Position numbers and translations under genes: made by a program. Under the pieces are notes generated by a model. That model did no database searches and had not been told where the DNA came from. It saw nothing but the letters and a program-made list of their open reading frames with translations. Of a stretch of DNA of 64,000 nucleotides, positions 1-64,000 are shown piece after piece. This stretch comes from Vairimorpha necatrix. Lineage: Eukaryota. The DNA lies in assembly GCA_036630325.1 (NCBI GenBank), contig CP142732.1, positions 558,001-622,000 on the forward strand, in the 5' to 3' direction. Position 1 is the stretch's first letter, and each line of letters starts with the position of its first letter.

Positions 1-411
1 AATAAAAAAGTCATGTACGAAAATGTACCATACATTTTTACTAATGACGGAGCATGCTTTAAATATTGTGATCCTGCTATTAATATTAATGATACTGTTA
101 AAATCGATTTAGAAACTAGATTAGTAGTGGATTATGTATCGTTTAAAGAAGGTGATGTCGTCTTTGTAATGAGAGGTGAAGACACGGGAAGAGTGGGAAT
201 TATAAAGAAAATACAGAATACGACAGTAATCTGTGAAGATTTGTCGAATAAGGAATTTGAGACATCAATTGATTCAATGATTGTTATTGGAGATAATGAA
301 GAGAGTTTACTTATTAGTTTACCAGAAGAGAAAGGAATTAGACTTACAGCACTTGAAGAAAGTAATCTTAAATTTGGAGAGATCGTGGAGAATGAAGTGG
401 AAGTCAATTAA
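1..411 (+). CDS. RPS4: 40S ribosomal protein S4 (eS4), C-terminal part; 5' end lies outside the window
   Basis: [26 protein letters not shown]-like [13 protein letters not shown] and [12 protein letters not shown] match the eS4 C-terminus; frame is open from base 1. Confidence 0.9.
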
Positions 412-524
412 ATTATTAACAATTTAAAAAATCGAATTTTTCGTATATTTTAAGTCTATTTACTAATAGTATGTAAAAAAGTTTATATTTTGATGTGTTT
501 AATGGTTATTATTTTGGTCAAAAT

Positions 525-1079
525 ATTCCGCACTTGTGGTGACTCAATGATACTAACAGTATCTGCTAGGTATAACCTAACCTAATGATACTAACAGTAT
601 CTGCTAGGTATAGCCTAGTTAGATCCATGAGTTAACTAAGAGACTAGACGGAGAGCAAAAGATGGTCTCGTGTGCCTATCCTACGTGATTATGTAAATGG
701 TGGCCGAAATTAGACGTCGACGCAGTCTCTTAAGATGCCGGGCTGGTGATGTGGCGATGTACAGAGACGGGTGTTGAATACTTTTGATTGTAGGGATCTT
801 TGAGCTAGACAATGATGTCTCTTCTCGGGCTTATAGATAACCATACCTGTTAAGTATATACGCTATGAGGCCACACTGGGCGGGATTTGAGGTATAAATA
901 GAAAATGTTCTCTTGAAACCAAAGTATAATGTATACGGCGGAGCTTGTTGGCGGTAAGTTATATGTAGGGAGTTTTAATATGTAAGAATTTCACATCACC
1001 AGTTTGAATGGAATTACATCCATATCTTCTAGTATCTATGTAAGGGGTATCCTACTTCTTACTTGCAAAGAAAAAAAAA
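525..1079 (+). mobile_element. 5'-truncated copy of SINE-like element (homolog of 14641-15430)
   Basis: Colinear shared blocks (ACTAAGAGACT.GACG, CCGGGCTG.T.ATGTGGCG, TAGGGATCT.TGAGCTAG, AAGAATTTCACA) and identical end TACTTGCAAAG + oligo(A). Confidence 0.65.
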
Positions 1080-1340
1080 TTCTTTAAGCCCTATTACTGT
1101 TGCATAAACAATACTAAGAAATAATAAGCATGTTCAAGGGCACTTTCTTTCAGACTTGGCCCTTTATTTTCCCCGTTAGTCTAGTCAGAACCTCTCAAGG
1201 CTCTTTTGGGATATACGCTTGGTATAGTCAGTAAATTTAACATCATTTTGTATCTAGTATCAATTTAGAAGGAAAGCTTCGTTGATTATAGTTTTATCTC
1301 TAAGCTAATGTCTAAAATATTGATACTAAATGATATATAG

Positions 1341-1378
1341 TGTTAACCATTTATTTATTAAGGGTTCTAAACCCTACA
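1341..1378 (-). repeat. 3' LTR (38 bp)
   Basis: TGTAGGGTTTAGAACCCTTAATAAATAAATGGTTAACA on minus strand, identical to 4378-4415. Confidence 0.95.
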
Positions 1379-4300
1379 TCCCCCCTCCAGACGGGTAGTC
1401 TCTCCATCTTCTAAACAACTCTTCCTTATCTCTTTCAAATCATAATGCCTCTTTTTAACAATTTTACCATCCAGTAGTCTCACAATATATGAATCATTTT
1501 CACTTATAGCTACGATCCTTCCGCGACCCGTGAATCTTCCCTTGTCTGTTTTCGCACGTGTACCTAAATTTTCTCTCCTAGCGATTCTTACCTCTTGGCC
1601 TACTGTAAATGTCTCTCTGTGTCTTCTCTTGAACCGACCAGCATATTTTCCATTTTCATCATTTTCAATTATAACTTCAGCAGTTTGATCTCTCCACGCT
1701 TCCATCGGCGTACATTTTATTGCTGTATGTAGTGTATTATTATATCCTTTGATTGCTCTTTCTATCTTTTCAGAAATATTCCCATCATTTTGCTTTATCA
1801 ATGTCTCTCTTATAGTTCTGATGCATCTCTCGATTCTACCATTACTCCTATGAGCTTCTAAGCCCACTTTCCTATGTTTAATATCATTAATACTACACCA
1901 TTCTTTAAATCTATTACTTACAAACTCTTTTCCGTTGTATGTCACATATTCCTCTGGAAATCCATCTTCCCTTATCCACTTTTGTAATACCTCTATAACT
2001 TCACTACTCTCTTTACATCTCAAATTCGAACCCCACAACCTTCTAGTAAAGTAATCAATACCCAGTAACACATACCTATTCTCTCCACCTATGTCCATTA
2101 AATCCAACGCCACTTTCTCCAATTTCTTTCTAGTTACTACGAAATCACATCCTCCTGTGTTTTTCCTATTGTTAATCCCACATATTTCACAATTCTTAAT
2201 TACCTTATTAATATGATCTTTCATACCAGGCCAATACCATCTTTGTTTAATGTTATAATAAGTGCCTTTGACACCTCTATGGTTTAACTCCTCATGTACT
2301 CTTGTTATTTCATGTTCTCTACTATCTAGGCTCAATATCTCTTTCACCTCACCTGTGGAAAATTCCCAATACTGTTTACCGTCCTTTTCTTTAATATGTT
2401 TCTGCTTTTTTCCCAAAATTTGTTTTTCGATCACTTCTTTTCTCTTGTTGTCCTTTTCTTTTTGTTCATCCGAAACTTCTACCTGATCATACTGCCTACT
2501 TAACGCATCTGCATCTGTCATCAACTCCCCTTTCACATACTCTATTGTAAAGTCAAACTCTTGTATCTGTTCTACCCATCTGTTTATTCTGTTATTATTG
2601 AAGTATGGCTTATTTCTGATCTCTGCTAATGCTTTATGATCCGTCATCAAATGAAATTTCCTTCCTCTCAAATCACTTTCAAACTTCTTTATTCCAAAAA
2701 ACACCGCCAACATCTCCTTCTCACTTATCGTATATCTTCGCTCGGTAGGAGTCAACATTTTCGATGCCCATTGTATCGGAATCCACTCACCCTCTTTATT
2801 TTCTTGTAATAGAATTGCTCCGATCCCCGTATTACACGCATCAATTCTTACTCTAAATAGCTTTTTTCCGTCCGGAATCTTCAACTTTTTCATATCTCTC
2901 AAGCCTTGCTTCATATCCTCAAAAGCTCTTTCCATATCCTCCGTCCAATTCCACTTAACATCTTTCTTTAAAGCCTCAGTAAGCCTTACTGTTCTATACG
3001 CATAGTTGGGAATAAAGTCTCTAAACCAACCAGTTAGTCCTAAAAATCTTCTTAACTCTCTAACATTCTCAGGTTTTCTATATTCCAATGTCTCCTGCTT
3101 TTTAATCTCATTCGGTCCCATGACCTCCCCATTAATTGTTACTCCCAGCAACATCACCTCATCTTTTTTGTATTGTATCTTTGTTTGGTTTATTCTCAAC
3201 CCACACTCTTTAAACTTTTTAATTACCCTCTCTAGTAACTCGTCATGCACTCTTACGTCTTTACCATGAATAACTATATCATCCATATATACTTCCACGC
3301 CTTTACCTCTGAATTCATCTAAAACTCTGTTCATTACTCTCTGCATTATATGAGGCGAATTCTTAAACCCCATAACCATACTATTCCATTCGTATACTCG
3401 ACCATTCACTTCAAATGCTGTTTTGTGCTTATGGTGCTCCTCAATCTCAATATGATAAAACCCTTCTTTTAAGTCGATAACCGTAAATACTTTTGACCCC
3501 TGTGTGGCTCTCATAATATCCTTAATTAACGGTAGTGAGTACGGGTCCTTGTCAACCAAATCGTTTAACGCCATCAAATTGCTTACCAATCTTACGTCCC
3601 CATTTGGTTTTTCAAGTGCTCTTATTGGACTCCTCCACTCACTTTTGGAACGTCTTATAACCCCTCTATTTTCCAACTTATTCAAGTACTCCTCAAATTT
3701 CACCCTAAGGTAGTATGGCACATTCTGCCCTCTTTTCACAACCTTTTCACCTTGCTTAGTATTTATTGGACACTTCTCTCCTGTGAGATATTTTATCTTT
3801 TCTTCTGATTCTTTAAAAACTTCCGGATACTTTTCAATTAAATTTTCTAACTTATTTACTGTTTTACATCTTTTCCCTTCATTGTTGATAATTGGTTCTT
3901 TCTGTAAAACTTGTTCCTTTTTAATTTTATATTTTTCCCTACCAGCCACACTTTCATGACATTCTCTAGCGTAATGCCCTTCTTTCTTACATATAAAACA
4001 TTTTGTAGTTTCTCTGATTTCTCTTCTTTTCCTATACATCCTAAGATTTTCTTTTCTTTCTTCCCTAAACTCTTTCAACACTTTATCCATAATCTCTTTA
4101 ATCATTTCTTGTCTTTCTTCTGACTCTCTCTCAAATTCTGCTCCTTTTTGTAAGCCTTTATAAATTTCCTCCCAACTGCTCCTTCCGTCACAAAAATTTT
4201 CAAAAATATAATCCTGCAAGTTCGCAGATGCCAAATCCATAACATCTTTCCACTCAACTTTCTCAACTTTCAATATTAACTTTAGTCTCTTATCTATCCT

Positions 4301-4387
4301 AATTGCCTCTTTCTCTAATGTTCTAGCCTCTTGACTACGGGACTCTCTTGTTTCCCTGTTCATCCTTGTGTTCGCCATGTTAACCAT
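1367..4387 (-). CDS. Gag-Pol polyprotein (short Gag, CCHC knuckle, RT, RNase H, integrase); no protease motif
   Basis: CFICKKEGHYAREC; IDLKEGFYH, MGFKNSP, YMDD; IDACNTGIGA; HEELNH...CEIC, LDLMD, SNGRIERC. Confidence 0.95.
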   Translation of the reverse strand: MVNMANTRMNRETRESRSQEARTLEKEAIRIDKRLKLILKVEKVEWKDVMDLASANLQDYIFENFCDGRSSWEEIYKGLQKGAEFERESEERQEMIKEIMDKVLKEFREERKENLRMYRKRREIRETTKCFICKKEGHYARECHESVAGREKYKIKKEQVLQKEPIINNEGKRCKTVNKLENLIEKYPEVFKESEEKIKYLTGEKCPINTKQGEKVVKRGQNVPYYLRVKFEEYLNKLENRGVIRRSKSEWRSPIRALEKPNGDVRLVSNLMALNDLVDKDPYSLPLIKDIMRATQGSKVFTVIDLKEGFYHIEIEEHHKHKTAFEVNGRVYEWNSMVMGFKNSPHIMQRVMNRVLDEFRGKGVEVYMDDIVIHGKDVRVHDELLERVIKKFKECGLRINQTKIQYKKDEVMLLGVTINGEVMGPNEIKKQETLEYRKPENVRELRRFLGLTGWFRDFIPNYAYRTVRLTEALKKDVKWNWTEDMERAFEDMKQGLRDMKKLKIPDGKKLFRVRIDACNTGIGAILLQENKEGEWIPIQWASKMLTPTERRYTISEKEMLAVFFGIKKFESDLRGRKFHLMTDHKALAEIRNKPYFNNNRINRWVEQIQEFDFTIEYVKGELMTDADALSRQYDQVEVSDEQKEKDNKRKEVIEKQILGKKQKHIKEKDGKQYWEFSTGEVKEILSLDSREHEITRVHEELNHRGVKGTYYNIKQRWYWPGMKDHINKVIKNCEICGINNRKNTGGCDFVVTRKKLEKVALDLMDIGGENRYVLLGIDYFTRRLWGSNLRCKESSEVIEVLQKWIREDGFPEEYVTYNGKEFVSNRFKEWCSINDIKHRKVGLEAHRSNGRIERCIRTIRETLIKQNDGNISEKIERAIKGYNNTLHTAIKCTPMEAWRDQTAEVIIENDENGKYAGRFKRRHRETFTVGQEVRIARRENLGTRAKTDKGRFTGRGRIVAISENDSYIVRLLDGKIVKKRHYDLKEIRKSCLEDGETTRLEGGCRV

Positions 4388-4415
4388 TTATTTATTAAGG
4401 GTTCTAAACCCTACA
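4378..4415 (-). repeat. 5' LTR (38 bp)
   Basis: Identical to 1341-1378; followed on minus strand by TGG PBS. Confidence 0.95.
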
Positions 4416-4702
4416 TATAGTAAACTAAAATAATGCCTGAATAATATTGTCTCGGGTTGGGTTATATCCACAATAACAACAATTAAACTACTAAATATGA
4501 TTTAAACCATCCAAGATATTCAATTGCAGAAAATTGCCAAATAAATATAGTTCTTCTTCAAATAAAAAGCCTTTTTCTTAAACTAGCTCTGTTCTGATGG
4601 CAAATTTTTTCTACTACTTGAAGTTTGCTTTTTTCATGCTATTTTTTTTCTTTAAATATTTTTATTTTTGATTTTGTTTGTTAACAAACAAACTCCTTAA
4701 TC

Positions 4703-5932
4703 ATGGGCGACAACATCAAGACGTATGTCCGTATCAAACCAGACACTGACAACCCCGACTTCCTTATCAAAGGCAACATAATTATCCACAACGACAAGCC
4801 TCTAAAGTTCGATAAAGTCTTTATTGACAGTTCCCAAAAAGAGTTGTTTGATGTCGTCTCTGAAGACATTTTAGTATCCACAATGCAAGGATACAATTGT
4901 ACAATATTCGCCTATGGTCAAACTGGCAGTGGTAAGACATTTACAATCCAAGGTAAAGAGAATAATCCCGGCCTTGTTCAAAGATGTTTATGTTTCTTAC
5001 ATAATTTAAATTTAGAGATTAATTTATCTTTTATAGAAATTTATAATGAAAACATGATTGATTTATTAGATGATACTAAAGTGCTTAATATTAGAGATGA
5101 TCCTGTTAATAGCGTGACAGTTGATAATTTGACTTTAGTTCGGCCAGTAGATTACGAGTCTTCTTTACAATATTATGAAAATGGTATTAAATTGAGAAAG
5201 ACTAAGAGTACGAATATGAATATTGAGAGTAGTAGAAGTCATTCTGTTTTTACTATTTATATAAAAAATATGTCTAATAATATTTTGAAAGAATCAAAAC
5301 TTTCATTTATTGATTTAGCAGGTTCAGAAAGACTTAAAAATTTAGAAATAGAAAATTTGAAAATTAAAGAGACGGCGAATATTAATAAATCTTTGTTTTG
5401 TTTAGGCAAGATTATTTATAAGCTCAGTGAAGACAATAATAAACACATAGGATACAGAGACTCAAAGTTGACATTTTTACTTAAAGATTCTTTAGGGGGA
5501 AATTCCAAATTGCGAGTAATTGGAAATGTCTGTTTAGAAAATAAACTTGATACACAAAATACACTGAATTTTCTTTGTAGATTGAAGATGATTAATAATG
5601 TGACATTTATAAATAGTAATTTTACAGAGAATATACCAGATTTACAAAATCAGATGAAAGCTTTAGATCAAGAAAATCAAAAATTGAGGACTAAAATAGC
5701 ACTTTATGAGACAGGGAATAGAAAGATAGAGAAAGAAGAAATTGATGAGTTTAATTTTAATATTTTACAATTAAAAGGGCATATGAAGAATGTCATAGAA
5801 GATTTTAAGGAATTGGAGAGAGTTAGAAAAGATTTGGATTTATTTGAATATGAAGTGAAGAAGAAAGTCATTTTAGATTGTGAAAAAATATACAAAGATT
5901 TATTAGAAACAAGAAATAAAGAAAACCCTTGA
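4703..5932 (+). CDS. Kinesin motor protein with short C-terminal coiled coil
   Basis: FAYGQTGSGKT, SSRSH, DLAGSE, YRDSKLTFLLKDSLGGNS. Confidence 0.95.
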   Translation: MGDNIKTYVRIKPDTDNPDFLIKGNIIIHNDKPLKFDKVFIDSSQKELFDVVSEDILVSTMQGYNCTIFAYGQTGSGKTFTIQGKENNPGLVQRCLCFLHNLNLEINLSFIEIYNENMIDLLDDTKVLNIRDDPVNSVTVDNLTLVRPVDYESSLQYYENGIKLRKTKSTNMNIESSRSHSVFTIYIKNMSNNILKESKLSFIDLAGSERLKNLEIENLKIKETANINKSLFCLGKIIYKLSEDNNKHIGYRDSKLTFLLKDSLGGNSKLRVIGNVCLENKLDTQNTLNFLCRLKMINNVTFINSNFTENIPDLQNQMKALDQENQKLRTKIALYETGNRKIEKEEIDEFNFNILQLKGHMKNVIEDFKELERVRKDLDLFEYEVKKKVILDCEKIYKDLLETRNKENP

Positions 5933-6101
5933 AAATTTATTTTTTATTTTTTTTATTATGTTTTTTAATTTTATTTTTATGCGGCTAAAATTTTTATTTC
6001 ATTCTTTTTTTACGCTGCGTCTTTTTTATGCATTAAATTTTTTTATCTTTTTTTTATACAGCCTTTTATGCGTTAAATATAGTACCCCTTCAGATCGTCT
6101 T

Positions 6102-6153
6102 TTAAATTGTGTTGTCTTTTTAAATTGTGTTGTCTTTTAAATTGTGTTGTTTT
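6102..6153. repeat. Three tandem 17-bp repeats (TTTTAAATTGTGTTGTC)
   Basis: Directly visible just 3' of the TFC4 stop. Confidence 0.85.
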
Positions 6154-6154
6154 T

Positions 6155-8857
6155 TTAAGTCGTCTCATCCTCGTCATAGAGTTTCTTCAGTAAATGACTG
6201 TTGTTTTTCCTGTACACAATCATCAGGCTCAGTCTCCCCATTCTTCTCAATTCCTTATTCTGACTCTTCATAGCTTCTTTATAATATTTCTCTGCTATTC
6301 CCACATATCCAAGTGTATGATAAGTCACTCCTAAATTATAACATACATTACAATATTCTTCCTTATTTGATTCCTCTAATAACTTCTTTAATCCATTTAT
6401 TCCTTCTTTTAACATTTCATTTTTCGTCTCATTATTTCTACATTTATAAGTTATTATTAATATCAAATAATACGTCATTTTATCTCTAAAATTATCATTT
6501 AAAACGATATCTTTTAAAATTTTATAAGATCTCTTGGCAATATTCTTTACAAAAAAACTACTCAGTAAAATATTCAAATCTAAGTTTTTATAAGTTGAAA
6601 TAGCAGCATTTTCTTTATTTTTTAAACATTGTCCATTTCTTTTGTAAGTTCTTCTTATGTTCATTTGAATGTTCCCGTAGCTTCTTTTTAAAATGTAATC
6701 TGGGAAGAAATTTAAAAGGTAGAAATATAAATTTGACCACGAATAATCTCTGGTAACTTTGATAGCTTTTTTTATACAACTTGTCAAGAAATGTAAGTCA
6801 TTATAAAAAATACAGTGTTTTATGGTCATGAAAATAAATTGAAGATAAATGTCTTGTCTCTTTTTGAAAATCTCGCATTCTAGAGATTTCTTAAGAAGAT
6901 GCGAAGCCTCTTTAAGATTTCCTTTTTTAATATTTGAGATTGTAAATTCTAAGAGGACAGCAGACCATTCGTCAATATTTAGACCAGATAAACTTAAATA
7001 TCTAACATGTGTGTCATTATTAGAGCTAATAGCAGACAAATTCTCAATTAAATTGGAATCTTTTGTAAAAAGCTTGTGCTTTTTATATTTTGGAAAAATT
7101 AACCTGTTCTCTAAAAATTCATCTACTAAAGGTCGTACTGAGACAAAATACTCTTCATTTCTATTTTCTTTAAATAATACGCGGCTTTTCGTGTACAAAT
7201 CTCTGTTTTCATTACACTTTTCTTTTGAACATTCAAATTTATTTTTATTTTCAATATCATCCACGAAATTTATTAAAGACGCCACTGTGCAGAATTTATT
7301 CGCCAAATCGACATTGCCTAATTTTTTATAAATTTCGTATAAATTTGTCTTCACTGAATTTAGATCAGGATTTATTTCTAAAATCTTCTGGTAATAAAAA
7401 AGCGAATTATTTAAGTCGCCTTTTTTGTAATAAAAATCGGCTTTGCTTTTATAGACAAATTCTCTCATGTCTGTGACTTTGTGTTCTAATTTGTTTAATA
7501 TTTCGAGGTATAAGTCAAACATGGACAAATTTTCAAGTACTTTAAGGAGGCCTTTAATGTATTTTGACTCTTTGAAATTATTCCAGAAATATTCGTCATT
7601 TATTAAAGACTCTAAATCTGTAAATGAGCAATCATTTGACAATATTGTATTAATATTCAATGTTTTACTGTATGATTTATCTTTACTAATAATATTTTTA
7701 AAAACACTTCCTTGAGCTTCAAAAAGTGACTCTCTAAATTGAGCATCTTCAAAATTATCAAGATCTTCGATATCATCACTTTTATCTTGTATCTCTTCAT
7801 TTTTAGTAGTGTCTCTATTTATAAGTACACAAATAATGTAAATTATTCTTATATCTTGTGTCATTTCACTCGTATTAATCAAATATTTCTCTATCAAATT
7901 TCTAGTCCCGTAAAAATATCCTGTCTCATATTGAAGCCTAATAATTTCACACAAGAAACCTAGGCCGCATTTATTAGGATTTTCTTTAAAATATTTTATA
8001 AGCAAAAGCGCACACTGGCCTGTTCTTCTTTTGTGTCTGGTCTCATTTCTTATAACATTAAAAATATTGAAATCTACACCATCAAAATAAAATAACTCTA
8101 TTTTAGTCTCTAAAACTTTATATTTATACTTTAATATCTTATAAATCTGCAATTTCTCGACGACTAGTTCTCTAGTATTCTTATTTCTCTGTAATTTCTG
8201 AATAAAATAAAGTTTATCTAATAACAAATTATATTTAGTGCTTAATTCGTAAAGTTTATGCCATAATTGATAATTTGATCTCATGAGTTGAGAAGAAATA
8301 AGAAAAAAATTGTAAGATTTTAAATCATCTTTCAATTCTTCGAAAATTAGTCCCAACATGAAATATGCATTAGGATTCTTAGGATCCAAAGAAAGAATTG
8401 TTTTAAGAAGTGAAATGCAAGTAGGAAAATCATTTCTGACGAATGAAGTGTTTGTAAGAGAAAATAAGCGCTTTATTTCTAAATTTTTGTCTTTTTTAGA
8501 TTTGAACACGCTGACTGCATTTGGAACATCTTCTTTATTTTTAATAGTTATGTCATTATCTGATGAAGACATGTTTTGACCTTGTTCGTCGTACTTAACA
8601 AGTTTATTAGTATTTTCAATTAAGTTTGAAAATTCCTTGTCATTTTTATGATCTTCCATATTTATTTCATGACTATTTGAAATTTCTTCTTTGTTTGTTT
8701 CAAAAATTTCGAAAAAATCTTTATTTGGTTCAAACATATTTAAAAAATTTTCACTTAGTTCAAATTTATCTTCTTCGTTTATTTCATCTTCGCTCATGGA
8801 GTCAGACAAATTTAACAATTTTTTATTATCTCCTCTCTTTAATTCATCTTCTGCCAT
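6155..8857 (-). CDS. TFC4: TPR protein, likely TFIIIC subunit Tfc4/tau131 (GTF3C3)
   Basis: Acidic N-terminus, TPRs (LDPKNPNAYFMLGLIFEE), C-terminal YNLGVTYHTLGYVGIAEKYY typical of Tfc4. Confidence 0.75.
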   Translation of the reverse strand: MAEDELKRGDNKKLLNLSDSMSEDEINEEDKFELSENFLNMFEPNKDFFEIFETNKEEISNSHEINMEDHKNDKEFSNLIENTNKLVKYDEQGQNMSSSDNDITIKNKEDVPNAVSVFKSKKDKNLEIKRLFSLTNTSFVRNDFPTCISLLKTILSLDPKNPNAYFMLGLIFEELKDDLKSYNFFLISSQLMRSNYQLWHKLYELSTKYNLLLDKLYFIQKLQRNKNTRELVVEKLQIYKILKYKYKVLETKIELFYFDGVDFNIFNVIRNETRHKRRTGQCALLLIKYFKENPNKCGLGFLCEIIRLQYETGYFYGTRNLIEKYLINTSEMTQDIRIIYIICVLINRDTTKNEEIQDKSDDIEDLDNFEDAQFRESLFEAQGSVFKNIISKDKSYSKTLNINTILSNDCSFTDLESLINDEYFWNNFKESKYIKGLLKVLENLSMFDLYLEILNKLEHKVTDMREFVYKSKADFYYKKGDLNNSLFYYQKILEINPDLNSVKTNLYEIYKKLGNVDLANKFCTVASLINFVDDIENKNKFECSKEKCNENRDLYTKSRVLFKENRNEEYFVSVRPLVDEFLENRLIFPKYKKHKLFTKDSNLIENLSAISSNNDTHVRYLSLSGLNIDEWSAVLLEFTISNIKKGNLKEASHLLKKSLECEIFKKRQDIYLQFIFMTIKHCIFYNDLHFLTSCIKKAIKVTRDYSWSNLYFYLLNFFPDYILKRSYGNIQMNIRRTYKRNGQCLKNKENAAISTYKNLDLNILLSSFFVKNIAKRSYKILKDIVLNDNFRDKMTYYLILIITYKCRNNETKNEMLKEGINGLKKLLEESNKEEYCNVCYNLGVTYHTLGYVGIAEKYYKEAMKSQNKELRRMGRLSLMIVYRKNNSHLLKKLYDEDETT

Positions 8858-10937
8858 AAAAGGGCTAATTGATTCTTATTTATATCAACGGAGTCTTAAA
8901 AATGACCAATTTTTTAATTCATTGGTACAAAACTATAAGAAACACATTGTACATAAAAAGTAAATAAAAGAACTATAATTTTGAGCACAATTTACGATCT
9001 TAACTTAAAGTCAAATGTAAAAAATCATATTAAAAAGAAGTGCAACACGCAAATAGATGCACTAAGAGCATAATTTGGGGGAGCAGTACTTTATCTTGGA
9101 ATCTATTTACATGTTTACAAAAACAATAACATTTACTTGCTATTATTAGACCCTTGAGCACTAATGATTACTTCACTTAGGTTTTTATTTACTATATACT
9201 AATAAAACATTACATTAAATCTATAAATTGTGTATTTCCATTAATAGGGCGATTTAAGTCTTGTTTAAAAACAGATCTATAGGGCATAAACTTAGTTCAT
9301 ACTCCAACGTTAGAAAATTACTAATGGAATTTAATTGTCTTTGCCTAGTACGCTTAAATATCAAACGAGCTATTTAAGAGACCAGAATAAAAACAGAAAG
9401 GTCATTTAAGCACAATTTTACAGGAAGCTGCTTCACTTGGGCTGATTATTAGAAAATTCTGAATAATGAATCTAACAAAAATAAGGGTTGGAGATATTGT
9501 GGTATATAGAGGCGTGTTCGAGGTGCACTCAACAATCAAACTTATGAAATTATCTCTGATAAATATTTTAGACCCTCGACTACTAAGCATGTTATCGTAA
9601 ATCTAATAAATGCGATATTAATTATTTGAAAATTTTTCACTAATAAATAAAGTCTAATATTAATAGCAAACCTTTCTTTCATGGCAATATACTAAAGACG
9701 AATTTAGTAAAATAAATATCACCGTGTAAATTAGACGAAGACTACCATTTAAGGTTTTTCTGATCCAAACATATGATTTCGAACATATTACCTGTCAAAA
9801 AATATAAATTGCTGAAATGATCTCGAATCAGAGACTTCAAAATATGTTTTTTGTTTTAAAACTAATTACAATGTTTTGCTTATTTAATGACTTAATTTAT
9901 AAAAAAACTTCCATTTTGATATAATTCTTGTCATAAAAATATCTAACAAAAGCATCAAAAACTTAAAACAATATGAAAATTTATACTATGTTTTTACATA
10001 CAACTGTATTTATAGAGTCAACATGCACAGACGATACTTTAATGTAAAAGGGTAGATCAATAATGCTTAACTGTAATTAAATGATGGGTCGATACAACAA
10101 TTGTCTTAAATAATTAAAATTTTAAGAAAGAAATAGTATAAGGACACGACAAAATTTTTCAACTTACGGTTGTAAAGTAAAAAACACAAGTAACGCAAGA
10201 CAAGAAATTTTTTTGATCGTGTAAAATGTATGAAAAAAAATTTATTTAATATTTTTATATAAAAACATAACATAAACTTTGACTTGCTTATTTCGCTTCT
10301 ATACAAAGTCCCATTGAGGGATTCCTTATAATTTAAGCTATTTCGTTCAATATACCTTTTCTATTCTAAAAAGACTTATGCTATATTTGATTATATAAAT
10401 GTGTACTATCCATGGGCCAGCTTTACGCACTGGAATATTATCCGAATGATGAGATCAATAATTAGATCCTGTGGTTAGAAGATTTATTGAGATTACAATA
10501 TAATTAAAAATAACTTAAACACGCTTATAAAAATAATATGGGTGTAATTTACATATATTAATTAATTTATGAAACATATATTATTTTTCACTACTTTTTG
10601 ATGAGATCAATACAAAGTCAAAAGGTTTCATGGTCTAGTATTGTTTTTACCTGTTAAAAAGTAAAACTCGTACAAAATTACATAAATTAATATAAAAAAT
10701 TTTAGCTAAATATGAAATTCATAAAAACTGAAATTTCTTCAAAGATCTCTAGAATTCATTTAAAAAAATTAATATAAAAAAATCAATATAAATATTTAAT
10801 ATTCTTTTGACATTTCTAAATACAAAAATATTTGAAAATAACTTATTAAATGTTTATTATTCCAAGGTGTCACTTTGTTTTTAATCTTTTATTTGTTTTT
10901 CTTGATTCATTATAAACATTTCTTTACATAAACAAAC

Positions 10938-11996
10938 ATGCAAAGTGCAGAAAATTTGAATCTTTACGAAAGAGCCAAAACTATCAATACAACCATAAAA
11001 TTAATAGGAGCACCTAATAATTCGACTCCAGGCGAAGAACCAGAAATAGAAGAATTTAGTGCGAACACAATAGAAACATTCACATTAGAAGAATTCCGCT
11101 GTCTAATAGTCGATTGTAGAAAAAAGAATGTCGATTTCATCTTAGCCAGGGTAACTACCCCAGACCCGAATGATTCTTCAACATTGTTTAATTTTTATTA
11201 TGCTGCTTCAGAACTAAACCGCGTTCTTTTTAAATTTGAATCAGAAAGGCGACTTCTGCACAGAATGAAAGTTAGAAATCCGCTTAATAATAGTTTTATA
11301 CTCGGCCAAGTGTATTATTACAAATTAACACTAGAAGAAATTGACAAATGTCTAGTAGAATATTATTTCAAAGATACTAGCGACGAAAGAAAACAGAAGA
11401 AATTGAGATCTTTCTCCGCAATCTTCAGGCCTAAAGATACTGACGTAATACAAACAGACAGTATTTCTAAAGAGACAGACGAGAGTATTTTAAATAGTAG
11501 TTTGTCTTTAGATTTGGAAGGAGATTTGACGACCAAAGATCTTTTAGAAAATCATCAGGATTCTGTGATGTCAAAAGATATTAGTAGAGACAAGAATATT
11601 GTTTATTATGCTAAATTTGTAGGCACTGATGATGATTTTCTAATGCAAAATGAAGTCAGAGATTATTTCAGAAGAAATGCGCTTGATGAAAATGACGATT
11701 TTCTGTTTGAAATTGACAGAGGACAAAACGACTTCTTCGCTTTACTTGAGTCGGGATCTGAAGAAGAGAACGAGGAAATTGTAAATTGGAAAAGAGTACT
11801 GACAGCACATGTGAGTATGTTGATAACTCTGTTGGGAATATGTTTATTAATTAGTAGTGGCCCTATTATTGTACTTATAGCCTTGCCTATAGCCATGTTA
11901 TTCTTCTTATCTTTTATTGGTTCAATATTTTATATTTTGTTTTGTAGAAGAAGTACATTTGATACACTGGCAGTTCAGAGTGTGGAAGAAGTATAA
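10938..11996 (+). CDS. Conserved hypothetical membrane protein with two C-terminal TM helices (possibly DUF5092-like)
   Basis: 352-aa ORF; motifs ILARVTT, YYAASELNRVLF, NPLNNSFILGQVYYY; hydrophobic C-terminus; family name from memory only. Confidence 0.6.
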   Translation: MQSAENLNLYERAKTINTTIKLIGAPNNSTPGEEPEIEEFSANTIETFTLEEFRCLIVDCRKKNVDFILARVTTPDPNDSSTLFNFYYAASELNRVLFKFESERRLLHRMKVRNPLNNSFILGQVYYYKLTLEEIDKCLVEYYFKDTSDERKQKKLRSFSAIFRPKDTDVIQTDSISKETDESILNSSLSLDLEGDLTTKDLLENHQDSVMSKDISRDKNIVYYAKFVGTDDDFLMQNEVRDYFRRNALDENDDFLFEIDRGQNDFFALLESGSEEENEEIVNWKRVLTAHVSMLITLLGICLLISSGPIIVLIALPIAMLFFLSFIGSIFYILFCRRSTFDTLAVQSVEEV

Positions 11997-12424
11997 AATT
12001 AAAAGATAGACTTAAAAAAATTATCAATTTTCTTTTTTATACTCATAATTTTTTTAAAAAATATCTATATTACTATATTAATTTTTTATAGGGAATTATC
12101 CATTAGCTTTTTATGCAGTATGTTTTATAAAACAAAAGGTATTCTAAATTTATAATACCATATTAAATAATAGAAAACATTTAAATTAGTGGTTGTCGTG
12201 GAAAATTGCGCGAAAGATACACAATGCTAAATTTAATAATTGAAAAATTAAAATTTTTATTGACCCATTATATTTATCAAAAAATTTGTAAGTTTCATTA
12301 AAAAAAAACGACGCAAAAAACATTAAGAATTTTAAATACTTATAAAGGCACTTAAAACTAATTTACTATGTTTGCTTGATAATTATTTATTTAATAATAA
12401 ATTTCTAATTACATTTGTAAAAAT

Positions 12425-13669
12425 CTAATACTTTTTTATAAATTTATCATAATCTAACACAAATGTCATTACAAACATAAAATAAATGAAAATTAATATG
12501 CTCCCAAGATCTTTACTCAGTTTCTGATTTTTCATTATATAATTAAAAAACATAACTGCCACACTTATAGTCCCAAATGATACACTCACTTGATCTCCAC
12601 TATACACAATATTCTGATTATTGCCTGTAAAATACCTCTTTAAATATCCAAAACACAATGTAGTAAAAATATTAGAATTAATTATCGAACACGCTGACAT
12701 ACTTGAACTAGTGCGTCTAGAATGATAAATTAAATGTAAAAATTCAGGAAATCCCATTGTAACTGGTGATACGACTGTATCAAGGAATTTTTTACTAATA
12801 AACATACCAATATGATCAATCAATAATCTCGACCTATCTAAAAAGATCGTAATATAAAATATTGAAGAAATTAGACCATAGAAATAATTAATAATTTGAG
12901 AATTCTGTTTCTTTGATGATTTCATTAAAATCAACCCGGTAAAAAATGATATAAATAAACTTAATAAAATTTTTTGTGTGTCTTTTATAGGCTTAAAATA
13001 TAATAATAAGACGACAGTATTGATTACTGGAGAAAATAAAATCTGCATGCTCGTGTAGATTGACTGTTTATGAAAGTTATCTAGATTTAGAATTATTAGA
13101 TCGTAAATATGTCTAGTAGTAAATTCGTTAATATTTTTTAGAAATAAAAAAGGCATTCGTGCCGTGACTTGAGGATTTTGACGATTTGGCGAATATTTCA
13201 AGCGTAGAGTCAGCGAGAGATAAATTGAAAAAATAAGTCCTGCTGTGCGTATATGTAGAGGAGTAATTTGCCACCCATTAAGACACAGTGCTTGTATCGC
13301 CAGTCCGCCTGTAAGCGCGAAAATGTCTTTTAAAAATGATTCAAATCTTATTAATGTTTTATAGTGGGCGGTCAAGATGACGAGGCCCATTCCTAAAGAT
13401 AAATAAGTGGCACTAAATCCATTTATAAAAGTAGACTGAGTATATAAATCTGTGCTTATAATGAAATATATACGTGGTAAATTCATTATTACGCTGTGAA
13501 TTAGTGCCATTTTGTACATATTTGATATATTTAAATATATAAAAAAATGTTCAATTATTTTAGTATGATATTGAGTTATTAATAAAGAGAACAGAAGTGT
13601 GTGAATGAAAGAAAATAAAGTCAATAATGGAAGATATTGGTTCATAGAAAGATTCTGAATATTTATCAT
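12425..13669 (-). CDS. Polytopic membrane protein, Na+/Ca2+ exchanger (CaCA)-like
   Basis: Many TM segments; alpha-repeat-like MNLPRI and MGFPEF...SIINSNIF; start moved to the ATG at 13669, which follows a CCCC motif (ORF-track start is TTG). Confidence 0.6.
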   Translation of the reverse strand: MINIQNLSMNQYLPLLTLFSFIHTLLFSLLITQYHTKIIEHFFIYLNISNMYKMALIHSVIMNLPRIYFIISTDLYTQSTFINGFSATYLSLGMGLVILTAHYKTLIRFESFLKDIFALTGGLAIQALCLNGWQITPLHIRTAGLIFSIYLSLTLRLKYSPNRQNPQVTARMPFLFLKNINEFTTRHIYDLIILNLDNFHKQSIYTSMQILFSPVINTVVLLLYFKPIKDTQKILLSLFISFFTGLILMKSSKKQNSQIINYFYGLISSIFYITIFLDRSRLLIDHIGMFISKKFLDTVVSPVTMGFPEFLHLIYHSRRTSSSMSACSIINSNIFTTLCFGYLKRYFTGNNQNIVYSGDQVSVSFGTISVAVMFFNYIMKNQKLSKDLGSILIFIYFMFVMTFVLDYDKFIKKY

Positions 13670-13862
13670 GTTGAGCAAGGGGATAAAAACAAACAAATAT
13701 AAAATATTAGGTAAAAATATATTCAAAGTAATAATAAAATATTAACAAGTAAATGTCTGTTAAATATTATTCACCAGATAATTTTATTTAAATATTATCA
13801 CGTATAATACTGTAAGAAATTCTTAATTTACATTACAAAATAAATAAAAATCAAAGTTTTAT

Positions 13863-14276
13863 TTATTTCTTTTTATTTTTTTTGGTTTTTATTTTCCTTC
13901 TCGCTACCAAATTCAACTTATTTTCTATAACATCTCCTTTACTAGTAACAAAATCTTGTACTTTCTCCGTATTTTTACATTCCACAGATGGCTTAGTTCT
14001 ACTTTTCAATATCGTGTCTCTTATTCCTTCAATAATATTTTTCTTCCCGTACATTTTATTAATTTTAAATCTTCCACTTCTAAAAAAATCTCTGGGGTGT
14101 TTTTTATGAATTTCGTGTGTGCAATCAATTTCAAGAAATTTTAGAGCATTTGAAATTTCCAGAAATGATGGATTTTTTATACACAAGTCTTTACAATATT
14201 TTCGACCTTCTGATAATTTCTTTGTAGAATCTAAATAGACAGGATAAAGAACATAAAAATCATTGACTGAATTCAT
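13863..14276 (-). CDS. SRP19: Signal recognition particle 19 kDa subunit (Sec65)
   Basis: LYPVYLDSTKKLSEGRK and KKHPRDF...GR motifs. Confidence 0.92.
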   Translation of the reverse strand: MNSVNDFYVLYPVYLDSTKKLSEGRKYCKDLCIKNPSFLEISNALKFLEIDCTHEIHKKHPRDFFRSGRFKINKMYGKKNIIEGIRDTILKSRTKPSVECKNTEKVQDFVTSKGDVIENKLNLVARRKIKTKKNKKK

Positions 14277-14640
14277 AAGGGTGAAAAAGAATCATAATAT
14301 TAAAGAAGATAAACATTAAACACATAATCTTATCAAGATATTCTATTGCTATAAATATGAATAAGAAAATGGATACATGATTGAACACACACTTAATTAT
14401 AATTATAATGTATATAAATACCAATTACACCTTCCTCGTTTTACAAACACTAGACATTTGTACTGCATTTAAATTTTATTTTGGAATAATGTTTAAAAAA
14501 AAAGAGTTTAAAAAAGATAAAGCGGAATTATTCAAAATCATTTTATAAGTAACACTAAAATGAAATTTTGTAAAAACAAAAAGAAATCAAAGGTTATTGA
14601 TTATTTCTAAGTTTCTTTGGTTATTAACATTCTTGCAACG

Positions 14641-15430
14641 GGTGCACTTAGACAAGTAGTCGAAGGCGATGCTCTCTAAAAGTAATGGCTGGGTTGAATC
14701 CCAGTAGCATCAAATTGGTTTTAAATTCTATGCTGCAGATAGAACAACTCAGATGATGAAAATGTTCACGATAACTATAAGTCGATTTAATGAAACTCGT
14801 GTGTATCCAGCTACAAGGGATTAGCATCTAGTGTAAAAACGCACCTTAGGGCCGAAAAGCAGTGTCCTCTCCTCTTCTTGGTGATTAAATGATACATAAA
14901 AGTAGCTGCTGAATACGGGTTGGTTAATGCCAAGGCCGGTACACTTAGAATGAGATATTCGAGATTACTAAGAGACTGGACGAAGAAGAGCAATAGAAGG
15001 TCTTGTGGGCCATCCTAAAAGATTCTATATCACGGTGGCTAAAACTAAAATGAGACTGGTGGTCAATGCAGTCCAATAAAAAAACCGGGCTGATTATGTG
15101 GCGGGGTAAGGATCCGTGTGTGCGAAACGAATGATTCTAGGGATCTGTGAGCTAGTAAGACGATACCTATCCAAGAGATATTGTAAACCATGCTCGTTAA
15201 ATATATCCATTATGAGGTCACTCTGGACTTAGCCCAAATTACAAATGGAAAAATGTTCTTCTTGTGCCAAAGTCCAATAATACGGCAAGGAATTGCATCA
15301 TTGCAAAGATAACTGAAGGGGTTTTTAGTAAGCAAGAATTTCACAGTACTAGTTGGATGAGATTCGCGCCCATATCCCTCTGGTTCCCAGTAAGGATTCT
15401 TTCTATCTCCTACTTGCAAAGAAAAAAAAA
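14641..15430 (+). mobile_element. tRNA-derived SINE-like element, apparently full length (~790 bp)
   Basis: tRNA-like head 14641-14712 (A-box-like TAGACAAGTAGTCGAAGGCG, T-arm CTGGG-TTGAAT-CCCAG); body homologous to 525-1079; oligo(A) tail. Confidence 0.65.
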
Positions 15431-15495
15431 CATTTATCATTTTTTTTTCAGTGTTTGTAAAAAAAAACTTAAAACGATGTTTAATATTTTTTTTA

Positions 15496-16325
15496 GGAGG
15501 TGGGGTACTTTAGAACCCCCTTTTGAAGCGCTTCGATTTTTTTTTCGAACCCCAAAATTGAAGTGCAAAAAAAAGAGGAGCAGGAAGGGGACAAAAATTA
15601 CTAAGCACTTATGACATTAAAAATAACAAAAAAATATATTTTTTTAACAAAAATTAATTTTAGATTTAGTTATAATAATCATTTGAAGTATTGTGTCTTT
15701 TTTCGCCCTTCTTATTTTTTTAATTTTTTTTAATTGTTGGTTTATTATGAAAGTAGATTTTTGAAGAAAATCTACTTTAATAATAAACCAACAATTAAAA
15801 TTATAAATATTATTTATATAAGAAAATTTAAATAAATGTTCAACGATCTATACAGACTGTTAAATCAAAAAATTTAATTTAAATATGTTAAGTTATTTAG
15901 AATTATATAGTTTTATGGTTATAATCTTTTTTTAAATTAAATTTCGTATACAAATATATATTTATTTGGTATTTTTACTGTTTGAAGATGCAAGTAATTT
16001 GAGTACTAATGATTGCTTCTCCTTTATTTTGCACTTCGTTTTTGGGGTTCAAAATTATAAAGTATACACTCTCAGAGGGGAGCGGTTTTGTCCCCAATTC
16101 TAAAAAATCAGAAGGCAAAAATGCTTATTGGTTTATATTATTGTACTATCTTGTATTAAAATATAATTGTGTACATAAATATATATTTATTTATTGTTTT
16201 TAATGTCATAAGTGCTTAGTAATTTTTGTCCCCTTCCTGCTCCTCTTTTTTTTGCACTTCAATTTTGGGGTTCGAAAAAAAAATCGAAGCGCCTCAAATG
16301 CGGGGGCTGTAAGTATCTCAGCTCC
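15496..16325. mobile_element. Non-autonomous TIR element (MITE) with ~125-bp TIRs
   Basis: 15496-15622 is the inverted complement of ~16197-16325 (inner ~95 bp near perfect); GG...CC ends flanked by TA. Confidence 0.85.
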
Positions 16326-16693
16326 TAAGAGTTTATAAAACTCTAAAAAAGAGGGGTAAAGATTAAATAAATTTTTTTTATATAATGAAGCAGATGGGTA
16401 AAGTGATATTCAGTATCGTTTTTCATATTTTTGTTATGTTTTTTCAGATTCAAAAATTCAAACTTATGTTGTTGGTTTTTTTCTTTCGTTGATATCAAAT
16501 TTCCTCTTAAATTCATCAATAGAATCATATGTGTTTCCTTGAGCGTCGATATTATAAAGCTTCAATTTTGCAATTATCATTATAATTAGTTATATGTTAA
16601 AATAAATTGAAAAAAAAAGCTTTTAAGATTTAAATGATGAAGATTCATTATTATATCAAAATATTGAGAGAAATAAAAATCGAAGAAAGAAGT

Positions 16694-17197
16694 TTATTCT
16701 GAATCTAAATCCGAATCAGTAGAGGTAATAGGCATTACAATGCTGAAAAAAATCACAAGCACAATACAAACAAATGCTATATAAGTCCAAACAGAAGCGA
16801 AGAGTTGATCGAAACGATAGCAAAGATCACGTTTTTGCTCTTCTTTTGGTTTGTTTTCTATTTTGTCATTGGATTTAGGCAAAGAAATATCATTGGGCGC
16901 ATCTTTATCAGGAGACATGGTAATTTTTGTTTCGTCATGGGAATTATTCTCATTGGTTTTTATAGTACTATTTAGGTCTTTATTTGGAGTAACTGCCCTT
17001 TTTTGATGTTCCGTTTTTGAATTAAGAGTATGAAGTTCAAAATTTTGTTCTTGATGATCCTCGCCGATGTATCTTTTTGGCTTTTCGGAGGTCAATGGTT
17101 TATATTCATTTTTAGATAAGAGCATTTGCATTTTCTTTACTTTTCCTTCAATATTCGATGCTAAAATACTTTGAACTAGTAAGCATAAAAATTTCAT
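16694..17197 (-). CDS. Small signal-peptide + C-terminal TM protein, tandem family copy 1
   Basis: MKFLCLLVQSILAS leader, YKPLTSEKPKRY, DETKITM, C-terminal hydrophobic helix; CCC-ATG. Confidence 0.85.
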   Translation of the reverse strand: MKFLCLLVQSILASNIEGKVKKMQMLLSKNEYKPLTSEKPKRYIGEDHQEQNFELHTLNSKTEHQKRAVTPNKDLNSTIKTNENNSHDETKITMSPDKDAPNDISLPKSNDKIENKPKEEQKRDLCYRFDQLFASVWTYIAFVCIVLVIFFSIVMPITSTDSDLDSE

Positions 17198-18507
17198 GGG
17201 AATAAATTTTTTTTTTTATTTTAAAGTGTCAAGTAAAATTTTTTTCAATCGAAAAATTAGTTAAAAACTATTGAGTGTGAAAAACTGGTTATTACATTGA
17301 TTTTAATTCTTAATCCTGATATTCTAAAAAAAACACATTGCTAGATGACGTTTGAATAGGTCAATGCCTAATGTTCTGAACTGTATTTCTAAACATGTCA
17401 AAATAGCTAAAAAAAATCAACGTAAAATTTTACGTTCTAAAACTGGATTTGTGTAACTACTTAAAGTATTTTTTTTTGGTTCTACATATATGTAAAGATA
17501 AAAATTTTTAAAAATTGAGGAATTTGATCTTTAATAAAAATTTTATCTATAATATATTACATAGTAAATTTCGGAGGAAACTTTCGGAATATTTTTATAA
17601 TTTGGTCTGTTCAGAAAGAAAATTTTTTGATGACAGGCATTTTGATATACAAAAAAAACATCCGATTTTTGACAGCCTAAAATCAATATCCCTTTTTATG
17701 AAATTAAGATTTGGAATGAACTTGTTAAACGACTGCTTTATGCTGTCAATATCTACAATGTGTCTTCAGCAGTGTTACAAATAAATTCTTTTGAAGGAAT
17801 GAACCCAACGAACGTGATAAAGCTTGAGGCTCATAAGAGCAAAAAAAAATTTCTCAAGTAAATAGTTACATTGCGCCGGCAGAAGCAAGCTCACAGTGTA
17901 TTTTGATTCGAATTATTTTATAAAAATTTTGATTAATCTTATATTTTTTTTGTAATTATTTAACACTTTTTTTTAATTATTGATACTAAAAACTTCATAT
18001 AAAATATGACAAGCTTAGATTTGTCAAAAAACAATATTTGGAACAAGGTTTCTAAAAATAATAGTACAAATAAAAACGCATTTACAAATAGTATACGTTC
18101 TTTAAATCATTAGAAAAGTTTGAATTCATATTAAAATTGCATGAAAAAATAACTGCAAATAGGTAGTTGAGAGATTACTAAACTACGAAAAAATAAGGTA
18201 AAAATTAAATGAATTTTTTTCGGGCATCTTCGGTCGACAAATTGTGGTATCCCGGGGAAACCCTCCCGGTTATAAAGTAATATTCTAATATACTTCTAAT
18301 AAATTGTTTTTTATTGGTAACTGTCCCTCTGGACTCTCTCTCCTGACGCTCTTTGGTCCTCTGTTCCATCTCCTTTTATGTGTACCCTTCCTTTTCTGAA
18401 AATATATTTATAGTAAATTTTATTCATGAAAATTCAATGAGAGTTTTGACAGGGAGAGAAATAAAATAAATGTTGAAGACTAACAGTCTACAACATCCTG
18501 CCCCCTC

Positions 18508-21378
18508 TCAAAGCTTTAGCTGTTTCCTGTGAAACCATCCTACTAATCCATGTACTTTGTACCATAATCCATTTTTTCCCTTTTTGCACACCTTGTATGG
18601 TCCTATAAATTTTTTATCAAGTTTGTTTCTTGAAAAGTTCTTCACATAAACACTTTCTTCGATTTTAAGCTCCTGATCATTAGTTTTCTTCGGGCTTTTA
18701 TCTGTTCTTATTATATTGATATAAAAGTTGTTTTTTATTCTAAAGGGATCGTAAAAATTTACTCCCGTTTCCAAGGACATCGGAGATATCTTAATTTTCC
18801 TATGCCAATTTTCATTCAATCTATGTTCAATAAGGCCTGTCAATTCTTTTATTGGTCTTCTTTTATAGATTCGTAAACTTTCGCCAATTGTTTTATTTAT
18901 TCTTTCACTAATTCCATTGGAACTAGGGTGGTAAGTAGGCGTTTTAATATGTTTAATACCTTTGTTACTGAAATATCTTGTGATTTCTTGAGAAATATAC
19001 TGGGTGCCATTATCACTTATAAAATTCTGTGGTTTTTTATATTTTTTAATCCAAGTCTCTATGCAATTCATAATTTCTGTCGAATCTGCCTTGTTAACAA
19101 ATCTAATTTGAGATATTCTCGAGTAAACGTCTGTTATTGTAATAATATATATCTTTCTCGGTTTATCGGAGATTTCTAAATCTCTAGCCAATATCGGCCC
19201 ATAAATATCACTGCTAATGGTGTGAAATTTCTCTTTTGAGGTGATCGTTTCTCTTCTACATTTTACTACTTGGTTTTTATTTTCTTTACATTTTAAACAC
19301 TTTGCAATGACTTCTTTAATATTTTTCTTAATCTGTGGTATATCGAAATATTTTGAAATATTATTGTACGTTACGCTACAACCTGCGTGTCCTGATATCT
19401 CATGTATATATTCTAACATAAATTTAATCTTATTAACCGGAAGTGTGATCTTTGATCTGAATTTTGACTTTAAATTTATCATTCTTTGTTCTTCAAACAC
19501 CTCATTCCCAACACATTCTCGTATAGTTCTTATGTAATCATCTTCGTTATTTTTAGTTTCCTCTGTAATTAACAACATTCTAGATAAATAGTCCGCTATG
19601 TTATTCTCTTTTCCTTTGATGCTTGAAATATTAAAATTATATTCGTTTAGTAGTAATTTCCATCGTTCGATGCGGGACGATATCTTCCTATTATTGTAAA
19701 TACAGTTTAAATTGTCTGTCTTAATTTCAATATGATATCCCTTAACTATATTTTCATAAAACTGCAATGCCTTTATTATTGCAAATAGCTCCTTTTCCAC
19801 TATCGAGTAATTATATTCGGTAGGTGATAGTTTTTTACTATAATGTCCTATCACTCCATGCTCTTGGAACAAAACTGCACCTATACCGGAATCGCATGCA
19901 TCTGCTTGTAAGTAAAATACTTTTGTAAAATCCGGGAAGTTTAAAGTTGCTTTCTCGTGAATGATACTCTTTACATCCTCAATTATTCCCTGTTCAATAT
20001 TTGTCCATTTAAATTTGTCATGTTTTAATAACTCACTGATCTTAGCCATTTTAGAACTAAGGTTTGGTACAAAAACTCTATACCAATTCAAAACCCCCAA
20101 TAATCTTTGTAAATGCTTTTTCTTTGTGGGTTTGATATCAAAAATTTTATTTTTCAAATACTCTTTATCTGCTCGAATCGAGTTCTTGCTTATGAAATAT
20201 CCCAATACTTTAATTTCTTTCATATATAATTTTGTTTTCTCAAAATTAATTTGTACTCTTTTCTTAAAAAGGCATTTAAGCACATCTATTAGTGCTTTAT
20301 CATGTTCATCTTTGTTTTTCCCAAAAACTACAATGTCGTCTATATATACGAAACAGTTTTTTATCTTACCTAATATTTCCATCATGGTTTTTTGAAAAAC
20401 CTTTGGTCCCGACTTAACACCGAATGGGACTCGATTATATTGATAGTGTATGTTCCCCACTATAAATCCAGTATATTTTTTGGATTCTTCATCTAATGGA
20501 ATTTGATTGAATCCATTTCGTAAATCTATGGATGAATAATACTCCATTCCTCCCAATGCTTGGAGTTCTTTAAATATTTTTGGTATGCAATTTACCTCAT
20601 CAGAAATTTCCTCATTTAATTTTCTATAATCTATAACCATCCTTATTTCACCATTCTTTTTATTTATAAAGAACGCGGGACTAGAGAAATTTCCTTTTCC
20701 TCTTTCAATAATTCCCAATCCTAGTAATCTGCCTATTTCTTTTTCGGCTTTTTCTTTCATCTTAACGTTAATCTCATAACCCCTTGATTTTAATTCAAAT
20801 TTATTTTCTGAAACTTTTAGTTTGTATGGTTCAACATCCATACTCGTAAATTCTTTATTAAAGTGTTTGTATTTAATTAAAAGGTTATAAAGTTCAATAT
20901 TCTTATTTATTTCTAATCCTTCATCTGCTACGCATAGTCGGTCAATCATTATCTTGTCTAGCGTCTTTTCTGTCACTTCTTCATAACCAATGATTTTAAT
21001 TATTTCCTCATCACAAATTACGACCTTATTTTTGTAATCTAAAACACAGTTATTGTTAAACAAAAAATCTCCTCCTAAAATTACCTCATGCGTACATCTC
21101 TCAAAAATATATGGTTCAATATTGTAATTCTTATTCACTCCTTCAAATTTAATTTCAAATTCTGTAGACTTATTACTAGTTATGACTTCTCCGTTTGCTA
21201 TAACTGTTCTAATAGCTTTATTTTCTCTTAGTGGTAAATTTAATTTCTTAGCCAAGCTTTCTGAAATAAAACTTCTACTGGCTCCACTATCTAATAATAC
21301 TTTAATATTGTGTTCCTTGATTTTAGCTCTTACAATGATTTCTCTAACCGAATCTTTTTCTTCTTCCATGATGTTCAT
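18508..21378 (-). CDS. Pol (protease, RT, RNase H, integrase); frame stays open up to 21507
   Basis: LLDSGA, YIDD, ADACDSGIGA, HEISGH...CLKC, SDIYGP, SDNGTQY, SNGISER. Confidence 0.95.
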   Translation of the reverse strand: MNIMEEEKDSVREIIVRAKIKEHNIKVLLDSGASRSFISESLAKKLNLPLRENKAIRTVIANGEVITSNKSTEFEIKFEGVNKNYNIEPYIFERCTHEVILGGDFLFNNNCVLDYKNKVVICDEEIIKIIGYEEVTEKTLDKIMIDRLCVADEGLEINKNIELYNLLIKYKHFNKEFTSMDVEPYKLKVSENKFELKSRGYEINVKMKEKAEKEIGRLLGLGIIERGKGNFSSPAFFINKKNGEIRMVIDYRKLNEEISDEVNCIPKIFKELQALGGMEYYSSIDLRNGFNQIPLDEESKKYTGFIVGNIHYQYNRVPFGVKSGPKVFQKTMMEILGKIKNCFVYIDDIVVFGKNKDEHDKALIDVLKCLFKKRVQINFEKTKLYMKEIKVLGYFISKNSIRADKEYLKNKIFDIKPTKKKHLQRLLGVLNWYRVFVPNLSSKMAKISELLKHDKFKWTNIEQGIIEDVKSIIHEKATLNFPDFTKVFYLQADACDSGIGAVLFQEHGVIGHYSKKLSPTEYNYSIVEKELFAIIKALQFYENIVKGYHIEIKTDNLNCIYNNRKISSRIERWKLLLNEYNFNISSIKGKENNIADYLSRMLLITEETKNNEDDYIRTIRECVGNEVFEEQRMINLKSKFRSKITLPVNKIKFMLEYIHEISGHAGCSVTYNNISKYFDIPQIKKNIKEVIAKCLKCKENKNQVVKCRRETITSKEKFHTISSDIYGPILARDLEISDKPRKIYIITITDVYSRISQIRFVNKADSTEIMNCIETWIKKYKKPQNFISDNGTQYISQEITRYFSNKGIKHIKTPTYHPSSNGISERINKTIGESLRIYKRRPIKELTGLIEHRLNENWHRKIKISPMSLETGVNFYDPFRIKNNFYINIIRTDKSPKKTNDQELKIEESVYVKNFSRNKLDKKFIGPYKVCKKGKNGLWYKVHGLVGWFHRKQLKL

Positions 21379-21428
21379 TTCACTTCTTCTTGGAAAATTC
21401 TTATCGTAGTCATTTCTTTTTCCGTTAT

Positions 21429-22295
21429 TTAAAAAACAGTCAACTGAATTATGACCATTGTGCTTATGAAATTTGCACCACTTCTTTTGTAGAGGGAAAT
21501 ATTGTTCCTAAAATTCTTAGTAGCTGTTTCGTGCTTCCTCATATCCATGTTGTTGTTTCTTAACTTTAAAATTTCTTCCTCCATCGTCTTTAGCTTCTTC
21601 ATATATGCATCCAAATTATGCACATCAAGACTTTCAATTAGTATTCTCTTCGTTTTGCTTCCTAAACCCTTCTTGAAGCATTCCCATAGCTTCCTGTTGT
21701 ACTCTTCTCTGCTTATCTTATGGGCAATACTATAATATTTTATATAACTATTGATGTATTCATAATACTCACTTATCGACTCAAAATTTTCTTGTCTTGC
21801 ACTGGATAATTTATCAATCCATTCTTCCGCTCTATCAATACTATAGGCTCTACTTAGAATTCTTTCAGTAATTTTACTTAATTCTCCTTTAAATACTTTA
21901 TCATCAATTGACTTATCACTTATTAAATCTCTTAAGATGAGCTCATACTGCTCACTGTTCCATTTATTTCTTAAACTTATTTTTTCGAATGTTTCTAGCC
22001 ATTCACACATATCAAAACTATAAATATCCTCTATGATATTTAACTCGGTCTCGATCTTCATATCCGTTCCTTTAACGGTGTAACTTAATTTCACTTTCTT
22101 CTTGTTAACCTCACTATGGTTAATCTTTTTGTAGCTCGTGCTCAAAATACTCGCACTTGAATTCAAGCTGTGGTATCCCGGGGAAACCCTCCCGGTTATA
22201 AAGTAATATTCTAATATACTTCTAATAAATTGTTTTTTATTGGTAACTGTCCCTCTGGACTCTCTCTCCTGACGCTCTTTGGTCCTCTGTTCCAT
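21429..22295 (-). CDS. Gag-like ORF
   Basis: Lies upstream of pol; RQENFESISEYY major-homology-like motif; true start uncertain because the ORF begins inside the LTR. Confidence 0.8.
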   Translation of the reverse strand: MEQRTKERQERESRGTVTNKKQFIRSILEYYFITGRVSPGYHSLNSSASILSTSYKKINHSEVNKKKVKLSYTVKGTDMKIETELNIIEDIYSFDMCEWLETFEKISLRNKWNSEQYELILRDLISDKSIDDKVFKGELSKITERILSRAYSIDRAEEWIDKLSSARQENFESISEYYEYINSYIKYYSIAHKISREEYNRKLWECFKKGLGSKTKRILIESLDVHNLDAYMKKLKTMEEEILKLRNNNMDMRKHETATKNFRNNISLYKRSGANFISTMVIIQLTVF

Positions 22296-22731
22296 CTCCT
22301 TTTATGTGTACCCTTCCTTTTCTGAAAATATATTTATAGTAAATTTTATTCATGAAAATTCAATGAGAGTTTTGACAGGGAGAGAAATAAAATAAATGTT
22401 GAAGACTAACAGTCTACAACACAAATGAAACCCATTTAGCATTTTTTTATCAAGTTTGACTTTTTTTTCCAGATTACAATATTCAGGCTCATGTCGATGA
22501 ATTTTATTATGGTTTATTTTTTCTTTCGTTAAAATCACCTCCGCTTTACAATTCATCAACATGATCACAAGAACTCTTTAACATGCAAAAATTATAGACA
22601 CTCAATTTGTAGATAATATTATATATTTTGTTATCATGTTACATAAACTAAGAAACATAGATATTATTATTTTTATGTGGAGATTCATTATTTTTGTAAT
22701 ATTGAGAGAAATAAAAATCAAAGAAAGAAGT

Positions 22732-23224
22732 TTATTCAAAATCCGAATCTATAAAGTAATAGGCATTAAAATGCTGAAAAAAATTACAGGCACAATACAA
22801 ACAAATTCTATATAAGTCTTAACAGAAACAAAGAGTTGAAGGAAACAATAGCAAAGATCACGGTTTTGCTTTTTTTGGTTTGTTTTCTATTTTGTCATTG
22901 AATTTAGACACAGAAATATCATTGGACGCATCTTCATCAGTAGACATGGTAATTTTTGTTTCGTCATGGGAAATATTGTCATTGGTTTTTATAGTACTAT
23001 TTAGATCTTTTTTTAGAGGAACTGCCCTTTTTTGATGTTCCGTTTTTGAATTAAGAGTATGAAGTTCAAAATTTTGTCCTTGATGATCCTCGCCGATATA
23101 TCTTTTTGGCTTTTCGGAGTTCAATGGTTCATAACCATTTTTAGAGAAGAGCATTTGCATTTTCTTTACGTTCCCTTAATACCGATGCTAAAATACTTTG
23201 AACTAGCAAATATAAAATTTTCAT
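22732..23224 (-). pseudogene. Tandem family copy 2, frameshifted
   Basis: High nucleotide identity to 16694-17197; indels after MKILYLLVQSILAS and before the TM segment. Confidence 0.85.
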
Positions 23225-24287
23225 GGGCGTAAATTTTTTTTTATTTTAAAGTGTCATGTAAAGTATTTTTTTTAATTGCATAAATAAAAACGCCTAAACG
23301 TTTTATAAATCTGTTGTATACATTAATTTATACAATGTAAGTTTTGGTAATCTAAAAAGATAAAACACACTTTAATAACGTTTAAATAGTAAAATATCTC
23401 ATGCTCTATACTGTTTTTCTAAAACATGTCAAAATTTCTAAAAAATTATTCGTTCACAAAAAAAATAGTCTATGCTTTCAGGCTCTAACTTTATTTTTTG
23501 CGTACCTATATAATGTATTTTTGCTTCGATTCATCATCTATATAAAGTTGAAAAAGTTTATAAGTAAAAGTTGTGATTATTTTTAAAAATCTTATTATCA
23601 ACATAAATATTAAAGTAAATTTCGGAGGTTAATTCCGAAAAGAATAAAGTTTTAGGATGCTCGGGGAGAGGCATTATGGTGATAGATATTTCAAAAGACG
23701 AGAAAACATTAGACTTTTAACAGGATAATCTCATGCGTCTATCTATGTAATAAAAGTCTGTAAAGAACTTATTTTATGTTTGCTTTTGGACGTCAAATAT
23801 CTCTAATGTTTCGTCAGTAGTATTCCAAATAAATACATTTCGAGGAGGTAATACCAAGAAGGTATCAGACTTGGGCTATAAGATAGCAGAAAATAATATA
23901 AGTATTTATAAGAACAATATTAGGTTGGCAGGCAAAATCCAGCCCCTTAGTAAATTTAATGCAAATTGTTCTACAATAATAATGAGATAATTTTAGATTT
24001 TTTTGTCATTATTAAACACTTAAATTAAAATTTTTCAACTTTACAATTATATGACAAGAAAAAATTTAGATTAAGTGACAATAAAGGATTTGAATATGAT
24101 TTATTAAAAATAATAGCTAAAGTACAAACGTGTTTACATATAGTATATGCCCTTTTAATCATCAAAAGCATATTAATATTCATATGAAATTATAGAAAGA
24201 AAACAACTGCAAAAAGTTAAGTCGAGAGAAACCATTACTATGAAAATGAGGATAAAATTAAAATAAAAATATTATATATGTATGATA

Positions 24288-24687
24288 AAGTTGGAATCAC
24301 AAGTTTTAACAACCTCATTCAGTAGAAACAGAAAAGAAACATAAATACGACTTGCTCGCAAATCATGTGGCTTCTCTCTTTAAATACAAGCCGAAAATTA
24401 TTCCTTATGTGATGACGTGGGATGGAATAGTAACTAATTTTCACCGTACGCATATCAAAGTGCTCAGATTAGAACCCAGAACGGAGGCATATATACAGTC
24501 AAGAGTCTTTAAAATGACTTTAGAAAGCCTAATTATGTCAGCCAGACATGGGCTTGATACAGATCAGAAAGGGGTTTTCGAGAGCCCAATGAGTGAATCT
24601 CAGAAGGAAGTCCTGGAACTGCCAGATGAGACTGTAAGCGTATCTTATGAAAAGTAATTAATAAGCCGAATATTATACCCAAATAAT
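24288..24687 (+). mobile_element. 5'-truncated non-LTR retrotransposon (RLE-type endonuclease C-terminus)
   Basis: VGITS...YDLLAN...IIPYVMTWDGIVT; 16-bp TSD TTATATATGTATGATA at 24272-24287 and 24688-24703. Confidence 0.85.
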
Positions 24688-26539
24688 TTATATATGTATG
24701 ATATATAGCTAAAGCCTTTTCTTTTTGAGATGAAATGAACTTATTTTACTCTATAACGATTTGTAATTTCATTTATGAAAGAAATTTTACGACTGGAAAT
24801 AAGACGAAAAGTAAAGAAATATTTCATTAACCTAATGCAAATATTAAAGTTAAGACTAATTTTTCTCATGTTACCCATCTTGCGATAATAAAGTAGAGTT
24901 TTTAAAAAACTTTTTTATATGCGTAGAAGCGCCTAGCTTAGAGCTATTAGGAACAAACAAAAACTTTACATAGTACAAAAAACAGTCTTATTTAGATCTA
25001 TTTTGTTATTATTAGAAAAAAAAACATTGCTTAACTTCTTTTCAATTATGTAATTATATAAATCATGTGCTTAATAGAAGTCTAAATATGTAAAAACATT
25101 CGTTTATTTATTTTATCTTTTGTCATTACAATTAATTTTTCTTATTTTGCAACATCTTCTGTTCAGTTTTGTTTTTATAAACAGATTCCAGACTTTTTAT
25201 TATTATTTTTTAGTATATATAAAATTTGATCTTTTTTAGACGATCATTGGCTTTTATGGTCAAATTATGTTACAATATGTGCAAATTATGCTCTTTTGAG
25301 TATTATTGAGTCATAAAACATCGATTTTAAAGATATGCTATATTTATAATCCATAAACATAGTATTAAAATGTTTAAATTATTTTTTATTCGAAAAAATC
25401 GTTTATAACAATGTAATTATCTTATACAATATTGTTTATATAGAGTCTGATAAAGATAAGTCTTGATCAATAAGTCGAAGAAAATAATCTATAAAAATCG
25501 CAAAAAAAATAATTTTTTTTCGTGTGTAATAGTGCTATTTTGTCATAATTTTTTTTTCATTTATGCTTCTTTACATTTTACCCTATGAATTTCGAAAAAC
25601 ATAGCTAAAATGAAGCTTCTGTATTAAATTACGGTAAGGGGGTCTAAAGTGAAAATGCTCCAAATTAAGTTATAATTGGCTTGAAAATATATAATTGGAA
25701 TTTTGACACATTGAAGCCTATTTAAACGTAGTAAAATTTTTCATTCCTATTAAATAAAGGGAAAAAAACAAATGAGTTTTTATCATCTTTTATAATATAT
25801 AGATTTTATATTTAGAAAAAAAAACTTAAGTCATAAGATAGATTTTTTTCAAAAATTATATCGGTGAAAAAATAGTAAAATATAATAAAAAACATAAATA
25901 AGAAACAGTTTCAGAAACTTTAGCACAATTGTAAGTTCTAAATATTATATTTCTACAAATTTAGTGGAGTAAAATTACAGAAATTTTTGAGGAAAGGAGA
26001 ATGGTGAAAAATTGTAAAAAGGTTTCTGACTACATAGGAATATGTTTTTTTAAAAAATAAATATTTAAAATAATTTATTTTTGCACATAGTTATAAAACA
26101 TAAATTTAACTTGGCGCATTCAGTACCTAATATCTTTTACACATAAAAACGATTAAACACAACAATTATGTAATTTTGACACTAAAAAAGAGTTGTAAAA
26201 AATAGAAAAAATTTTAGACACGAGAGATGAAAAAGGCCATCTATTAGTTTAGTGTATTGGGGAATTTGAGCTCAAAATTTAATTTAAAACTGTTTTTGAT
26301 AAATTGTTAGGCAAGTTGTCTTTTTGCGTCAACATCAACTCCCCGCTGGATTTTTCTGAATTATTTAAATAAGTATATAGCACGTTCAATCGTAGTCTCA
26401 AATTAAACAAAAACATTATATTTTTTTATAAAAAGAATTATATGCAGAAAAAAAATATTTTTAAATTTTTATGCATATAATTTTATTGTTAATTCATGAT
26501 AGTATAATAAAAATTATAAAATTGTAAAAAAGCTTTAAT

Positions 26540-27025
26540 TTATTCACTAGTGCCAATTCTTGATGAAATTATTAAATAAATCACAAAAAAAGCAAATAAA
26601 TAAGAACCAATACGATAAAATTCATTATAGATTTTTTCAAAACGCTCACAAACACTATATTCTTGGGGTTTTAACGATTTTATATTTGTCCTTTTATCGG
26701 ATTTAGCCACAGGAATATTATCAAACTTATTTTCATCAGACGACATATTAATTATTGTTTCAAGTTGTGAACTATTTAAAGCAGTTTCTATAGTACTATT
26801 TGTTTCTTTGTTTCGAAATTTTGCTTCTTTTTTAAAATCAAATTCTGAAGTGGCTGTGGTTAAATTAAAATTTTGTTCTTGATAATTCTGATTGATGTAC
26901 CTTTTTGGTTTTTCGGATGTCAATGGGTTATATCCTTTTTGAGAAATAAGCATTTGCATTTTCTTTACTTTTCGTTCAATATTCGAAGCTAAAATACTAT
27001 GAACTAGAAAATATAAAAATCTCAT
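26540..27025 (-). CDS. Tandem family copy 3
   Basis: MRFLYFLVHSILAS, YNPLTSEKPKRY, C-terminal TM; CCC-ATG. Confidence 0.85.
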   Translation of the reverse strand: MRFLYFLVHSILASNIERKVKKMQMLISQKGYNPLTSEKPKRYINQNYQEQNFNLTTATSEFDFKKEAKFRNKETNSTIETALNSSQLETIINMSSDENKFDNIPVAKSDKRTNIKSLKPQEYSVCERFEKIYNEFYRIGSYLFAFFVIYLIISSRIGTSE

Positions 27026-27531
27026 GGGTGTAATTTTTTTTTATTTAAACGCCATTAGAATTATTTTATAATTGCATAACTAGCATATACTTTCAAGTTT
27101 AATGTACCGAAAAATACATAAATTTTAATATTGTAAATCCTTAAAAGCTAAAAAACGATACACATTGTGGTACAACATTTATATAGTAAAATACTTTGAT
27201 ATTGACACCGTTTTTCCTCATAAATAAAATTTCAAAAAAATATTTGTTTTATACATCAGCGCAAATTTTTACGTTTAGAGCTGGTTTTGTGTACCTATAA
27301 AATGCATTTTTATTTTAGATTATAATTTCTGTATAAATAAAAATTTTTAAAAGCAAGAAAAAATGAGTATTAATAAGCACTTTATCATTGAAATATATAT
27401 TCATATTAAATCTTGGATGATAATTTGGGTGCATATTAAGATTTAGGGTATCCAATGGAGCAGTTAGATAATGACAGGCATTTTGAGGGGCCACGAAAGC
27501 ATTTGAGTTTTGACAGGTCAATGGTATTTTT

Positions 27532-28572
27532 GGTTGATCGGACGAAATTCACCTTTTTTTGATGTCTTCAAATTTTCATTTTTCACCCCAAAAAATGAAA
27601 TTCCAAAAGTTGAGAAAGAAAACAAAAAAAGAAAAAAAGTTTTAAATATTTAATTTTTTATCATAAATTACGTTAAAACAACTTCTTACTGGATGAGTAT
27701 TATAGTTTTTTATTAACATGTACCTTACTAAATACCAATTAATTAATTAATTTCCTCGTTCTACATCTGTAGAGTATACGCTGTTTTAAACCAGACCATG
27801 TTCCTTCGATAGTATTAGTATATATTCCTGTCTCGGGATCTTTGAAATATTTAGAGTGGTTTACAGTGTGGTGACTATAACCTTCATTTTGAATGCCCGT
27901 ATATCCCTTCCAACAAGCAGAATATAATTTGCTACCTTCTTTTACACTATTTTATATGTGAAATTTTAACGTACTTTTAGTACGATCACTAACTTAAAAT
28001 AATATGACTCTTTTTTACCATCTCTTTCAACTACTCCAAAGAGCCAACTCCTCCTACTGGATGTCCACGATTATATTTATTCTTTCCAATTTTTGATTCA
28101 TCCATTTCAACTGTTTCACCAGGATTTCCAATATATTCAATGTTTTGGTAGAATTTTTTAACTAGTACTTCACTAGTTTTTTTCATTATTCTCCACATAA
28201 CTTTCTTATCAATTCTGGTTACGTATAAAATAGTATCCACACTACATTTTGATAACCAGAGGACAATAACCTCGACAAATCTCACTTTAGAAATTTTTAC
28301 TTGTCTAAATATTGTACCTTTCCAAACATTAATATGTTTTTTATATAGTGGACATATTTTATTTGTACATTTCATATATTCATACTTATTTTTTGTGTAT
28401 GATGTAAGCTCTTCATTGCATATTTTACAACCGCTAAGTAGTAAGATTTTTATTTGTTGTATTATTTTCTCTTCAATCTCTCTTTTCCTCAATTTTTGGA
28501 ATTTCATTTTTGGGGGTGAAAAAATGGAAATTTGAAGACATCATAAAAAGGTGAATTTCGGATCGAAGGTCC
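27532..28572 (-). mobile_element. Merlin (IS1595-like) DNA transposon with disrupted transposase
   Basis: ORF 28031-28507 with CxxC...C and VEMDESKIGKNKYNRG; out-of-frame remainder CWKGY, TVNHS, YTNTIEGTWS; ~80-bp TIRs; near-TSD GGTATTTTT/GGGATTTTT. Confidence 0.9.
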
Positions 28573-28699
28573 GGGATTTTTATATCTACGCAAATAAGAC
28601 AGTAAAGAACTTATTTGACGACTGTCTCTCAGATGACAAATAGATGCGGCTAAAGTTAACTCTAGCTACAAAAAATCGATAAAAGGTTTTTTTTGCTTT

Positions 28700-29600
28700 T
28701 TTTTTGAAAAATGAAGAAGATATTTGTTGAAGAAGGAACAAAAATAACAAATAGAATAAAAATTCAAAAACGCATCAAAAATAGAATCAGAGGAATTTCT
28801 TCGGGGCTGTACCTAAATAAATGTAGTTTGGCATTATTTGCTGTTCTGTTTCATTTTAGTATAGAATTTTTAAAAATCGCCAATTACCTTCTATGGTATT
28901 GGTATGAACTTCATTAATTGGGCCTCTGAAAAGTAACGAATGATTTACCGACAGATGTTGGTTAAATATTAAGCCTAAATTATGACAGGCTTTCCTCTTA
29001 TAGCTTTAAATAAAACTATTCTTATCTACATGTTTTAATAAAAGATTAGTACGTTTATTTGGTCTCTATTCCAATATAATAAATATAAATTTATTTTTTA
29101 TGCGTCGTATGACCATACCAAAGCACCAAAACCCTTTTACAATTTTGGCTCTATAATTCTTATTTTGATTTTTTCGTTTCGTCGATTTCTACTACATTTT
29201 CACCACTATAATCTCGATATTAGATAAATATTTTTCATAATTAACAATTCTTTAATTTTTTTAATTAGTTGATACAGATTGAGCAGAACAACCCAAAATT
29301 TGACAAGTAACTTTCGAGGATGTCAAATAATCAACATATTAAGTATTTGTAATACTGTAATATGGTTAGTCTAGAATCTTGGAAGAAAGTTTCTTTCCAA
29401 ATTAAGGCTGTATTATTACATATACTCCACTTACACTTCATAATAAAGTTTTGTTTGTCCTTTATTGTCATCTGAGAATCACATAATTTACAAATTAGGA
29501 TTTTATTTTTTGTTATTAATTCATTATATATTATTCTAATTCTTCTCTTGTTTAAATTCTCGCCTCCATTTTTCACATGTGGCAAAAACGCTATTGAAAA
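28700..29600 (-). pseudogene. Second, more decayed Merlin transposase
   Basis: CKLC...CKWSIC N-terminus (29331-29585), GENVVEIDETK (~29170-29205), VHTNTIEG (~28888-28910). Confidence 0.75.
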
Positions 29601-29759
29601 TTTTCTACCAAGCCGACATTAGCCTGGTGACCTTGTAAGACATTCTATAAAAAAGATGGAAACTATTTAGCAAAACTAGTGATGTATCAAGAGCTTACAA
29701 GGGCTTAGTTTGGTATGCAGTTTTGAATCAAAAAAAGAGCGTTAACGCTCAGAGATAAT

Positions 29760-31690
29760 ATATGGCGATAAGGCGTCGTTAAGACTAAAAGTAAATGATT
29801 TGAAAAAACCTCGCGGTTTTAACTTTGAATATATGCTACAGATAGACAATAAGTCGTATAAAACATTTTTGATTTTACGTAGAATTATCTTAGAAGTATA
29901 TACAGACGGTGGTAAAAATCGTGCAAAAAGCAAAAAAGAAACGAAGAACTATAGAATTAGGTTATAGGCGATTTAAACCAAAATATGAAAAAAAACATAG
30001 AAAAGATTTAGTATTGTAGAAATAAAGTAAAATAAAAAAAAAAGTTTGCTTATTTTTGATTCCAAAACGCGTTACACAGCATAGACGGGGTTTGTTTGCT
30101 ATTTGGTTAAGAAATTTGTATAAAATTTTATAGAGCTAACAATAATATAAAAATGGATATAAAGTGAAAACTAAGAAATTTAAATGGCAGCAAGTATAGA
30201 CAAAATATTTGTAATTTGAAAAAAGTACTCGGGAAATAAATAAAGTTAAAATAAAAGATTAAAAAGTTACTTTATACTGCGAACAGACGCAAGCATGGTA
30301 GTCATGTGTGCTTTTTAAATTCAAATCATTAAACAGAGAAACGAATGCCGGCTTAATAGACATCGAAAAGCTTTACTCCTACATAATGTTGCTATGAGGC
30401 ATCATAAGAAAAAAACATGGGAAGCGTTTTGGTCATAAATATATTGAGTATAAATATAGAGTCAGAAAATTTAAAATAGAGACTGATTAAAGGTTTGGAA
30501 GAAAAAAATTAAATCGAATTATATAATATAAGAAAAATAGGTAGATTTAGAAAATACAGGAATATAACTTTGAGATTCAATATAAGAACCCGACACCCTA
30601 GTAGTGGCAAACTCATTGAACAAAATTCATCCTGAGGATGTAAAGAGCAATAGGGTAGAAAGATGATAGTTGAGCGTTAAAAAAGCGAAATACGTGTACA
30701 ACAAAATAGTTAAAGATTTGAAAATTTTATAACGAAAAGACGCCCTTAGTGCCGAACAAGAAATGTCGAGTGAAGTTGTAAGAAAATACAAAAAAGAGAA
30801 AGGAAATAGATCTAAATTAAATAAACTTATGTATTAAGAGAAGTTAAATACCTCCCCGATGGCAAAAATCATAAATGAAATCAAAAAAATGTGAAATCTG
30901 CCGAATAAACATCAAAGAAAAGGCGGTTAATATTTTATTGCCACAATAAGATATCCAAAAAAGTTGTTCTAAACAAGATGAAATTTAGAAAAGAAAATAC
31001 GTATCGAGGCCATAAGCTAAATTATAAAAGAGTTTATGAAAATTTTAGAAATCTAAGCGTTATCGAAATAGCGACTTTATTAATGACTTACACGAGCAAG
31101 GAAAAACAACAAGAATCGATTACCGCCAATAGAAAGGAATTAAAACCCAAAAAATTAGAAATATGTGTAAGCAGTTGAATATAAATTATAAAAGAGTAGC
31201 ATCGAGGCCATGGTTGTATTTTACGAGTTGAAAGAGTTATAAGATCACTTTTAAATTTATTGCGAAATCAGAACAAAATTTTGAAGTCTGAATCCTTTAA
31301 TCTACAGTAGTATACAATACAAGTTATCATAGTAGTAAAAAATGCATCCTATTGAAGTAGCCGAGGATTAAATAGAAAAATCTATATAAAAAACTGGCCA
31401 ATCGATAGTTAGAATAAAGTATTTGTATCAAAAAAGAGAAAGTCAAAGAAAAAGTAAAATGTGAAAATTTTTAATAAGAATCCCGTGAAGAAAAAATTAA
31501 AAATACAAGAGTAAGATTTATTTCAGGGGAAATAGTAAAAACGACTCGTATTGTTTCAATTATAAAATGAACGAACTGTAAAAAATACATATTGCTTTAA
31601 AACAAGGAATAAATTAATGCTGGTGAGACTAACCGCTCTGGGAGGCAATGCTATATTTGGAGCCCATATAAACGATTTATATGATAGACA
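29760..31690 (+). mobile_element. Heavily decayed Ty3/gypsy remnant related to the 1341-4415 element
   Basis: LRTDAS (~30277), KIQEYNFEIQY (~30552), and 3' end GGTGAGACTAACCGCTCTGGGAGG resembling GGAGAGACTACCCGTCTGGAGGGGG; 5' boundary uncertain. Confidence 0.65.
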
Positions 31691-31823
31691 ATTGCCTCTA
31701 ATATTTATGGCATAATGTTTTTATAAAAAAATTATATATTATAACTTCTATACAATGGAAATGGATGAATATTTCAATTGTGTTTTTTTGAAAACGAAAA
31801 ATCGATTAAGCTGTTTAATTAGA

Positions 31824-32306
31824 TCACAACTCTATTTTACTAGTCGATGGAAAATTTAAATAAATAAAAAAAACAACGAATACAAAACATATGCAACAAA
31901 AAAATATGCTATAGATTTTATCCAAAAGATCACAAACGCCATATTCTTTTTTTTTTGCATTGATATTTTTTCTTTTGCTGATGAAAGCCGCAGGAACATT
32001 ATCAAACTTATTTTTAACAGTAGGCATGGTAATTATTGTTTCATCTTGTAAGTTATCATTAGGATTTTTAATAGTTCTTTTTCTTTCTTTATTCTGCGAC
32101 ATGTCTTGTCTTTTATGTTTAGATTCAGAACTAAATGTATAAAGTTCGAAGTCTTGTTTTTGATAAATCTCACTAAAACATCCTTTTGATTTTTCGTTTT
32201 CCAAAGATTTATATGTGTTATCTAATAAGAGGCTTTCTCTTTTATTTGAAATTTTTTTGTATTCTGATGCTAAAATATTTTGAAGTAGTAAATATAAAAA
32301 ATTCAT
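31824..32306 (-). CDS. Tandem family copy 4
   Basis: MNFLYLLLQNILAS, QDFELYT, DETIITM, C-terminal TM; CCCC-ATG. Confidence 0.85.
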   Translation of the reverse strand: MNFLYLLLQNILASEYKKISNKRESLLLDNTYKSLENEKSKGCFSEIYQKQDFELYTFSSESKHKRQDMSQNKERKRTIKNPNDNLQDETIITMPTVKNKFDNVPAAFISKRKNINAKKKEYGVCDLLDKIYSIFFCCICFVFVVFFIYLNFPSTSKIEL

Positions 32307-34219
32307 GGGGCTAAATTTTTTGATTGCTTAACTAGTTATGCTTTCGAGTTTTTTAAATACTGGACATATACTTTAATTTTAACAGTGTAACTTTTGATTT
32401 TCTACAAAAACGTAACATAATGTAATGACATTTGATTAGTACTATAGGTTAATGTTGCTGATCATATTATACAACATGTTGATTTCCTCATATTTGTTAT
32501 AGATTAGATTAACTAACAAATTATTTGTTTTAAATGGGCAACTTAAGCTTTCCCTCTCTACAACGGAATTTTGTATCTACATATGCATGTTATTTTTGTT
32601 TTTCATTTATAGAGTAAAAAAATTTCATAATGTGAGGAAATATGATTCTAAAAAAACATTAGTAAATAATTATATACGCAAAATCAATCTCAGAGCTCGA
32701 TTCCGAGCGCATATAAGAAGTTGTACTGTCCAGGGAAGAAGTTGTGTGATGACAGGTATTTTGAGAGATCAAACAAGATTTTGACTTTTGACAAGACAAT
32801 ATCACAATACTTTCATGTAATAAAGATCTGTAAATAATCTTAATAAAAATTTATTTGCGTTGTAAAATGTATATAATGTGTCATCAATAATGTTACAAAC
32901 AAATACGCTTCTGAAGGAATAAAAACAAGCAAGAAGATCAGGCTTAGGATGCTAAAGAAACAGAAAAAAGACCAATTTATCGCCAGAAGAACGCCTTTTA
33001 ACAAGTTTAATATAAATGATTCTATAAATTCTAAAAAATATAATTTTACATTTTTTTAAAAGTTTAAATTTAAGCTAAAAACGATTCCCACCATATAGAA
33101 TACTTAGTTTTATAAAAAAAGATAACATAAAATGTATTTGCATATAATATACGCACTCTTTAGCATAAAAAACACATATAATATATATTTAGATTTTATT
33201 AAGAAAAAAATTACAAAAAAAGTTAGTTTAAAGACTATGAATCTACGAAAATAGAAAAAAAATTAAAAAGAGTTCTTTTTTATATAATAAATTGTTAAAG
33301 TCCTTTTTTAAGGAACGGTTTTAAAATTTTTTGAAATTTTTTTTTGAAAGAAAAAATAGAATAGTAAATTTGAGTTAAAATTTTATTCAAAATGGAAAAA
33401 TTAATTTATTGTACATTTAAAACCGATTTTGATATTCTTAAATTTTTTTGTATTAAAAAGAGAATAAATATAATTATTTTTATAATATAGTAGATAAATC
33501 CTATGTTCAAGAGAACATCTGCAAGAAAGAAACTATAATTTCTCAAAATTTATATCAGTACCAAAAAAAATATAGGCTCGATTAAAGACAGAAATAAAAA
33601 GAATACGAACCTTAAAAAAATTATTGTTTGATACACTATACAGATACATAAACATTCTTATGAGTTTTCCAGTGTTAATATATTTAACAACAATTTTGAC
33701 TTGGTACGGAACCAAGTTTTACAAAAATAAAAATTAAATGAAAGTTTTTAACACGCGTTAAACACAAAATAGCATTCAATTTGTCTCATCAAGCACAACT
33801 ATATTATTTAAATAACACATAACAGCTTAGAGATTTTTAAACAACATAAAAATGAAGTAATTTTCTACGTAAATTTAATAATAAAGCAGATGGTCAAAAG
33901 ATATTAAGTATTTTTCTCTAAAATTTGTGAATTTAAGTTAATATTTTTATAACGATACTCATGTCTATTTTCTTTACTCATGGTTTATTTTTCTTTCGTC
34001 AATATCATTTTTTTTTATAATATATCGATATAAGTTCAAAGATTTCTTAAGCATGTCGAGTTAAGAAGTCTTGAATTATGTATTAGAATAAAAATAATAT
34101 TGATAAAATGTTATATAAAATGAAAAAAAAAAAAACTTTTCAAGATTTACTTGCGGAGATAGATTTTCTAATAAAACACGTTTGTTAAGAACTAAAAATC
34201 AGTATAAGCTATTGTATTA

Positions 34220-34687
34220 GAACCATTAATTGTTTTTATCTTGTTCATATTAAAACCTTAAAGAGGTTAAATGCACAAATATAAAAACAAATACAGGTAT
34301 CGTTATTATAACAGCAACTGCAACAATCCTCGTCTCGTTTATTTGTCGAAACCCTTTTCTTTCTCTAGATTTAGCCATAGGATTATTTAGAGACTTATTT
34401 CTTTCGAGAGATAAGGTTATTATTGTTTCATCTCACGAATCAACCTTTAAGCATTCTAAAGTGATCTTTATTTCTTTATATGTTTTCAATTCTTTTTTTT
34501 TGAGATCTTTTTCTAAAAAAGTGGATGAAATTAGAAATTAATAGCTTTATGGCAATCAACGACAGTTCTTCTCAACGTTCAACGGTCGATACAGAAAAGG
34601 GTTCATCGAAAACTCTTTCTCTGTTTTTCTGTTTTCCGTGCGTGCTGTTGTAAAATACTTTGAAATTTTAAAAAATAACCTATTTAT
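34220..34687 (-). pseudogene. Tandem family copy 5 (start ATG>ATA, frameshifts)
   Basis: Aligns with 35752-36228 (GCTGTTGTAAAATACTTTG, CGGTCGATA, TTGTTTCATC.CACGAAT); CCC-ATA at the former start. Confidence 0.75.
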
Positions 34688-35319
34688 GGGATAAATTTTT
34701 TAGATTTTCTCAAATTACTAATATTATTTTAGACTATAATCGCCAAAGGTTTCAATTTTAGCTGGATTTTGTTCTTTTCGATAAATTGTGATTGAGTTCT
34801 CTTATTAAAAATTATTGTATAAAAAGAGTAAATTTGATTTTTATAAAGATTAAAAAAATATTTAACAAATTATTTTACTAATAGAAAATAATGACTATCA
34901 AAAAATTAAGCCGCCAATAAGACATCTGTAAACATTTATAAATAAAATATAGCATCTTTAACATATATATTTTAGACAGATAAACATCGTTGTTTATATT
35001 ATTATAACATTAGAAAATTTTAAAAACGACGTTGATTATATTAAAAAACGAATAAGAACAAAATGTAAATTTTTTAGCACGTAGTATACTTAATCACAAT
35101 TATTAAATTGCTTCATTACACACTAGTTAAATTACTCTTTGGCGCACAAAGTAGGGAGTTTAAAAAACAACCAAAATGACAAATAAAAATTTCAAGTTCT
35201 ATTGAAATTACAAACATAAGCTTGTATTATTGAATTAAAATTTGCTTAGATAAAGTTTAATTTGAAATAAAACTTCCAATTTGTACTATTAACAAAAATA
35301 TTACATTTTTTAAATAGAA

Positions 35320-35548
35320 TTCTTGAAGAATCAAAATAATAAATAAATTTCTCTTCTGCGCCAATTTCTTTTTTTACTTGGTAAAATCCGGGAAAGAAGC
35401 TTGTATATTAAGTACTGCTTGTACTTCTTTTAATAAGTTTCTGATTCCTCATTTAATTTACCAAATAATTTCTTTGATTTTTCAAATCAGAACTCCATCC
35501 ACATGACAAGTCTGTTAGCGTGGCTACAGGGCCATTCGAAAATATTAC
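35320..35548 (-). pseudogene. Duplicated, degenerate 3' fragment of RPL4
   Basis: TTAAGTACTGCTTGTACTTCTTT, AATTTACCAAATAATTTCT, CCACATGACAAG and TTCGAAAATATTA shared with ~37100-37391. Confidence 0.85.
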
Positions 35549-35751
35549 GTTCAAATATGTCGATGTCTTAAATTCCGTTCAAAATAAATACATCCATAGA
35601 TTTAGATATGATGTTATAATAAAATGAAAAGTAAACCCTAAAATATATACAGCAAGGATAAATAAAATAATCAAAATATGATTGTTGAGAATTAAAGAAC
35701 TCAGGAAGGTGTTTAATTAGATCAATGATGCTTAATTTTGGCTTATTTATA

Positions 35752-36228
35752 TTATTGAATGAAGAGCTCCGAGACACAGGAACACAAGGCTTCACAGGTC
35801 ATTTCAGTACAACAGCCACAAGAATACAAGGCTTCACAGGTCATTTTAGTACAACAGCCACAAGAACAATCTCCCTTTCGATTACTTTTTGGTTTAAATT
35901 TTTTTTCTTCACTAAAAATAAACAAAGCATTATTTTTTGATTGTAAATTCTCAGGAGGTACAGTAATTGTTGTTTCATCACGCGAATTGTCCTTAGAAGA
36001 TTCAACAGAATTATTAATTTCTTTATCAAATGCCGATTTTTTCATTTTAATACTTTCAGATTTGAGTGGTTGATATTCATCTTTATGGCTCTCAATGACA
36101 AATCCTTCGGACGTTTCGACGGTCGATATAAGTAGAGGAACATCTAAAACTTTTCTTTCCCCATTTTTCTCATTTTCTCCGCATGCTGTTGTAAAAATAC
36201 TTTGGAATAAAAAGATCAAACGATTCAT
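35752..36228 (-). CDS. Tandem family copy 6, divergent, with Cys-rich C-terminal repeat
   Basis: MNRLIFLFQSIFTT leader, YQPLKSE, RDETTIT; SCGCCT(K/E)MTCEAL twice. Confidence 0.75.
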   Translation of the reverse strand: MNRLIFLFQSIFTTACGENEKNGERKVLDVPLLISTVETSEGFVIESHKDEYQPLKSESIKMKKSAFDKEINNSVESSKDNSRDETTITVPPENLQSKNNALFIFSEEKKFKPKSNRKGDCSCGCCTKMTCEALYSCGCCTEMTCEALCSCVSELFIQ

Positions 36229-37078
36229 GGGGTAAATTTTTTTAGTTTTTTTTTAAAAAATTTTTTTTTCAAAGATGATTGCTAATGCTTTTCAGTTTAT
36301 ACTATATTTTGTGTTTTTATGTGCTTTGAATTATATTTTTGTAACATATAGTATAAAAAGAGTAATTTACGTTTTTGAAAAAAAAACAATAAATGTTTAA
36401 TAAGTTATGAATAAATAGTAAAAAACAAATATAAGTACGTATAATGAATATGATAGCTGACTAACATTTTGAAGATAATTAAGCTTTTCTATTTTATAAA
36501 AAATATTATAAAAAAGGTAAATTTGATTTTTAATCAGAACAATAGAATATGTAATAAGAAACGAAATAAGTAGTAAAAAAACTAATACCAAGTAGTTTTT
36601 AAGACAATAAGATATTTGAAAACATTTATAAATTTAATATAGCTTCTTGGTTCTATTATTTTTTAGACAGTTTAACATAATTGCTAAATTTTTTATAGCA
36701 TTTAAAAAATTTTACATACGACTTTGATTATATTATATTACGAAAAAAAAAACAACAGTAGATCTTTTAACACGTAGTATATGCAATCATAATTATCAAA
36801 TTGCTTTATTACGTATTTACGTTTTAAATCTTGATGTAACAATAAAAGGAGTTTAATGAAATACGAAAAAGATTTATAAATTTTTTTAGCTCTTTTATAA
36901 AAAACTAATATGATCTCATACTAAAGAAAATTAATACAAATTTTCAATAATTATAACCAACATAGACTTGTACTTTTTAAAAATAATTATATATATGAAA
37001 TAAAACATATATAAATTTGTACTTTTTTAAATTTTTTATATAAAAAACTAGTAACACTTGTCATATTAAAAATTAAAT

Positions 37079-38083
37079 TTATTTAGATAAAATTCTTTCA
37101 GAATCAAACATAGAAATAAATTTCTCTCCTTCAGCAATTTCTTCTTCTGTTTTCCTTGGTGAAAATTCCGGAATATAAGCTGGTTCATTAAGTACTGCTT
37201 GTACTTCTTTAGATAAGAATAATTCTTCGAGACTATCAGTAGTAATCATTTTCTTTGGAAGTGTAAACTTCTTTAATATTCTTGATTCTTCATTGAATTT
37301 ACCAAATAATTTCTCTAATTTTTTAAATGCGGACTCTGTCCACATGACAAGCCTGCCAGCGTGGCCACCAGGGGCCAATTCGAAAATATTAAGTTTATTT
37401 ATGCTGAGCTGATCAACACCAGGAATATTTCTGAAAGCTTTAAGCTCCACAGGACTGTCATGAATAAGAAGAAGACCTTTTCTCATTCTAAATCTTCTAT
37501 TTCTCATTTTACCCTTTGTTCCTCTTAAAGTTTTACTGTCTTTAACTCTTTCTACTTCTTCAGTCAGATTGAAATTTTTAAGGAGTTCGAAGGCGTCTTT
37601 AGTTTTCTCAAATTTCTTTAAGTCGTCACTGACGACCAAAGGAATATTTTTCAAGTTTTCGATTTTATGTCCTCTTGATTCTACGAATGAAGTTTTAGCA
37701 GATGCTGCGATGCTCATGGCCAAGGCTATTCTTCTTGTATTTAGTACGATTTTTCTGCACCATCTTCTCATTGTAGTAGTAGGATGAGCCATTCTTCCTT
37801 TTCTACAGAAATTTGCGAATGCTCCTTGTCCAGATCTTCTTGATCCTCCTCCACCAATTCTTGGGCATCTTGCGATTGCTCTTCCTGTTCCCCATGAGAC
37901 AGCAGAGTGCTGCATCCCTGCGTCAGGAGAGACAGCGTATGGTTGTCTCAAGTTTAATCTTTCAAGAGAATGAACTTGTTCGATGATATCAGATCTGATG
38001 TCTACAGAGAAGACATCTGGTAAGTTTACTGTAGATTTTACAGTGTTCCCGTCTAATTCGTAAATGTTGATTTTACTGTCCAT
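37079..38083 (-). CDS. RPL4: 60S ribosomal protein L4 (uL4)
   Basis: [46 protein letters not shown]. Confidence 0.98.
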
Positions 38084-38572
38084 GTAACCCTTCTTTATTT
38101 ATTTTTTTTATAAATTTATGCAAAAAAAATATAAAAAGAAAAATCCAGCATAAAAAAGAAAGAAAATAATATTTTAAAAAATCAATTTTTATAATTGAAT
38201 ATTTATGTCTCAGAGATTTTATTTTAATAGAATTTATATATAATAATTAAAATAGATCTTTTATATAATAATGTCAAATAGATCTTTTTTTATAATAATT
38301 AAAATAGATCTTTTATATAATATTTACAAATATTCTGGATTTTAGAGACAGCACTCATCTACAATGAAATTAAGAAGAAGGCCTTGGAATGCTGGGGACT
38401 GAAAGATTAAGAAATAGATCATGTAACGAAAATAATTTGTATATTTTTTTAACTTTGATATGTCTAACAAATTTAATTTATAGAAAATAACATTTTATTT
38501 TCTATTTGTTTCTGTGATTTGAAACAAATTCAAAACACAGAAAATAAATTAATATTTTCTTCTAAATAATAA

Positions 38573-39160
38573 ATGACTACAAGAGCTATTCAATGCACTA
38601 CATATAAAATGGTAGTACTGGGCTATTACAGCGTAGGCAAAAGTAGTCTGGTCTTAAAATACGCCAAAGATGAATTCAATGAAAATGAAGAAAGCACAAT
38701 AGGCGCCTCTTTTATGACCAAGACCATGAGCACGAGAGATTTATGTGTGAAATTTGAGATTTGGGACACAGCAGGACAAGAAAGATACAATAGCCTCATA
38801 CCAATGTACTACAGGGGAGCCCAAATAGGGATAATTGTGTATGACATCACCAGTAAAGAGAGTTTTGAAGTGGCCAAGAGGTGGGTCGAAGAATTGAAAT
38901 TTGAGAAATCTTCAGATTTCTTGAAAGTTCTAGTGGCCAATAAATTGGACTTAGAAAATGAGAGACAAGTGACATTTGAAGAAGGAAAAGAGTACGCGAT
39001 GAAAGAGAATATTTTATTTTTAGAAGCCAGTGCTAAAGAAGGGACAAATGTAAATTTAATATTTGAGATGATAGTCAGTAAAATACCAAGGGAGACACCT
39101 AAAACAAAGAAGAAAGGACTTAAACTTGGGGATTCATTAATGAAGTATTTTTGTTGTTAA
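38573..39160 (+). CDS. RAB5: Rab5/Ypt51-family small GTPase
   Basis: SVGKSSL, ESTIGASF, WDTAGQERY.SL.PMYYRGAQ, NKLD, EASAK, C-terminal CC. Confidence 0.92.
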   Translation: MTTRAIQCTTYKMVVLGYYSVGKSSLVLKYAKDEFNENEESTIGASFMTKTMSTRDLCVKFEIWDTAGQERYNSLIPMYYRGAQIGIIVYDITSKESFEVAKRWVEELKFEKSSDFLKVLVANKLDLENERQVTFEEGKEYAMKENILFLEASAKEGTNVNLIFEMIVSKIPRETPKTKKKGLKLGDSLMKYFCC

Positions 39161-39179
39161 ACAAATAAAATATCAATAC

Positions 39180-39483
39180 ATTACAATATATTACAAATTA
39201 CATTATATTATATTATATTATATTATATTATATTATATTATATTATATTATATTATATTATATTATATTATATTATATTATATTATATTATATTATATTA
39301 TATTATATTATATTATATTATATTATATTATATTATATTATATTATATTATATTATATTATATTATATTATATTATATTATATTATATTATATTATATTA
39401 TATTATATTATATTATATTATATTATATTATATTATATTATATTACAATATATTACAATATATTATATTATATTATATTATAT
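39180..39483. repeat. (TATAT)n pentanucleotide microsatellite with a few TACAA variants
   Basis: Directly visible, ~300 bp, between convergent RAB5 and CFD1. Confidence 0.98.
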
Positions 39484-39678
39484 TTGCGCATTTTTTTTTA
39501 TACTTAAACTTTATGTATCTTTTTCAAATATCTTAGATCTTAAATACATATTAATCCACTAGCTTAATTCCTTCTAAAACATTTTAGATCTTTTTTACAT
39601 TTCGATCTACTATTTAAATCTTATCTGAAATATCTTTTTTATAATATTTTAATTATGTTTCCTTTAGTTATGTTTCTT

Positions 39679-40395
39679 TTATAAAATTCTGGTTATGTTT
39701 TCTTTTAATATTTTGTAGGTCTCTAAATCTTTATATTTTTCTTTAAATTCCCCTTTGTCAAGCATTTTACCAAATTCTGGTTCTACTGGCAATTTACTTA
39801 CAAATTGTAATTTATAATATTCACTAATCTTCTCTCCTCCTCTACTTGCAAAAATATTTGTTATATGTTTACATTTCTTACATTTATATCCACTCATATT
39901 TTCTATTACTCCCAATATTTCTATATTATTCATCTGACAAAATTCTATGGCTTTTACTGTGTCACTAAGCGCCACATTCTGCGAAGTGGTCACAATTAGA
40001 CTTTTAATATTTTTGTTTACTAAAAAGTCATGTTCTTCACTTATTCCAGGGGGAGTGTCAATTATGACGAAGTCATAATCGTCAATAGACTCATAGAATA
40101 AATTTAGAAGACTGAGTTTTTTGGGTCCTCTCCAAATGACAGCGTCTTCTTTGTTTATCATTGAGCCCATTGACAAGACATGAAGATTGTCTGTGATTTT
40201 TATGGGGATAAGACCTTTACTGCCTTTTTTTACTTGGCCTTTTCCGCCTAGACTTGTGACGCAACTTGGGCCGCAAATATCAAAATCCAAAAGAAGACAC
40301 TTTTTAGATTCTGATAAAATCATGGACAGGAGGATCGAGAGACTAGATTTGCCCACTCCGCCCTTGCCACTCATGACTGCTATCTTATTTACCAT
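39679..40395 (-). CDS. CFD1: Cytosolic Fe-S cluster assembly P-loop NTPase, Cfd1/NUBP2 type
   Basis: SGKGGVGKS, DICGPS, AVIWRGPKK, DTPPG, ENMS..CKKC; lacks the N-terminal 4-Cys extension of Nbp35. Confidence 0.88.
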   Translation of the reverse strand: MVNKIAVMSGKGGVGKSSLSILLSMILSESKKCLLLDFDICGPSCVTSLGGKGQVKKGSKGLIPIKITDNLHVLSMGSMINKEDAVIWRGPKKLSLLNLFYESIDDYDFVIIDTPPGISEEHDFLVNKNIKSLIVTTSQNVALSDTVKAIEFCQMNNIEILGVIENMSGYKCKKCKHITNIFASRGGEKISEYYKLQFVSKLPVEPEFGKMLDKGEFKEKYKDLETYKILKENITRIL

Positions 40396-40481
40396 TTTCT
40401 TAATAAGGGTTAGATTTGTAATTACAATATTTCTTTATTTTTTGTTATTCCACAGGATGCTCTCATTTTATAATTCGCCTT

Positions 40482-40530
40482 ATTTATGCACATTTCTAAA
40501 TTTATCATAAATTTAGAAATGTGCATAAAT
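40482..40530. repeat. Perfect 24-bp inverted repeat with 1-nt spacer
   Basis: ATTTATGCACATTTCTAAATTTAT-C-ATAAATTTAGAAATGTGCATAAAT. Confidence 0.95.
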
Positions 40531-40998
40531 GAAAAATATATTAAATAAAGCTTAAGAATATTCTAAATAAAGCTTAAGAATATTCAAAATAAAGCTTAAG
40601 AATGGGGGAGTTTAAGAATGAAAGAGTGTTGTAACTCTAGGTACCAATCATTGCTCTTTATCATATACTAAGACAATCAGCACAAATATATTATCCAGCA
40701 TAGAATCACAGACCATTATTTCAGACACAAATATCAAAAGCTTTTTTTATAAAGATGCAATTTCATTCAGACTTAATTGTTTCAAATATAGATTACAATT
40801 TAAGCATCAAACATAATTTTATATCTTAAAAACTTAACAGGTCTATAAATATAAAGTGCTTTAATTTAACTTAAAAGTTTAGTGCATAAATGAAATAGAT
40901 CAAATATTTTATTTTCGCATAAATTTATAGATCAAATATTTTATTTGATCTATAAATGAAATACATTTATTTTAGATTTAAGATTCGAGCTTTTAAAT

Positions 40999-41973
40999 TT
41001 AGAAATCTTCCTCAAGATTAAAAGTGTCCAAATCTACATTTTGTATAAAAACAATCTCTTTGTTTTTATTTTTCGTCGTATTTCTTTGATACCTCGTCCT
41101 CTTTATAATCGGCACTACACTACTCGGATTATGAACATCTTCCTCATTAATTTCCTCTGAAAACTTTATTTCTCTTTTTCTATTTCTTCCTGTCTTTATA
41201 TGATTTGTAATTAACTTGTCTGTATATTTAATTATTATATTTTTATAACCAGAATTCATCTTCGTATTTTTAATTAATTCTTTGTGATAATCTTTCTCTG
41301 ATTTCTGGTTTATATTTACATTTACTTCTTTAAGGACATTATTGTCCTTATTTAATTTCTTAAATGTAAAATCTATCTTCTTGGTATTTTTAGTAAAATT
41401 TAAAACTTTTTGGTTTTTTGATTCTGTGGTCTTTTTTGATGATTCTGTAATCTTTTTAAGATTCTTATTTCTTTTTGGAATATTCTTATGAGGAATGCCT
41501 AATAAATTCATATTAAATAAATCATCATTGGACATTTCGTTTATTTTTTCTATGTTTCCAAATTTATTTTGAGTTTCTAAAACATTTTTACTTGAAAATT
41601 CGTCATCTTCAAGAATTTCATCAAAATAAAGTGATTTTTCTTTCTTTTTTTCTGTTTTTAAATTACTTGCGAAATTTAGAAAACTAAACAAATAGTTAAG
41701 AAAATGAAGGTAGAAATTTTCCAAGTCATATTTGCAACAAAGCAAAGTTGTATTGAATTTCCGAAACAAATTTCTATAAAATAAAAATCTCATCAACATT
41801 TTATCATCTTTATCAAATTTTACAATTAGATTATCATTATGGGTGTATTTAGTTATGCTTCTTCTGATTATGTCTCTTTTTAAATTTACTTTGTTTAGAA
41901 GTGAATATTTCCTGTTTTTTAAAAATAATAAAATTTCTCTTTTTGTTGGAGTTCCTGTGAAAATAAATTTCAT
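40999..41973 (-). CDS. Hypothetical Lys/Asn-rich protein
   Basis: 324-aa ORF with GGGG motif before the ATG; no motif recognised. Confidence 0.7.
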   Translation of the reverse strand: MKFIFTGTPTKREILLFLKNRKYSLLNKVNLKRDIIRRSITKYTHNDNLIVKFDKDDKMLMRFLFYRNLFRKFNTTLLCCKYDLENFYLHFLNYLFSFLNFASNLKTEKKKEKSLYFDEILEDDEFSSKNVLETQNKFGNIEKINEMSNDDLFNMNLLGIPHKNIPKRNKNLKKITESSKKTTESKNQKVLNFTKNTKKIDFTFKKLNKDNNVLKEVNVNINQKSEKDYHKELIKNTKMNSGYKNIIIKYTDKLITNHIKTGRNRKREIKFSEEINEEDVHNPSSVVPIIKRTRYQRNTTKNKNKEIVFIQNVDLDTFNLEEDF

Positions 41974-42176
41974 ACCCCTGAAAACATGACAAATTTATAA
42001 AAAAAAAATTCAAGGAAATATTTATTGTAAATAAAAATTTAGAATTTCTGAAATTGAAATATTGTAAATTTTAAAGTCATTTTTTTTTAAAATTTTAAAT
42101 GTGTTTACAAATTCATTCTTCCATTTTTTTCTTAAAATTTTCAATGTGTTTGCAAATTCAAAACTTCCTTTTTTTG

Positions 42177-44420
42177 TTAAATTTCAAAATTCTCATTTAT
42201 AAATTTGTAAATTTTATTTCCCGTTTCTTGTCCTAAAATCCTTTGTAAAGTAACTTTTTTACTATTGAAAATATCTCTAATATTTTTAAAATTCTTTATT
42301 ATTTTTTTTATGTTAAACTGATTAATTCCTGGTATTGATAATAATATTTCTTGTAAAACTGGATCTATCTCACTATTATTAATATTTTTTACTATCTCGT
42401 CTTCTTTATTATTCTTATTTTGTATTCTTCTAAATGTTTTGGTTGTAAACAATGTCGACTCAGACCAAATGATCTTCACACCGGGGAATGTTATCAAAAA
42501 CAAACAGAACTTAGAAATCAAAGAATTCCTGAATGTATCAGAATTATGATTATAAAAATCTGATAAACAAGGCCGTGAATTAAATTCTAGTAAAATTATA
42601 GAATTTAAATAATACAAAGTTAACATTCTCGTTTGACTGTAAAGTCGGCCTGTGTTACAAGAAGAAATAAAATCATGAATATTTTTTCTTTCTATACAAA
42701 TATCTTCATTAATTAAATAATCTCCTATTTGTAAAGTGGAAATAATCAAATTATTTCCTGCTTTATACAAGAAAAAAGGCAAATCGGCCCTTAATTCTCT
42801 AGAATCTACTATTACATCATACTTGATTTCATTCTCATCTGACGCCTCGTCTTCTAAAATATTTTTGTTTATGTCCAATAAAACAGGCATGTTACTTCTT
42901 TTATTTATAAGTTGCTCGAAATATAATTTCTCGTTTCTTAATCTTAATAAATTAATTTGTTCTTCTATTGAATCTCTAAATTGGAATGAGTGTACATTAA
43001 TATTTATTAATGTGCCGATATATTCGCATTTTCTGATACAAGATAAATCTTTATCAAATAAAATTATTTCATATTTCTTATCTTTATCGAAATATAAAAT
43101 GTTACTGGATTGTTTATCAATTTCTAAAATGTCTTTTTTATTATTTTTTGTATAAAAAATGAAAAATTCTTCATGTGTTTTACTTTGGTTTAGTTCTTTG
43201 TTCATGTGAATAAAATCTTCTTCTAATTTGTCATCATTGAAAATTATCTCTGAATTTATGAAGTCTTTCTTGAGATAAAAAATCAAATTTTTATTTGTAA
43301 AATTTTTTAAATGATTTTCTACATCAAATAAAACTCCAGGTGAAGGCAAAACAATCAGAAAATTTGATTCATTAGAATTAGAAACTAATTTCATTAATCT
43401 CTTAAATTTCGGATTCCATAATTTATCATCATTATTTTCAATAGTATTTTTAATATCCTCATTCTTTTTACCATCTTCATTAGTTTTTAGTTTTTTATAC
43501 TTTAAAAAATATTTAATATTTTTAATATCTTCCATTTCTTTCTCATTTTCTAAACAATTCATCTCTATTTTATCAATTAAAATACTTGTATATCCACTAT
43601 TTAGCCAAGTACTATCTTTTCCGAGATCTATTTGTTTATAAATAAATTTCATACATTCCATATAAAATCTCAATAAATTACATGAAAAAAGTAAACTTAT
43701 AAGATATTTTATATCTAAAATATCTTGCGTATATTTCATTGATACCAAAACAAATTCATAATCAATATCTAATTTATGATGTTTGATTAATTCTTTCAAA
43801 ATTTCTATTAAAATCATTTGGACTTCAATCATCTCATTCGTCATTTTAAACTCGTGTTGTGTAAAATTCATATCATTTTTAAAAGATTTCATTATATTTT
43901 CATGAAATCTAGGATATAAAACAAAATTATCGCATCTTAAAATATTTACATATTTTTCTAAACTACCAATACCATAAGCAAAAGATATACAATTACTAGA
44001 AAAAGCTTTTATAAGTCTTTTGTCGTTCTTTCTTCTAAATATGTACAAGATAAATGCTTCTATGGAATTTTCTCTAATTTTATCAGCGTCATTAATAATA
44101 ATACAAGATATTTTGTCTATTGGCAAATTGTCTTCTAAAAAATCTGTAAGTAAAATTCTACTACTTCCAAGATAAACACCTCCTTTCAAATAAATTTTTT
44201 TTCTGGCTTGCTTGTCAAGATTTTTTAAATTTCTAAAATATTCGTTATTAATTTGTAACGGAAAGTCGTTAAAATTTAATAATAAAGTTAATGAATATTT
44301 ATTCAAATATAACATGATATTTAAATTAATAACTTTATTTAAATGTATCCCAAAACCAGATACAAGAACAAAAGACTCACCTTTGGTATCTTTGAGAATA
44401 TTCTCTTCATAAAATAACAT
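42177..44420 (-). CDS. RAD1: XPF/ERCC4 (Rad1) structure-specific endonuclease
   Basis: SSRILLTDFL, LYPRFH, VIVDSRE, GDY..ERK..DFISS..GRL, C-terminal HhH IPGI. Confidence 0.93.
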   Translation of the reverse strand: MLFYEENILKDTKGESFVLVSGFGIHLNKVINLNIMLYLNKYSLTLLLNFNDFPLQINNEYFRNLKNLDKQARKKIYLKGGVYLGSSRILLTDFLEDNLPIDKISCIIINDADKIRENSIEAFILYIFRRKNDKRLIKAFSSNCISFAYGIGSLEKYVNILRCDNFVLYPRFHENIMKSFKNDMNFTQHEFKMTNEMIEVQMILIEILKELIKHHKLDIDYEFVLVSMKYTQDILDIKYLISLLFSCNLLRFYMECMKFIYKQIDLGKDSTWLNSGYTSILIDKIEMNCLENEKEMEDIKNIKYFLKYKKLKTNEDGKKNEDIKNTIENNDDKLWNPKFKRLMKLVSNSNESNFLIVLPSPGVLFDVENHLKNFTNKNLIFYLKKDFINSEIIFNDDKLEEDFIHMNKELNQSKTHEEFFIFYTKNNKKDILEIDKQSSNILYFDKDKKYEIILFDKDLSCIRKCEYIGTLININVHSFQFRDSIEEQINLLRLRNEKLYFEQLINKRSNMPVLLDINKNILEDEASDENEIKYDVIVDSRELRADLPFFLYKAGNNLIISTLQIGDYLINEDICIERKNIHDFISSCNTGRLYSQTRMLTLYYLNSIILLEFNSRPCLSDFYNHNSDTFRNSLISKFCLFLITFPGVKIIWSESTLFTTKTFRRIQNKNNKEDEIVKNINNSEIDPVLQEILLSIPGINQFNIKKIIKNFKNIRDIFNSKKVTLQRILGQETGNKIYKFINENFEI

Positions 44421-44451
44421 GGGATAAATAAATTAAAACTTTTAAGCCCAA

Positions 44452-45534
44452 ATGGAAAACATTAAAAACGGGGGAAATTTTAATGAAAAAGAAAGTTTTA
44501 TAGTAAAAGATGATATTAAAGAAACAAAAAAAATAAGTTTAATTAGTCATGACGAGAAAGAAAATATCGAAAAAAATAATAAATTTGGAAAGAACTATGA
44601 TAAAAATTATACTTGTGATGACAAGAATATTTCTGATGATAAAAATGAATGGAGAAATTTAAAAACAGATGAAATAATAAATTTACAAGATACACTTTTC
44701 AGTGGACAAGTTTTTAATTTTCATAAAACAGATGACGACGAATTTACTGGTGCAATTTATTTTTTTATTGTAACTTTTAAAGAAAAAAATGGTAAAATTT
44801 TTTATAAAATTTTACATACGAAAATTGAAAATTTTTATCTTATTGAAATGTATTTGAATAGATTTTTCACTCTACAAATCAATTATTCAAAAATTTTTAC
44901 TAACCAATACACTTTAGGATTGAGATTACTTAACAATGCCCTTATTCCTACGATATTTTCATTTATATGTTCTGCCAATAATAATGTAACAAGAATACAG
45001 AAAATGGTAAATTTTTTGTACAGCAAAGGAGAATTTATTTGTAAATATAAAAATATTGACTTATACTATTTTCCTGAATTGAGTAAATTGTTAAATATAA
45101 AAAATGACTTAGTAGAAATTGGATTTGGTTATAGATCGAGTTACATTGGTAAAACGGCTGAAACATTAATAAATGCTAAAGAATTTAGTATAATTAAGAC
45201 ATTTGATGATAAGATTTTAGAAAATTATACACAAAATGGAACAACAATTAAAAATCTTGATTATAAAAAAATAGAAAATTTATTGTTAAAATTATCAGGA
45301 GTGGGACCTAAAGTGAAAGATTGTATTTTACTCATGGGAATTGGAATGTTTAAAATTGTACCTATTGATACTCATATTTTTAAACACGCTAAAAAACTTT
45401 TTAATTTTGAATGTAAAATTTTAACATCTAAAAATTATAAAGAAATACAAGAGAAATTTGTTGATTTGTTTGGGGAATATGCAGGAATTTATCAGTTATT
45501 TATATTTAAAGATTATTTAAAAAAAATAAATTAA
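44452..45534 (+). CDS. OGG1: 8-oxoguanine DNA glycosylase (HhH-GPD)
   Basis: TLFSGQVF, FSFICSANNNVTRI, GFGYRS, LSGVGPKVKDCILL, VPIDTH. Confidence 0.93.
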   Translation: MENIKNGGNFNEKESFIVKDDIKETKKISLISHDEKENIEKNNKFGKNYDKNYTCDDKNISDDKNEWRNLKTDEIINLQDTLFSGQVFNFHKTDDDEFTGAIYFFIVTFKEKNGKIFYKILHTKIENFYLIEMYLNRFFTLQINYSKIFTNQYTLGLRLLNNALIPTIFSFICSANNNVTRIQKMVNFLYSKGEFICKYKNIDLYYFPELSKLLNIKNDLVEIGFGYRSSYIGKTAETLINAKEFSIIKTFDDKILENYTQNGTTIKNLDYKKIENLLLKLSGVGPKVKDCILLMGIGMFKIVPIDTHIFKHAKKLFNFECKILTSKNYKEIQEKFVDLFGEYAGIYQLFIFKDYLKKIN

Positions 45535-46969
45535 AATATTTTATATGAAAAAATTATTAACATTCATTAAATATTAAATTAATGCTGATTTATCTAATTT
45601 TAAAAATTTTGATTTGCAAAACACAAGCCTAGTCTTTTCCCTTCTTTTTGTTAAAATTATTTATAGTCGAAGATAATATCTTACGCTAAATCATTTACAT
45701 TCATTATTTTGCAATTAAATAAATCTGTTATAAAAAATGAGTCTCTTTATACGATGCTATAGAGTTTTTAACTAAATTTTATGTATTTATATTACACTAA
45801 GACATTTTATATACGATTTGATTTTGTAAAACCCGCAATCATTAATATTTATATCGCTGCATTGTATACCCTTTAAGCGATATTATGGATAAAAAAGTGG
45901 CTCAAAAATAGTAATTAACATGCTAAAATTTTATACTTTGTCAATGCTAAGTCAAACTTTAGACCACTAGATCTATTTCTCAAACATTTACAGGTAGCAC
46001 AAAACAACATAAAAAATTATAAGATAAAAAAAATCAGCAGTTAAAGTGTCGATTGCCTTTATTATTTAATTTTTAAATGTATTATCAATAAATTAAAAAT
46101 CATCTCTTATATTGTAAGATTTGCTTTCTATCAACCGTATTAAATATTTAATTTTATTATAATGGAAAATGCCCATGTATCATGTGCTAAATATTGTTTA
46201 CTTTTATAGCTTGTTTTCAGCATTTCTAATTTGTATATTGCTCGATAAACGTTCCTTCACATTTCTAATAAATACCAATAAAAATTTTTAACTTAATTTA
46301 AATCACCATTTTTCTTTATCTATATTAAATGTGCAGTATAATGATTTTTTAAATATCTTATTGTTGATATTTTAATTATATTTATAATTTCGATTAAACC
46401 TTTAATAAATCTAGTAATAGCAGTATTATAAAAGTGTAAGAATAAATTACTAAATGACAATGTAGTCATAATAAATAAACATTTTACGTGGTATGAACAA
46501 TATTTCTTCTTTTACTAATGAAACACATGATATTTTATTAATTTTTTACGGGACCTTATCAAACCCGTTTTATTAACAATTTATTTTCCTTATAGCGTCC
46601 AGACGCTTCAATTGATTTTTGAAATAACATGACTATTCTTGTTATGCCTAAATATATCTATACGTTGAACAAAAGGATCATGTTTTATTTATAATAGTAA
46701 GTTTAAACATTAAAAATTGTCCCTTTTTGCGTCTATCGTGATTAAAACATCTTTAAATTTTTTAATATTAAAAAATTTATAAAAGTGTAAAATGTCTATT
46801 GTGCATATATTACTTATGCATTACACACCACTCACACATGTACAATAAAGTAATTTAACACATTATTATATATTTATATTTCATTAAACATTTAAAAATT
46901 CCATTATTTTTATAACAGCTTTATTGTTTTTAAAGTTCTATAAGACATACATACACATTAACTTCTAAT

Positions 46970-48799
46970 TTATTTAAATTTATTGTATCCATACATTTTT
47001 AGAAATTCTTCAATATCTAAATTTATATTTCCTTTGCCATGTATTAATTTCGGCAGATTTCTAAACCAAGTTCTTAGATCATCCGAAAGATTTTTAGAAA
47101 ATCCAATTTTAAAAATTACGTCAAATTTGAATATTGCGTAACTATCAAATACGTAGTCTGGCACAAGATTGTATTTGTAAAAATATTTCAAATTTTTCAA
47201 AATATAATTAATATTTTTATATCCAATTATTTCTCTATTTTTAATCTGCGTCATTATTTTATTGGTATTAATATCATATTTAAATTTGAATCCCTCTATT
47301 TCGACTTCTAAATATCTCTCTAAAATATTATCAGCGTATCTGTAAATATTGAAAATAAAATTTATATAAGTTCTCGTGTTTTTGATTTCAAAATCTCCTA
47401 CAAGACAGAATTCACTAAAAATCGATATATTAAAATTTTCAAATATAACTTCCAAACTAAATTCAGTCATTTTGATTAAATTTATGTAATTTGATTCATC
47501 TTTAATAAAATTATAAAAATCAGAAATATATTTTATACTTGTGTTTCTTATTAAATACTTAAAATTCGAAATTGGCAAACTTGTAGTTTTCTTTTCAAAA
47601 ATTAAAATTCCATTATTTTTTATACAAAATTGATTTTCATCTATAAAAATATCAAAATCTATTATTTCATCCTTCAGACCAACGATTTTAAGTCTTAAAT
47701 TGTCAATCATTATTTCGTTATAATTGCGCAATATTTTTGTGCCTTTATAAATTTTTTCAATTTCTCTAAAAAAAAATTTTTCTTTTTTTAATAAATCAAC
47801 GAATTTTAAATACAATTTAGGGTTAAAAAACTTGATTGTCGCAGAATGAAAAAAATTATTTTTTAAAAATTCACAAATTTCCACTTCATTTTTAAAAATG
47901 AAATTTTTTTGTTTTTCCGATTTTTCACAATCTACCAAATTTCCTTTGTCGTAAAATGCAAACCAACCATTTTCTAATGTAAAATTAAGATTTTGATATT
48001 TATTAGATAATTTCTCTATAAACTTATCAATATTAATATTTTCCTCAGCTTTAAAATGTTGGTTGTCAATTAAAATTTTAAAATTCAAATAACCCCCTTC
48101 TAAAATCATTTCAATTTGATTTTTCAAAATTTTAAATTTACTGTGTAAATTATGAAGTTTATAATATTTATCTTGTAATTTTAAATATGTCACAAATTTA
48201 GAAATAGTAAAATTTCGAATAAATATTTCTGAATCTAAAAGCATAAATTTTGGATTTCCCATTTCACCACACAAAGTGATTTTATATTTTTCATCTAAAA
48301 AAATAAAATTGTCTTTTATTTTTACACTTTTAAAATATTGTAAATTTTCTTTCTGTAAATGAATTTTTAAAAATCTTTCTAAATGTTTATTATTTGTTTC
48401 TTGACTTTGTGCAGGTAAATTGTTATAATACAAATTTCTTAAACTACCCTTAACATTCCAAGATGGAGAAATTGTATTTTTTATATTTTCATAAACATAA
48501 GCAAGTCTATTGGCAGTATCTTCAAAATTATTAACAGTTTTAAATATTTTTACAGAATTTAAATATTTTATTCCTACGTCTAATAAATAAATTAATTCAA
48601 AATCCGCGACTTTTTGTTTAAAAAAAGATATTAATTTTTTTCTGCATTCTATTTCTTTTGAAGAATGGTATCCACTTAATTGACTTTTCATTTCATTTAA
48701 TGTGTTATTTATAAATGAACTAATAAATTTCTTATAGTTTAAATTTGTGTTATTTTCAGTTTCCTCTTCCTCTGGAACACTAAGACGTATTTTCGCCAT
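46970..48799 (-). CDS. MED14: Probable divergent Mediator subunit Med14 (Rgr1)
   Basis: N-terminal SKEIECRKKLISFF...FELIYLL...FEDTANRL...PSW resembles the Med14 N-domain; ATG at 48799 follows CCCC (ORF-track start is TTG). Confidence 0.55.
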   Translation of the reverse strand: MAKIRLSVPEEEETENNTNLNYKKFISSFINNTLNEMKSQLSGYHSSKEIECRKKLISFFKQKVADFELIYLLDVGIKYLNSVKIFKTVNNFEDTANRLAYVYENIKNTISPSWNVKGSLRNLYYNNLPAQSQETNNKHLERFLKIHLQKENLQYFKSVKIKDNFIFLDEKYKITLCGEMGNPKFMLLDSEIFIRNFTISKFVTYLKLQDKYYKLHNLHSKFKILKNQIEMILEGGYLNFKILIDNQHFKAEENINIDKFIEKLSNKYQNLNFTLENGWFAFYDKGNLVDCEKSEKQKNFIFKNEVEICEFLKNNFFHSATIKFFNPKLYLKFVDLLKKEKFFFREIEKIYKGTKILRNYNEIMIDNLRLKIVGLKDEIIDFDIFIDENQFCIKNNGILIFEKKTTSLPISNFKYLIRNTSIKYISDFYNFIKDESNYINLIKMTEFSLEVIFENFNISIFSEFCLVGDFEIKNTRTYINFIFNIYRYADNILERYLEVEIEGFKFKYDINTNKIMTQIKNREIIGYKNINYILKNLKYFYKYNLVPDYVFDSYAIFKFDVIFKIGFSKNLSDDLRTWFRNLPKLIHGKGNINLDIEEFLKMYGYNKFK

Positions 48800-50743
48800 T
48801 TCGTACAAGGGGATTGAAAATTTACTAAATATTGTGTAAAAACAATTAATGTTTCAATTTACAACATTTTTATAATCTATAGATTTGAACTTATTATATT
48901 ATATTAAGACTTCTAGGCAATACATTTTTAGATCTCATCTCATCATTTTGATAGATATCATCTAATTTATTTTATATCTATTTATTTTACAGATTATAGT
49001 TTATTATTTTATTATTAATTTTTATTAGATCTATTGACTAATTATATTATTAATTATATTATATCTATTGATTAATATTTTATTATTGAATTTATTATAT
49101 CTTATAATTGATATTTCTTTTTTTAAACTCGTCATTCTAAATTAAAACATTTACACATCATTCGATATCGCAAGAAATCATAAATGTTTACATTAAATAT
49201 CCTGTATATTAAAAACCAATAACATTAAAAATATTTTAAAAATAATGGAGCCTTCTGTAAAATACAAATGACACCTCTGTACATCCAACAAACTTGTGTT
49301 AGGAGATTGTTGTTTATCAAATAACTCAATAGAAACACCATTTTTCTTTGGTATCTTTTATGTTTTGTGTTCATATATTCAACACCCGAGTTCCTCAGCT
49401 ATCTCGTAAATAAACAAAGACAGAGATCGACACTATTAATTTCACGAATATAAAATAAAATGTTTTCCTAAGCTTATGTGTTTTTTAGAGTCGGAAGAGT
49501 GCGTAAGGCAGTATATATAACCTACATTCAAATATTAAAAGCATCTGTAGACCCAAATCGGAGAATCCTACAAGAAAGTCCGCCTAAATGATTACAAAAT
49601 AAGAATATTAAATTGTATAGATACTAAAAATTCGCATACAATGCCAAAATACATTGCTATCATTGGTTTAGAGACCAAATTCTGTAAAACCATATTTTAG
49701 CAGCATCCCCTACGAGAAAAAATTAGCGTAAAAACTTTCGAATCGAAAAAAATTATGGTAATGGAACCTTCCCGAATCTTAAATTATAAAATGAAGATTT
49801 TTTTCAAAAATAAAATCTGTGTAGATAATTGAGATTATATACCATGATCTTACTATTTATAATCTCTAGCGAAAAATCTAAAGGACTTAATTTACCATAA
49901 AAATCGATATTGGATTTTTAAATTTTCTTATAATATGAATTAACGCTTTTTTAGATAATACTATAAACAAAGATGTTTTTGGCAGAAAAAAAAAGTTTTA
50001 TATCTTATTACTAGTAGGGGTTCATTATCATATATTTTATACGACCAAATAATATTTTTAGTGGTTTGGTATGAAAAATAAATAAGAATCTCCTGACAGG
50101 GGTCCTTTTATTTGTAGCGCAGAATACATTGGTAATTTGTTATCTACGTATATTTACTAAGGCCACGTGGTACCTGATCTTCATGTATTATTAAATTTTT
50201 TGCGAAGGACTTACAATTTATATTTGTGAAATTAATAAGCTCCTATATTATGCTAAAGACGAAGAATTACAAGCAAGCTTAGCTCGCTATTATGCCGAAC
50301 TAATTAAATTTTACTCGAAGAGAAGTCATTTTTCATATAATAATAAGACATGAAGGCGCAACAAAATATTTCAACTTCAATGCGGGCTCTGAATTAAACC
50401 TCAGTTTAAGTGTAATTCTAATTTTTTGAAAGTAAAATATTTTTCAAAGCTCATGAATAAAACATGATTTTACAAAAGAACTTTGGAGAAAATAATAGTT
50501 TAAAATCATTATATTTTGCAGTATTATAAATATAATCATATTTGTAAAGCTTATAAATAAAAAAACAAGGGATCAAAAGTATTAGTAAGATTTTGGTCTC
50601 AACATATACGGCTTCCAGATATTCTATAAATTCAAAATTTCTTTAATTTCTAACTTTTTAAAACATATGGCTTACGCTTCATGTCATAGATATAAAATAA
50701 TAAATAATTTAAGCAGTCAAGTTATTTTATTAAGAGCTTATAC

Positions 50744-51397
50744 GGTACATGACCGTTTGGAACCCGCTTCGGGAAAATGAACCCGAATTGAAATTTTAAA
50801 GGACCCCCCTTTAAAAAAATGGCCAAATTGGCAAAAACAATGTTTGTTGAGGCAGATGAAGTTTTTAGTGATGAAATGTATTTATACATGGAATATAAAG
50901 AAGAGTCTATTTTGGAAACATTTGATGCTGAATCGGCGTGCGCCTTGCTCGTTTCTGTAACTAGTATAAATACTGCTTTTTCCTTTAGGTAAAACAAGAA
51001 AATGTATAACCTGTTTCTATTTTGATCTCTAATCAATGAGTAGCATATGATGCCACATTAGCTAAGCAAAGGGATGGAGCACAGTACTAAGAATCACTCC
51101 ATAAATACTGATACCTCTAGCGATTCTGAATCACAACACCATATAATTTTGTTGGTTTTGGCTCATTTCTATAAGAGATATTCGATCTTAACATAAACAA
51201 AGAAGAACACTATGAGTACCTTTTACAGTTTCATTGGGCTTTCCAAATTCCCAAAAATCGCTGGATAAATTGTCTTCTGTCATTATTTAAAATAAATCGT
51301 TAAGTCCCTTTTTAATAATTTTTTTTATTTTTCCCTTTTTTTGAATTTTTCAATGCGGGTTCATTTTCTCAAAGCGGGTTCCAAACGGTCATGTACC
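50744..51397. mobile_element. Merlin-type MITE (654 bp, ~50-bp TIRs, 8-bp TSD)
   Basis: GGTACATGACCGTTTGGAACCCGCTT at both ends, inverted; TSD GCTTATAC at 50736-50743 and 51398-51405. Confidence 0.92.
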
Positions 51398-52239
51398 GCT
51401 TATACATTCTTTAATCGTTTTTGGAAATTTAAGTTTGTTCTTTTCTGTTCTTGAATAATATTAATAATTTTTTGCATCAAAATAATGTAGGATCCTATAC
51501 TTTCAGACCTTTTGCGACGCAGACATCCCATCTTCATTTTTTTTACGATTTTCTACATGTATTTGTATATTTATACAGAAGTAAAACCTGAACTCCTCTG
51601 TAACATAAAAAAACACTCTATCTTTGTTCTCTCGAATAGATCCTCAGTTTAATTTGTATTTTATATGATATTTAGTCATCAACCTTTCGTATCAATACAA
51701 AATTAACTATTATTGTGTGCATATGCTACGAAGCACCGTTAATTATAAAAAAGATTTTGTTTCTTCGTTTTCCTTTTCTCTGTTATAGCAAGTATATTCC
51801 GATTAATATCATATTTCCATTATAAATTTTCTTTAATTCTTTTATACAATTTAATATCTGTCTAATTTGGACTTAATTCAAAGGCCAAATCTACTCCCCT
51901 CAACTTCTATTTTAAGTACAATATGTTATATGATCTTCTATATTGAGTATCCGCTAGTTGTGTTTAACTTTATAAACCAGACTGAACATATATAAACAGT
52001 AAATATAAATGATCATCTTGTTCGTTTGTTCATATCTTATCTTAACATTGATCATACTTAGTAGCTAACATTCCATTGTATGTCTATTTGATTAGCGACG
52101 ATGGCATTGTTGCTTCTATCCACGTGTTAATATATATATCTTTCTGTAAGAAACGTACATTTACATTAAATTGTAATTTAAATCTTTTATAAAATTTTTT
52201 TTAGAAATAAGATAAAATTTTTTTTTATTTCGCCCCAAA

Positions 52240-53650
52240 TAATAATTTTTATATTAGTTATATGTCTTGTGCCCAGTTTATGTATATAAACACATTGTGA
52301 AAGCACATAAAAGAATACTACTCAGGAGTATATATCTGAGAAATCTTAAACAACTTTTAACGATCTCAGTCAATACGCCATGCAAATAACCTTGTTCTCA
52401 TACATGTTATATGTAGACATATCATGTATGTTATATTGATTCATATATCAAACATAATGGCAATTATATATGAATAATAGTGATTATAAATTAGATATGA
52501 AAAAATATAGATTTATTTTTTAGCAAATTCTAAAGGATTATGTATTTGACTAGTTGTCCTGAGCAGAAAATTAAGTTTGATAGCTTTTATTTTTACGATA
52601 ATATAAATGTAATATATAACTGTCATGTGATATTAAATATGACGTTGTAAACGGAATAGCACTTGAAACATTCTCCATTTGCGTGAGTTCTTATTTTTCG
52701 AGCAATAAATTATTGACTATGAAGCGTAATATATGGATTAAAATTTTGGCACTACTACAATAGTGCTAGGACAATATTTTTTCAATGAAATTTAAAAATG
52801 TTTTGAGGAAAAATAAATTGTATATTTCAACACATACATTGAAAAAATGTCGAAGTAGCAAGAATCAAATTAGAGCGGCCTCATGTGACAATCGTAATAG
52901 TTCTTTGCTAACGATGTAGAGATGGGTATTGTGATAATACTGATGAAAATATGGAAATAGATACAGTGGAACTATATATTTAATTCATTATAAGTCAAGC
53001 CTACGAAAAATTAAAAAACAGCATAACCCCTGAGAGGAAAACTACTGTTACTCATAAAAAGCTGTTTTTTGTCTTTATATTTTATCAAATTAACTAAAAA
53101 ATATCTAAATGTGAAAATAATCCAATTCTTTTTCCGATAAATATAAATTAACCAAATCTAACAGATATAAAACAATAGAGAAACATTAAATAGATAGTAC
53201 CCGACACCCTGCTTTAAATATTATAAAAAATCAAGAAAATGGAAATGAATTGTTATTGGATATCTCTTAAACTATTTCTTAGAATAATAAAAAAAAAAAG
53301 AGACAATTGATATCTATTTAAAACATCATTTTCGGTATTATAAGAGTGTTGAATTTTTTTTTGCCAGTTTATAATGTGAAAATAAAACGTTTATCTCTAA
53401 GCTTAACCATAACTAAATTAATTCTATAATAACAACATAGAAAAAATCATCTCTATCTAATCATATCCCGATGATCAAACCCACAGAAAAAATATCAAAT
53501 GAATTCTTATTTTTTAATAAACAAATACTATTTGAAAATTAAAATAGCTAAAGATACAGGGTTGATAAAAATCACATAACGAACTTTAACAAAAACTAAG
53601 AACAAATTATTTAAATTTATCAAAGTTGAATCTGATAAACAATATTAGAA
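52240..53650 (+). pseudogene. Decayed paralog of 56608-58059
   Basis: CCC...ATTTTTATATTAG start region; ACAACATAGAAA...TAATCATATCCCGATGATCAAAC vs ACAATATAGAAA...TAATCACATACCAATAATCGAAAC; many stops. Confidence 0.65.
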
Positions 53651-56607
53651 AACACATCCTCTATTTTCTTAAAAAATAACATCGAATATATATATTAGTG
53701 TCATATAAAAAATAGATAAATTCACGTATGAGGTCATATTTCATATACTTTGTAATTTTTAAATTAGTTTTGCGATAAAATCCATAAAAATGAACAATTT
53801 TTTTTCTATAGTCTATGTCGCCACCTATAAAACATAACTTACATTTCTATGTTTGTTTGCAATATTATTCTGCATTTCACCTTCAATTTTAGGCTTATGT
53901 GTAACCTCGGGGAATTTGGAGCAAAAATTATGAATGTAATGATAGTTAGCATAAATTTATAATGAATTTACAAATCAAAAGTAATTTTTAACATTACTAA
54001 CATTATTACGATGATAGTAACCAATACATTTTGAAAATTAGAACAATAATATTAGCTAGACGTGACAAGTTTTTTCCTTATTATTTTTACAATGTATTAA
54101 ATATCTTATTTGTTATTATAATTTAGACTATAATGCGCAAATTTGTTATTTTCTTAAAACTTATTAGCCACGCATAGTAATATTCTACAATATTACAACT
54201 AAACAATATCAACATTCTGAGAGATTATAATAAAATATGAAAAGGATAGAAACTAGAAAGATTCAAACTACTGTTTTTTCTATCTAACTGGTTTGTTTAA
54301 ACTTTTTTACAGACGGTGTCATAAAAATGTGCCTAATATTGGTATCAAATTGAGCTTACACAATTTAAATACACAAAAGAGAGATTGTAAATTCTTTATA
54401 TATTTTTTGCGGTAAATGCCGCAAATTTTCTGCACAAATTTAATAAAATCTAAAACTGGTGAATTCTTACAAGCGACTCAATGACCTTTTACTTATAAAA
54501 ATCCTGTTTTAAATTTCTATGCACCTAGTACCTACATGTTTGTTTGGCTAAATAGCACAGTCAACGTATGTGCCCATGTCAATTCCTGATTATTTAAAGG
54601 AATAAATTTGTGTTGGGTATTTTTAATTGTTAATTTTAATTATAATAATACTAGCTTAAAACATCTCTGCTACCTTCCGCATCTCAGAACGCTTTTACGC
54701 CATTTCATCCTTTTTTACTTTAAAATTCTTGTAAGCCTCTTAGGCATAGTATCGAACTTTGTAACAAAATTCTATGAGCATAACCCACAATATTTTACAG
54801 CTTTACTCCCTTTAGCTCTCAGGCTGGCCATATTATCAAAACAAAAATGTTTCACACTACTATAATTAAACGCATTAAGTACTTCAGTTTAAAAAACTAT
54901 CTATTTTGCTTATATTGTATAGACTTAATTTCGTGTTTAAAAAGATCAAGATTTAGGCGACGTACCTATTAACAATTAAATTCAATTCTCTTTGCATTTA
55001 TATATTTTGAAATGATCTAACACATGTTCGAGAGCGAAAACCATTTAGTATGTCCCAATAAAGCATTTTTATTTATGTATCAATCCAGCATATCCCAAAC
55101 TTTTCTATGCACCCAAGAAATTTTTTGGCAGGGATAGAGACTTAAATGCATTTATATACATAAAATTGATGTTGCACTAGGAAACATATATATAATAGAA
55201 GAACAACCCCTACCATATCGTTTTAAATTATAATGTTAAATATATTGCAATCGAATAATTTTAGTAAAATTTATTTGATAAAAAAATCTTTTTTTTGTTG
55301 TAACTCGTCTATTTTTTGTATATTTTATACGGTATTACCAATTTTGATTTAATGCTAGATTCCTGACGTTTTTTAATATGCTTTTATACATTCAATATGA
55401 GTTTATATATAACATAATTGTCTATAATAAGGATATTTTTGATTTTACTAAAGATATAATCTTAAGATAGATTATATATTTAGCTACTATAATATACATA
55501 TTTTACACTTTATTTTTATTACAAACTATTCTTTACGCGTTATGTTTCTTTTGGCTAATGAAAAATTTACATTTGTATAAATAAAAATAATAAAAGATGC
55601 CTCTAAAACAGCAAAACATGTTTGTTTGTTCTAAAAATAGTCGGTTAATAGAATCTTCTTTCGAAAGAGTTGTTTTGTATAATATACAAGATAATAAGGA
55701 AGATAACGATAAATGAGAGAGATGGGGAACAATTACTACATATTTACACTGTTATTAGAAAATTTAGACTAGAGACATTTAATAATTTTTTTACTAATTT
55801 TAATCTCATTATAACATTAAAAGTATCTACAAATAAACAATTTAAAACTTTGATGTCTTTATATTTCTATGTTGGAATTATGTGAGTATCAACTTTAATA
55901 CTACTTTCATGAATTATGAATGTAACTATAAGATGGTAGTTTTTGATATTTGGAAATGCAACTCATGTTCTAAAGTTCACAGACAAGCGGTCTTAAAGTA
56001 ATATATTGTCTTTAGCTGTAATTATAAATGTGCTGAAATGTATAGAATTGTATGTTATTACTTTAAGAGCTCAGAAAATACATCTATAACATTTAAACGT
56101 AGTAATAAAAAAACTTAAACGCTTTATAAAAGTAAATAAACTCTGGCATAAAATTACACGAAACCTAAAATAAAGACCACATGGCAATTTATTTATTTTA
56201 CATTTTAGAAAGAATAAATTTTTAGTTAAAATTTTGATTAAACAAATAACTTCTTTTAAAATATTTTATTGTATAAAAAAAATATTGTTCTCTTTGTTTT
56301 TTGTTAATTTTTGCTTTTTTGTTTTAAATGGGCATTGACACATTTAGTATCTAATAAATAATTTTCTTAAATGAACTTTATTGGGAGAAAACTATATAAA
56401 AATAACTAAGTTAAAATTGGAACAAATTATAAAGACTATATAGGGGACATGGCATTTCTTGTATATATAATACTCAATCTTATGTAAAACTTTTAGTGCA
56501 GAAGTCAATAATTTTATATTATACAATAAAATTTAAATGCTAAATTTCATGTAGCATCTCAAAAATTTCAAAAGCATATTAAAAAAACTTTTTACGTTAC
56601 CCATAAA

Positions 56608-58059
56608 ATGATTTTTATATTAGATGTTATATTTGGTGCTGAATTTAATATAAATGAATACATAAGAAAAAATCCCAATAAAAATCCACACAATAAATAC
56701 ATATCTATTGTATCTTCTACAGATTTGTTTGAATTTAGACCATACGATGAACTTGAAAAGGAAATTAATCGTATGGATTATGTGTACACTGTACCACATT
56801 CGATTAAAAATCCTAACATAGAACAAAATATAACTTTTAATACGAAAAATAATAGTCCAAAAATAGATAATGTTTGTTATTTTGACAAAACAAATAAAGA
56901 AGCAACAATGTTATGTATTTATTGTAACGATGCAAAGCAAAACATTCATTTAAAAACAACTTCTTCTTTTGCTGACTCTAATTTTCCGAACAACGATATG
57001 CTACAGTGTAATGTTAAAGATGATAAAGAGCAAAATAAAACCACCGTTAACACAAAAACAATGTTTCTTATTGAGAATTCTACAAATTTAAAAGATATGA
57101 AAATGCCATACAATAAAAATGATGACATCCAGCACATTATATTGGGAAAAGATCAAATAGAAAAAACTCCACTAATCAATGGTTCTATATCATTAACACA
57201 CAGTTCATTAATTTATAAAAGAAAAACTTACAACCAGAATATTGCGTTAGACACAAAAGAGTTGGGTAAACCTTCTTTTGATTCGTATGATGAATCTGCG
57301 ATGTGTTATAATAATAAAACGGATAAAAACGTAGTGGTAAATGGAATAGAAAATAAACAACCGTTAAAGGACACTTCAAAAGAAATATCACAATTAAAAG
57401 ACGATTTAAGCGAGTTTTTACATTTTCCAAATCAAATTACTAATGACCTATCATTAGATTTTGCCGAAATAAGAAAAAAAATGTTTGAATGTGAGAATAA
57501 GATTATAGTTTTTATTGAAAACAAAAAAACAAAATTAAAATCAAAAATCATAAAATATCCAAGAATAATTAGAAATATACGAAGTGATAAGGACATCAAA
57601 AAAAATTACGAAAAAATTAAAAGACTTAAATATAACGATATTCATAAAATAAAAAAAATTAAACTACCTAGAATTAAAACAGAATTTTATAAGTCTCAGT
57701 TACCAAGTGTTTTGCGAGAGATAATTTCGAAATTTATAAAGCTTTTTGAACGTTTCTTAATGATTTATGATATGAAAATAGATTTATCTATAAACAGTAT
57801 GTTAACAACCGCCCAAAGGATCAAAATCCATGATTACAATATAGAAATATTATCATTATTTAATCACATACCAATAATCGAAACGACGAAAAAATTGGAA
57901 AACAAATTGAGATTACATAATAACGAAAATGTTTCTATTCATAAGAACACAGACAAAATTCTACGTTCAATTAAAAAGATATTATTAACATTATCATCAA
58001 AATCAGACGAAGTTACCAAAAATTTTGAAGTTTTAAATCAGATTTACAATAATAAATAA
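56608..58059 (+). CDS. Hypothetical protein with short N-terminal signal peptide (putatively secreted)
   Basis: 483-aa ORF, MIFILDVIFGA leader, CCC motif upstream, helical basic C-terminal half. Confidence 0.75.
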   Translation: MIFILDVIFGAEFNINEYIRKNPNKNPHNKYISIVSSTDLFEFRPYDELEKEINRMDYVYTVPHSIKNPNIEQNITFNTKNNSPKIDNVCYFDKTNKEATMLCIYCNDAKQNIHLKTTSSFADSNFPNNDMLQCNVKDDKEQNKTTVNTKTMFLIENSTNLKDMKMPYNKNDDIQHIILGKDQIEKTPLINGSISLTHSSLIYKRKTYNQNIALDTKELGKPSFDSYDESAMCYNNKTDKNVVVNGIENKQPLKDTSKEISQLKDDLSEFLHFPNQITNDLSLDFAEIRKKMFECENKIIVFIENKKTKLKSKIIKYPRIIRNIRSDKDIKKNYEKIKRLKYNDIHKIKKIKLPRIKTEFYKSQLPSVLREIISKFIKLFERFLMIYDMKIDLSINSMLTTAQRIKIHDYNIEILSLFNHIPIIETTKKLENKLRLHNNENVSIHKNTDKILRSIKKILLTLSSKSDEVTKNFEVLNQIYNNK

Positions 58060-61000
58060 AAAACGTTTTTTTTAATGTAAGAATTATTTTATATTTAATT
58101 ATATGCATGATTATGGTATTTTTTGCGTTATATCATTTTCTACAAAAATATTCTATATATCGAGGAAGCAATTCAATGTAAAATGTTTAAATTAATGTGT
58201 TCATTTTTTAAGCTTCATTAAAAATAGGAAATCAATATTATAAGACTTTTTTATCGCTTAATTTTAATTTACAGTTTTTTAAATGTGTAAAAATGGTTCG
58301 AGAGACAAAAAATTAACTAGGTAATGCCACATAACATCATGAACATGATATATTTGTCGAGAGCGCCATAAAACTATTTATTAATGTAAAAAATTACTAA
58401 AACATTTTTTATTTTTTAGATTTACCAGTATATAGAGAATTATTATATCAGAAGTTAGTTTAATAAATCAGGATCAACTTTCTATGGATAATAATAAAAA
58501 GACAAAGACATCTAGTATTCTTGTAAAGAAAAATGGTAAATTACAAATCTCATTCAAAGAATTATTCTTATCAAGTACAGACAGAAATGACCAAATCCAA
58601 AATTAGGGATCAATAAACAGTAAAAAAACGATTTTCTCATTGCATACATAAAAATATTATGCTGAGGAAGACTTTGAGACAATATATTTAATTTAAGAGA
58701 AGATACAAACGGTAATTTCTGAGTTTAAGAAGTTGCTAGAGCAGATATGTAGTTGTTAAGAAAGAAGTGTTTCAGAACGATAGAGGGTAAAATATATTTG
58801 TTTTAAGCATAAGTATTTATAATACAACTAACCCTGACAGGAAAACTCATATAACTGATACTGGGAATCTGTGTGTAATAGATCTACCCCATCGTAATTT
58901 TTTTGGTGTAAATTTATCATCATTTTAGAGAATACATTTAAGATGGAATTTTGTAATACAGAGCAAAATTTCGATGTTGAATTGTATCATTAAGTAGTAA
59001 TCAAAGAATCATCATATGCTATGGTTTCCAGAAAAAAAAATCTAGAATTCTTTGATTTACTTGTCTATTTATTGAAGATTTCTAATTGAAGAATTTTCAC
59101 TTGTTTATATTGTTTAACTTGTATTAAAATTTTCAAAATCAGTTACAAGTCTCAAGAAATGTAAGAACCCTGCACAACAATACCATATGAAATATAATGA
59201 ATCACCGAAGGCCTTAGATAGAAGCTACAAGAAAGATTGATACTATTCATCTATTCAATGAAGAGTAATTTTTTGATATAAAAATTAATACACTTTTTCT
59301 CATGTTTATAATTATTTATTATCAGAAAATACTTAAATAAAATACTTGATACACTTTTTTTTTAGTTTTTTTTTCCGTTTCGGCCTATAAAAAAAACTAC
59401 AAATAAAAAAAATGTGTATTTGTATACCTAGGAGAAGTTACTAAAAAAATCCTATTATAGTAAGATCAACTTAAGTTTTTTTTCTCATTTTTCAATTAAT
59501 TTTAATAAAACTTAGGGCTGAAATTTCGCTTTGTTCAAACTAGCACTTTTTATTGTAATGTTATGATGTAAAAGAAAGGATTTGATAACGAAAACATATA
59601 AATAGAATCAAAGTGATACATTCATGTAGACACATAGAGTAATAAATATAGTAATTGTATAAAAATATAAAAAATGTAAATGGGGCTCCACTCTGAATTA
59701 TTCATATTTTGTATACACCAATCTAGAGCTTACACATGTTTTAAAATATAAAGTTTAAGATCATAAGTATCAAATTAGCATATTCCAGAGCTTTGGTCTG
59801 TAATGAAATTAAAGTAAGGTACACTTAGAAAACCATATCTATATAAATGTATGTTATTTAAATAAACAAAATATGACAAACAAGAATATAAGTAGTAATA
59901 TTAGAGACGAAGAAATTTAGACAGGCGAAACGCATATGTATTGGTAGACTAGCAAAGTTGACATGTAAAAAGATGGTAGAAACTACAAAAAAGAAATCCA
60001 ATTCTTACTAAAACAATAAACAAAGAACCCATATCGAAAATGGCTAAAAGTCGAGATTACACGACTTTTAGCAAAAAAATTATGGCTATTTGTTTTAGTT
60101 TACCTTAAAAATAAAGATATGAAAATGTCGATAAAGATAATAATTAAATAAAATTTTGAATTTTTACATTTTGTATTGCAATATTGTTTAGTTCTCGGTT
60201 TATTTGGATTCGTTTGTGTTGTTATTTTATTGTATTCTATTTTTTTTGTTTACAGGCTTAGCCGGACAAAATGGTGTACATAAATGAATAAGAGCTCATA
60301 AACATTCCTTTTGCAGCCATAAAACGAATGAAAGAACAATTAAATCAAAGCTCTACAATCCTTATTATGTCTACGGATAAGTCCCTATGTACTCAAAACC
60401 TTTGTTCTAATAATATTATACATTTGCTTTCTTTTATTTCTTTAATTGCATGTAAATATTATCAATTCTCCTATTTGCGCAATTTTTCCAAATTTTTGAT
60501 ATAAGATAAAAAATAAAAAGAAGTGAACCCAATTTTGGAGGAGAAATTTTTTTAATATGCTGCTATGAATTTTTAAATATGTAAAAAGTACAGAAAATAA
60601 ATGACCATTATTAAGATTTTGATTTTTGAATTGTAGCCATACATTTAAAATTAATGTAATAAGAGTGCTTACAAATACAACATAAGCGAGTAAGAAGTCG
60701 ATAAAGCCGGCAATTCAATAGATGTTTACCAAATTTATTTTTAATAAACATTTTCAAGCCTCTATGTGAAAATGGAAATTTAATAAAAACATAATTAAAG
60801 ATTTAAATTTTTTTTTCTAATTTAAGACTAATTTCTAGTAATTAAATATCAATATTATTTTTTTTGATTTATAAATTTTTTTTTAATTCTTTAACATTTA
60901 TATAGATGAGATTTTTTTCTAAAAATATTCTGATTTTGGCCAAAAAATAACTTTCTCGCGTGTTTACCAGGGAGCTTGCCTGTGGCAAGGAAGCATTCAA

Positions 61001-62758
61001 TGATGCTACGGTTTTGAGTGCCGTGAAAACCGGAGTTTAGATAGTTTGAAGGAAAAGATTGTTTATTGTTACAAAAAGAGTTTAACTTATCTGAATTATA
61101 GAAGGAAGAGTGTTTGTTAGTGCTTGAGTGATGTACCATTTGTTCATGAAATTTCTTTATTTATATTAGATAGTAACCAATAAAAAAGAAATGTGATGTG
61201 ACTGACCCATAATAACTGACTATCATTGATCATTCCTGGGAAGCTTCAAGTTTTAGAATTCATTGGTTATTTATAAATCATGTGGTATGATCCGTTATAC
61301 CACAATTTCGAAAAAAATAGCAAAAACAAAAAAGAATTTTTTTTATAATTTAACCCAACCCCCCCTTCCACCGAAGAAAAAAAATTAGCAAAAACAACAA
61401 CTGTATTATTTGTTTACAATGCATCGTTCGAAGTGTCGAAGTTTCTAATCCACGACAGCGAACATTTATATAAGATATTCAAGAAATTACGCAGAACAAA
61501 AATATTGTACTGGTAACATAAGCCATATTCAAACACGAAAATGTATTTGATCATGAAAATGAATAAACTTATGAAAAAGAAGTTTAAAATCAAATAATTA
61601 AGAAATCTTAACATAAAATAAGAATTATTGTGCATAAAAATAATCGGCGTAACGACCTGGGCCTGGACTTCCCCTTTTTTTTAACGTACTGAATTTGAAC
61701 TCGGGCCGTAAAGTGAGAAAATGTTTTTTACGAACCATATCCCCAAGATTCGAAAATACAGATTTGTTTTAATTTCATTCGGATTAACATTTCTTGAGCC
61801 ATGAACTTTTTTGTTTTTTTAGTGATTTTTTCAAAAATATTTTACCCTTATGGTATGTCTCGAGCCGCATGATAGTAGGTCGAAAATCTTTCAAGACCCG
61901 CATGAGACAATATGTTGGCTAGTGAATGAAAATCTACTAAAAACAGCCATAGAATTACGAATCGTTTTTATATTATGGTATTAACACCCGAAGATTCGTA
62001 AATAAACTGCCACTGGTTTAAGTGTAATGAAAGGGGATGGGGAGCATTAATGAAAGTTTTTGATAAAACTTTATTTTCTAGTCCCTGAATACCTGTACAT
62101 AATTATTTGTATATTCTGTATTTATTCACTAAAAAGCAGTCCACACTAAACCCAAGCTGAATTCCCGTGTGTCAGCTTCCAGTGTTTTTAGGGCTTAAAA
62201 AAATATACGAAGCACTGAAAAAGAAAAACATCAAGCACCAAAAAATATAGGAGTTTATAGAAGTGACACAGGCCGATGAAACGATTTTAGTAAAAGGGAA
62301 ATTTGTCAAATCACCATCGGAAAGATATGATACAGTCAAAAAATGTACATATGGTTGGTACAATAGACGAGCGAACGTTAGAATTGAGAATTGAGATAGT
62401 ACCTAACCAGAATATCTAGACGATGATTCTGGGGTTCAAAAAATACATAAAAAACAAAACTATTTGTATAACTAATGGGCACAAATCCTACCTCGCAGCA
62501 GTAGAATCCATCAACGCTAATCATCGCGTTTAGTCCACGATGACGGCTTAAAAAACAAAGCTGAGAGACCACAAATTTAATAGAGAGAGAGTCTGGCCAT
62601 AGCTTAAATGTGATATAATAGCTAGAAAAGAATCAAAGAAAGTGGGATCCCGGATTTTTTGGAGGAATAACAATGGAGAAAAAGGCGCAATGTATAAAAA
62701 TATTAAGAGTTGCAGAGAGTTTTCAATTGAAATTAACAAAGTTTTTTTTAACATATAA

Positions 62759-64000
62759 TGTTATATATTCTTATATTTCTGAACCCCAATTATGAAAAAT
62801 AAATACATGGGGGCGATACCGAATCGTGAGCTAACAAGTGTTGGCTGGGAATAAGAGGCCGGAAGGTTATTAGAAGAGTTTATGAGGGTTGTTTGATGGA
62901 CTAGTATTGTCTAATTATGATTTTGAGAAGAATGTAAAAAGGGAGATTTTTGATCTTGGAACTGATGGGTTGAAAAATTTTATGGTTAAGAATATTAAGA
63001 TTGAAGATAATTGGAAAGTTATGGAAACCAAATTAGAAGAACTGGTTATAGAACAGGAGGAAAAAAGGGATAAGAGATTATGGATGATTGAGGAGGTCAC
63101 AAAGATGGTAGCAGAGGATATCAGAAATATTAGTAGAGAGGAAAGAATATTTGTGAAGAGAAGAAGTATAAGATGTCATAATTGTTCAAGAATTGGACAT
63201 AAAAGTCAGATGTGCTATTATAGATATAGAAATGTTAAGAATAATGACGAATGTGAGAAGATTAATAAAGAAGGTAGCAGTAGCTGCGATGAGGAACGTA
63301 TAGGAACACATGGAATGCGAAAAGACAAAAGAAGCAAGAATGGAAGACAAGAAATAAAAGAAGTTATGATGAGGTAGAAAAAATCGGATTAACATTAGAA
63401 GACATAAGAAAGAGATATATGAACGTTAGAAACAACGAAGAAGAGAAAATAAGTTATTGTAAAATCGAAAAGTTCAGAATCAGAACTGAAGAAGGTAAAA
63501 AAGTTGTAAGGAAAGGTCAGCAGGTGCCACAAGCGCATAAAGAAGAGCCGAAAAAATATATTCAGGGGTTAGAGACAAGGAATGTCATGGAAGGAAGATC
63601 GACGTCGGAATGGTGAAATCTGATTAAAGCTTTAGTTAAGCCAGATGGAAGTATAAGACTGGTTAGCAATCTCATTGCATTTAATGATTTAGTAAAGAAA
63701 GACCCGTATGAATTAGTGGACATTAAGATATCATAAGGAACACGCAAGGGTCTAAGTTTTTAGGTGTTTAAGACCTTAAGGAGGCTTTTTTCGGGATCGA
63801 AATAGAAGAGCAAGATAAACATAAGACCGCATTTAAGAATGATAAGATAGTTATGGGTGGAATAGTATGGTCATGAGGTTTAAAAACTCGCCCCAGATCA
63901 TGCAGAGAATTATAAATAAAATTTTTGAAAAACATTTGTGTGGTAAAACAGAAGTGTACATGGACGATATAGTGATTCATGCGAAGACTAGAAAAGAACA
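62759..64000 (+). mobile_element. Degenerate Ty3/gypsy element of the same short-LTR, protease-less type; runs off the window
   Basis: Candidate 49-bp LTR 62759-62807 (TG...CA) + PBS TGGGGGCG; gag with CHNCSRIGHKSQMC; RT pieces KPDGSIRLVSNLIAFNDLV, FKNSPQIMQR, EVYMDDIVIH with stops and frameshifts. Confidence 0.85.

Follow-up and report, generated by a model that had tools for sequence, protein, structure and literature searches.

A real Ty3/gypsy-type LTR retrotransposon of 3,075 bp was confirmed on the minus strand at positions 1341 to 4415 of the window, that is, of the whole 64,000-nucleotide stretch of Vairimorpha necatrix DNA that was analysed. We read it, with a probability of about 0.78, as an intact, recently inserted copy from a multi-copy microsporidian lineage that derives from Ty3/gypsy elements, has shrunk its LTRs to 38-39 bp and has lost its protease. 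A sequence-only reading had described an element of this length with one ORF of 3,021 bp, identical 38-bp TG...CA repeats, a TATAG duplication, a TGG-type primer-binding site (PBS) adjoining the 5' LTR and a purine tract adjoining the 3' LTR, and each of these features held up, the PBS as a PBS-like TGG sequence. The strand, the protease loss, the very small gag-like part and the overlap of a start codon with the LTR-PBS boundary go beyond that reading.

The element reads from 4415 to 1341. Its 5' LTR (4378-4415, minus strand) begins with TGTAGGG, ends with TTAACA and is followed directly by the PBS-like sequence TGGCGAACACAAGG (4364-4377, minus strand), whereas its 3' LTR (1341-1378, minus strand; TGT...ACA) is preceded directly by the polypurine tract GGAGGGGGGA (1379-1388, minus strand). 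The two repeats are identical throughout their 38 nt; an insertion age can hardly be dated from 38 identical bases. When the 38-nt pattern was searched with up to three mismatches, these were the sole two sites in the 64-kb window, and two matches occurred in none of 100 shuffles. The target-site duplication, TATAG on the plus strand and CTATA in the sense of the element, was located at 1336-1340 (left copy) and 4416-4420 (right copy); a random match of 5 bp has a probability of 0.0025 at the given base composition, and LTR retrotransposons typically duplicate 4-6 bp of their target. The genome is AT-rich, with 27% GC. The repeat search itself returned 39 nt because a T is the next base beside each copy, which on the right is the first base of the duplication and on the left is part of the complement of the purine tract. 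The resulting alternative parse, with repeats of 39 bp and a duplication of only 4 bp (ATAG), appears less likely because the relatives have TG..CA ends and 5-bp duplications.

The single ORF (1367-4387, minus strand; 3,021 nt including the stop codon) opens in one LTR and closes in the other. It encodes 1,006 amino acids from the first ATG, at positions 29-31 of the 5' LTR, or 1,003 amino acids when counted from a second ATG, here termed the junction ATG, which begins at LTR position 38 (4378-4376, minus strand) and spans the boundary between LTR and PBS. The PBS-like sequence lies over codons 1-5 (M-A-N-T-R) of the junction frame, and the purine tract lies within the final codons (..LEGG..). 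The stop codon TAG occupies positions 10-12 of the 3' LTR (window 1367-1369, minus strand), and two overlapping AATAAA motifs occupy positions 20-29 (window 1350-1359, minus strand). Non-coding sequence amounts to just 54 nt, of which 28 lie 5' and 26 lie 3' of the ORF, and 98% of the element is ORF.

The encoded protein begins with a gag-like region of about 125 amino acids (4004-4378, minus strand), for which a small helical head (residues 11-62) and a 56-residue helix (69-124) were predicted, followed by a CCHC zinc knuckle, CFICKKEGHYAREC (3956-4003, minus strand; aa 129-144). Further downstream on the same strand are the reverse transcriptase (RT; RVT_1, 3134-3613; aa 259-418, with YMDD at aa 367-370), RNase H (RT_RNaseH_2 / RT_RNaseH, 2555-2947; aa 481-611), the H2C2 zinc-binding domain of the integrase (2165-2320; aa 690-741, with H698, H703, C733 and C736 invariant) and the integrase core (rve, 1871-2092; aa 766-839). 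The candidate DD35E residues, by our own assignment, are D762, D817 (at least 90% conserved) and E853 (invariant). In an alignment of 27 homologues the YxDD motif, D516 and D583 of RNase H, the HHCC residues of the integrase, D762 and E853 were invariant. The best matches among solved structures were those of yeast Ty3 (7q5b Gag-Pol, E = 8.6e-63; 4ol8 RT, E = 6.4e-56), which together with the domain order zinc knuckle-RT-RNase H-integrase establishes the Ty3/gypsy affinity that had been proposed from the sequence.

Profile and motif searches showed that the clade to which the element belongs lacks a recognisable protease and retains RT, RNase H and integrase. No protease family matched the element ORF among the Pfam profiles at E <= 0.1, none of the 27 clade members matched an aspartic-protease Pfam family at E <= 0.01, and D[TS]G is absent from the N-terminal 205 residues of the window element. 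In the latter, the region between the knuckle and the RT measures 62 residues and thus leaves no room for a protease. The corresponding spacing across the clade is 56-105 amino acids, and it is free of D[TS]G in 26 of the 27 members; the exceptions concerning this motif are P0009, with DSG inside the spacing, and P0042, with DTG at position 11 only. The D[TS]G motif was found in the outgroups and in a canonical gypsy element of the same window. The protease-less clade comprises at least 20 lineages with 45-69% amino acid identity and open frames of about 1,000 amino acids.

The N-terminal region was modelled with a pLDDT of 81, and a Foldseek search of this model for a capsid fold against PDB and BFVD gave no matches at E <= 0.001. 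A wide structure search with the same model returned only generic helical matches, the best with a Z of 6.1; matches to the Arc C-lobe (Z 5.7, rmsd 3.0, 63 aligned) and the Arc CTD (Z 5.0-5.1) were among them and fall inside the noise range of the tool. As a protein query, the N-terminal region alone found one match, a partial Nosema granulosis protein, and is too divergent for sizing the clade.

The autonomy of the element is doubtful, because it has no protease and no recognisable capsid fold. A tentative reading, to which we give somewhat less than even odds, is that of an LTR retrotransposon of 3.07 kb that is autonomous and, by nature, minimal. One unprocessed protein of gag-like region, knuckle, RT, RNase H and integrase would then run the whole cycle without a protease and perhaps without a true capsid shell, and the 38-bp LTR would serve as promoter, R region, poly(A) signal, stop and start codons and both integrase attachment sites. 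Alternatively, and in our estimate clearly less likely than not, the element may be structurally complete but non-autonomous, after losing the protease and most of gag, and may receive proteins (the protease and perhaps the capsid) from protease-bearing gypsy elements of the same genome, in the manner of non-autonomous LTR elements; this alternative bears solely on autonomy and leaves the described anatomy untouched. Besides the clade-wide lack of protease matches and the N-terminal model without a significant capsid match, such dependence is favoured by the intact canonical gypsy element at 18243-22421 (minus strand), which encodes a protease with DSG and, in an ORF of its own, gag, is bounded by identical LTRs of 253 bp and could be a complementing source in the same window. 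Against it, at least 20 protease-less lineages have kept their frames open and the key residues of RT, RNase H and integrase invariant, which argues for long-term selection on the clade's own enzymes. The clade also keeps the CCHC knuckle, which is absent from the protease-bearing relatives examined.

The repeat itself was shown to carry a CCC..ATG start motif of the host type, together with a stop codon and two AATAAA motifs. CCC precedes the ATG by at most 15 nt in 7 of 11 host ORFs, compared with a background of 4% (p = 4e-8), in agreement with Cornman 2009 (PMC2685015). In the 5' LTR the equivalent A-CCC-T lies at positions 14-18 (CCC at window 4399-4401, minus strand), 14 nt upstream of the first ATG. 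A microsporidian regulation signal in the promoter of a transposable element is mentioned by Parisot et al. 2014 (PMC4202319).

These features would be explained if the 38-bp repeat were a microsporidian gene boundary reduced to a minimum. Initiation may be directed by the CCC motif and the AT-rich stretch of the 5' copy to a point a few bases ahead of the ATG, and the stop codon and the AATAAA signals may come from the identical 38 bases of the 3' copy. With start and end signals sharing 38 bases, R would be only about 10-25 nt long, and U3 and U5 would each measure from a few to about 15 nt. We infer, as the sequence-only reading did, that U3-R-U5 and both strand transfers are accommodated within 38 nt. 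A tRNA-type primer would anneal to the TGG... that starts 1 nt past the LTR, over the first codons; the very short minus-strand strong-stop DNA would be transferred to the 3' R; the plus strand would be primed by the purine tract in the final codons; and the DDE integrase would join the TGT...ACA ends to the target, giving the 5-bp duplication. The protein of gag-like region, knuckle, RT, RNase H and integrase may work unprocessed or be cut by a protease supplied in trans.

Priming by a tRNA was weighed against the improbable alternative that TGG is a mere ATG-G start context and that the element is primed in another way, for instance by itself as in Tf1 or by an internal tRNA fragment. The TGG does lie within an ATGG, as at a start codon, in every element, and no tRNA could be matched. 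With ARAGORN, neither the 64-kb window nor any of 36 loci yielded a tRNA gene; the tRNA 3' end that the window PBS predicts was not matched exactly in G001 or G002, where its one-mismatch matches were fewer than those of a control pattern; and the sole exact match outside elements to the tRNA ends predicted from the PBS of two more distant relatives, L046 and L031, (G001:C85) looks coding and has no tRNA gene. Self-priming of the Tf1 type was rejected: the longest LTR-PBS complementarity was 4-5 nt in all five elements and was equalled by 291-492 of 500 shuffles, the run of 4 nt in the window element being reached in 366 of 500. The last base triplet of the LTR runs directly into TGG (ACA/TGG) in all six elements with a known 5' junction. 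These include L015, which keeps the junction although TGG is no start context there, its ORF opening another 73 nt downstream. Three PBS types, TGGCGAACAC.., TGGGGGCGAT.. and TGGCACCCAG.., were distinguished among the elements. The homologues start with M-A or M-G at the junction ATG (MANTR, MGA.., MAS.. or MAP..), and these starts are more conserved than their surroundings, the remaining N-terminus being about 30% conserved, which points to a constraint of the PBS on coding.

The tiny LTRs are a family trait, and the window copy is not a deletion derivative. Long LTRs in other family copies, which the sequence-only reading had named as counter-evidence, did not turn up; the repeats found were short. 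L003, at 51% amino acid identity, has 39-bp repeats with one mismatch, TTATA on both sides, an ACA/TGG junction and a purine tract, and L030, at 66-69% identity, has a homologous 38-bp 3' repeat preceded by the homologous purine tract GGAGGAGGGGA. Among more distant elements, L031 has identical repeats of 58 bp, and L015 has identical repeats of 53 bp with a GATGT duplication. Perfect 5-bp duplications are present in three of the five complete short-repeat elements, and L031 and L046 are without a clean one. L031, L015 and L046 (75-bp repeats) share the ACA/TGG junction with the window element; L031 and L046 further share a single ORF that opens inside the 5' LTR, which in L031 also closes in the 3' LTR, and both carry CCC and AATAAA inside the repeat, of which L015 has neither. 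All three differ from the window element in keeping a D[TS]GA retropepsin motif, in lacking the CCHC knuckle and in their size of 3.36-4.68 kb.

A tree of the RT had been suggested along with the sequence-only reading. In a pol tree, obtained by a quick LG+G4 search with midpoint rooting and with L015 on a long branch, the window element, L030 and L003 fell inside a clade of 20 rows (SH-aLRT 99); all five elements whose repeats measure at most 58 bp were inside one clade of 28 rows (SH-aLRT 96), and all six with repeats of 75 bp or more were outside it. The nearest named proteins are from Nosema granulosis, Vairimorpha necatrix and Enteropsectra breve, and 21 of the 47 best protein matches lie on contigs of 3,000-3,300 bp, about the length of one element. 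No relatives were found among viral contigs. At present, members of the clade carry just the annotation 'pol polyprotein' or 'reverse transcriptase', or have been mis-binned in bacterial MAGs.

The element, for whose junctions the sequence-only reading had looked to sequencing reads, is reproduced at 99% identity or more in run contigs from different studies. Contigs of three runs exit the element exactly at the outer end of the repeat and continue into at least four other flanks, the exit points being 1378 in run X1, 4416 and 4417 in X2, and 4416 in X3. The word depth of the element contigs far exceeds that of the flanks, at 60.6-65.3 versus 2.7 in X1 and 61-1393 versus 5.2 in X2; X1, the run with the highest share, may be the window's own assembly sample and does not count as independent support. 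These results indicate that the element has apparently been mobile recently and is present in multiple copies at several insertion sites. One contig of X2 follows the left flank as far as 1341, after which come 40 unlike letters, possibly an empty site.

It is very improbable that the window copy is an immobile deletion derivative of a long-LTR element with its 38-bp repeats as remnants. This would suit textbook LTRs, which at a few hundred bp to several kb are far longer than the 38 bp seen here (PMC4196380), and the presence of the 253-bp-LTR gypsy element in the same window. The latter is, however, just 28% identical to the tiny-LTR element at the amino acid level and lies outside the short-LTR clade, relatives at 51% and 66-69% identity have homologous repeats of 38-39 bp, other insertions end at the same outer boundary, and the copy retains a perfect target duplication, an intact ORF, and a PBS and purine tract abutting the repeats. 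A chance match or assembly artefact can be set aside as practically negligible: short repeats are common in so AT-rich a genome, but the shuffles and the low probability of the duplication, the recovery of the element in runs of different studies, and the exact flanking of a gypsy ORF with PBS and purine tract by the repeats all speak against it.

The element resembles yeast Ty3 (Metaviridae) in the order RT-RNase H-integrase, the TG..CA ends, the 5-bp duplication, a PBS or PBS-like sequence directly past the LTR and the purine tract next to the 3' LTR. In Ty3 the LTRs measure a few hundred bp, GAG3 and POL3 are separate, overlapping frames, and a protease and a two-lobed capsid are present; the window element, in contrast, has 38-bp LTRs, one ORF, no protease and a gag-like part of only about 125 amino acids before the knuckle. 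Tf1 of fission yeast also has a single gag-pol ORF, but it encodes a protease and takes its primer from its own 5' end, unlike the window element, whose LTR-PBS complementarity is at chance level. The tolerance of LTR elements for strong reduction is also seen in TRIM and SMART elements and in Mag of Bombyx. TRIM and SMART lack coding capacity, their LTRs measuring some 100 bp and upwards, and the Mag LTR is about 77 bp long; the window element differs from TRIM, LARD and SMART in coding for an intact RT-RNase H-integrase, and its LTR is at most half the length of that of Mag.

The canonical gypsy element of the same host, introduced above, shares with the tiny-LTR element the terminal pattern TGT...ACA (here TGTTGT...ACA), a 5-bp duplication (here CAAAT) and RT-RNase H-integrase. 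It differs in its LTR length, in its separate gag ORF of 288 amino acids, in a pol whose DSG protease matches six protease families, and in having no TGG directly past the LTR. Microsporidia-specific Ty3/gypsy groups with a single ORF were described by Parisot et al. 2014 (PMC4202319), and the window element is like them in having one polyprotein ORF of 1,006 amino acids instead of gag and pol. No LTR lengths were found there, and the word 'protease' is absent from its main text; one A. algerae consensus, Consensus_retroA, has terminal repeats clearly longer than 100 bp (PMC4202319). A literature search found no earlier description of such LTR lengths or of the protease loss, and the papers that it returned on the shortest LTR were on plants, mouse, bats and smut fungi only.

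The element is among the most compact of its kind. According to the sequence-only reading, structural LTR finders commonly ignore LTRs shorter than about 100 bp; if that holds, they would miss the whole clade, as had been anticipated for this element, and the content and activity of transposable elements in microsporidia may be misjudged. The known size of a working LTR would be lowered to 38-39 bp, far under the textbook few hundred bp (PMC4196380), which provides a natural test case for how short a sequence can accommodate U3, R, U5 and the two integrase attachment sites. That a whole clade has lost the protease but kept RT, RNase H and integrase raises the question of whether polyprotein processing is obligatory in the superfamily. 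Microsporidian genome compaction appears to reach the genome's own parasites, with a repeat that mimics a host gene boundary. If the minimal autonomous reading is true, the element would set a new lower bound for an LTR and for an LTR element, and proteolytic maturation would be dispensable in a Ty3/gypsy lineage.

The terminal repeats of the mini element, a short-LTR Ty3/gypsy retrotransposon, were located at positions 1341-1378 and 4378-4415 and were identical over their 38 nt. No further copy with up to 3 mismatches was found in the 64-kb window, and two matches to the repeat pattern at this tolerance were reached in none of 100 shuffles. The target duplication TATAG was present on both sides (1336-1340 and 4416-4420; at the window composition, five bases would match by chance with a probability of 0.0025). 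The sole long ORF (1367..4387, 1,006 aa) lies on the minus strand, and the element therefore reads from 4415 to 1341. In element sense, the 5' repeat is TGTAGGGTTTAGAACCCTTAATAAATAAATGGTTAACA, directly followed by TGGCGAACACAAGG, and GGAGGGGGGA stands directly 5' of the 3' repeat. The identical repeats, the 5-bp duplication, the TGG of the putative PBS abutting the 5' LTR and the purine tract abutting the 3' LTR, all proposed in the sequence-only reading, were confirmed. The ORF opens with an ATG at LTR position 29, and the terminal A of the LTR, read together with the TG of the adjoining TGG, gives a second ATG in the same frame. The stop codon TAG occupies positions 10-12 of the 3' LTR copy; only 54 of the 3,075 nt are non-coding. 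The G+C content was 0.35-0.36 in the 2-kb bins covering the element versus 0.27 in the whole window, and the GC skew was strong (-0.46) because the coding strand is purine-rich.

Pfam analysis of the ORF revealed a CCHC knuckle (aa 129-144), RVT_1 (aa 259-418), an RT-associated RNase H (aa 481-611), an integrase H2C2 finger (aa 690-741) and an rve core (aa 766-839), and no match to a protease domain even at E <= 0.1. The top solved structures were yeast Ty3 Gag-Pol (7q5b, E 8.6e-63) and Ty3 RT/RNase H (4ol8, E 6.4e-56), with a caulimovirus-type 'enzymatic polyprotein' and foamy-virus and gammaretrovirus-type RTs ranked below them. The YxDD box, RNase H residues D516 and D583, and integrase residues H698, H703, C733, C736, D762 and E853 were invariant in the alignment with 26 homologues. 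The gag-like part is very small, with about 125 residues N-terminal of the knuckle and only 62 residues from the knuckle to the conserved RT N-terminal region. Residues 1-200 were modelled with AlphaFold (15-sequence alignment, mean pLDDT 81), which predicted a small helical head (11-62), a 56-residue helix (69-124), the knuckle and a further helix. Foldseek searches of this model against PDB and BFVD returned nothing at E <= 0.001. The matches from a wide structural search were generic helical proteins (best Z 6.1), with Arc capsid entries at Z 5.0-5.7 (closest, the 4x3x C-lobe: Z 5.7, rmsd 3.0, 63 aligned), which are within noise for helical models according to the tool's own note; a single capsid-like lobe in the modelled gag-like N-terminus is therefore possible.

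Contigs of four public runs were aligned to the mini element with 200-bp flanks. Most of the element was covered at >=99% identity in run X1, possibly the source sample of the window, and in runs X2 and X3, which came from other studies. The contigs diverged into other flanks exactly at the outer end of the repeat, at 4416 and 4417 in X2, at 4416 in X3 and at 1378 in X1; the identity of the two repeats makes the last position an alias. The word depth of element contigs was 60.6-65.3 in X1 and 61-1393 in X2, versus 2.7 and 5.2, respectively, for the LTR-to-flank contigs; since word depth is not a copy number, this contrast was taken solely as a sign of repetition. The X2 depth varied strongly along the element, from 1228-1393 across the 5' gag-like part to 61-143 in its middle portion, with 465 at its 3' end, and several internal 'skip' joints within 1141-4615 had a depth of 80-520 and short sides of 20-60 letters; the tool flags such joints as unreliable. 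Derivatives with truncations or internal deletions, or related families, may underlie these patterns. A single X2 contig, about 96% identical, matched the left flank (1188-1341), followed by 40 letters unlike the mini element; as T also follows the duplication, a contig ending at 1341 in this way is what an empty site would give.

The protein search revealed a clade of about 950-1,050-aa proteins with 45-66% identity over 85-98% of the query; those with a named source belong to Nosema granulosis, Vairimorpha necatrix and Enteropsectra breve, and two proteins are labelled as Clostridium MAG. Among the 47 best protein matches, 21 were on contigs of 3,000-3,300 bp, approximately one element long. 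DNA of the relatives was obtained from metagenome contigs, two bacterial-labelled MAG records and a search of those two records. The records, titled Clostridium and Turicibacter, contained 33 and 11 gypsy pol matches, respectively, on AT-rich contigs of 1-6 kb; both bins evidently contain mis-binned eukaryotic transposon contigs, probably of microsporidian source.

The LTR lengths of the relatives, a check raised by the sequence-only reading, were 39 bp in locus L003 and 38 bp in locus L030; the mini element is not a one-off, and short-repeat relatives exist. L003 (51% aa identity to the window ORF, ORF decayed) has one mismatch between its repeats and TTATA on both sides; its 5' junction reads ACA then TGGCACCCAG, and AAGGCGGGGA precedes the 3' repeat. 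L030 (66-69% aa identity), whose 5' end is cut by the contig, shows only the 3' copy (TGTTGGGTTATTAGCCCCTATTAAATAAATGACTAACA, preceded by GGAGGAGGGGA), which is homologous to the mini-element repeat; the duplication and 5' junction are not visible in the contig. L031 (36-42%) has identical 58-bp repeats, no target duplication, ACA then TGGTGGAG at the 5' junction, the poor tract GCGGCGGCA before the 3' repeat, and an ORF that starts at the junction ATG and terminates at LTR position 16. L015 (27%) has identical 53-bp repeats, GATGT on both sides, ACA then TGGCGGAC, and AAAAAGGGCT before the 3' repeat. L046 (33%) has identical 75-bp repeats, with ACA then TGGCGACGGCG and AGGAGGAGAGG at the corresponding positions, and is with L031 one of two relatives without a clean target duplication. 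In L042 (34%), the repeat is about 176 bp, the 5' junction reads ACA then TGGCGACAGCG, and GGGGAGGAGG precedes the 3' repeat. The repeats of L040, L048 and L011 are at least 117, 139 and 98 bp, respectively. The metagenome contigs L001 and L002 carry a relative truncated at its 5' end, its ORF beginning near aa 86, with an inverted LTR-end/PBS-like stretch (..GGGTGCCATGT..) upstream, which suggests a rearranged or nested insertion.

A further relative of 50-69% aa identity in pieces lies on the plus strand at about 62760-64000 and runs off the window edge; its coding pieces are interrupted by stops and frameshifts. At the 5' end stands a TG...ACA block no longer than 49 bp, followed by TGGGGGCGATACCG, with an ATG spanning the junction; this upper limit applies to the 5' end only, as the 3' end is beyond the window. 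Tandem repeats were observed at 546-617 (34-nt unit x2, 97% identical) and 6097-6163 (about 18-nt unit x3).

A tree of 48 pol rows (IQ-TREE quick search, LG+G4; midpoint root, effectively unrooted; L015 on a long branch), an analysis also proposed beforehand, showed that the short-repeat elements cluster. All five elements with repeats of <=58 bp fell inside one 28-row clade (SH-aLRT 96), and all six with repeats of >=75 bp fell outside. The mini element and L030 grouped together (SH-aLRT 100) within a nested 20-row clade (SH-aLRT 99) that includes L003. None of 27 aligned clade members matched aspartic-protease families at E <= 0.01, and all 27 matched RVT_1, RNase H, H2C2 and rve. D[TS]G between the knuckle and RT was missing in 26 of the 27; the one exception was protein P0009, with DSG in that stretch, and protein P0042 has DTG only at position 11. 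D[TS]G[AS] was present about 270 residues upstream of YxDD in L031/P0050, P0046, L046, L042, L040, L048 and the canonical window element, and L015 has LLDSGA; it was not present in P0042, P0043, P0045, P0037 or the remaining 20-row clade. Among the rows examined, the CCHC knuckle was restricted to this protease-less 20-row clade.

A protease may be borrowed, for example from the intact canonical Ty3/gypsy element 14 kb away (18243-22421, minus strand), a possible source in trans, whose 956-aa pol carries a DSG protease and matches six protease families; alternatively, the protease-less protein may act unprocessed. The canonical element is bounded by identical LTRs of 253 bp (18243-18495 and 22169-22421) and has a CAAAT target duplication and a 288-aa ORF in gag position (21429-22295) with no Pfam match, and is probably also young; TGG is absent after its 5' LTR. 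It is flanked by a segment of about 1.7 kb that occurs twice (16464-18115 and 22504-24167, spacing about 6.03 kb), with pieces 70-93% identical and paralogous ORFs at 16694-17197 and 22858-23160.

Of the 11 non-TE ORFs in the window that encode >=200 aa, 7 carry CCC in the 15 nt preceding their first ATG; the corresponding share among random 15-mers is 4% (binomial p = 4e-8). This agrees with the start motif of N. ceranae and E. cuniculi, given in the available text of Cornman et al. (2009, PMC2685015) as purine-CCC-pyrimidine, usually no more than 15 bp from the start. The pattern favours a microsporidian source of the window and is potentially useful for start-codon annotation. In the mini-element LTR, A-CCC-T precedes the first ATG by 14 nt, and the LTR sequence AACCCTTAATAAATAAATG is close to the upstream region AACCCTTATTAAGAAAATG of a host gene (39678-40395). 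CCC and AATAAA were found in four of seven aligned repeats (window, L030, L031 and L046) and in reversed order in L003; in the block at about 62.8 kb, CCC is accompanied by AAATAAA only, and L015 has neither signal.

Given the start context and AATAAA, the 38 bases can be read as a minimal gene boundary used twice: the 5' copy would serve as promoter and start signal, and the 3' copy would provide a stop codon and a poly(A) signal, leaving about 10-25 nt at most for R. The putative PBS overlaps codons 1-5. This overlap may explain why homologues that share only about 30% identity at the N-terminus nevertheless start with MANTR, MGA.., MAS.. or MAP.. at the junction ATG; the purine tract lies within the last codons, and the integrase would account for the TGT...ACA ends and the 5-bp duplication. 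Tf1-style self-priming was not supported.

To our knowledge, the shortest LTRs of coding elements are about 77-85 bp. The usual range is a few hundred bp to several kb in the available text of a review (PMC4196380). Single-polyprotein Ty3/gypsy elements of microsporidia have been described (Parisot 2014, PMC4202319; cited in PMC13174016); the available texts of both papers give no LTR lengths for them, and the word 'protease' does not occur in the main text of the former as available. One A. algerae consensus has terminal repeats of >100 bp. Gypsy-type elements are merely listed in the available portions of two papers on microsporidian genomes (PMC2685015, PMC5012567). Targeted literature searches returned no account of LTRs this short or of a lost protease, and such LTR lengths may have been listed earlier. 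Judged by homology and domain order, the mini element is a Ty3/gypsy-derived lineage; however, unlike the usual Ty3/gypsy elements, it has neither the typical LTR length nor a protease, and is therefore a variant within the known superfamily, in a newly described form.

Follow-up and report, generated by a model that had tools for sequence, protein, structure and literature searches.

A 3.1-kb Ty3/gypsy element with 38-nt LTRs represents a microsporidian clade that has probably lost its protease

Results

Organization of the element

The window, the 64,000-nucleotide stretch of Vairimorpha necatrix DNA analysed here, contains a 3075-bp element on its minus strand (1341-4415). It is a complete unit with 38-nt LTRs, which had not been seen in the sequence-only reading. 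This shifts the picture from a missing domain to an extreme overall compaction. The features of the element are the following, in its own 5′ to 3′ direction.

4416-4420, minus strand: 5′ target-site duplication (TSD), CTATA on the element strand; the same five bases directly adjoin both LTRs
4378-4415, minus strand: 5′ LTR, 38 nt, TGT...ACA, 100% identical to 1341-1378
4364-4377, minus strand: putative primer-binding site (PBS), TGGCGAACACAAGG, directly 3′ of the 5′ LTR and within the ORF (codons M-A-N-T-R)
1367-4387, minus strand: ORF of 1006 aa, covering 98% of the element, with a TAG stop (1369-1367) within the 3′ LTR
1379-1388, minus strand: polypurine tract (PPT), GGAGGGGGGA, adjoining the 3′ LTR and within the ORF (codons L-E-G-G); a homologous tract is found in the relative L001
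1341-1378, minus strand: 3′ LTR, 38 nt, carrying the stop codon of the ORF and AATAAA hexamers
1336-1340, minus strand: 3′ TSD, 5 bp

Within the 5′ LTR lie GGG and CCC motifs, a pair of overlapping AATAAA hexamers and, at 4387-4385, the first ATG in frame. The LTR ends with the A of the second ATG of the ORF, and TGG follows immediately, which places a start codon at the LTR/PBS junction (CA/TGG); both the PBS and the PPT lie in coding sequence, and the stop codon lies in the 3′ LTR. Alignment showed that the N-terminal M-A motif is kept across the family, and the C-terminal ...EGG(C/D/M)xV tails of the relatives correspond to the PPT translated in different frames. No tRNA complementary to the putative PBS was found in the 64-kb window, where ARAGORN detected no tRNA.

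Several observations bear on the boundaries and, together with the LTRs, TSD and PPT, show a genuine integration. The match between 4378-4415 and 1341-1378 was not reproduced in shuffled sequences (any match in 0/100 shuffles), and L001, which is 66% identical to the window element, possesses a homologous 38-nt LTR and PPT. Unitigs break within the 5′ LTR. Depth and junction data come from one DNA run (X1), in the form of contigs: interior contigs have a depth of 60-65 versus 1-4 for the flanks, and one contig tracks the repeat to 1378 and then enters a different flank, which corresponds to another insertion or a solo LTR. The switch to this second flank coincides exactly with the end of the LTR. 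A 39-nt repeat produced by tandem duplication or by a circle junction was also considered and was rejected: the ends are TGT...ACA, a TSD and a PPT are present, L001 has a homologous LTR, and the second flank junction is independent. The 100% identity of the LTRs says little about the age of the insertion, because the comparison covers only 38 nt.

Domains of the polyprotein

The ORF (4387 to 1367) is open throughout and encodes an intact chain in which a helical N-terminal domain is followed by a CCHC knuckle, a disordered linker, RT, RNase H and integrase.

4007-4348, minus strand: Gag remnant, aa 14-127; all-helical in the AlphaFold model, with three short helices and one 56-residue helix rich in E, K and R
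3959-4000, minus strand: CCHC zinc knuckle motif CFICKKEGHYAREC, aa 130-143
3857-3946, minus strand: disordered linker, aa 148-177, in the position expected for a protease; pLDDT <50 in the full-length model
2978-3856, minus strand: RT, aa ~178-470, assigned by Pfam (RVT_1, 259-418), the YMDD motif (367-370) and PDB alignments
2492-2947, minus strand: RNase H region, aa 481-632, assigned by Pfam (RT_RNaseH_2 and RT_RNaseH, the latter at 481-611) and the full-length model
1430-2329, minus strand: integrase, aa 687-986, assigned by Pfam (Integrase_H2C2, 690-741; rve, 766-839) and the full-length model

The Gag remnant matched no Pfam family, and Retrotrans_gag was not matched anywhere in the 1006-aa protein. 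Foldseek returned nothing for its fold at E<=1e-3, and the matches from VIA-align were generic helical ones whose scores (Z<=6.2) fall short of what is informative for helical models. A weak resemblance to the C-lobe of the Arc capsid (Z 5.4) was tied with unrelated helical proteins. The knuckle residues C130, C133, H138 and C143 are invariant in 29/29 sequences; the Pfam zf-CCHC score is 17.8 bits, below the cut-off of 20.8. The linker varies across the family in both length and sequence, with no conserved column between C143 and approximately E204. Further downstream, LIEKYPEVF begins at aa 183 and GEKVVKRGQNVP at aa 213. The best PDB matches of the protein were Ty3 Gag-Pol (7q5b, E 9e-63) and Ty3 RT (4ol8, E 6e-56), and the alignments of the CaMV and foamy-virus RTs begin at aa 178 and 160, respectively.

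The integrase comprises an HHCC zinc domain and a DDE core, followed by a small C-terminal beta domain (~55 aa, 932-986). The window copy has a tyrosine in place of the second catalytic aspartate (codon 817), a single missense change in the triad. D817 is kept in at least 90% of alignment A1, in which the window copy alone deviates, and the high-depth contig of run X1 encodes Asp at this codon. As a catalytic residue of the integrase is replaced, the window copy may be inactive.

Absence of a retropepsin

The claim of the sequence-only reading that this protein has neither a D[S/T]G motif nor room for a protease was borne out. D[ST]G is absent from the 1006 aa and from the other two frames of 3600-4420. 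At E<=1, Pfam detected the zinc knuckle, RVT_1, RT_RNaseH, Integrase_H2C2 and rve in the 1006-aa protein and no protease family; in the same run, the positive control, an element at 18508-21507, was matched by Asp_protease_2 (59-148, E 1.1e-12) and RVP_2 (47-167).

A divergent protease fold, which had been named as the finding that would overturn this claim, was searched for by structure prediction and fold comparison, and none was found. In the AlphaFold model of aa 1-270 (pLDDT 78.8), everything ahead of the RT fingers is either helix or disorder, and no ~100-aa beta domain is left unassigned in the full-length model (pLDDT 79). Foldseek returned no match of any kind at E<=1e-3, the best weak matches being the RTs of Ty3, MMLV and foamy virus and retroviral nucleocapsid. 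The stretches left unassigned are helical (14-127), disordered (148-177) or a ~55-aa beta domain (932-986). With Pfam, our own HMM (see below), the motif scan, the models and the fold searches all negative, it is extremely improbable that a highly divergent protease hides in the N-terminal part or the linker.

With regard to room, the distance between the end of the protease (~167) and the start of RVT_1 (281) in the control is about 115 aa, and that between the end of the knuckle (144) and the start of RVT_1 (259) in the window element is also 115 aa. Given this equal spacing, the interval between knuckle and RVT_1 corresponds to the N-terminus of RT plus the linker. Residue 66 of Ty3 RT (4ol8) pairs with residue 222, and residue 112 of the foamy-virus PR-RT pairs with residue 160; alignment to these two proteins places the start of RT ~15-35 residues past the knuckle. 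The short gap between knuckle and pre-RT segment that had been reported was confirmed; LIEKYPEVF begins 39 aa past the knuckle, against the ~35 aa given there.

The window contains two further elements of relevance.

18238-22421, minus strand: element B, the control used above and a possible helper; of Ty3/gypsy type, 4184 bp long, with LTRs of 258 bp, a gag ORF and a pol ORF in which a retropepsin is evident
62759-64000, plus strand: element C, another member of the protease-less clade (P0014/P0016-like), degraded and truncated by the end of the window

Element C has a candidate 49-nt LTR (62759-62807) that ends in ...ACA/TGG, the 3′ copy being located beyond the window, and its coding part (62886-63616) is degraded by a stop codon and frameshifts. 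The same knuckle-to-RT spacing had been attributed to this relative (62889-63616). This did not hold: the distance from the end of the knuckle to KVV(K/R)(R/K)GQ is ~94 aa in element C, counted across a frame change, versus 70 aa in the window element. As read from the sequences, both spacings are far too short to accommodate a protease.

Relatives and phylogeny

The proposal that the lack of a protease is a family trait was confirmed and can be extended to a whole clade. A protease HMM of our own, iterated to 58 protease segments and used at a threshold of E<=1, matched none of the 48 closest proteins (P0001-P0048, P0001 being the window protein), compared with 58 of the 74 more distant ones (P0049-P0122). 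Close RT relatives that keep a protease, the second possible refutation, were therefore not encountered among the relatives surveyed. Within the 27 aligned full-length proteins, a protease family was matched in a single one, the distant P0051. Knuckle and S.W..P motif are separated by 99-178 aa in 34 family proteins, compared with 257-375 aa in nine protease-bearing proteins.

In both trees, built with FastTree (49 rows) and IQ-TREE (28 rows), the protease-less rows form one clade with a support of 99, nested among protease-bearing lines and sister to the protease-bearing P0050 and P0051 (support 99 and 96). The phylogeny shows what appears to be a single loss of the protease in a microsporidian clade derived from Ty3/gypsy elements, which then diversified. 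As this loss is clade-wide and monophyletic, it is not an accident of the two copies in the window. Taking these results together, we regard it as highly probable that the retropepsin is truly absent and that it was lost once for the entire clade.

The named members of the clade come from Nosema granulosis, Vairimorpha necatrix and Enteropsectra breve. Judging from substitution rates, the protease-less elements are shown to be under purifying selection: in every region, the linker included, dN is 0.14-0.47 and dS either exceeds 1 or is saturated.

When the Gag part (aa 1-165) was compared without a profile to 1.84 billion representatives, 69 matches at E<=1e-3 were obtained; those over the helical domain are all fragments of 45-210 aa, and the others cover the knuckle only. 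No protease-bearing protein with the same Gag was present among these 69 matches, which is a weak test, as full-length members of the family were likewise absent from them. Scanning metagenomes with alignment A1 yielded 80 loci, all of them generic Ty3/gypsy (24-34% identity) and outside the protease-less clade, and a scan of viral contigs returned 28 pattern matches and no relatives. A DNA pattern of the LTR/PBS junction had six matches in genome contigs, of which L088 is unrelated and five, in long bacterial MAG contigs, were taken as chance.

Discussion

By descent, as indicated by the RT and integrase phylogeny, the window element belongs to the Ty3/gypsy group (Metaviridae), but it departs from the canonical gene set. 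The order of RT, RNase H and integrase is the same as in canonical members such as yeast Ty3, with matching sequence, and the CCHC knuckle, the TG...CA ends of the LTRs, the 5-bp TSD, the PPT and the position of a putative TGG-initiated PBS are shared. In contrast to Ty3, the retropepsin is lacking, and the stretch from the knuckle to the aligned RT position is ~250 aa shorter. The Gag, of ~128 aa, belongs to no recognisable capsid family, one ORF takes up 98% of a 3.1-kb element, and the LTRs are far below the usual length range of Ty3/gypsy LTRs.

The total-coding layout is shared with a protease-bearing cousin, P0053/L003. This cousin consists of one ORF in 3364 bp with 58-nt TGT...ACA repeats, and it has its ATG at the CA/TGG junction and its stop codon within the 3′ repeat, as in the window element. 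However, P0053, P0050 and P0051 all keep the retropepsin and have a longer, capsid-like Gag.

Among other known elements, DIRS/Ngaro, Penelope-like and non-LTR elements and the hepadnavirus polymerase use a polymerase polyprotein without self-encoded proteolytic maturation. These systems rely on a tyrosine recombinase, on an endonuclease or on no integration at all, whereas the window element is of Ty3/gypsy descent, with true LTRs and a DDE integrase. Membership in DIRS/Ngaro was ruled out by the DDE integrase (rve, Integrase_H2C2) and the plain direct LTRs. Membership in the single-ORF, self-priming Tf1/sushi type was rejected as well: there is a single ORF, but without a protease, and no stretch of the 38-nt LTR complementary to the PBS region was seen by eye. 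Very short LTRs, TGT...ACA ends and a 5-bp TSD are also features of TRIM and SMART elements, including FRetro129, which, according to PMC3281118, has 292 bp and 85-bp LTRs and was then called the smallest LTR retrotransposon. Those elements are non-coding and non-autonomous, whereas the window element codes for RT, RNase H and integrase, with LTRs less than half the length of those of FRetro129. Its intact RT-RNase H-integrase ORF rules out the non-autonomous class (TRIM, LARD, SMART, TR-GAG).

The best overall explanation, for which we judge the chances to be about evenly balanced, is that of a complete element, a single clade-wide loss and a polyprotein that works without retropepsin maturation. 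The favoured reading of the latter point, held with slightly less than even confidence and reached by elimination, is that the polyprotein works uncleaved. The product is a single 1006-aa chain made up of a small helical Gag remnant, the CCHC knuckle, a linker of ~30 disordered residues and the RT, RNase H and integrase domains. This multidomain protein would bind its own RNA through the knuckle, reverse-transcribe it and integrate the cDNA, with a ribonucleoprotein in place of a matured capsid. The 38-nt LTRs carry promoter-like GGG/CCC motifs and poly(A) signals, and the start codon is formed at the obligatory junction between LTR end and PBS. The disordered, variable linkers without conserved columns are consistent with an uncleaved protein. 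On the other hand, its 1:1 Gag:Pol ratio would be unusual among capsid-forming elements, long, disordered and charged linkers are also ideal targets of host proteases, and protease-bearing elements co-occur in the same genomes, such as element B in the window, which would allow a protease to be borrowed.

Such borrowing would make the clade partly non-autonomous, with cleavage in trans by a retropepsin of the element B type or of the closer P0050/P0051/P0053 type. Element B is intact, including its protease, with 258-bp LTRs that are 99% identical, in the same window; V. necatrix, N. granulosis and Hamiltosporidium are named as sources of similar proteins with a protease; and the protease-less L001 shares a metagenome bin with the protease-bearing L003. 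We nevertheless consider dependence on such a helper unlikely. Retropepsins work inside particles, as part of Gag-Pol, and the window Gag, a short helical domain plus knuckle, has no family detectable by Pfam in common with the Gag of element B, which makes co-packaging improbable; with unrelated Gags, co-assembly with the helper would not be expected. Moreover, the clade is old and diverse and extends over at least three microsporidian genera. No conserved linker column could serve as a shared cleavage site, although retropepsin sites are generally poorly conserved.

Host proteases could also cut the exposed disordered linkers between knuckle and RT and between RNase H and integrase, freeing the working domains. 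The linkers at aa 148-177 and ~633-640 are indeed modelled with low confidence or as disordered, and in the family as a whole such linkers are charged and variable, some of them far longer. In principle, however, function does not depend on cleavage, since RT-IN and PR-RT fusions work uncleaved, as in the beta subunit of avian retroviruses and in foamy viruses, respectively, and processing by the host seems rather improbable to us. Finally, the view of the protease-less copies as decaying deletion derivatives that have lost transposition is largely refuted and very unlikely: element C and L004 are degraded and the window copy is substituted at an integrase catalytic residue, but many intact ~1000-aa ORFs exist in different organisms, the clade is monophyletic with a long internal diversification, dN is well under dS, neither the TSD nor the LTRs show a mismatch, and high-depth contigs carry the consensus catalytic residue.

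If the polyprotein does work uncleaved, an LTR element would have converged on the ribonucleoprotein lifestyle of non-LTR elements. To our knowledge, maturation by a self-encoded retropepsin counts as universal in the life cycles of LTR retrotransposons and retroviruses; a diverse, selected clade without a retropepsin would show that this step is dispensable. The clade would also define a minimal set of genes and cis elements, in which a 38-nt LTR must still supply U3, R and U5. The minimum length of an LTR, the need for capsid maturation outside an extracellular phase and the role of the Gag:Pol ratio thereby become testable questions.

Related elements have been described in microsporidia. 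According to a summary of Xu et al. 2006 (PMC2474625), nearly all Ty3/gypsy elements of Nosema bombycis have the order Gag-protease-RT-RNase H-integrase. Parisot 2014 (PMC4202319) notes a single polyprotein ORF and clades restricted to microsporidia. The Nosema bombycis Nbr elements and groups 1-3 of Anncaliia algerae resemble the window element in their microsporidian hosts, and the single ORF is a further resemblance; the available parts of both publications (PMC2474625, PMC4202319) mention neither micro-LTRs nor protease loss, and the word "protease" has 0 occurrences in Parisot 2014 (PMC4202319). Our full-text literature search, in which Xu et al. 2006 was covered through the summary in PMC2474625, returned no paper on an LTR retrotransposon clade without a protease or on LTRs below ~76 bp. 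The protease-less clade may already have been seen and described differently, for example among the N. bombycis Ty3/gypsy elements. We propose only tentatively that this is the smallest autonomous LTR design yet seen (~3.0-3.1 kb, 38-nt LTRs, all cis signals overlapping coding sequence) and the first Ty3/gypsy lineage shown to be permanently without its own protease, probably without capsid maturation, and replicating as a single uncleaved protein of Gag remnant/NC, RT, RNase H and integrase on its RNA.

With regard to annotation, such elements will be overlooked or wrongly classified by LTR finders with a minimum LTR length of ~100 bp and by domain-based classifiers for which a protease is obligatory. 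As a separate observation, copies of the family are already mis-binned in bacterial MAGs.

Results

The minus-strand ORF at 4387..1367 is a single open frame encoding a polyprotein of 1006 aa (P0001), in which Pfam identified the following domains:

Domains of P0001 assigned by Pfam
aa 129-144, zinc knuckle
aa 259-418, RVT_1
aa 481-611, RT_RNaseH_2/RT_RNaseH
aa 690-741, Integrase_H2C2
aa 766-839, rve

The Gag part consists of a small domain of helices, a long helix rich in E/K/R, and the knuckle (aa 130-143), and is followed by LIEKYPEVF at 183 and GEKVVKRGQNVP at 213. No protease family was detected in P0001 by Pfam, even at E<=1. The same search included as positive control the pol ORF (18508-21507) of element B, a protease-bearing Ty3/gypsy element, which matched at least five protease families at residues 47-167. 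The D[ST]G motif was absent from the entire P0001 and from the other frames of 3600-4420. Residue 66 of Ty3 RT (4ol8) aligned with residue 222 of P0001, which places a Ty3-like RT N-terminus at approximately residue 157; residue 160 aligned with residue 112 of the foamy-virus PR-RT, and CaMV RT alignments begin at residue 178. From the knuckle to the position aligned with P0001 residue 223, there are about 330 residues in Ty3 Gag-Pol (7q5b), but only about 80 in P0001.

An AlphaFold2 model of aa 1-270 (29 aligned sequences, pLDDT 78.8) exhibits helices at 14-37, 46-52, 55-65 and 72-127, followed by the knuckle and a helix at 144-163; the first elements of RT appear after a disordered stretch (165-175). 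In the full-length model (27 sequences, pLDDT 79), aa 148-177 are disordered, and all structured parts correspond to RT, RNase H, integrase or a beta domain of about 55 aa at the integrase C-terminus. The linkers between domains show disorder in this model, vary across the family, and are devoid of conserved columns in the family alignment. A Foldseek search of the PDB returned no match at E<=1e-3; its top sub-threshold rows were the RTs of Ty3, MMLV and foamy virus and retroviral nucleocapsids. A structural search against representatives gave generic helical matches alone (Z<=6.2), among which the Arc capsid C-lobe (Z 5.4) tied with unrelated proteins. The sequence-only reading had described a Gag-Pol with neither an aspartic protease nor room for one. 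Both claims are borne out, the first by Pfam, the motif scan, both AlphaFold models and the fold searches, none of which revealed a divergent protease fold in P0001, and the second by the RT starts of Ty3, foamy virus and CaMV, which map to ~157-178. That reading had also assigned the same spacing to the relative at 62886-63616; this is roughly correct, but the distances to a common landmark are not equal (~94 vs 70 aa) and the copy is broken.

With residues 1-500 of P0001 as query, 170 relatives were retrieved at E<=1e-3, and the analysis covers the best 120 of them. The top 47 among the matches listed (P0002-P0048) are 35-70% identical to P0001, and many are 985-1043 aa long and encoded on contigs of just 3035-3160 bp. 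Their named sources are Nosema granulosis, Vairimorpha necatrix and Enteropsectra breve, together with a contig binned as a 'Clostridium' MAG. None of these 47 of the best 120 relatives has a protease family annotation on record. An HMM built iteratively from three protease seeds (58 segments in the end) matched 0/48 of P0001-P0048 and 58/74 of the more distant P0049-P0122 at E<=1 among the matches listed, some of the 16 negatives in the latter group being N-terminally truncated. Pfam at E<=1 detected protease families in one of 27 full-length proteins, the distant P0051. The knuckle lies 99-178 aa from the S.W..P motif in the 34 family proteins with both landmarks, vs 257-375 aa in nine protease-bearing matches; the extra linker length in P0013, P0023 and P0042 is charged low-complexity sequence.

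Trees were built from full-length proteins, with fragments left out and the protease columns dropped by a fill threshold. The protease-less rows formed one clade with a support of 99 both in FastTree (26 protease-less and 23 protease-bearing rows, 939 columns) and in IQ-TREE under LG+G4 (16 and 12 rows, 923 columns). Its sister is the protease-bearing pair P0050+P0051 (support 99 and 96), and the clade is nested among protease-bearing lines. Element B is distant from it and groups with protease-bearing V. necatrix and N. granulosis proteins. As protease-bearing lines lie on both sides and the tree requires one change of state, the topology supports a single ancient loss as the probable origin of the clade-wide absence. 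This survey of close RT relatives, in which P0002-P0048 all lacked a protease and the full-length protease-less rows grouped as one clade, agrees with the earlier proposal of a family trait.

P0046 and P0048, the basal branch, have a longer capsid-like N-terminal region (~250 aa) joined directly to RT, and lack the CCHC knuckle. This basal arrangement suggests that Gag was remodelled after the protease was lost.

The element proves to be an ultra-compact retrotransposon of 3.1 kb whose LTRs measure 38 nt. The window holds exactly two copies of TGTAGGGTTTAGAACCCTTAATAAATAAATGGTTAACA, on the minus strand at 4415-4378 and 1378-1341 (none in 100 shuffles). Both copies have TGT..ACA ends, CTATA flanks the pair on both sides, TGGCGAACACAAGG directly follows the 5' copy and GGAGGGGGGA directly precedes the 3' copy. 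With these flanked repeats as its ends, the element measures 3075 bp, of which 3021 bp are ORF. The first ATG lies inside the 5' repeat, the second is formed by the last A of the repeat and the adjoining TGG, and the TAG stop occupies nucleotides 10-12 of the 3' repeat. Several independent observations, including the organization of the cousin P0053 described below, support this structure. Two motifs conserved in the family represent these junctions translated in different frames: M-x(n)-M-A at the N-terminus corresponds to the LTR end/PBS, and the ...EGG(C/D/M)xV tails at the C-terminus correspond to the PPT/LTR start. In the record of a 66%-identical relative (L001), a homologous PPT is followed by a homologous 38-nt TGT..ACA sequence with its own stop codon, beyond which the flank is unrelated. 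In the one public DNA run that contains this stretch, unitigs of depth 60-65, a depth that is not a copy number, break inside both repeats, with flanks at depth 1-4; one contig tracks the repeat as far as its outer end (1378) and then enters a different flank.

Within the LTR, GGG and CCC motifs precede the ATG, and two AATAAA hexamers overlap each other; these could act as promoter and poly(A) signals. According to the V. necatrix genome paper, 77% of genes and 54% of predicted transposons have such GGG/CCC motifs upstream (PMC10759460). The LTR (4378-4415 / 1341-1378) can also fold into a 6-bp hairpin, AGGGTT-TAG-AACCCT (-5.9 kcal/mol), with the stop codon in the loop; L001 retains just the GGG...CCC parts.

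The protease-bearing cousin P0053 (1071 aa) lies in a 3364-bp element (L003:229-3592) whose 58-nt repeats likewise have TGT..ACA ends. Its ATG is again placed at the CA|TGG junction and its stop falls within the 3' repeat; no matching target duplication was seen there. Given this shared organization, the micro-LTR, total-coding layout predates the protease loss. Element B (18238-22421), by contrast, has 258-bp LTRs (99% identical) in 4184 bp. It is compact too: the gag ORF (21429-22301) begins within the 5' LTR and shares ~80 nt, read in a different frame, with the pol ORF. Element C (62759-64000) represents a separate subfamily within the protease-less clade, nearest P0014/P0016; it shows an in-frame stop after ~20 codons, at least two frame changes and a candidate 5' LTR of ~49 nt, again ending ...ACA|TGG.

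Comparison of the P0001 ORF with L001 gave dN values from 0.14 (RT, RNase H) to 0.47 (knuckle and linker), and dS from 1.2 to saturated. Four differences separate the window copy from the high-depth contig, and one of these is synonymous. Another, at codon 817 (1937-1939, minus strand), leaves the integrase DDE triad with Tyr in place of its second catalytic Asp. Asp is found here in at least 90% of the family alignment, in all 26 other aligned members and in the high-depth contig, making the window copy the sole deviant. A further one replaces the near-invariant Thr 515 by Ile. Because Tyr 817 and Ile 515 replace conserved residues, this copy may be integration-defective though its ORF is intact; sibling copies carry the family residues.

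The surrounding window is AT-rich (GC content 21-36%), with densely packed genes and no evident introns. It contains a DUF5092 gene and the following:

37079-38098, minus strand, ribosomal protein uL4 gene (99% identity to a Vairimorpha necatrix protein; next named relatives all microsporidia)

A tandem 34-nt pair (546-617; 97% identity, 38 nt apart) lies in non-coding DNA downstream of the protease-less element. Element B is flanked by stretches of ~250 nt at 17000-17270 and 23029-23270 (families D2-D4), 88-94% identical and 6.03 kb apart, and may sit inside another repeated unit or local duplication.

Discussion

The clade has been shown to be old and under selection, and its integration leaves normal marks; its polyprotein would function without retropepsin maturation. 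We tentatively favour an uncleaved multidomain chain, since functional fusions of RT with integrase and of protease with RT are known, Gag is reduced, and the P0001 Gag differs from that of a potential helper: it has no detectable family in common with the Gag of element B, the sole protease-bearing element seen in the window. Less probable alternatives, similar in likelihood to each other, are cleavage by the protease of helper elements and cutting of the exposed linkers by host proteases; protease-bearing elements do occur in the same genomes.

The element belongs to Ty3/gypsy by ancestry, but the canonical retropepsin is missing and its capsid domain is a candidate. Parisot 2014 described Ty3/gypsy groups that are specific to microsporidia and encode their polyprotein in a single ORF; the relevant sections never mention a protease (PMC4202319). 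As summarized in a passage of Gill 2008 on Xu 2006, nearly all N. bombycis elements are Gag-protease-RT-RNaseH-integrase (PMC2474625). A figure of 109 retroelement genes, with no structural detail, is given in the retroelement portion of the V. necatrix genome paper (PMC10759460). LTRs of 85 bp are termed very short in an excerpt of Gao 2012, which places most reported LTR retrotransposons above 4 kb (PMC3281118). Full-text literature searches turned up neither a clade of LTR retrotransposons that lacks the protease nor LTRs as short as 38 nt; earlier cataloguing in Repbase/Dfam is possible.

Finally, bacterial MAGs titled Clostridium sp., Turicibacter sp. and Lactobacillaceae contain microsporidian retrotransposon contigs (the records of L001-L005; P0004, P0053 and P0321), and this placement probably reflects misbinning of contigs that are AT-rich and high-copy.

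Follow-up and report, generated by a model that had tools for sequence, protein, structure and literature searches.

A protease-less element of 3,075 bp, derived from the Ty3/gypsy group, occupies positions 4415-1341 (minus strand) of the Vairimorpha necatrix DNA stretch analysed here (64,000 nucleotides, the window). Its long terminal repeats (LTRs) measure 38 bp, and comparison with related families and host genes makes it likely that a host-type promoter signal and the start codon are both contained in them. We consider it rather probable that the element is organized as one microsporidian gene with duplicated regulatory ends, with a CCC promoter motif, a translation start inside the LTR and RNA cleavage directed by AATAAA in the 3' copy.

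Architecture of the element

The window contains the 38-mer at two places on the minus strand (4415-4378 and 1378-1341; no occurrence expected by chance), and the two copies are identical. The ends of the element read TG..CA, and a 5-bp target-site duplication, CTATA, flanks both repeats. All sequence statements made on this LTR in the initial annotation were correct base for base. The features are as follows.

4416..4420, minus strand: target-site duplication CTATA, upstream copy
4378..4415, minus strand: 5' LTR, 38 bp, TG..CA
4394..4411, minus strand: LTR nt 5-22, with complementarity to the tRNA-Arg T arm; holds a 6-bp inverted repeat (4412-4398)
4399..4401, minus strand: CCC core-promoter-like motif (within AACCCT; LTR nt 15-17), 11 nt before ATG
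4387..4396, minus strand: two overlapping AATAAA of the 5' LTR, located at the predicted start of transcription or upstream of it
4385..4387, minus strand: ATG inside the LTR (LTR nt 29), probable start codon
4376..4378, minus strand: further ATG in frame, made up of the last A of the LTR and the TG of the primer-binding site
4365..4377, minus strand: primer-binding site (PBS), inside the reading frame; complementarity extends over 13 nt for tRNA-Arg(TCG) with its CCA and over 12 nt for the ACG isoacceptor
1367..4387, minus strand: single open reading frame (ORF), 1006 aa; short helical Gag, CCHC knuckle, reverse transcriptase (RT), RNase H, integrase; no protease
3959..4000, minus strand: CCHC zinc knuckle, aa 130-143
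3134..3613, minus strand: reverse transcriptase core, aa 259-418 (Pfam)
2555..2947, minus strand: RNase H, aa 481-611 (Pfam)
1433..2320, minus strand: integrase, aa 690 to about 985 (Pfam); private substitution at catalytic-triad position 817
1389..1401, minus strand: 13-nt motif before the polypurine tract, common to all seven families
1379..1388, minus strand: polypurine tract (PPT), 10-nt purine run adjoining the 3' LTR, translated in this family (family A)
1341..1378, minus strand: 3' LTR, same sequence as the 5' LTR; includes the stop (1369-1367) as well as AATAAA (1359-1354, 1355-1350)
1336..1340, minus strand: target-site duplication, downstream copy

The ORF runs from nt 29 of the 5' LTR through the PBS and ends with C-R-V-stop at nt 10-12 of the 3' LTR (TAG, 1369-1367). 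The terminal repeats, the target-site duplication, the PBS, the PPT and the order RT-RNase H-integrase are all those of a Ty3/gypsy LTR retrotransposon. Furthermore, fold matches of the element protein include the RT of Ty3, and its closest named relatives are proteins of Nosema, Vairimorpha and Enteropsectra. The Gag region possesses the CCHC knuckle; in the ~125 aa before it only four helices are predicted, and its look-alikes in the Atlas are Gag clusters at 0.81-0.82, which are leads only. No Pfam protease was found in the element protein (P0001) at an E-value of 0.1, no D[ST]G motif precedes the RT, and the predicted structure contains no beta fold in the gap of ~35 aa between knuckle and RT. 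Among 26 aligned members, one has a Pfam protease (P0042, an outgroup). In a quick version of the tree, the 32 protease-less rows form one clade (SH-aLRT 96), with the protease-bearing relatives outside. The element works like and descends from Ty3/gypsy elements, but it lacks one defining feature of an autonomous member, the protease.

Ty3 of Saccharomyces cerevisiae (Metaviridae) shares the RT-RNase H-integrase order, the CCHC knuckle, tRNA priming, the PPT and the 5-bp duplication. However, Ty3 has LTRs of about 340 bp, two reading frames, a full capsid and a protease, whereas the element described here has one ORF and no protease, its knuckle is preceded by ~125 aa, its primer is tRNA-Arg and its PBS is translated. 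In Ty1 (copia-type, LTRs of about 330 bp) and further elements with a gag start inside the LTR, translation proceeds from U5 through the PBS; here, too, it would begin in the LTR and cross the PBS. The repeats fall within the size range of TRIM/SMART elements (under about 250 bp), but the interior is not non-coding as in these (1006-aa ORF). Indeed, SMART FRetro129 has 85-bp repeats with TG..CA ends and a 5-bp duplication, is non-coding and has formed solo LTRs (PMC3281118); the element in the window encodes RT, RNase H and integrase, its LTR is less than half as long, and no solo LTR of it was found.

Several other repeats are present in the window. A second LTR element (18243-22421, minus strand) has 253-bp LTRs, a gag whose start, at LTR nt 127, follows a GGG motif, and a separate pol with a protease; it has no TGG-type PBS, and several of its relatives share the same deletion of most of pol. 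The protease and capsid parts that family A lacks might be supplied in trans by a protease-bearing element such as this one, although only one full-length copy of it was found. A decayed member of the clade primed by tRNA-Pro (see below) is located at 62760-64000 (plus strand), with an LTR-like stretch and PBS near 62760-62822. Two MITE-like elements with long inverted ends (15516-16304 and 50743-51398; 146 and 58 nt, respectively) and a 10-bp tandem array (39097-39550) can also be found.

Family A copies in the genome

Genome G000 (15 Mb) contains 81 matches to the LTR. For the analysis of family A, to which the window copy belongs, 41 places were taken from G000, 40 of which have two LTRs. 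An exact 5-bp duplication is present in 35 of these 40 and identical LTRs in 32, and the frame is open and ends inside the LTR in 13 copies. The copies of this recently multiplied family differ from the window copy by ~0.4%, and the LTR (11 substitutions in 2850 sites) and the interior (431 in 113,804) diverge at this same rate. An alignment of LTRs across the copies, proposed as a check in the initial annotation, finds the motifs conserved, but trivially so: as LTR and interior diverge equally, copy-to-copy conservation is uninformative, and six diverged sister families were therefore compared instead.

None of the 81 LTR matches in G000 is a solo LTR of family A, since the two unpartnered matches represent a truncated copy and one whose 5' LTR is degraded. 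In family B, 14 of 15 LTR matches tie to an element. The family with 253-bp LTRs, which is older, has several LTR-only matches at 86-93%. The target site of family A is strictly palindromic (overall TA/TnnnA/TA): an A immediately precedes the duplication and a T immediately follows it in 35 of 35 cases. The window copy carries four private differences, one of them at the catalytic triad of the integrase (aa 817, window 1937-1939), and its integrase is therefore probably inactive. Variants shared between copies comprise 10 synonymous and 9 other changes, compared to 71 and 172 among singletons (p 0.04); this hints, if weakly, at copies relying on the protein that they encode themselves, i.e., at selection in cis.

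Two loci are rearranged. L021 (G000:C9:441249-445295) is a three-LTR tandem inside one duplication, in which the middle LTR joins internal position ~2100 via a 6-nt microhomology with the LTR/PBS junction. In L064 (G000:C2:1174105-1180326), an element of family F is nested in reverse orientation within a family A copy, and family F was therefore mobile after family A. A variant at LTR nt 19 (L025, L067, L070) was considered for placing the U3/R boundary and discarded, as these copies have no listed internal variant in common and no parentage can be read from them. A scan of 30 metagenome loci yielded no usable LTR pair; the two close loci (L081, L082) are chimeric or rearranged.

Sister families and their primers

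Six further families of the clade (designated B and D-H), with LTRs of 48-49 bp, were recovered from G000; no LTR pair was found at locus L130. The seven families are ~50% identical in protein. Six of the seven form one clade and are not independent; B and D-H being one clade, the seven families count as two lineages, to which retro_L of Anncaliia algerae adds a third. Retro_L resembles the element described here: it has a 50-bp LTR (38 bp here) and an ORF at 32-3049 of 3127 bp in total, and its first 300 nt contain a CCC, an ATG inside the LTR and an in-frame ATG at the junction, as here (PMC4202319). The main text of that study mentions neither "protease" nor "PBS", and short LTRs or the overlap of LTR and coding sequence are not discussed in its portions consulted (PMC4202319).

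The PBS of family B corresponds to tRNA-Arg, and those of D-H to tRNA-Pro(AGG). The primer has thus switched between tRNA-Pro and tRNA-Arg within one clade (B vs. D-H), without loss of the frame that crosses the PBS. Family F (L119-L122) has LTRs that end in TA rather than CA and contain no AATAAA. The 13-nt motif before the PPT (window 1389-1401) forms a small stem and is present in all seven families, translated or not; it has 207 matches in G000, compared to 24 for a control pattern.

A probable promoter motif and start codon within the LTR

A CCC followed by an open, in-frame ATG inside the LTR is present in seven of seven families, with a gap of 3-11 nt; in shuffled LTRs this arrangement occurs with a chance of 0.0002-0.003 per LTR (0.02-0.3%). 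For comparison with the host, 121 long ORFs from the window and its flanks were considered, of which 30 single-copy, non-retroelement genes were kept. In 21 of these 30, CCC lies 0-12 nt before the ATG; it is found further upstream in 2 of 30. The gap of 11 nt in the element is inside this range, whereas the ATG at the LTR/PBS junction, 20 nt from the CCC, is outside it. The host look-alike of the LTR named in the initial annotation is located at 40411-40393, upstream of a gene for a NUBPL/ParA P-loop NTPase, which fits the proposed CFD1 (CFD1/NBP35).

Protein N-termini point in the same direction. Among the best 49 proteins, 19 (query included) start with Met, followed by 1-6 residues, N/H/Y/D, Met and Ala/Gly, which is what an LTR ending in ACA/TGG encodes; the pattern occurs with both Arg and Pro primers. 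Note that the N-termini of relatives are gene-caller predictions. Seven others start at Met-Ala/Gly, and 23 do not fit, many of them being fragments or outgroups. The early Met is kept and the junction Met is missing in P0024, P0045 and Anncaliia retro_CK. As relatives without the junction ATG retain the first one, and the junction is outside the CCC range, the ATG inside the LTR is the likelier start. The second in-frame ATG, to which the initial annotation had drawn attention, does exist and places the PBS in frame; however, it appears to be a by-product of the CA/TGG junction and is missing in some relatives. CCC is present in the upstream flank (30 nt) of only 2 of 41 copies. Evidence to the contrary comes from 10 decayed, Arg-primed relics, of which only four retain the ATG at nt 29 and five retain CCC. 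The proposal that the LTR supplies a promoter-like CCC and a start codon is thus supported by the seven families, the N-termini of relatives and the spacing in host genes, and such a role is likely.

Stop codon, putative polyadenylation signal and hairpin

The stop codon is placed differently in the other families. In D-H it lies 16-27 nt before the LTR; in family B it lies 32 nt before it in five of seven copies, and the remaining two read into the LTR. A TAG is present in the LTR of family A, as had been stated, but this comparison does not support it as a function of the LTR; it is incidental and belongs to the read-through C-terminal tail of one family.

The first AATAAA (1359-1354) begins 7 nt past the stop and is overlapped by a second one at 1355-1350. 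The motif is contained in the LTR of six of seven families (F has ATTAAA only), in varying position; in B, D, E, G and H just 4 nt separate it from the end of the LTR. By chance it would be expected in 14-26% of shuffled LTRs. In host genes, AATAAA was found within about 40 nt of the stop in 13 of 29 cases, against a background of 11%. The suggested role as poly(A) signal is plausible, although the position of the motif is not fixed.

The 6-bp hairpin can form (-5.9 kcal/mol), but 78 of 200 shuffled sequences fold as well (z -0.24), and the inverted repeat is absent from the LTRs of B and D-H. It was consequently rejected as an RNA structure and would be better read as complementarity to the primer tRNA.

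Complementarity of the LTR to tRNA-Arg

A possible, still tentative addition to the organization proposed above is that nt 5-22 of the 3' LTR copy constitute the 3' half of a bipartite PBS, as in Ty3, where the 3' part of the PBS is located in U3 and pairs with the T arm of the primer (PMC5371799). The acceptor end of tRNA-Arg would bind to the PBS and its T arm to U3, and the RNA ends would be bridged in this way, so that a very short R would be enough for first-strand transfer. The apparent hairpin would then mirror the stem of the T arm, and its CCC would double as the promoter motif.

LTR nt 5-22 and nt 45-61 of tRNA-Arg form a predicted duplex of about 18 bp with one bulge, which adjoins the part of the tRNA paired to the PBS. 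For the comparison of tRNAs, 43 of 63 matches were used, one or two per group of equal score. The two tRNA-Arg (-22.7 and -22.3 kcal/mol) rank first and second of 42 distinct tRNAs, followed by a tRNA with -17.8 kcal/mol. The pairing exceeds that of shuffled LTRs (p 0.003-0.007; tRNA-Pro control, 0.24), and of shuffles in which GGG and CCC were kept in place 5 of 2000 reach its energy. Relics pair as well: L049 with -23.7 kcal/mol and L053 with a 9-nt exact match. However, the idea arose post hoc, and its specificity is limited. The summed Watson-Crick score for 11 Arg-primed LTRs is 78 with Arg and 73 with Ile and Pro, the G-rich T arms of tRNA-Arg rank high with Pro-primed LTRs too, if weakly (-9 to -13), and one unrelated upstream region reaches -20.9. 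Furthermore, families B and D-H possess tiny LTRs without such pairing to their own primer, and the pairing is therefore not required for tiny LTRs.

Proposed organization of the LTR and alternatives

In the organization that we favour, the CCC of the 5' LTR (nt 15-17) would serve as a host-type core promoter, with RNA starting at about nt 22-28 and translation at nt 29. The start of the RNA is placed there because 5' UTRs measure 1-7 nt in E. cuniculi (PMC2803860) and because in Nosema transcripts begin shortly after the CCC motif (PMC11592040). R, U5 and PBS would all be coding. The AATAAA of the 5' copy would lie no further downstream than the cap, the first of the two outside the transcript, and would not be used. 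In the 3' LTR, AATAAA would direct cleavage at or just past the LTR end (eukaryotic RNAs are generally cleaved 10-20 nt after this signal), which would be harmless for strand transfer. U3 would comprise about nt 1-21, R would extend from about 22/28 to 35/38 (~10-16 nt) and U5 would have 0-3 nt, so that strong-stop DNA would be only ~11-17 nt long. The stop codon in the LTR would be an accident of the read-through C-terminal tail. Compactness of the host signals would permit this layout, and the shrinkage to 38-49 bp would be particular to one protease-less lineage. In Tto1, the promoter, terminator and strand-transfer roles of the LTR are separable, and strand transfer works with 125 nt of redundancy and fails with 25 nt (PMC3061985); the whole LTR here has 38 nt. 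As Tto1 failed with 25 nt, some aid for strand transfer is likely to be needed, for which the tRNA bridge, the Gag knuckle and the conserved 13-nt motif before the PPT are candidates.

Another possibility would be that the LTR provides nothing but integrase ends and a repeat for strand transfer, that the element is expressed by read-through from the host and that the motifs are vestigial or weak. Transcription in E. cuniculi does often overrun genes, on both strands (PMC2803860), so that transcripts entering from flanking DNA could contribute to expression also under the favoured organization, and the motifs have decayed in relics. Yet CCC and the in-frame ATG have been kept across families that are ~50% identical and in Anncaliia, and the flanks are almost devoid of CCC, so that we regard this explanation as quite unlikely. 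At the other extreme, all five features (promoter, start, stop, poly(A) signal and hairpin) might be selected and host compactness alone might account for the size, as the initial annotation had it. All five are present in family A, and of 50 complete families in A. algerae the ORF starts in the 5' LTR in 43, ends in the 3' LTR in 30 and does both in 26 (PMC4202319). But the stop is outside the LTR in five of seven families and polymorphic in B, and the hairpin is neither stable (see above) nor present in B and D-H. Moreover, the LTRs of A. algerae range from 45 to 272 bp, are mostly 100-270 bp long and measure at least 90 bp in 47 of the 50 families (PMC4202319), and the other LTR element of the window has a 253-bp LTR with an ORF also starting inside. 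As overlap of ORF and LTR is the microsporidian norm, compact host signals alone do not explain 38 bp: they appear permissive but insufficient, most overlapping LTRs in microsporidia being 100-270 bp long. A selected role for all five features is very improbable.

The most far-reaching reading would combine the favoured organization with the tRNA pairing. The element would be self-propagating with a single, unprocessed Gag-RT-RNase H-integrase polyprotein; the same LTR bases would act as promoter in DNA (5' copy) and as tRNA site in RNA (3' copy), tethering the ends so that an R of ~10-16 nt would suffice, and the repeat would be too short for excision to a solo LTR. We deem this combination unlikely. 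If it were true, it would set a lower limit of LTR size, and the protease and a full capsid would be dispensable.

Significance

In the literature searched, which did not extend to subscription papers such as those on Nbr of Nosema bombycis, no LTR below 45 bp was found (supplements may hold more examples), and no listed paper dealt with coding LTRs of this length or with microsporidian elements of a lineage devoid of protease. In the portions consulted, PMC13174016, PMC4589312 and PMC3362945 contain nothing on short coding LTRs. The lowest earlier figures encountered were 85 bp, for SMARTs, which are non-coding, and 45-50 bp, in a table given without comment (PMC4202319). The element appears to lower the size at which an LTR still serves in transcription, in strand transfer and in integration. 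Because the repeat has only 38 bases, its signals are open to mutation one by one, which brings direct tests of the smallest functional R region and integrase end within reach. That no solo LTRs were found suggests an advantage for the element, namely that recombinational loss is avoided. LTR finders typically have a default minimum of 100 bp; such elements probably escape them and may be under-annotated in microsporidia.
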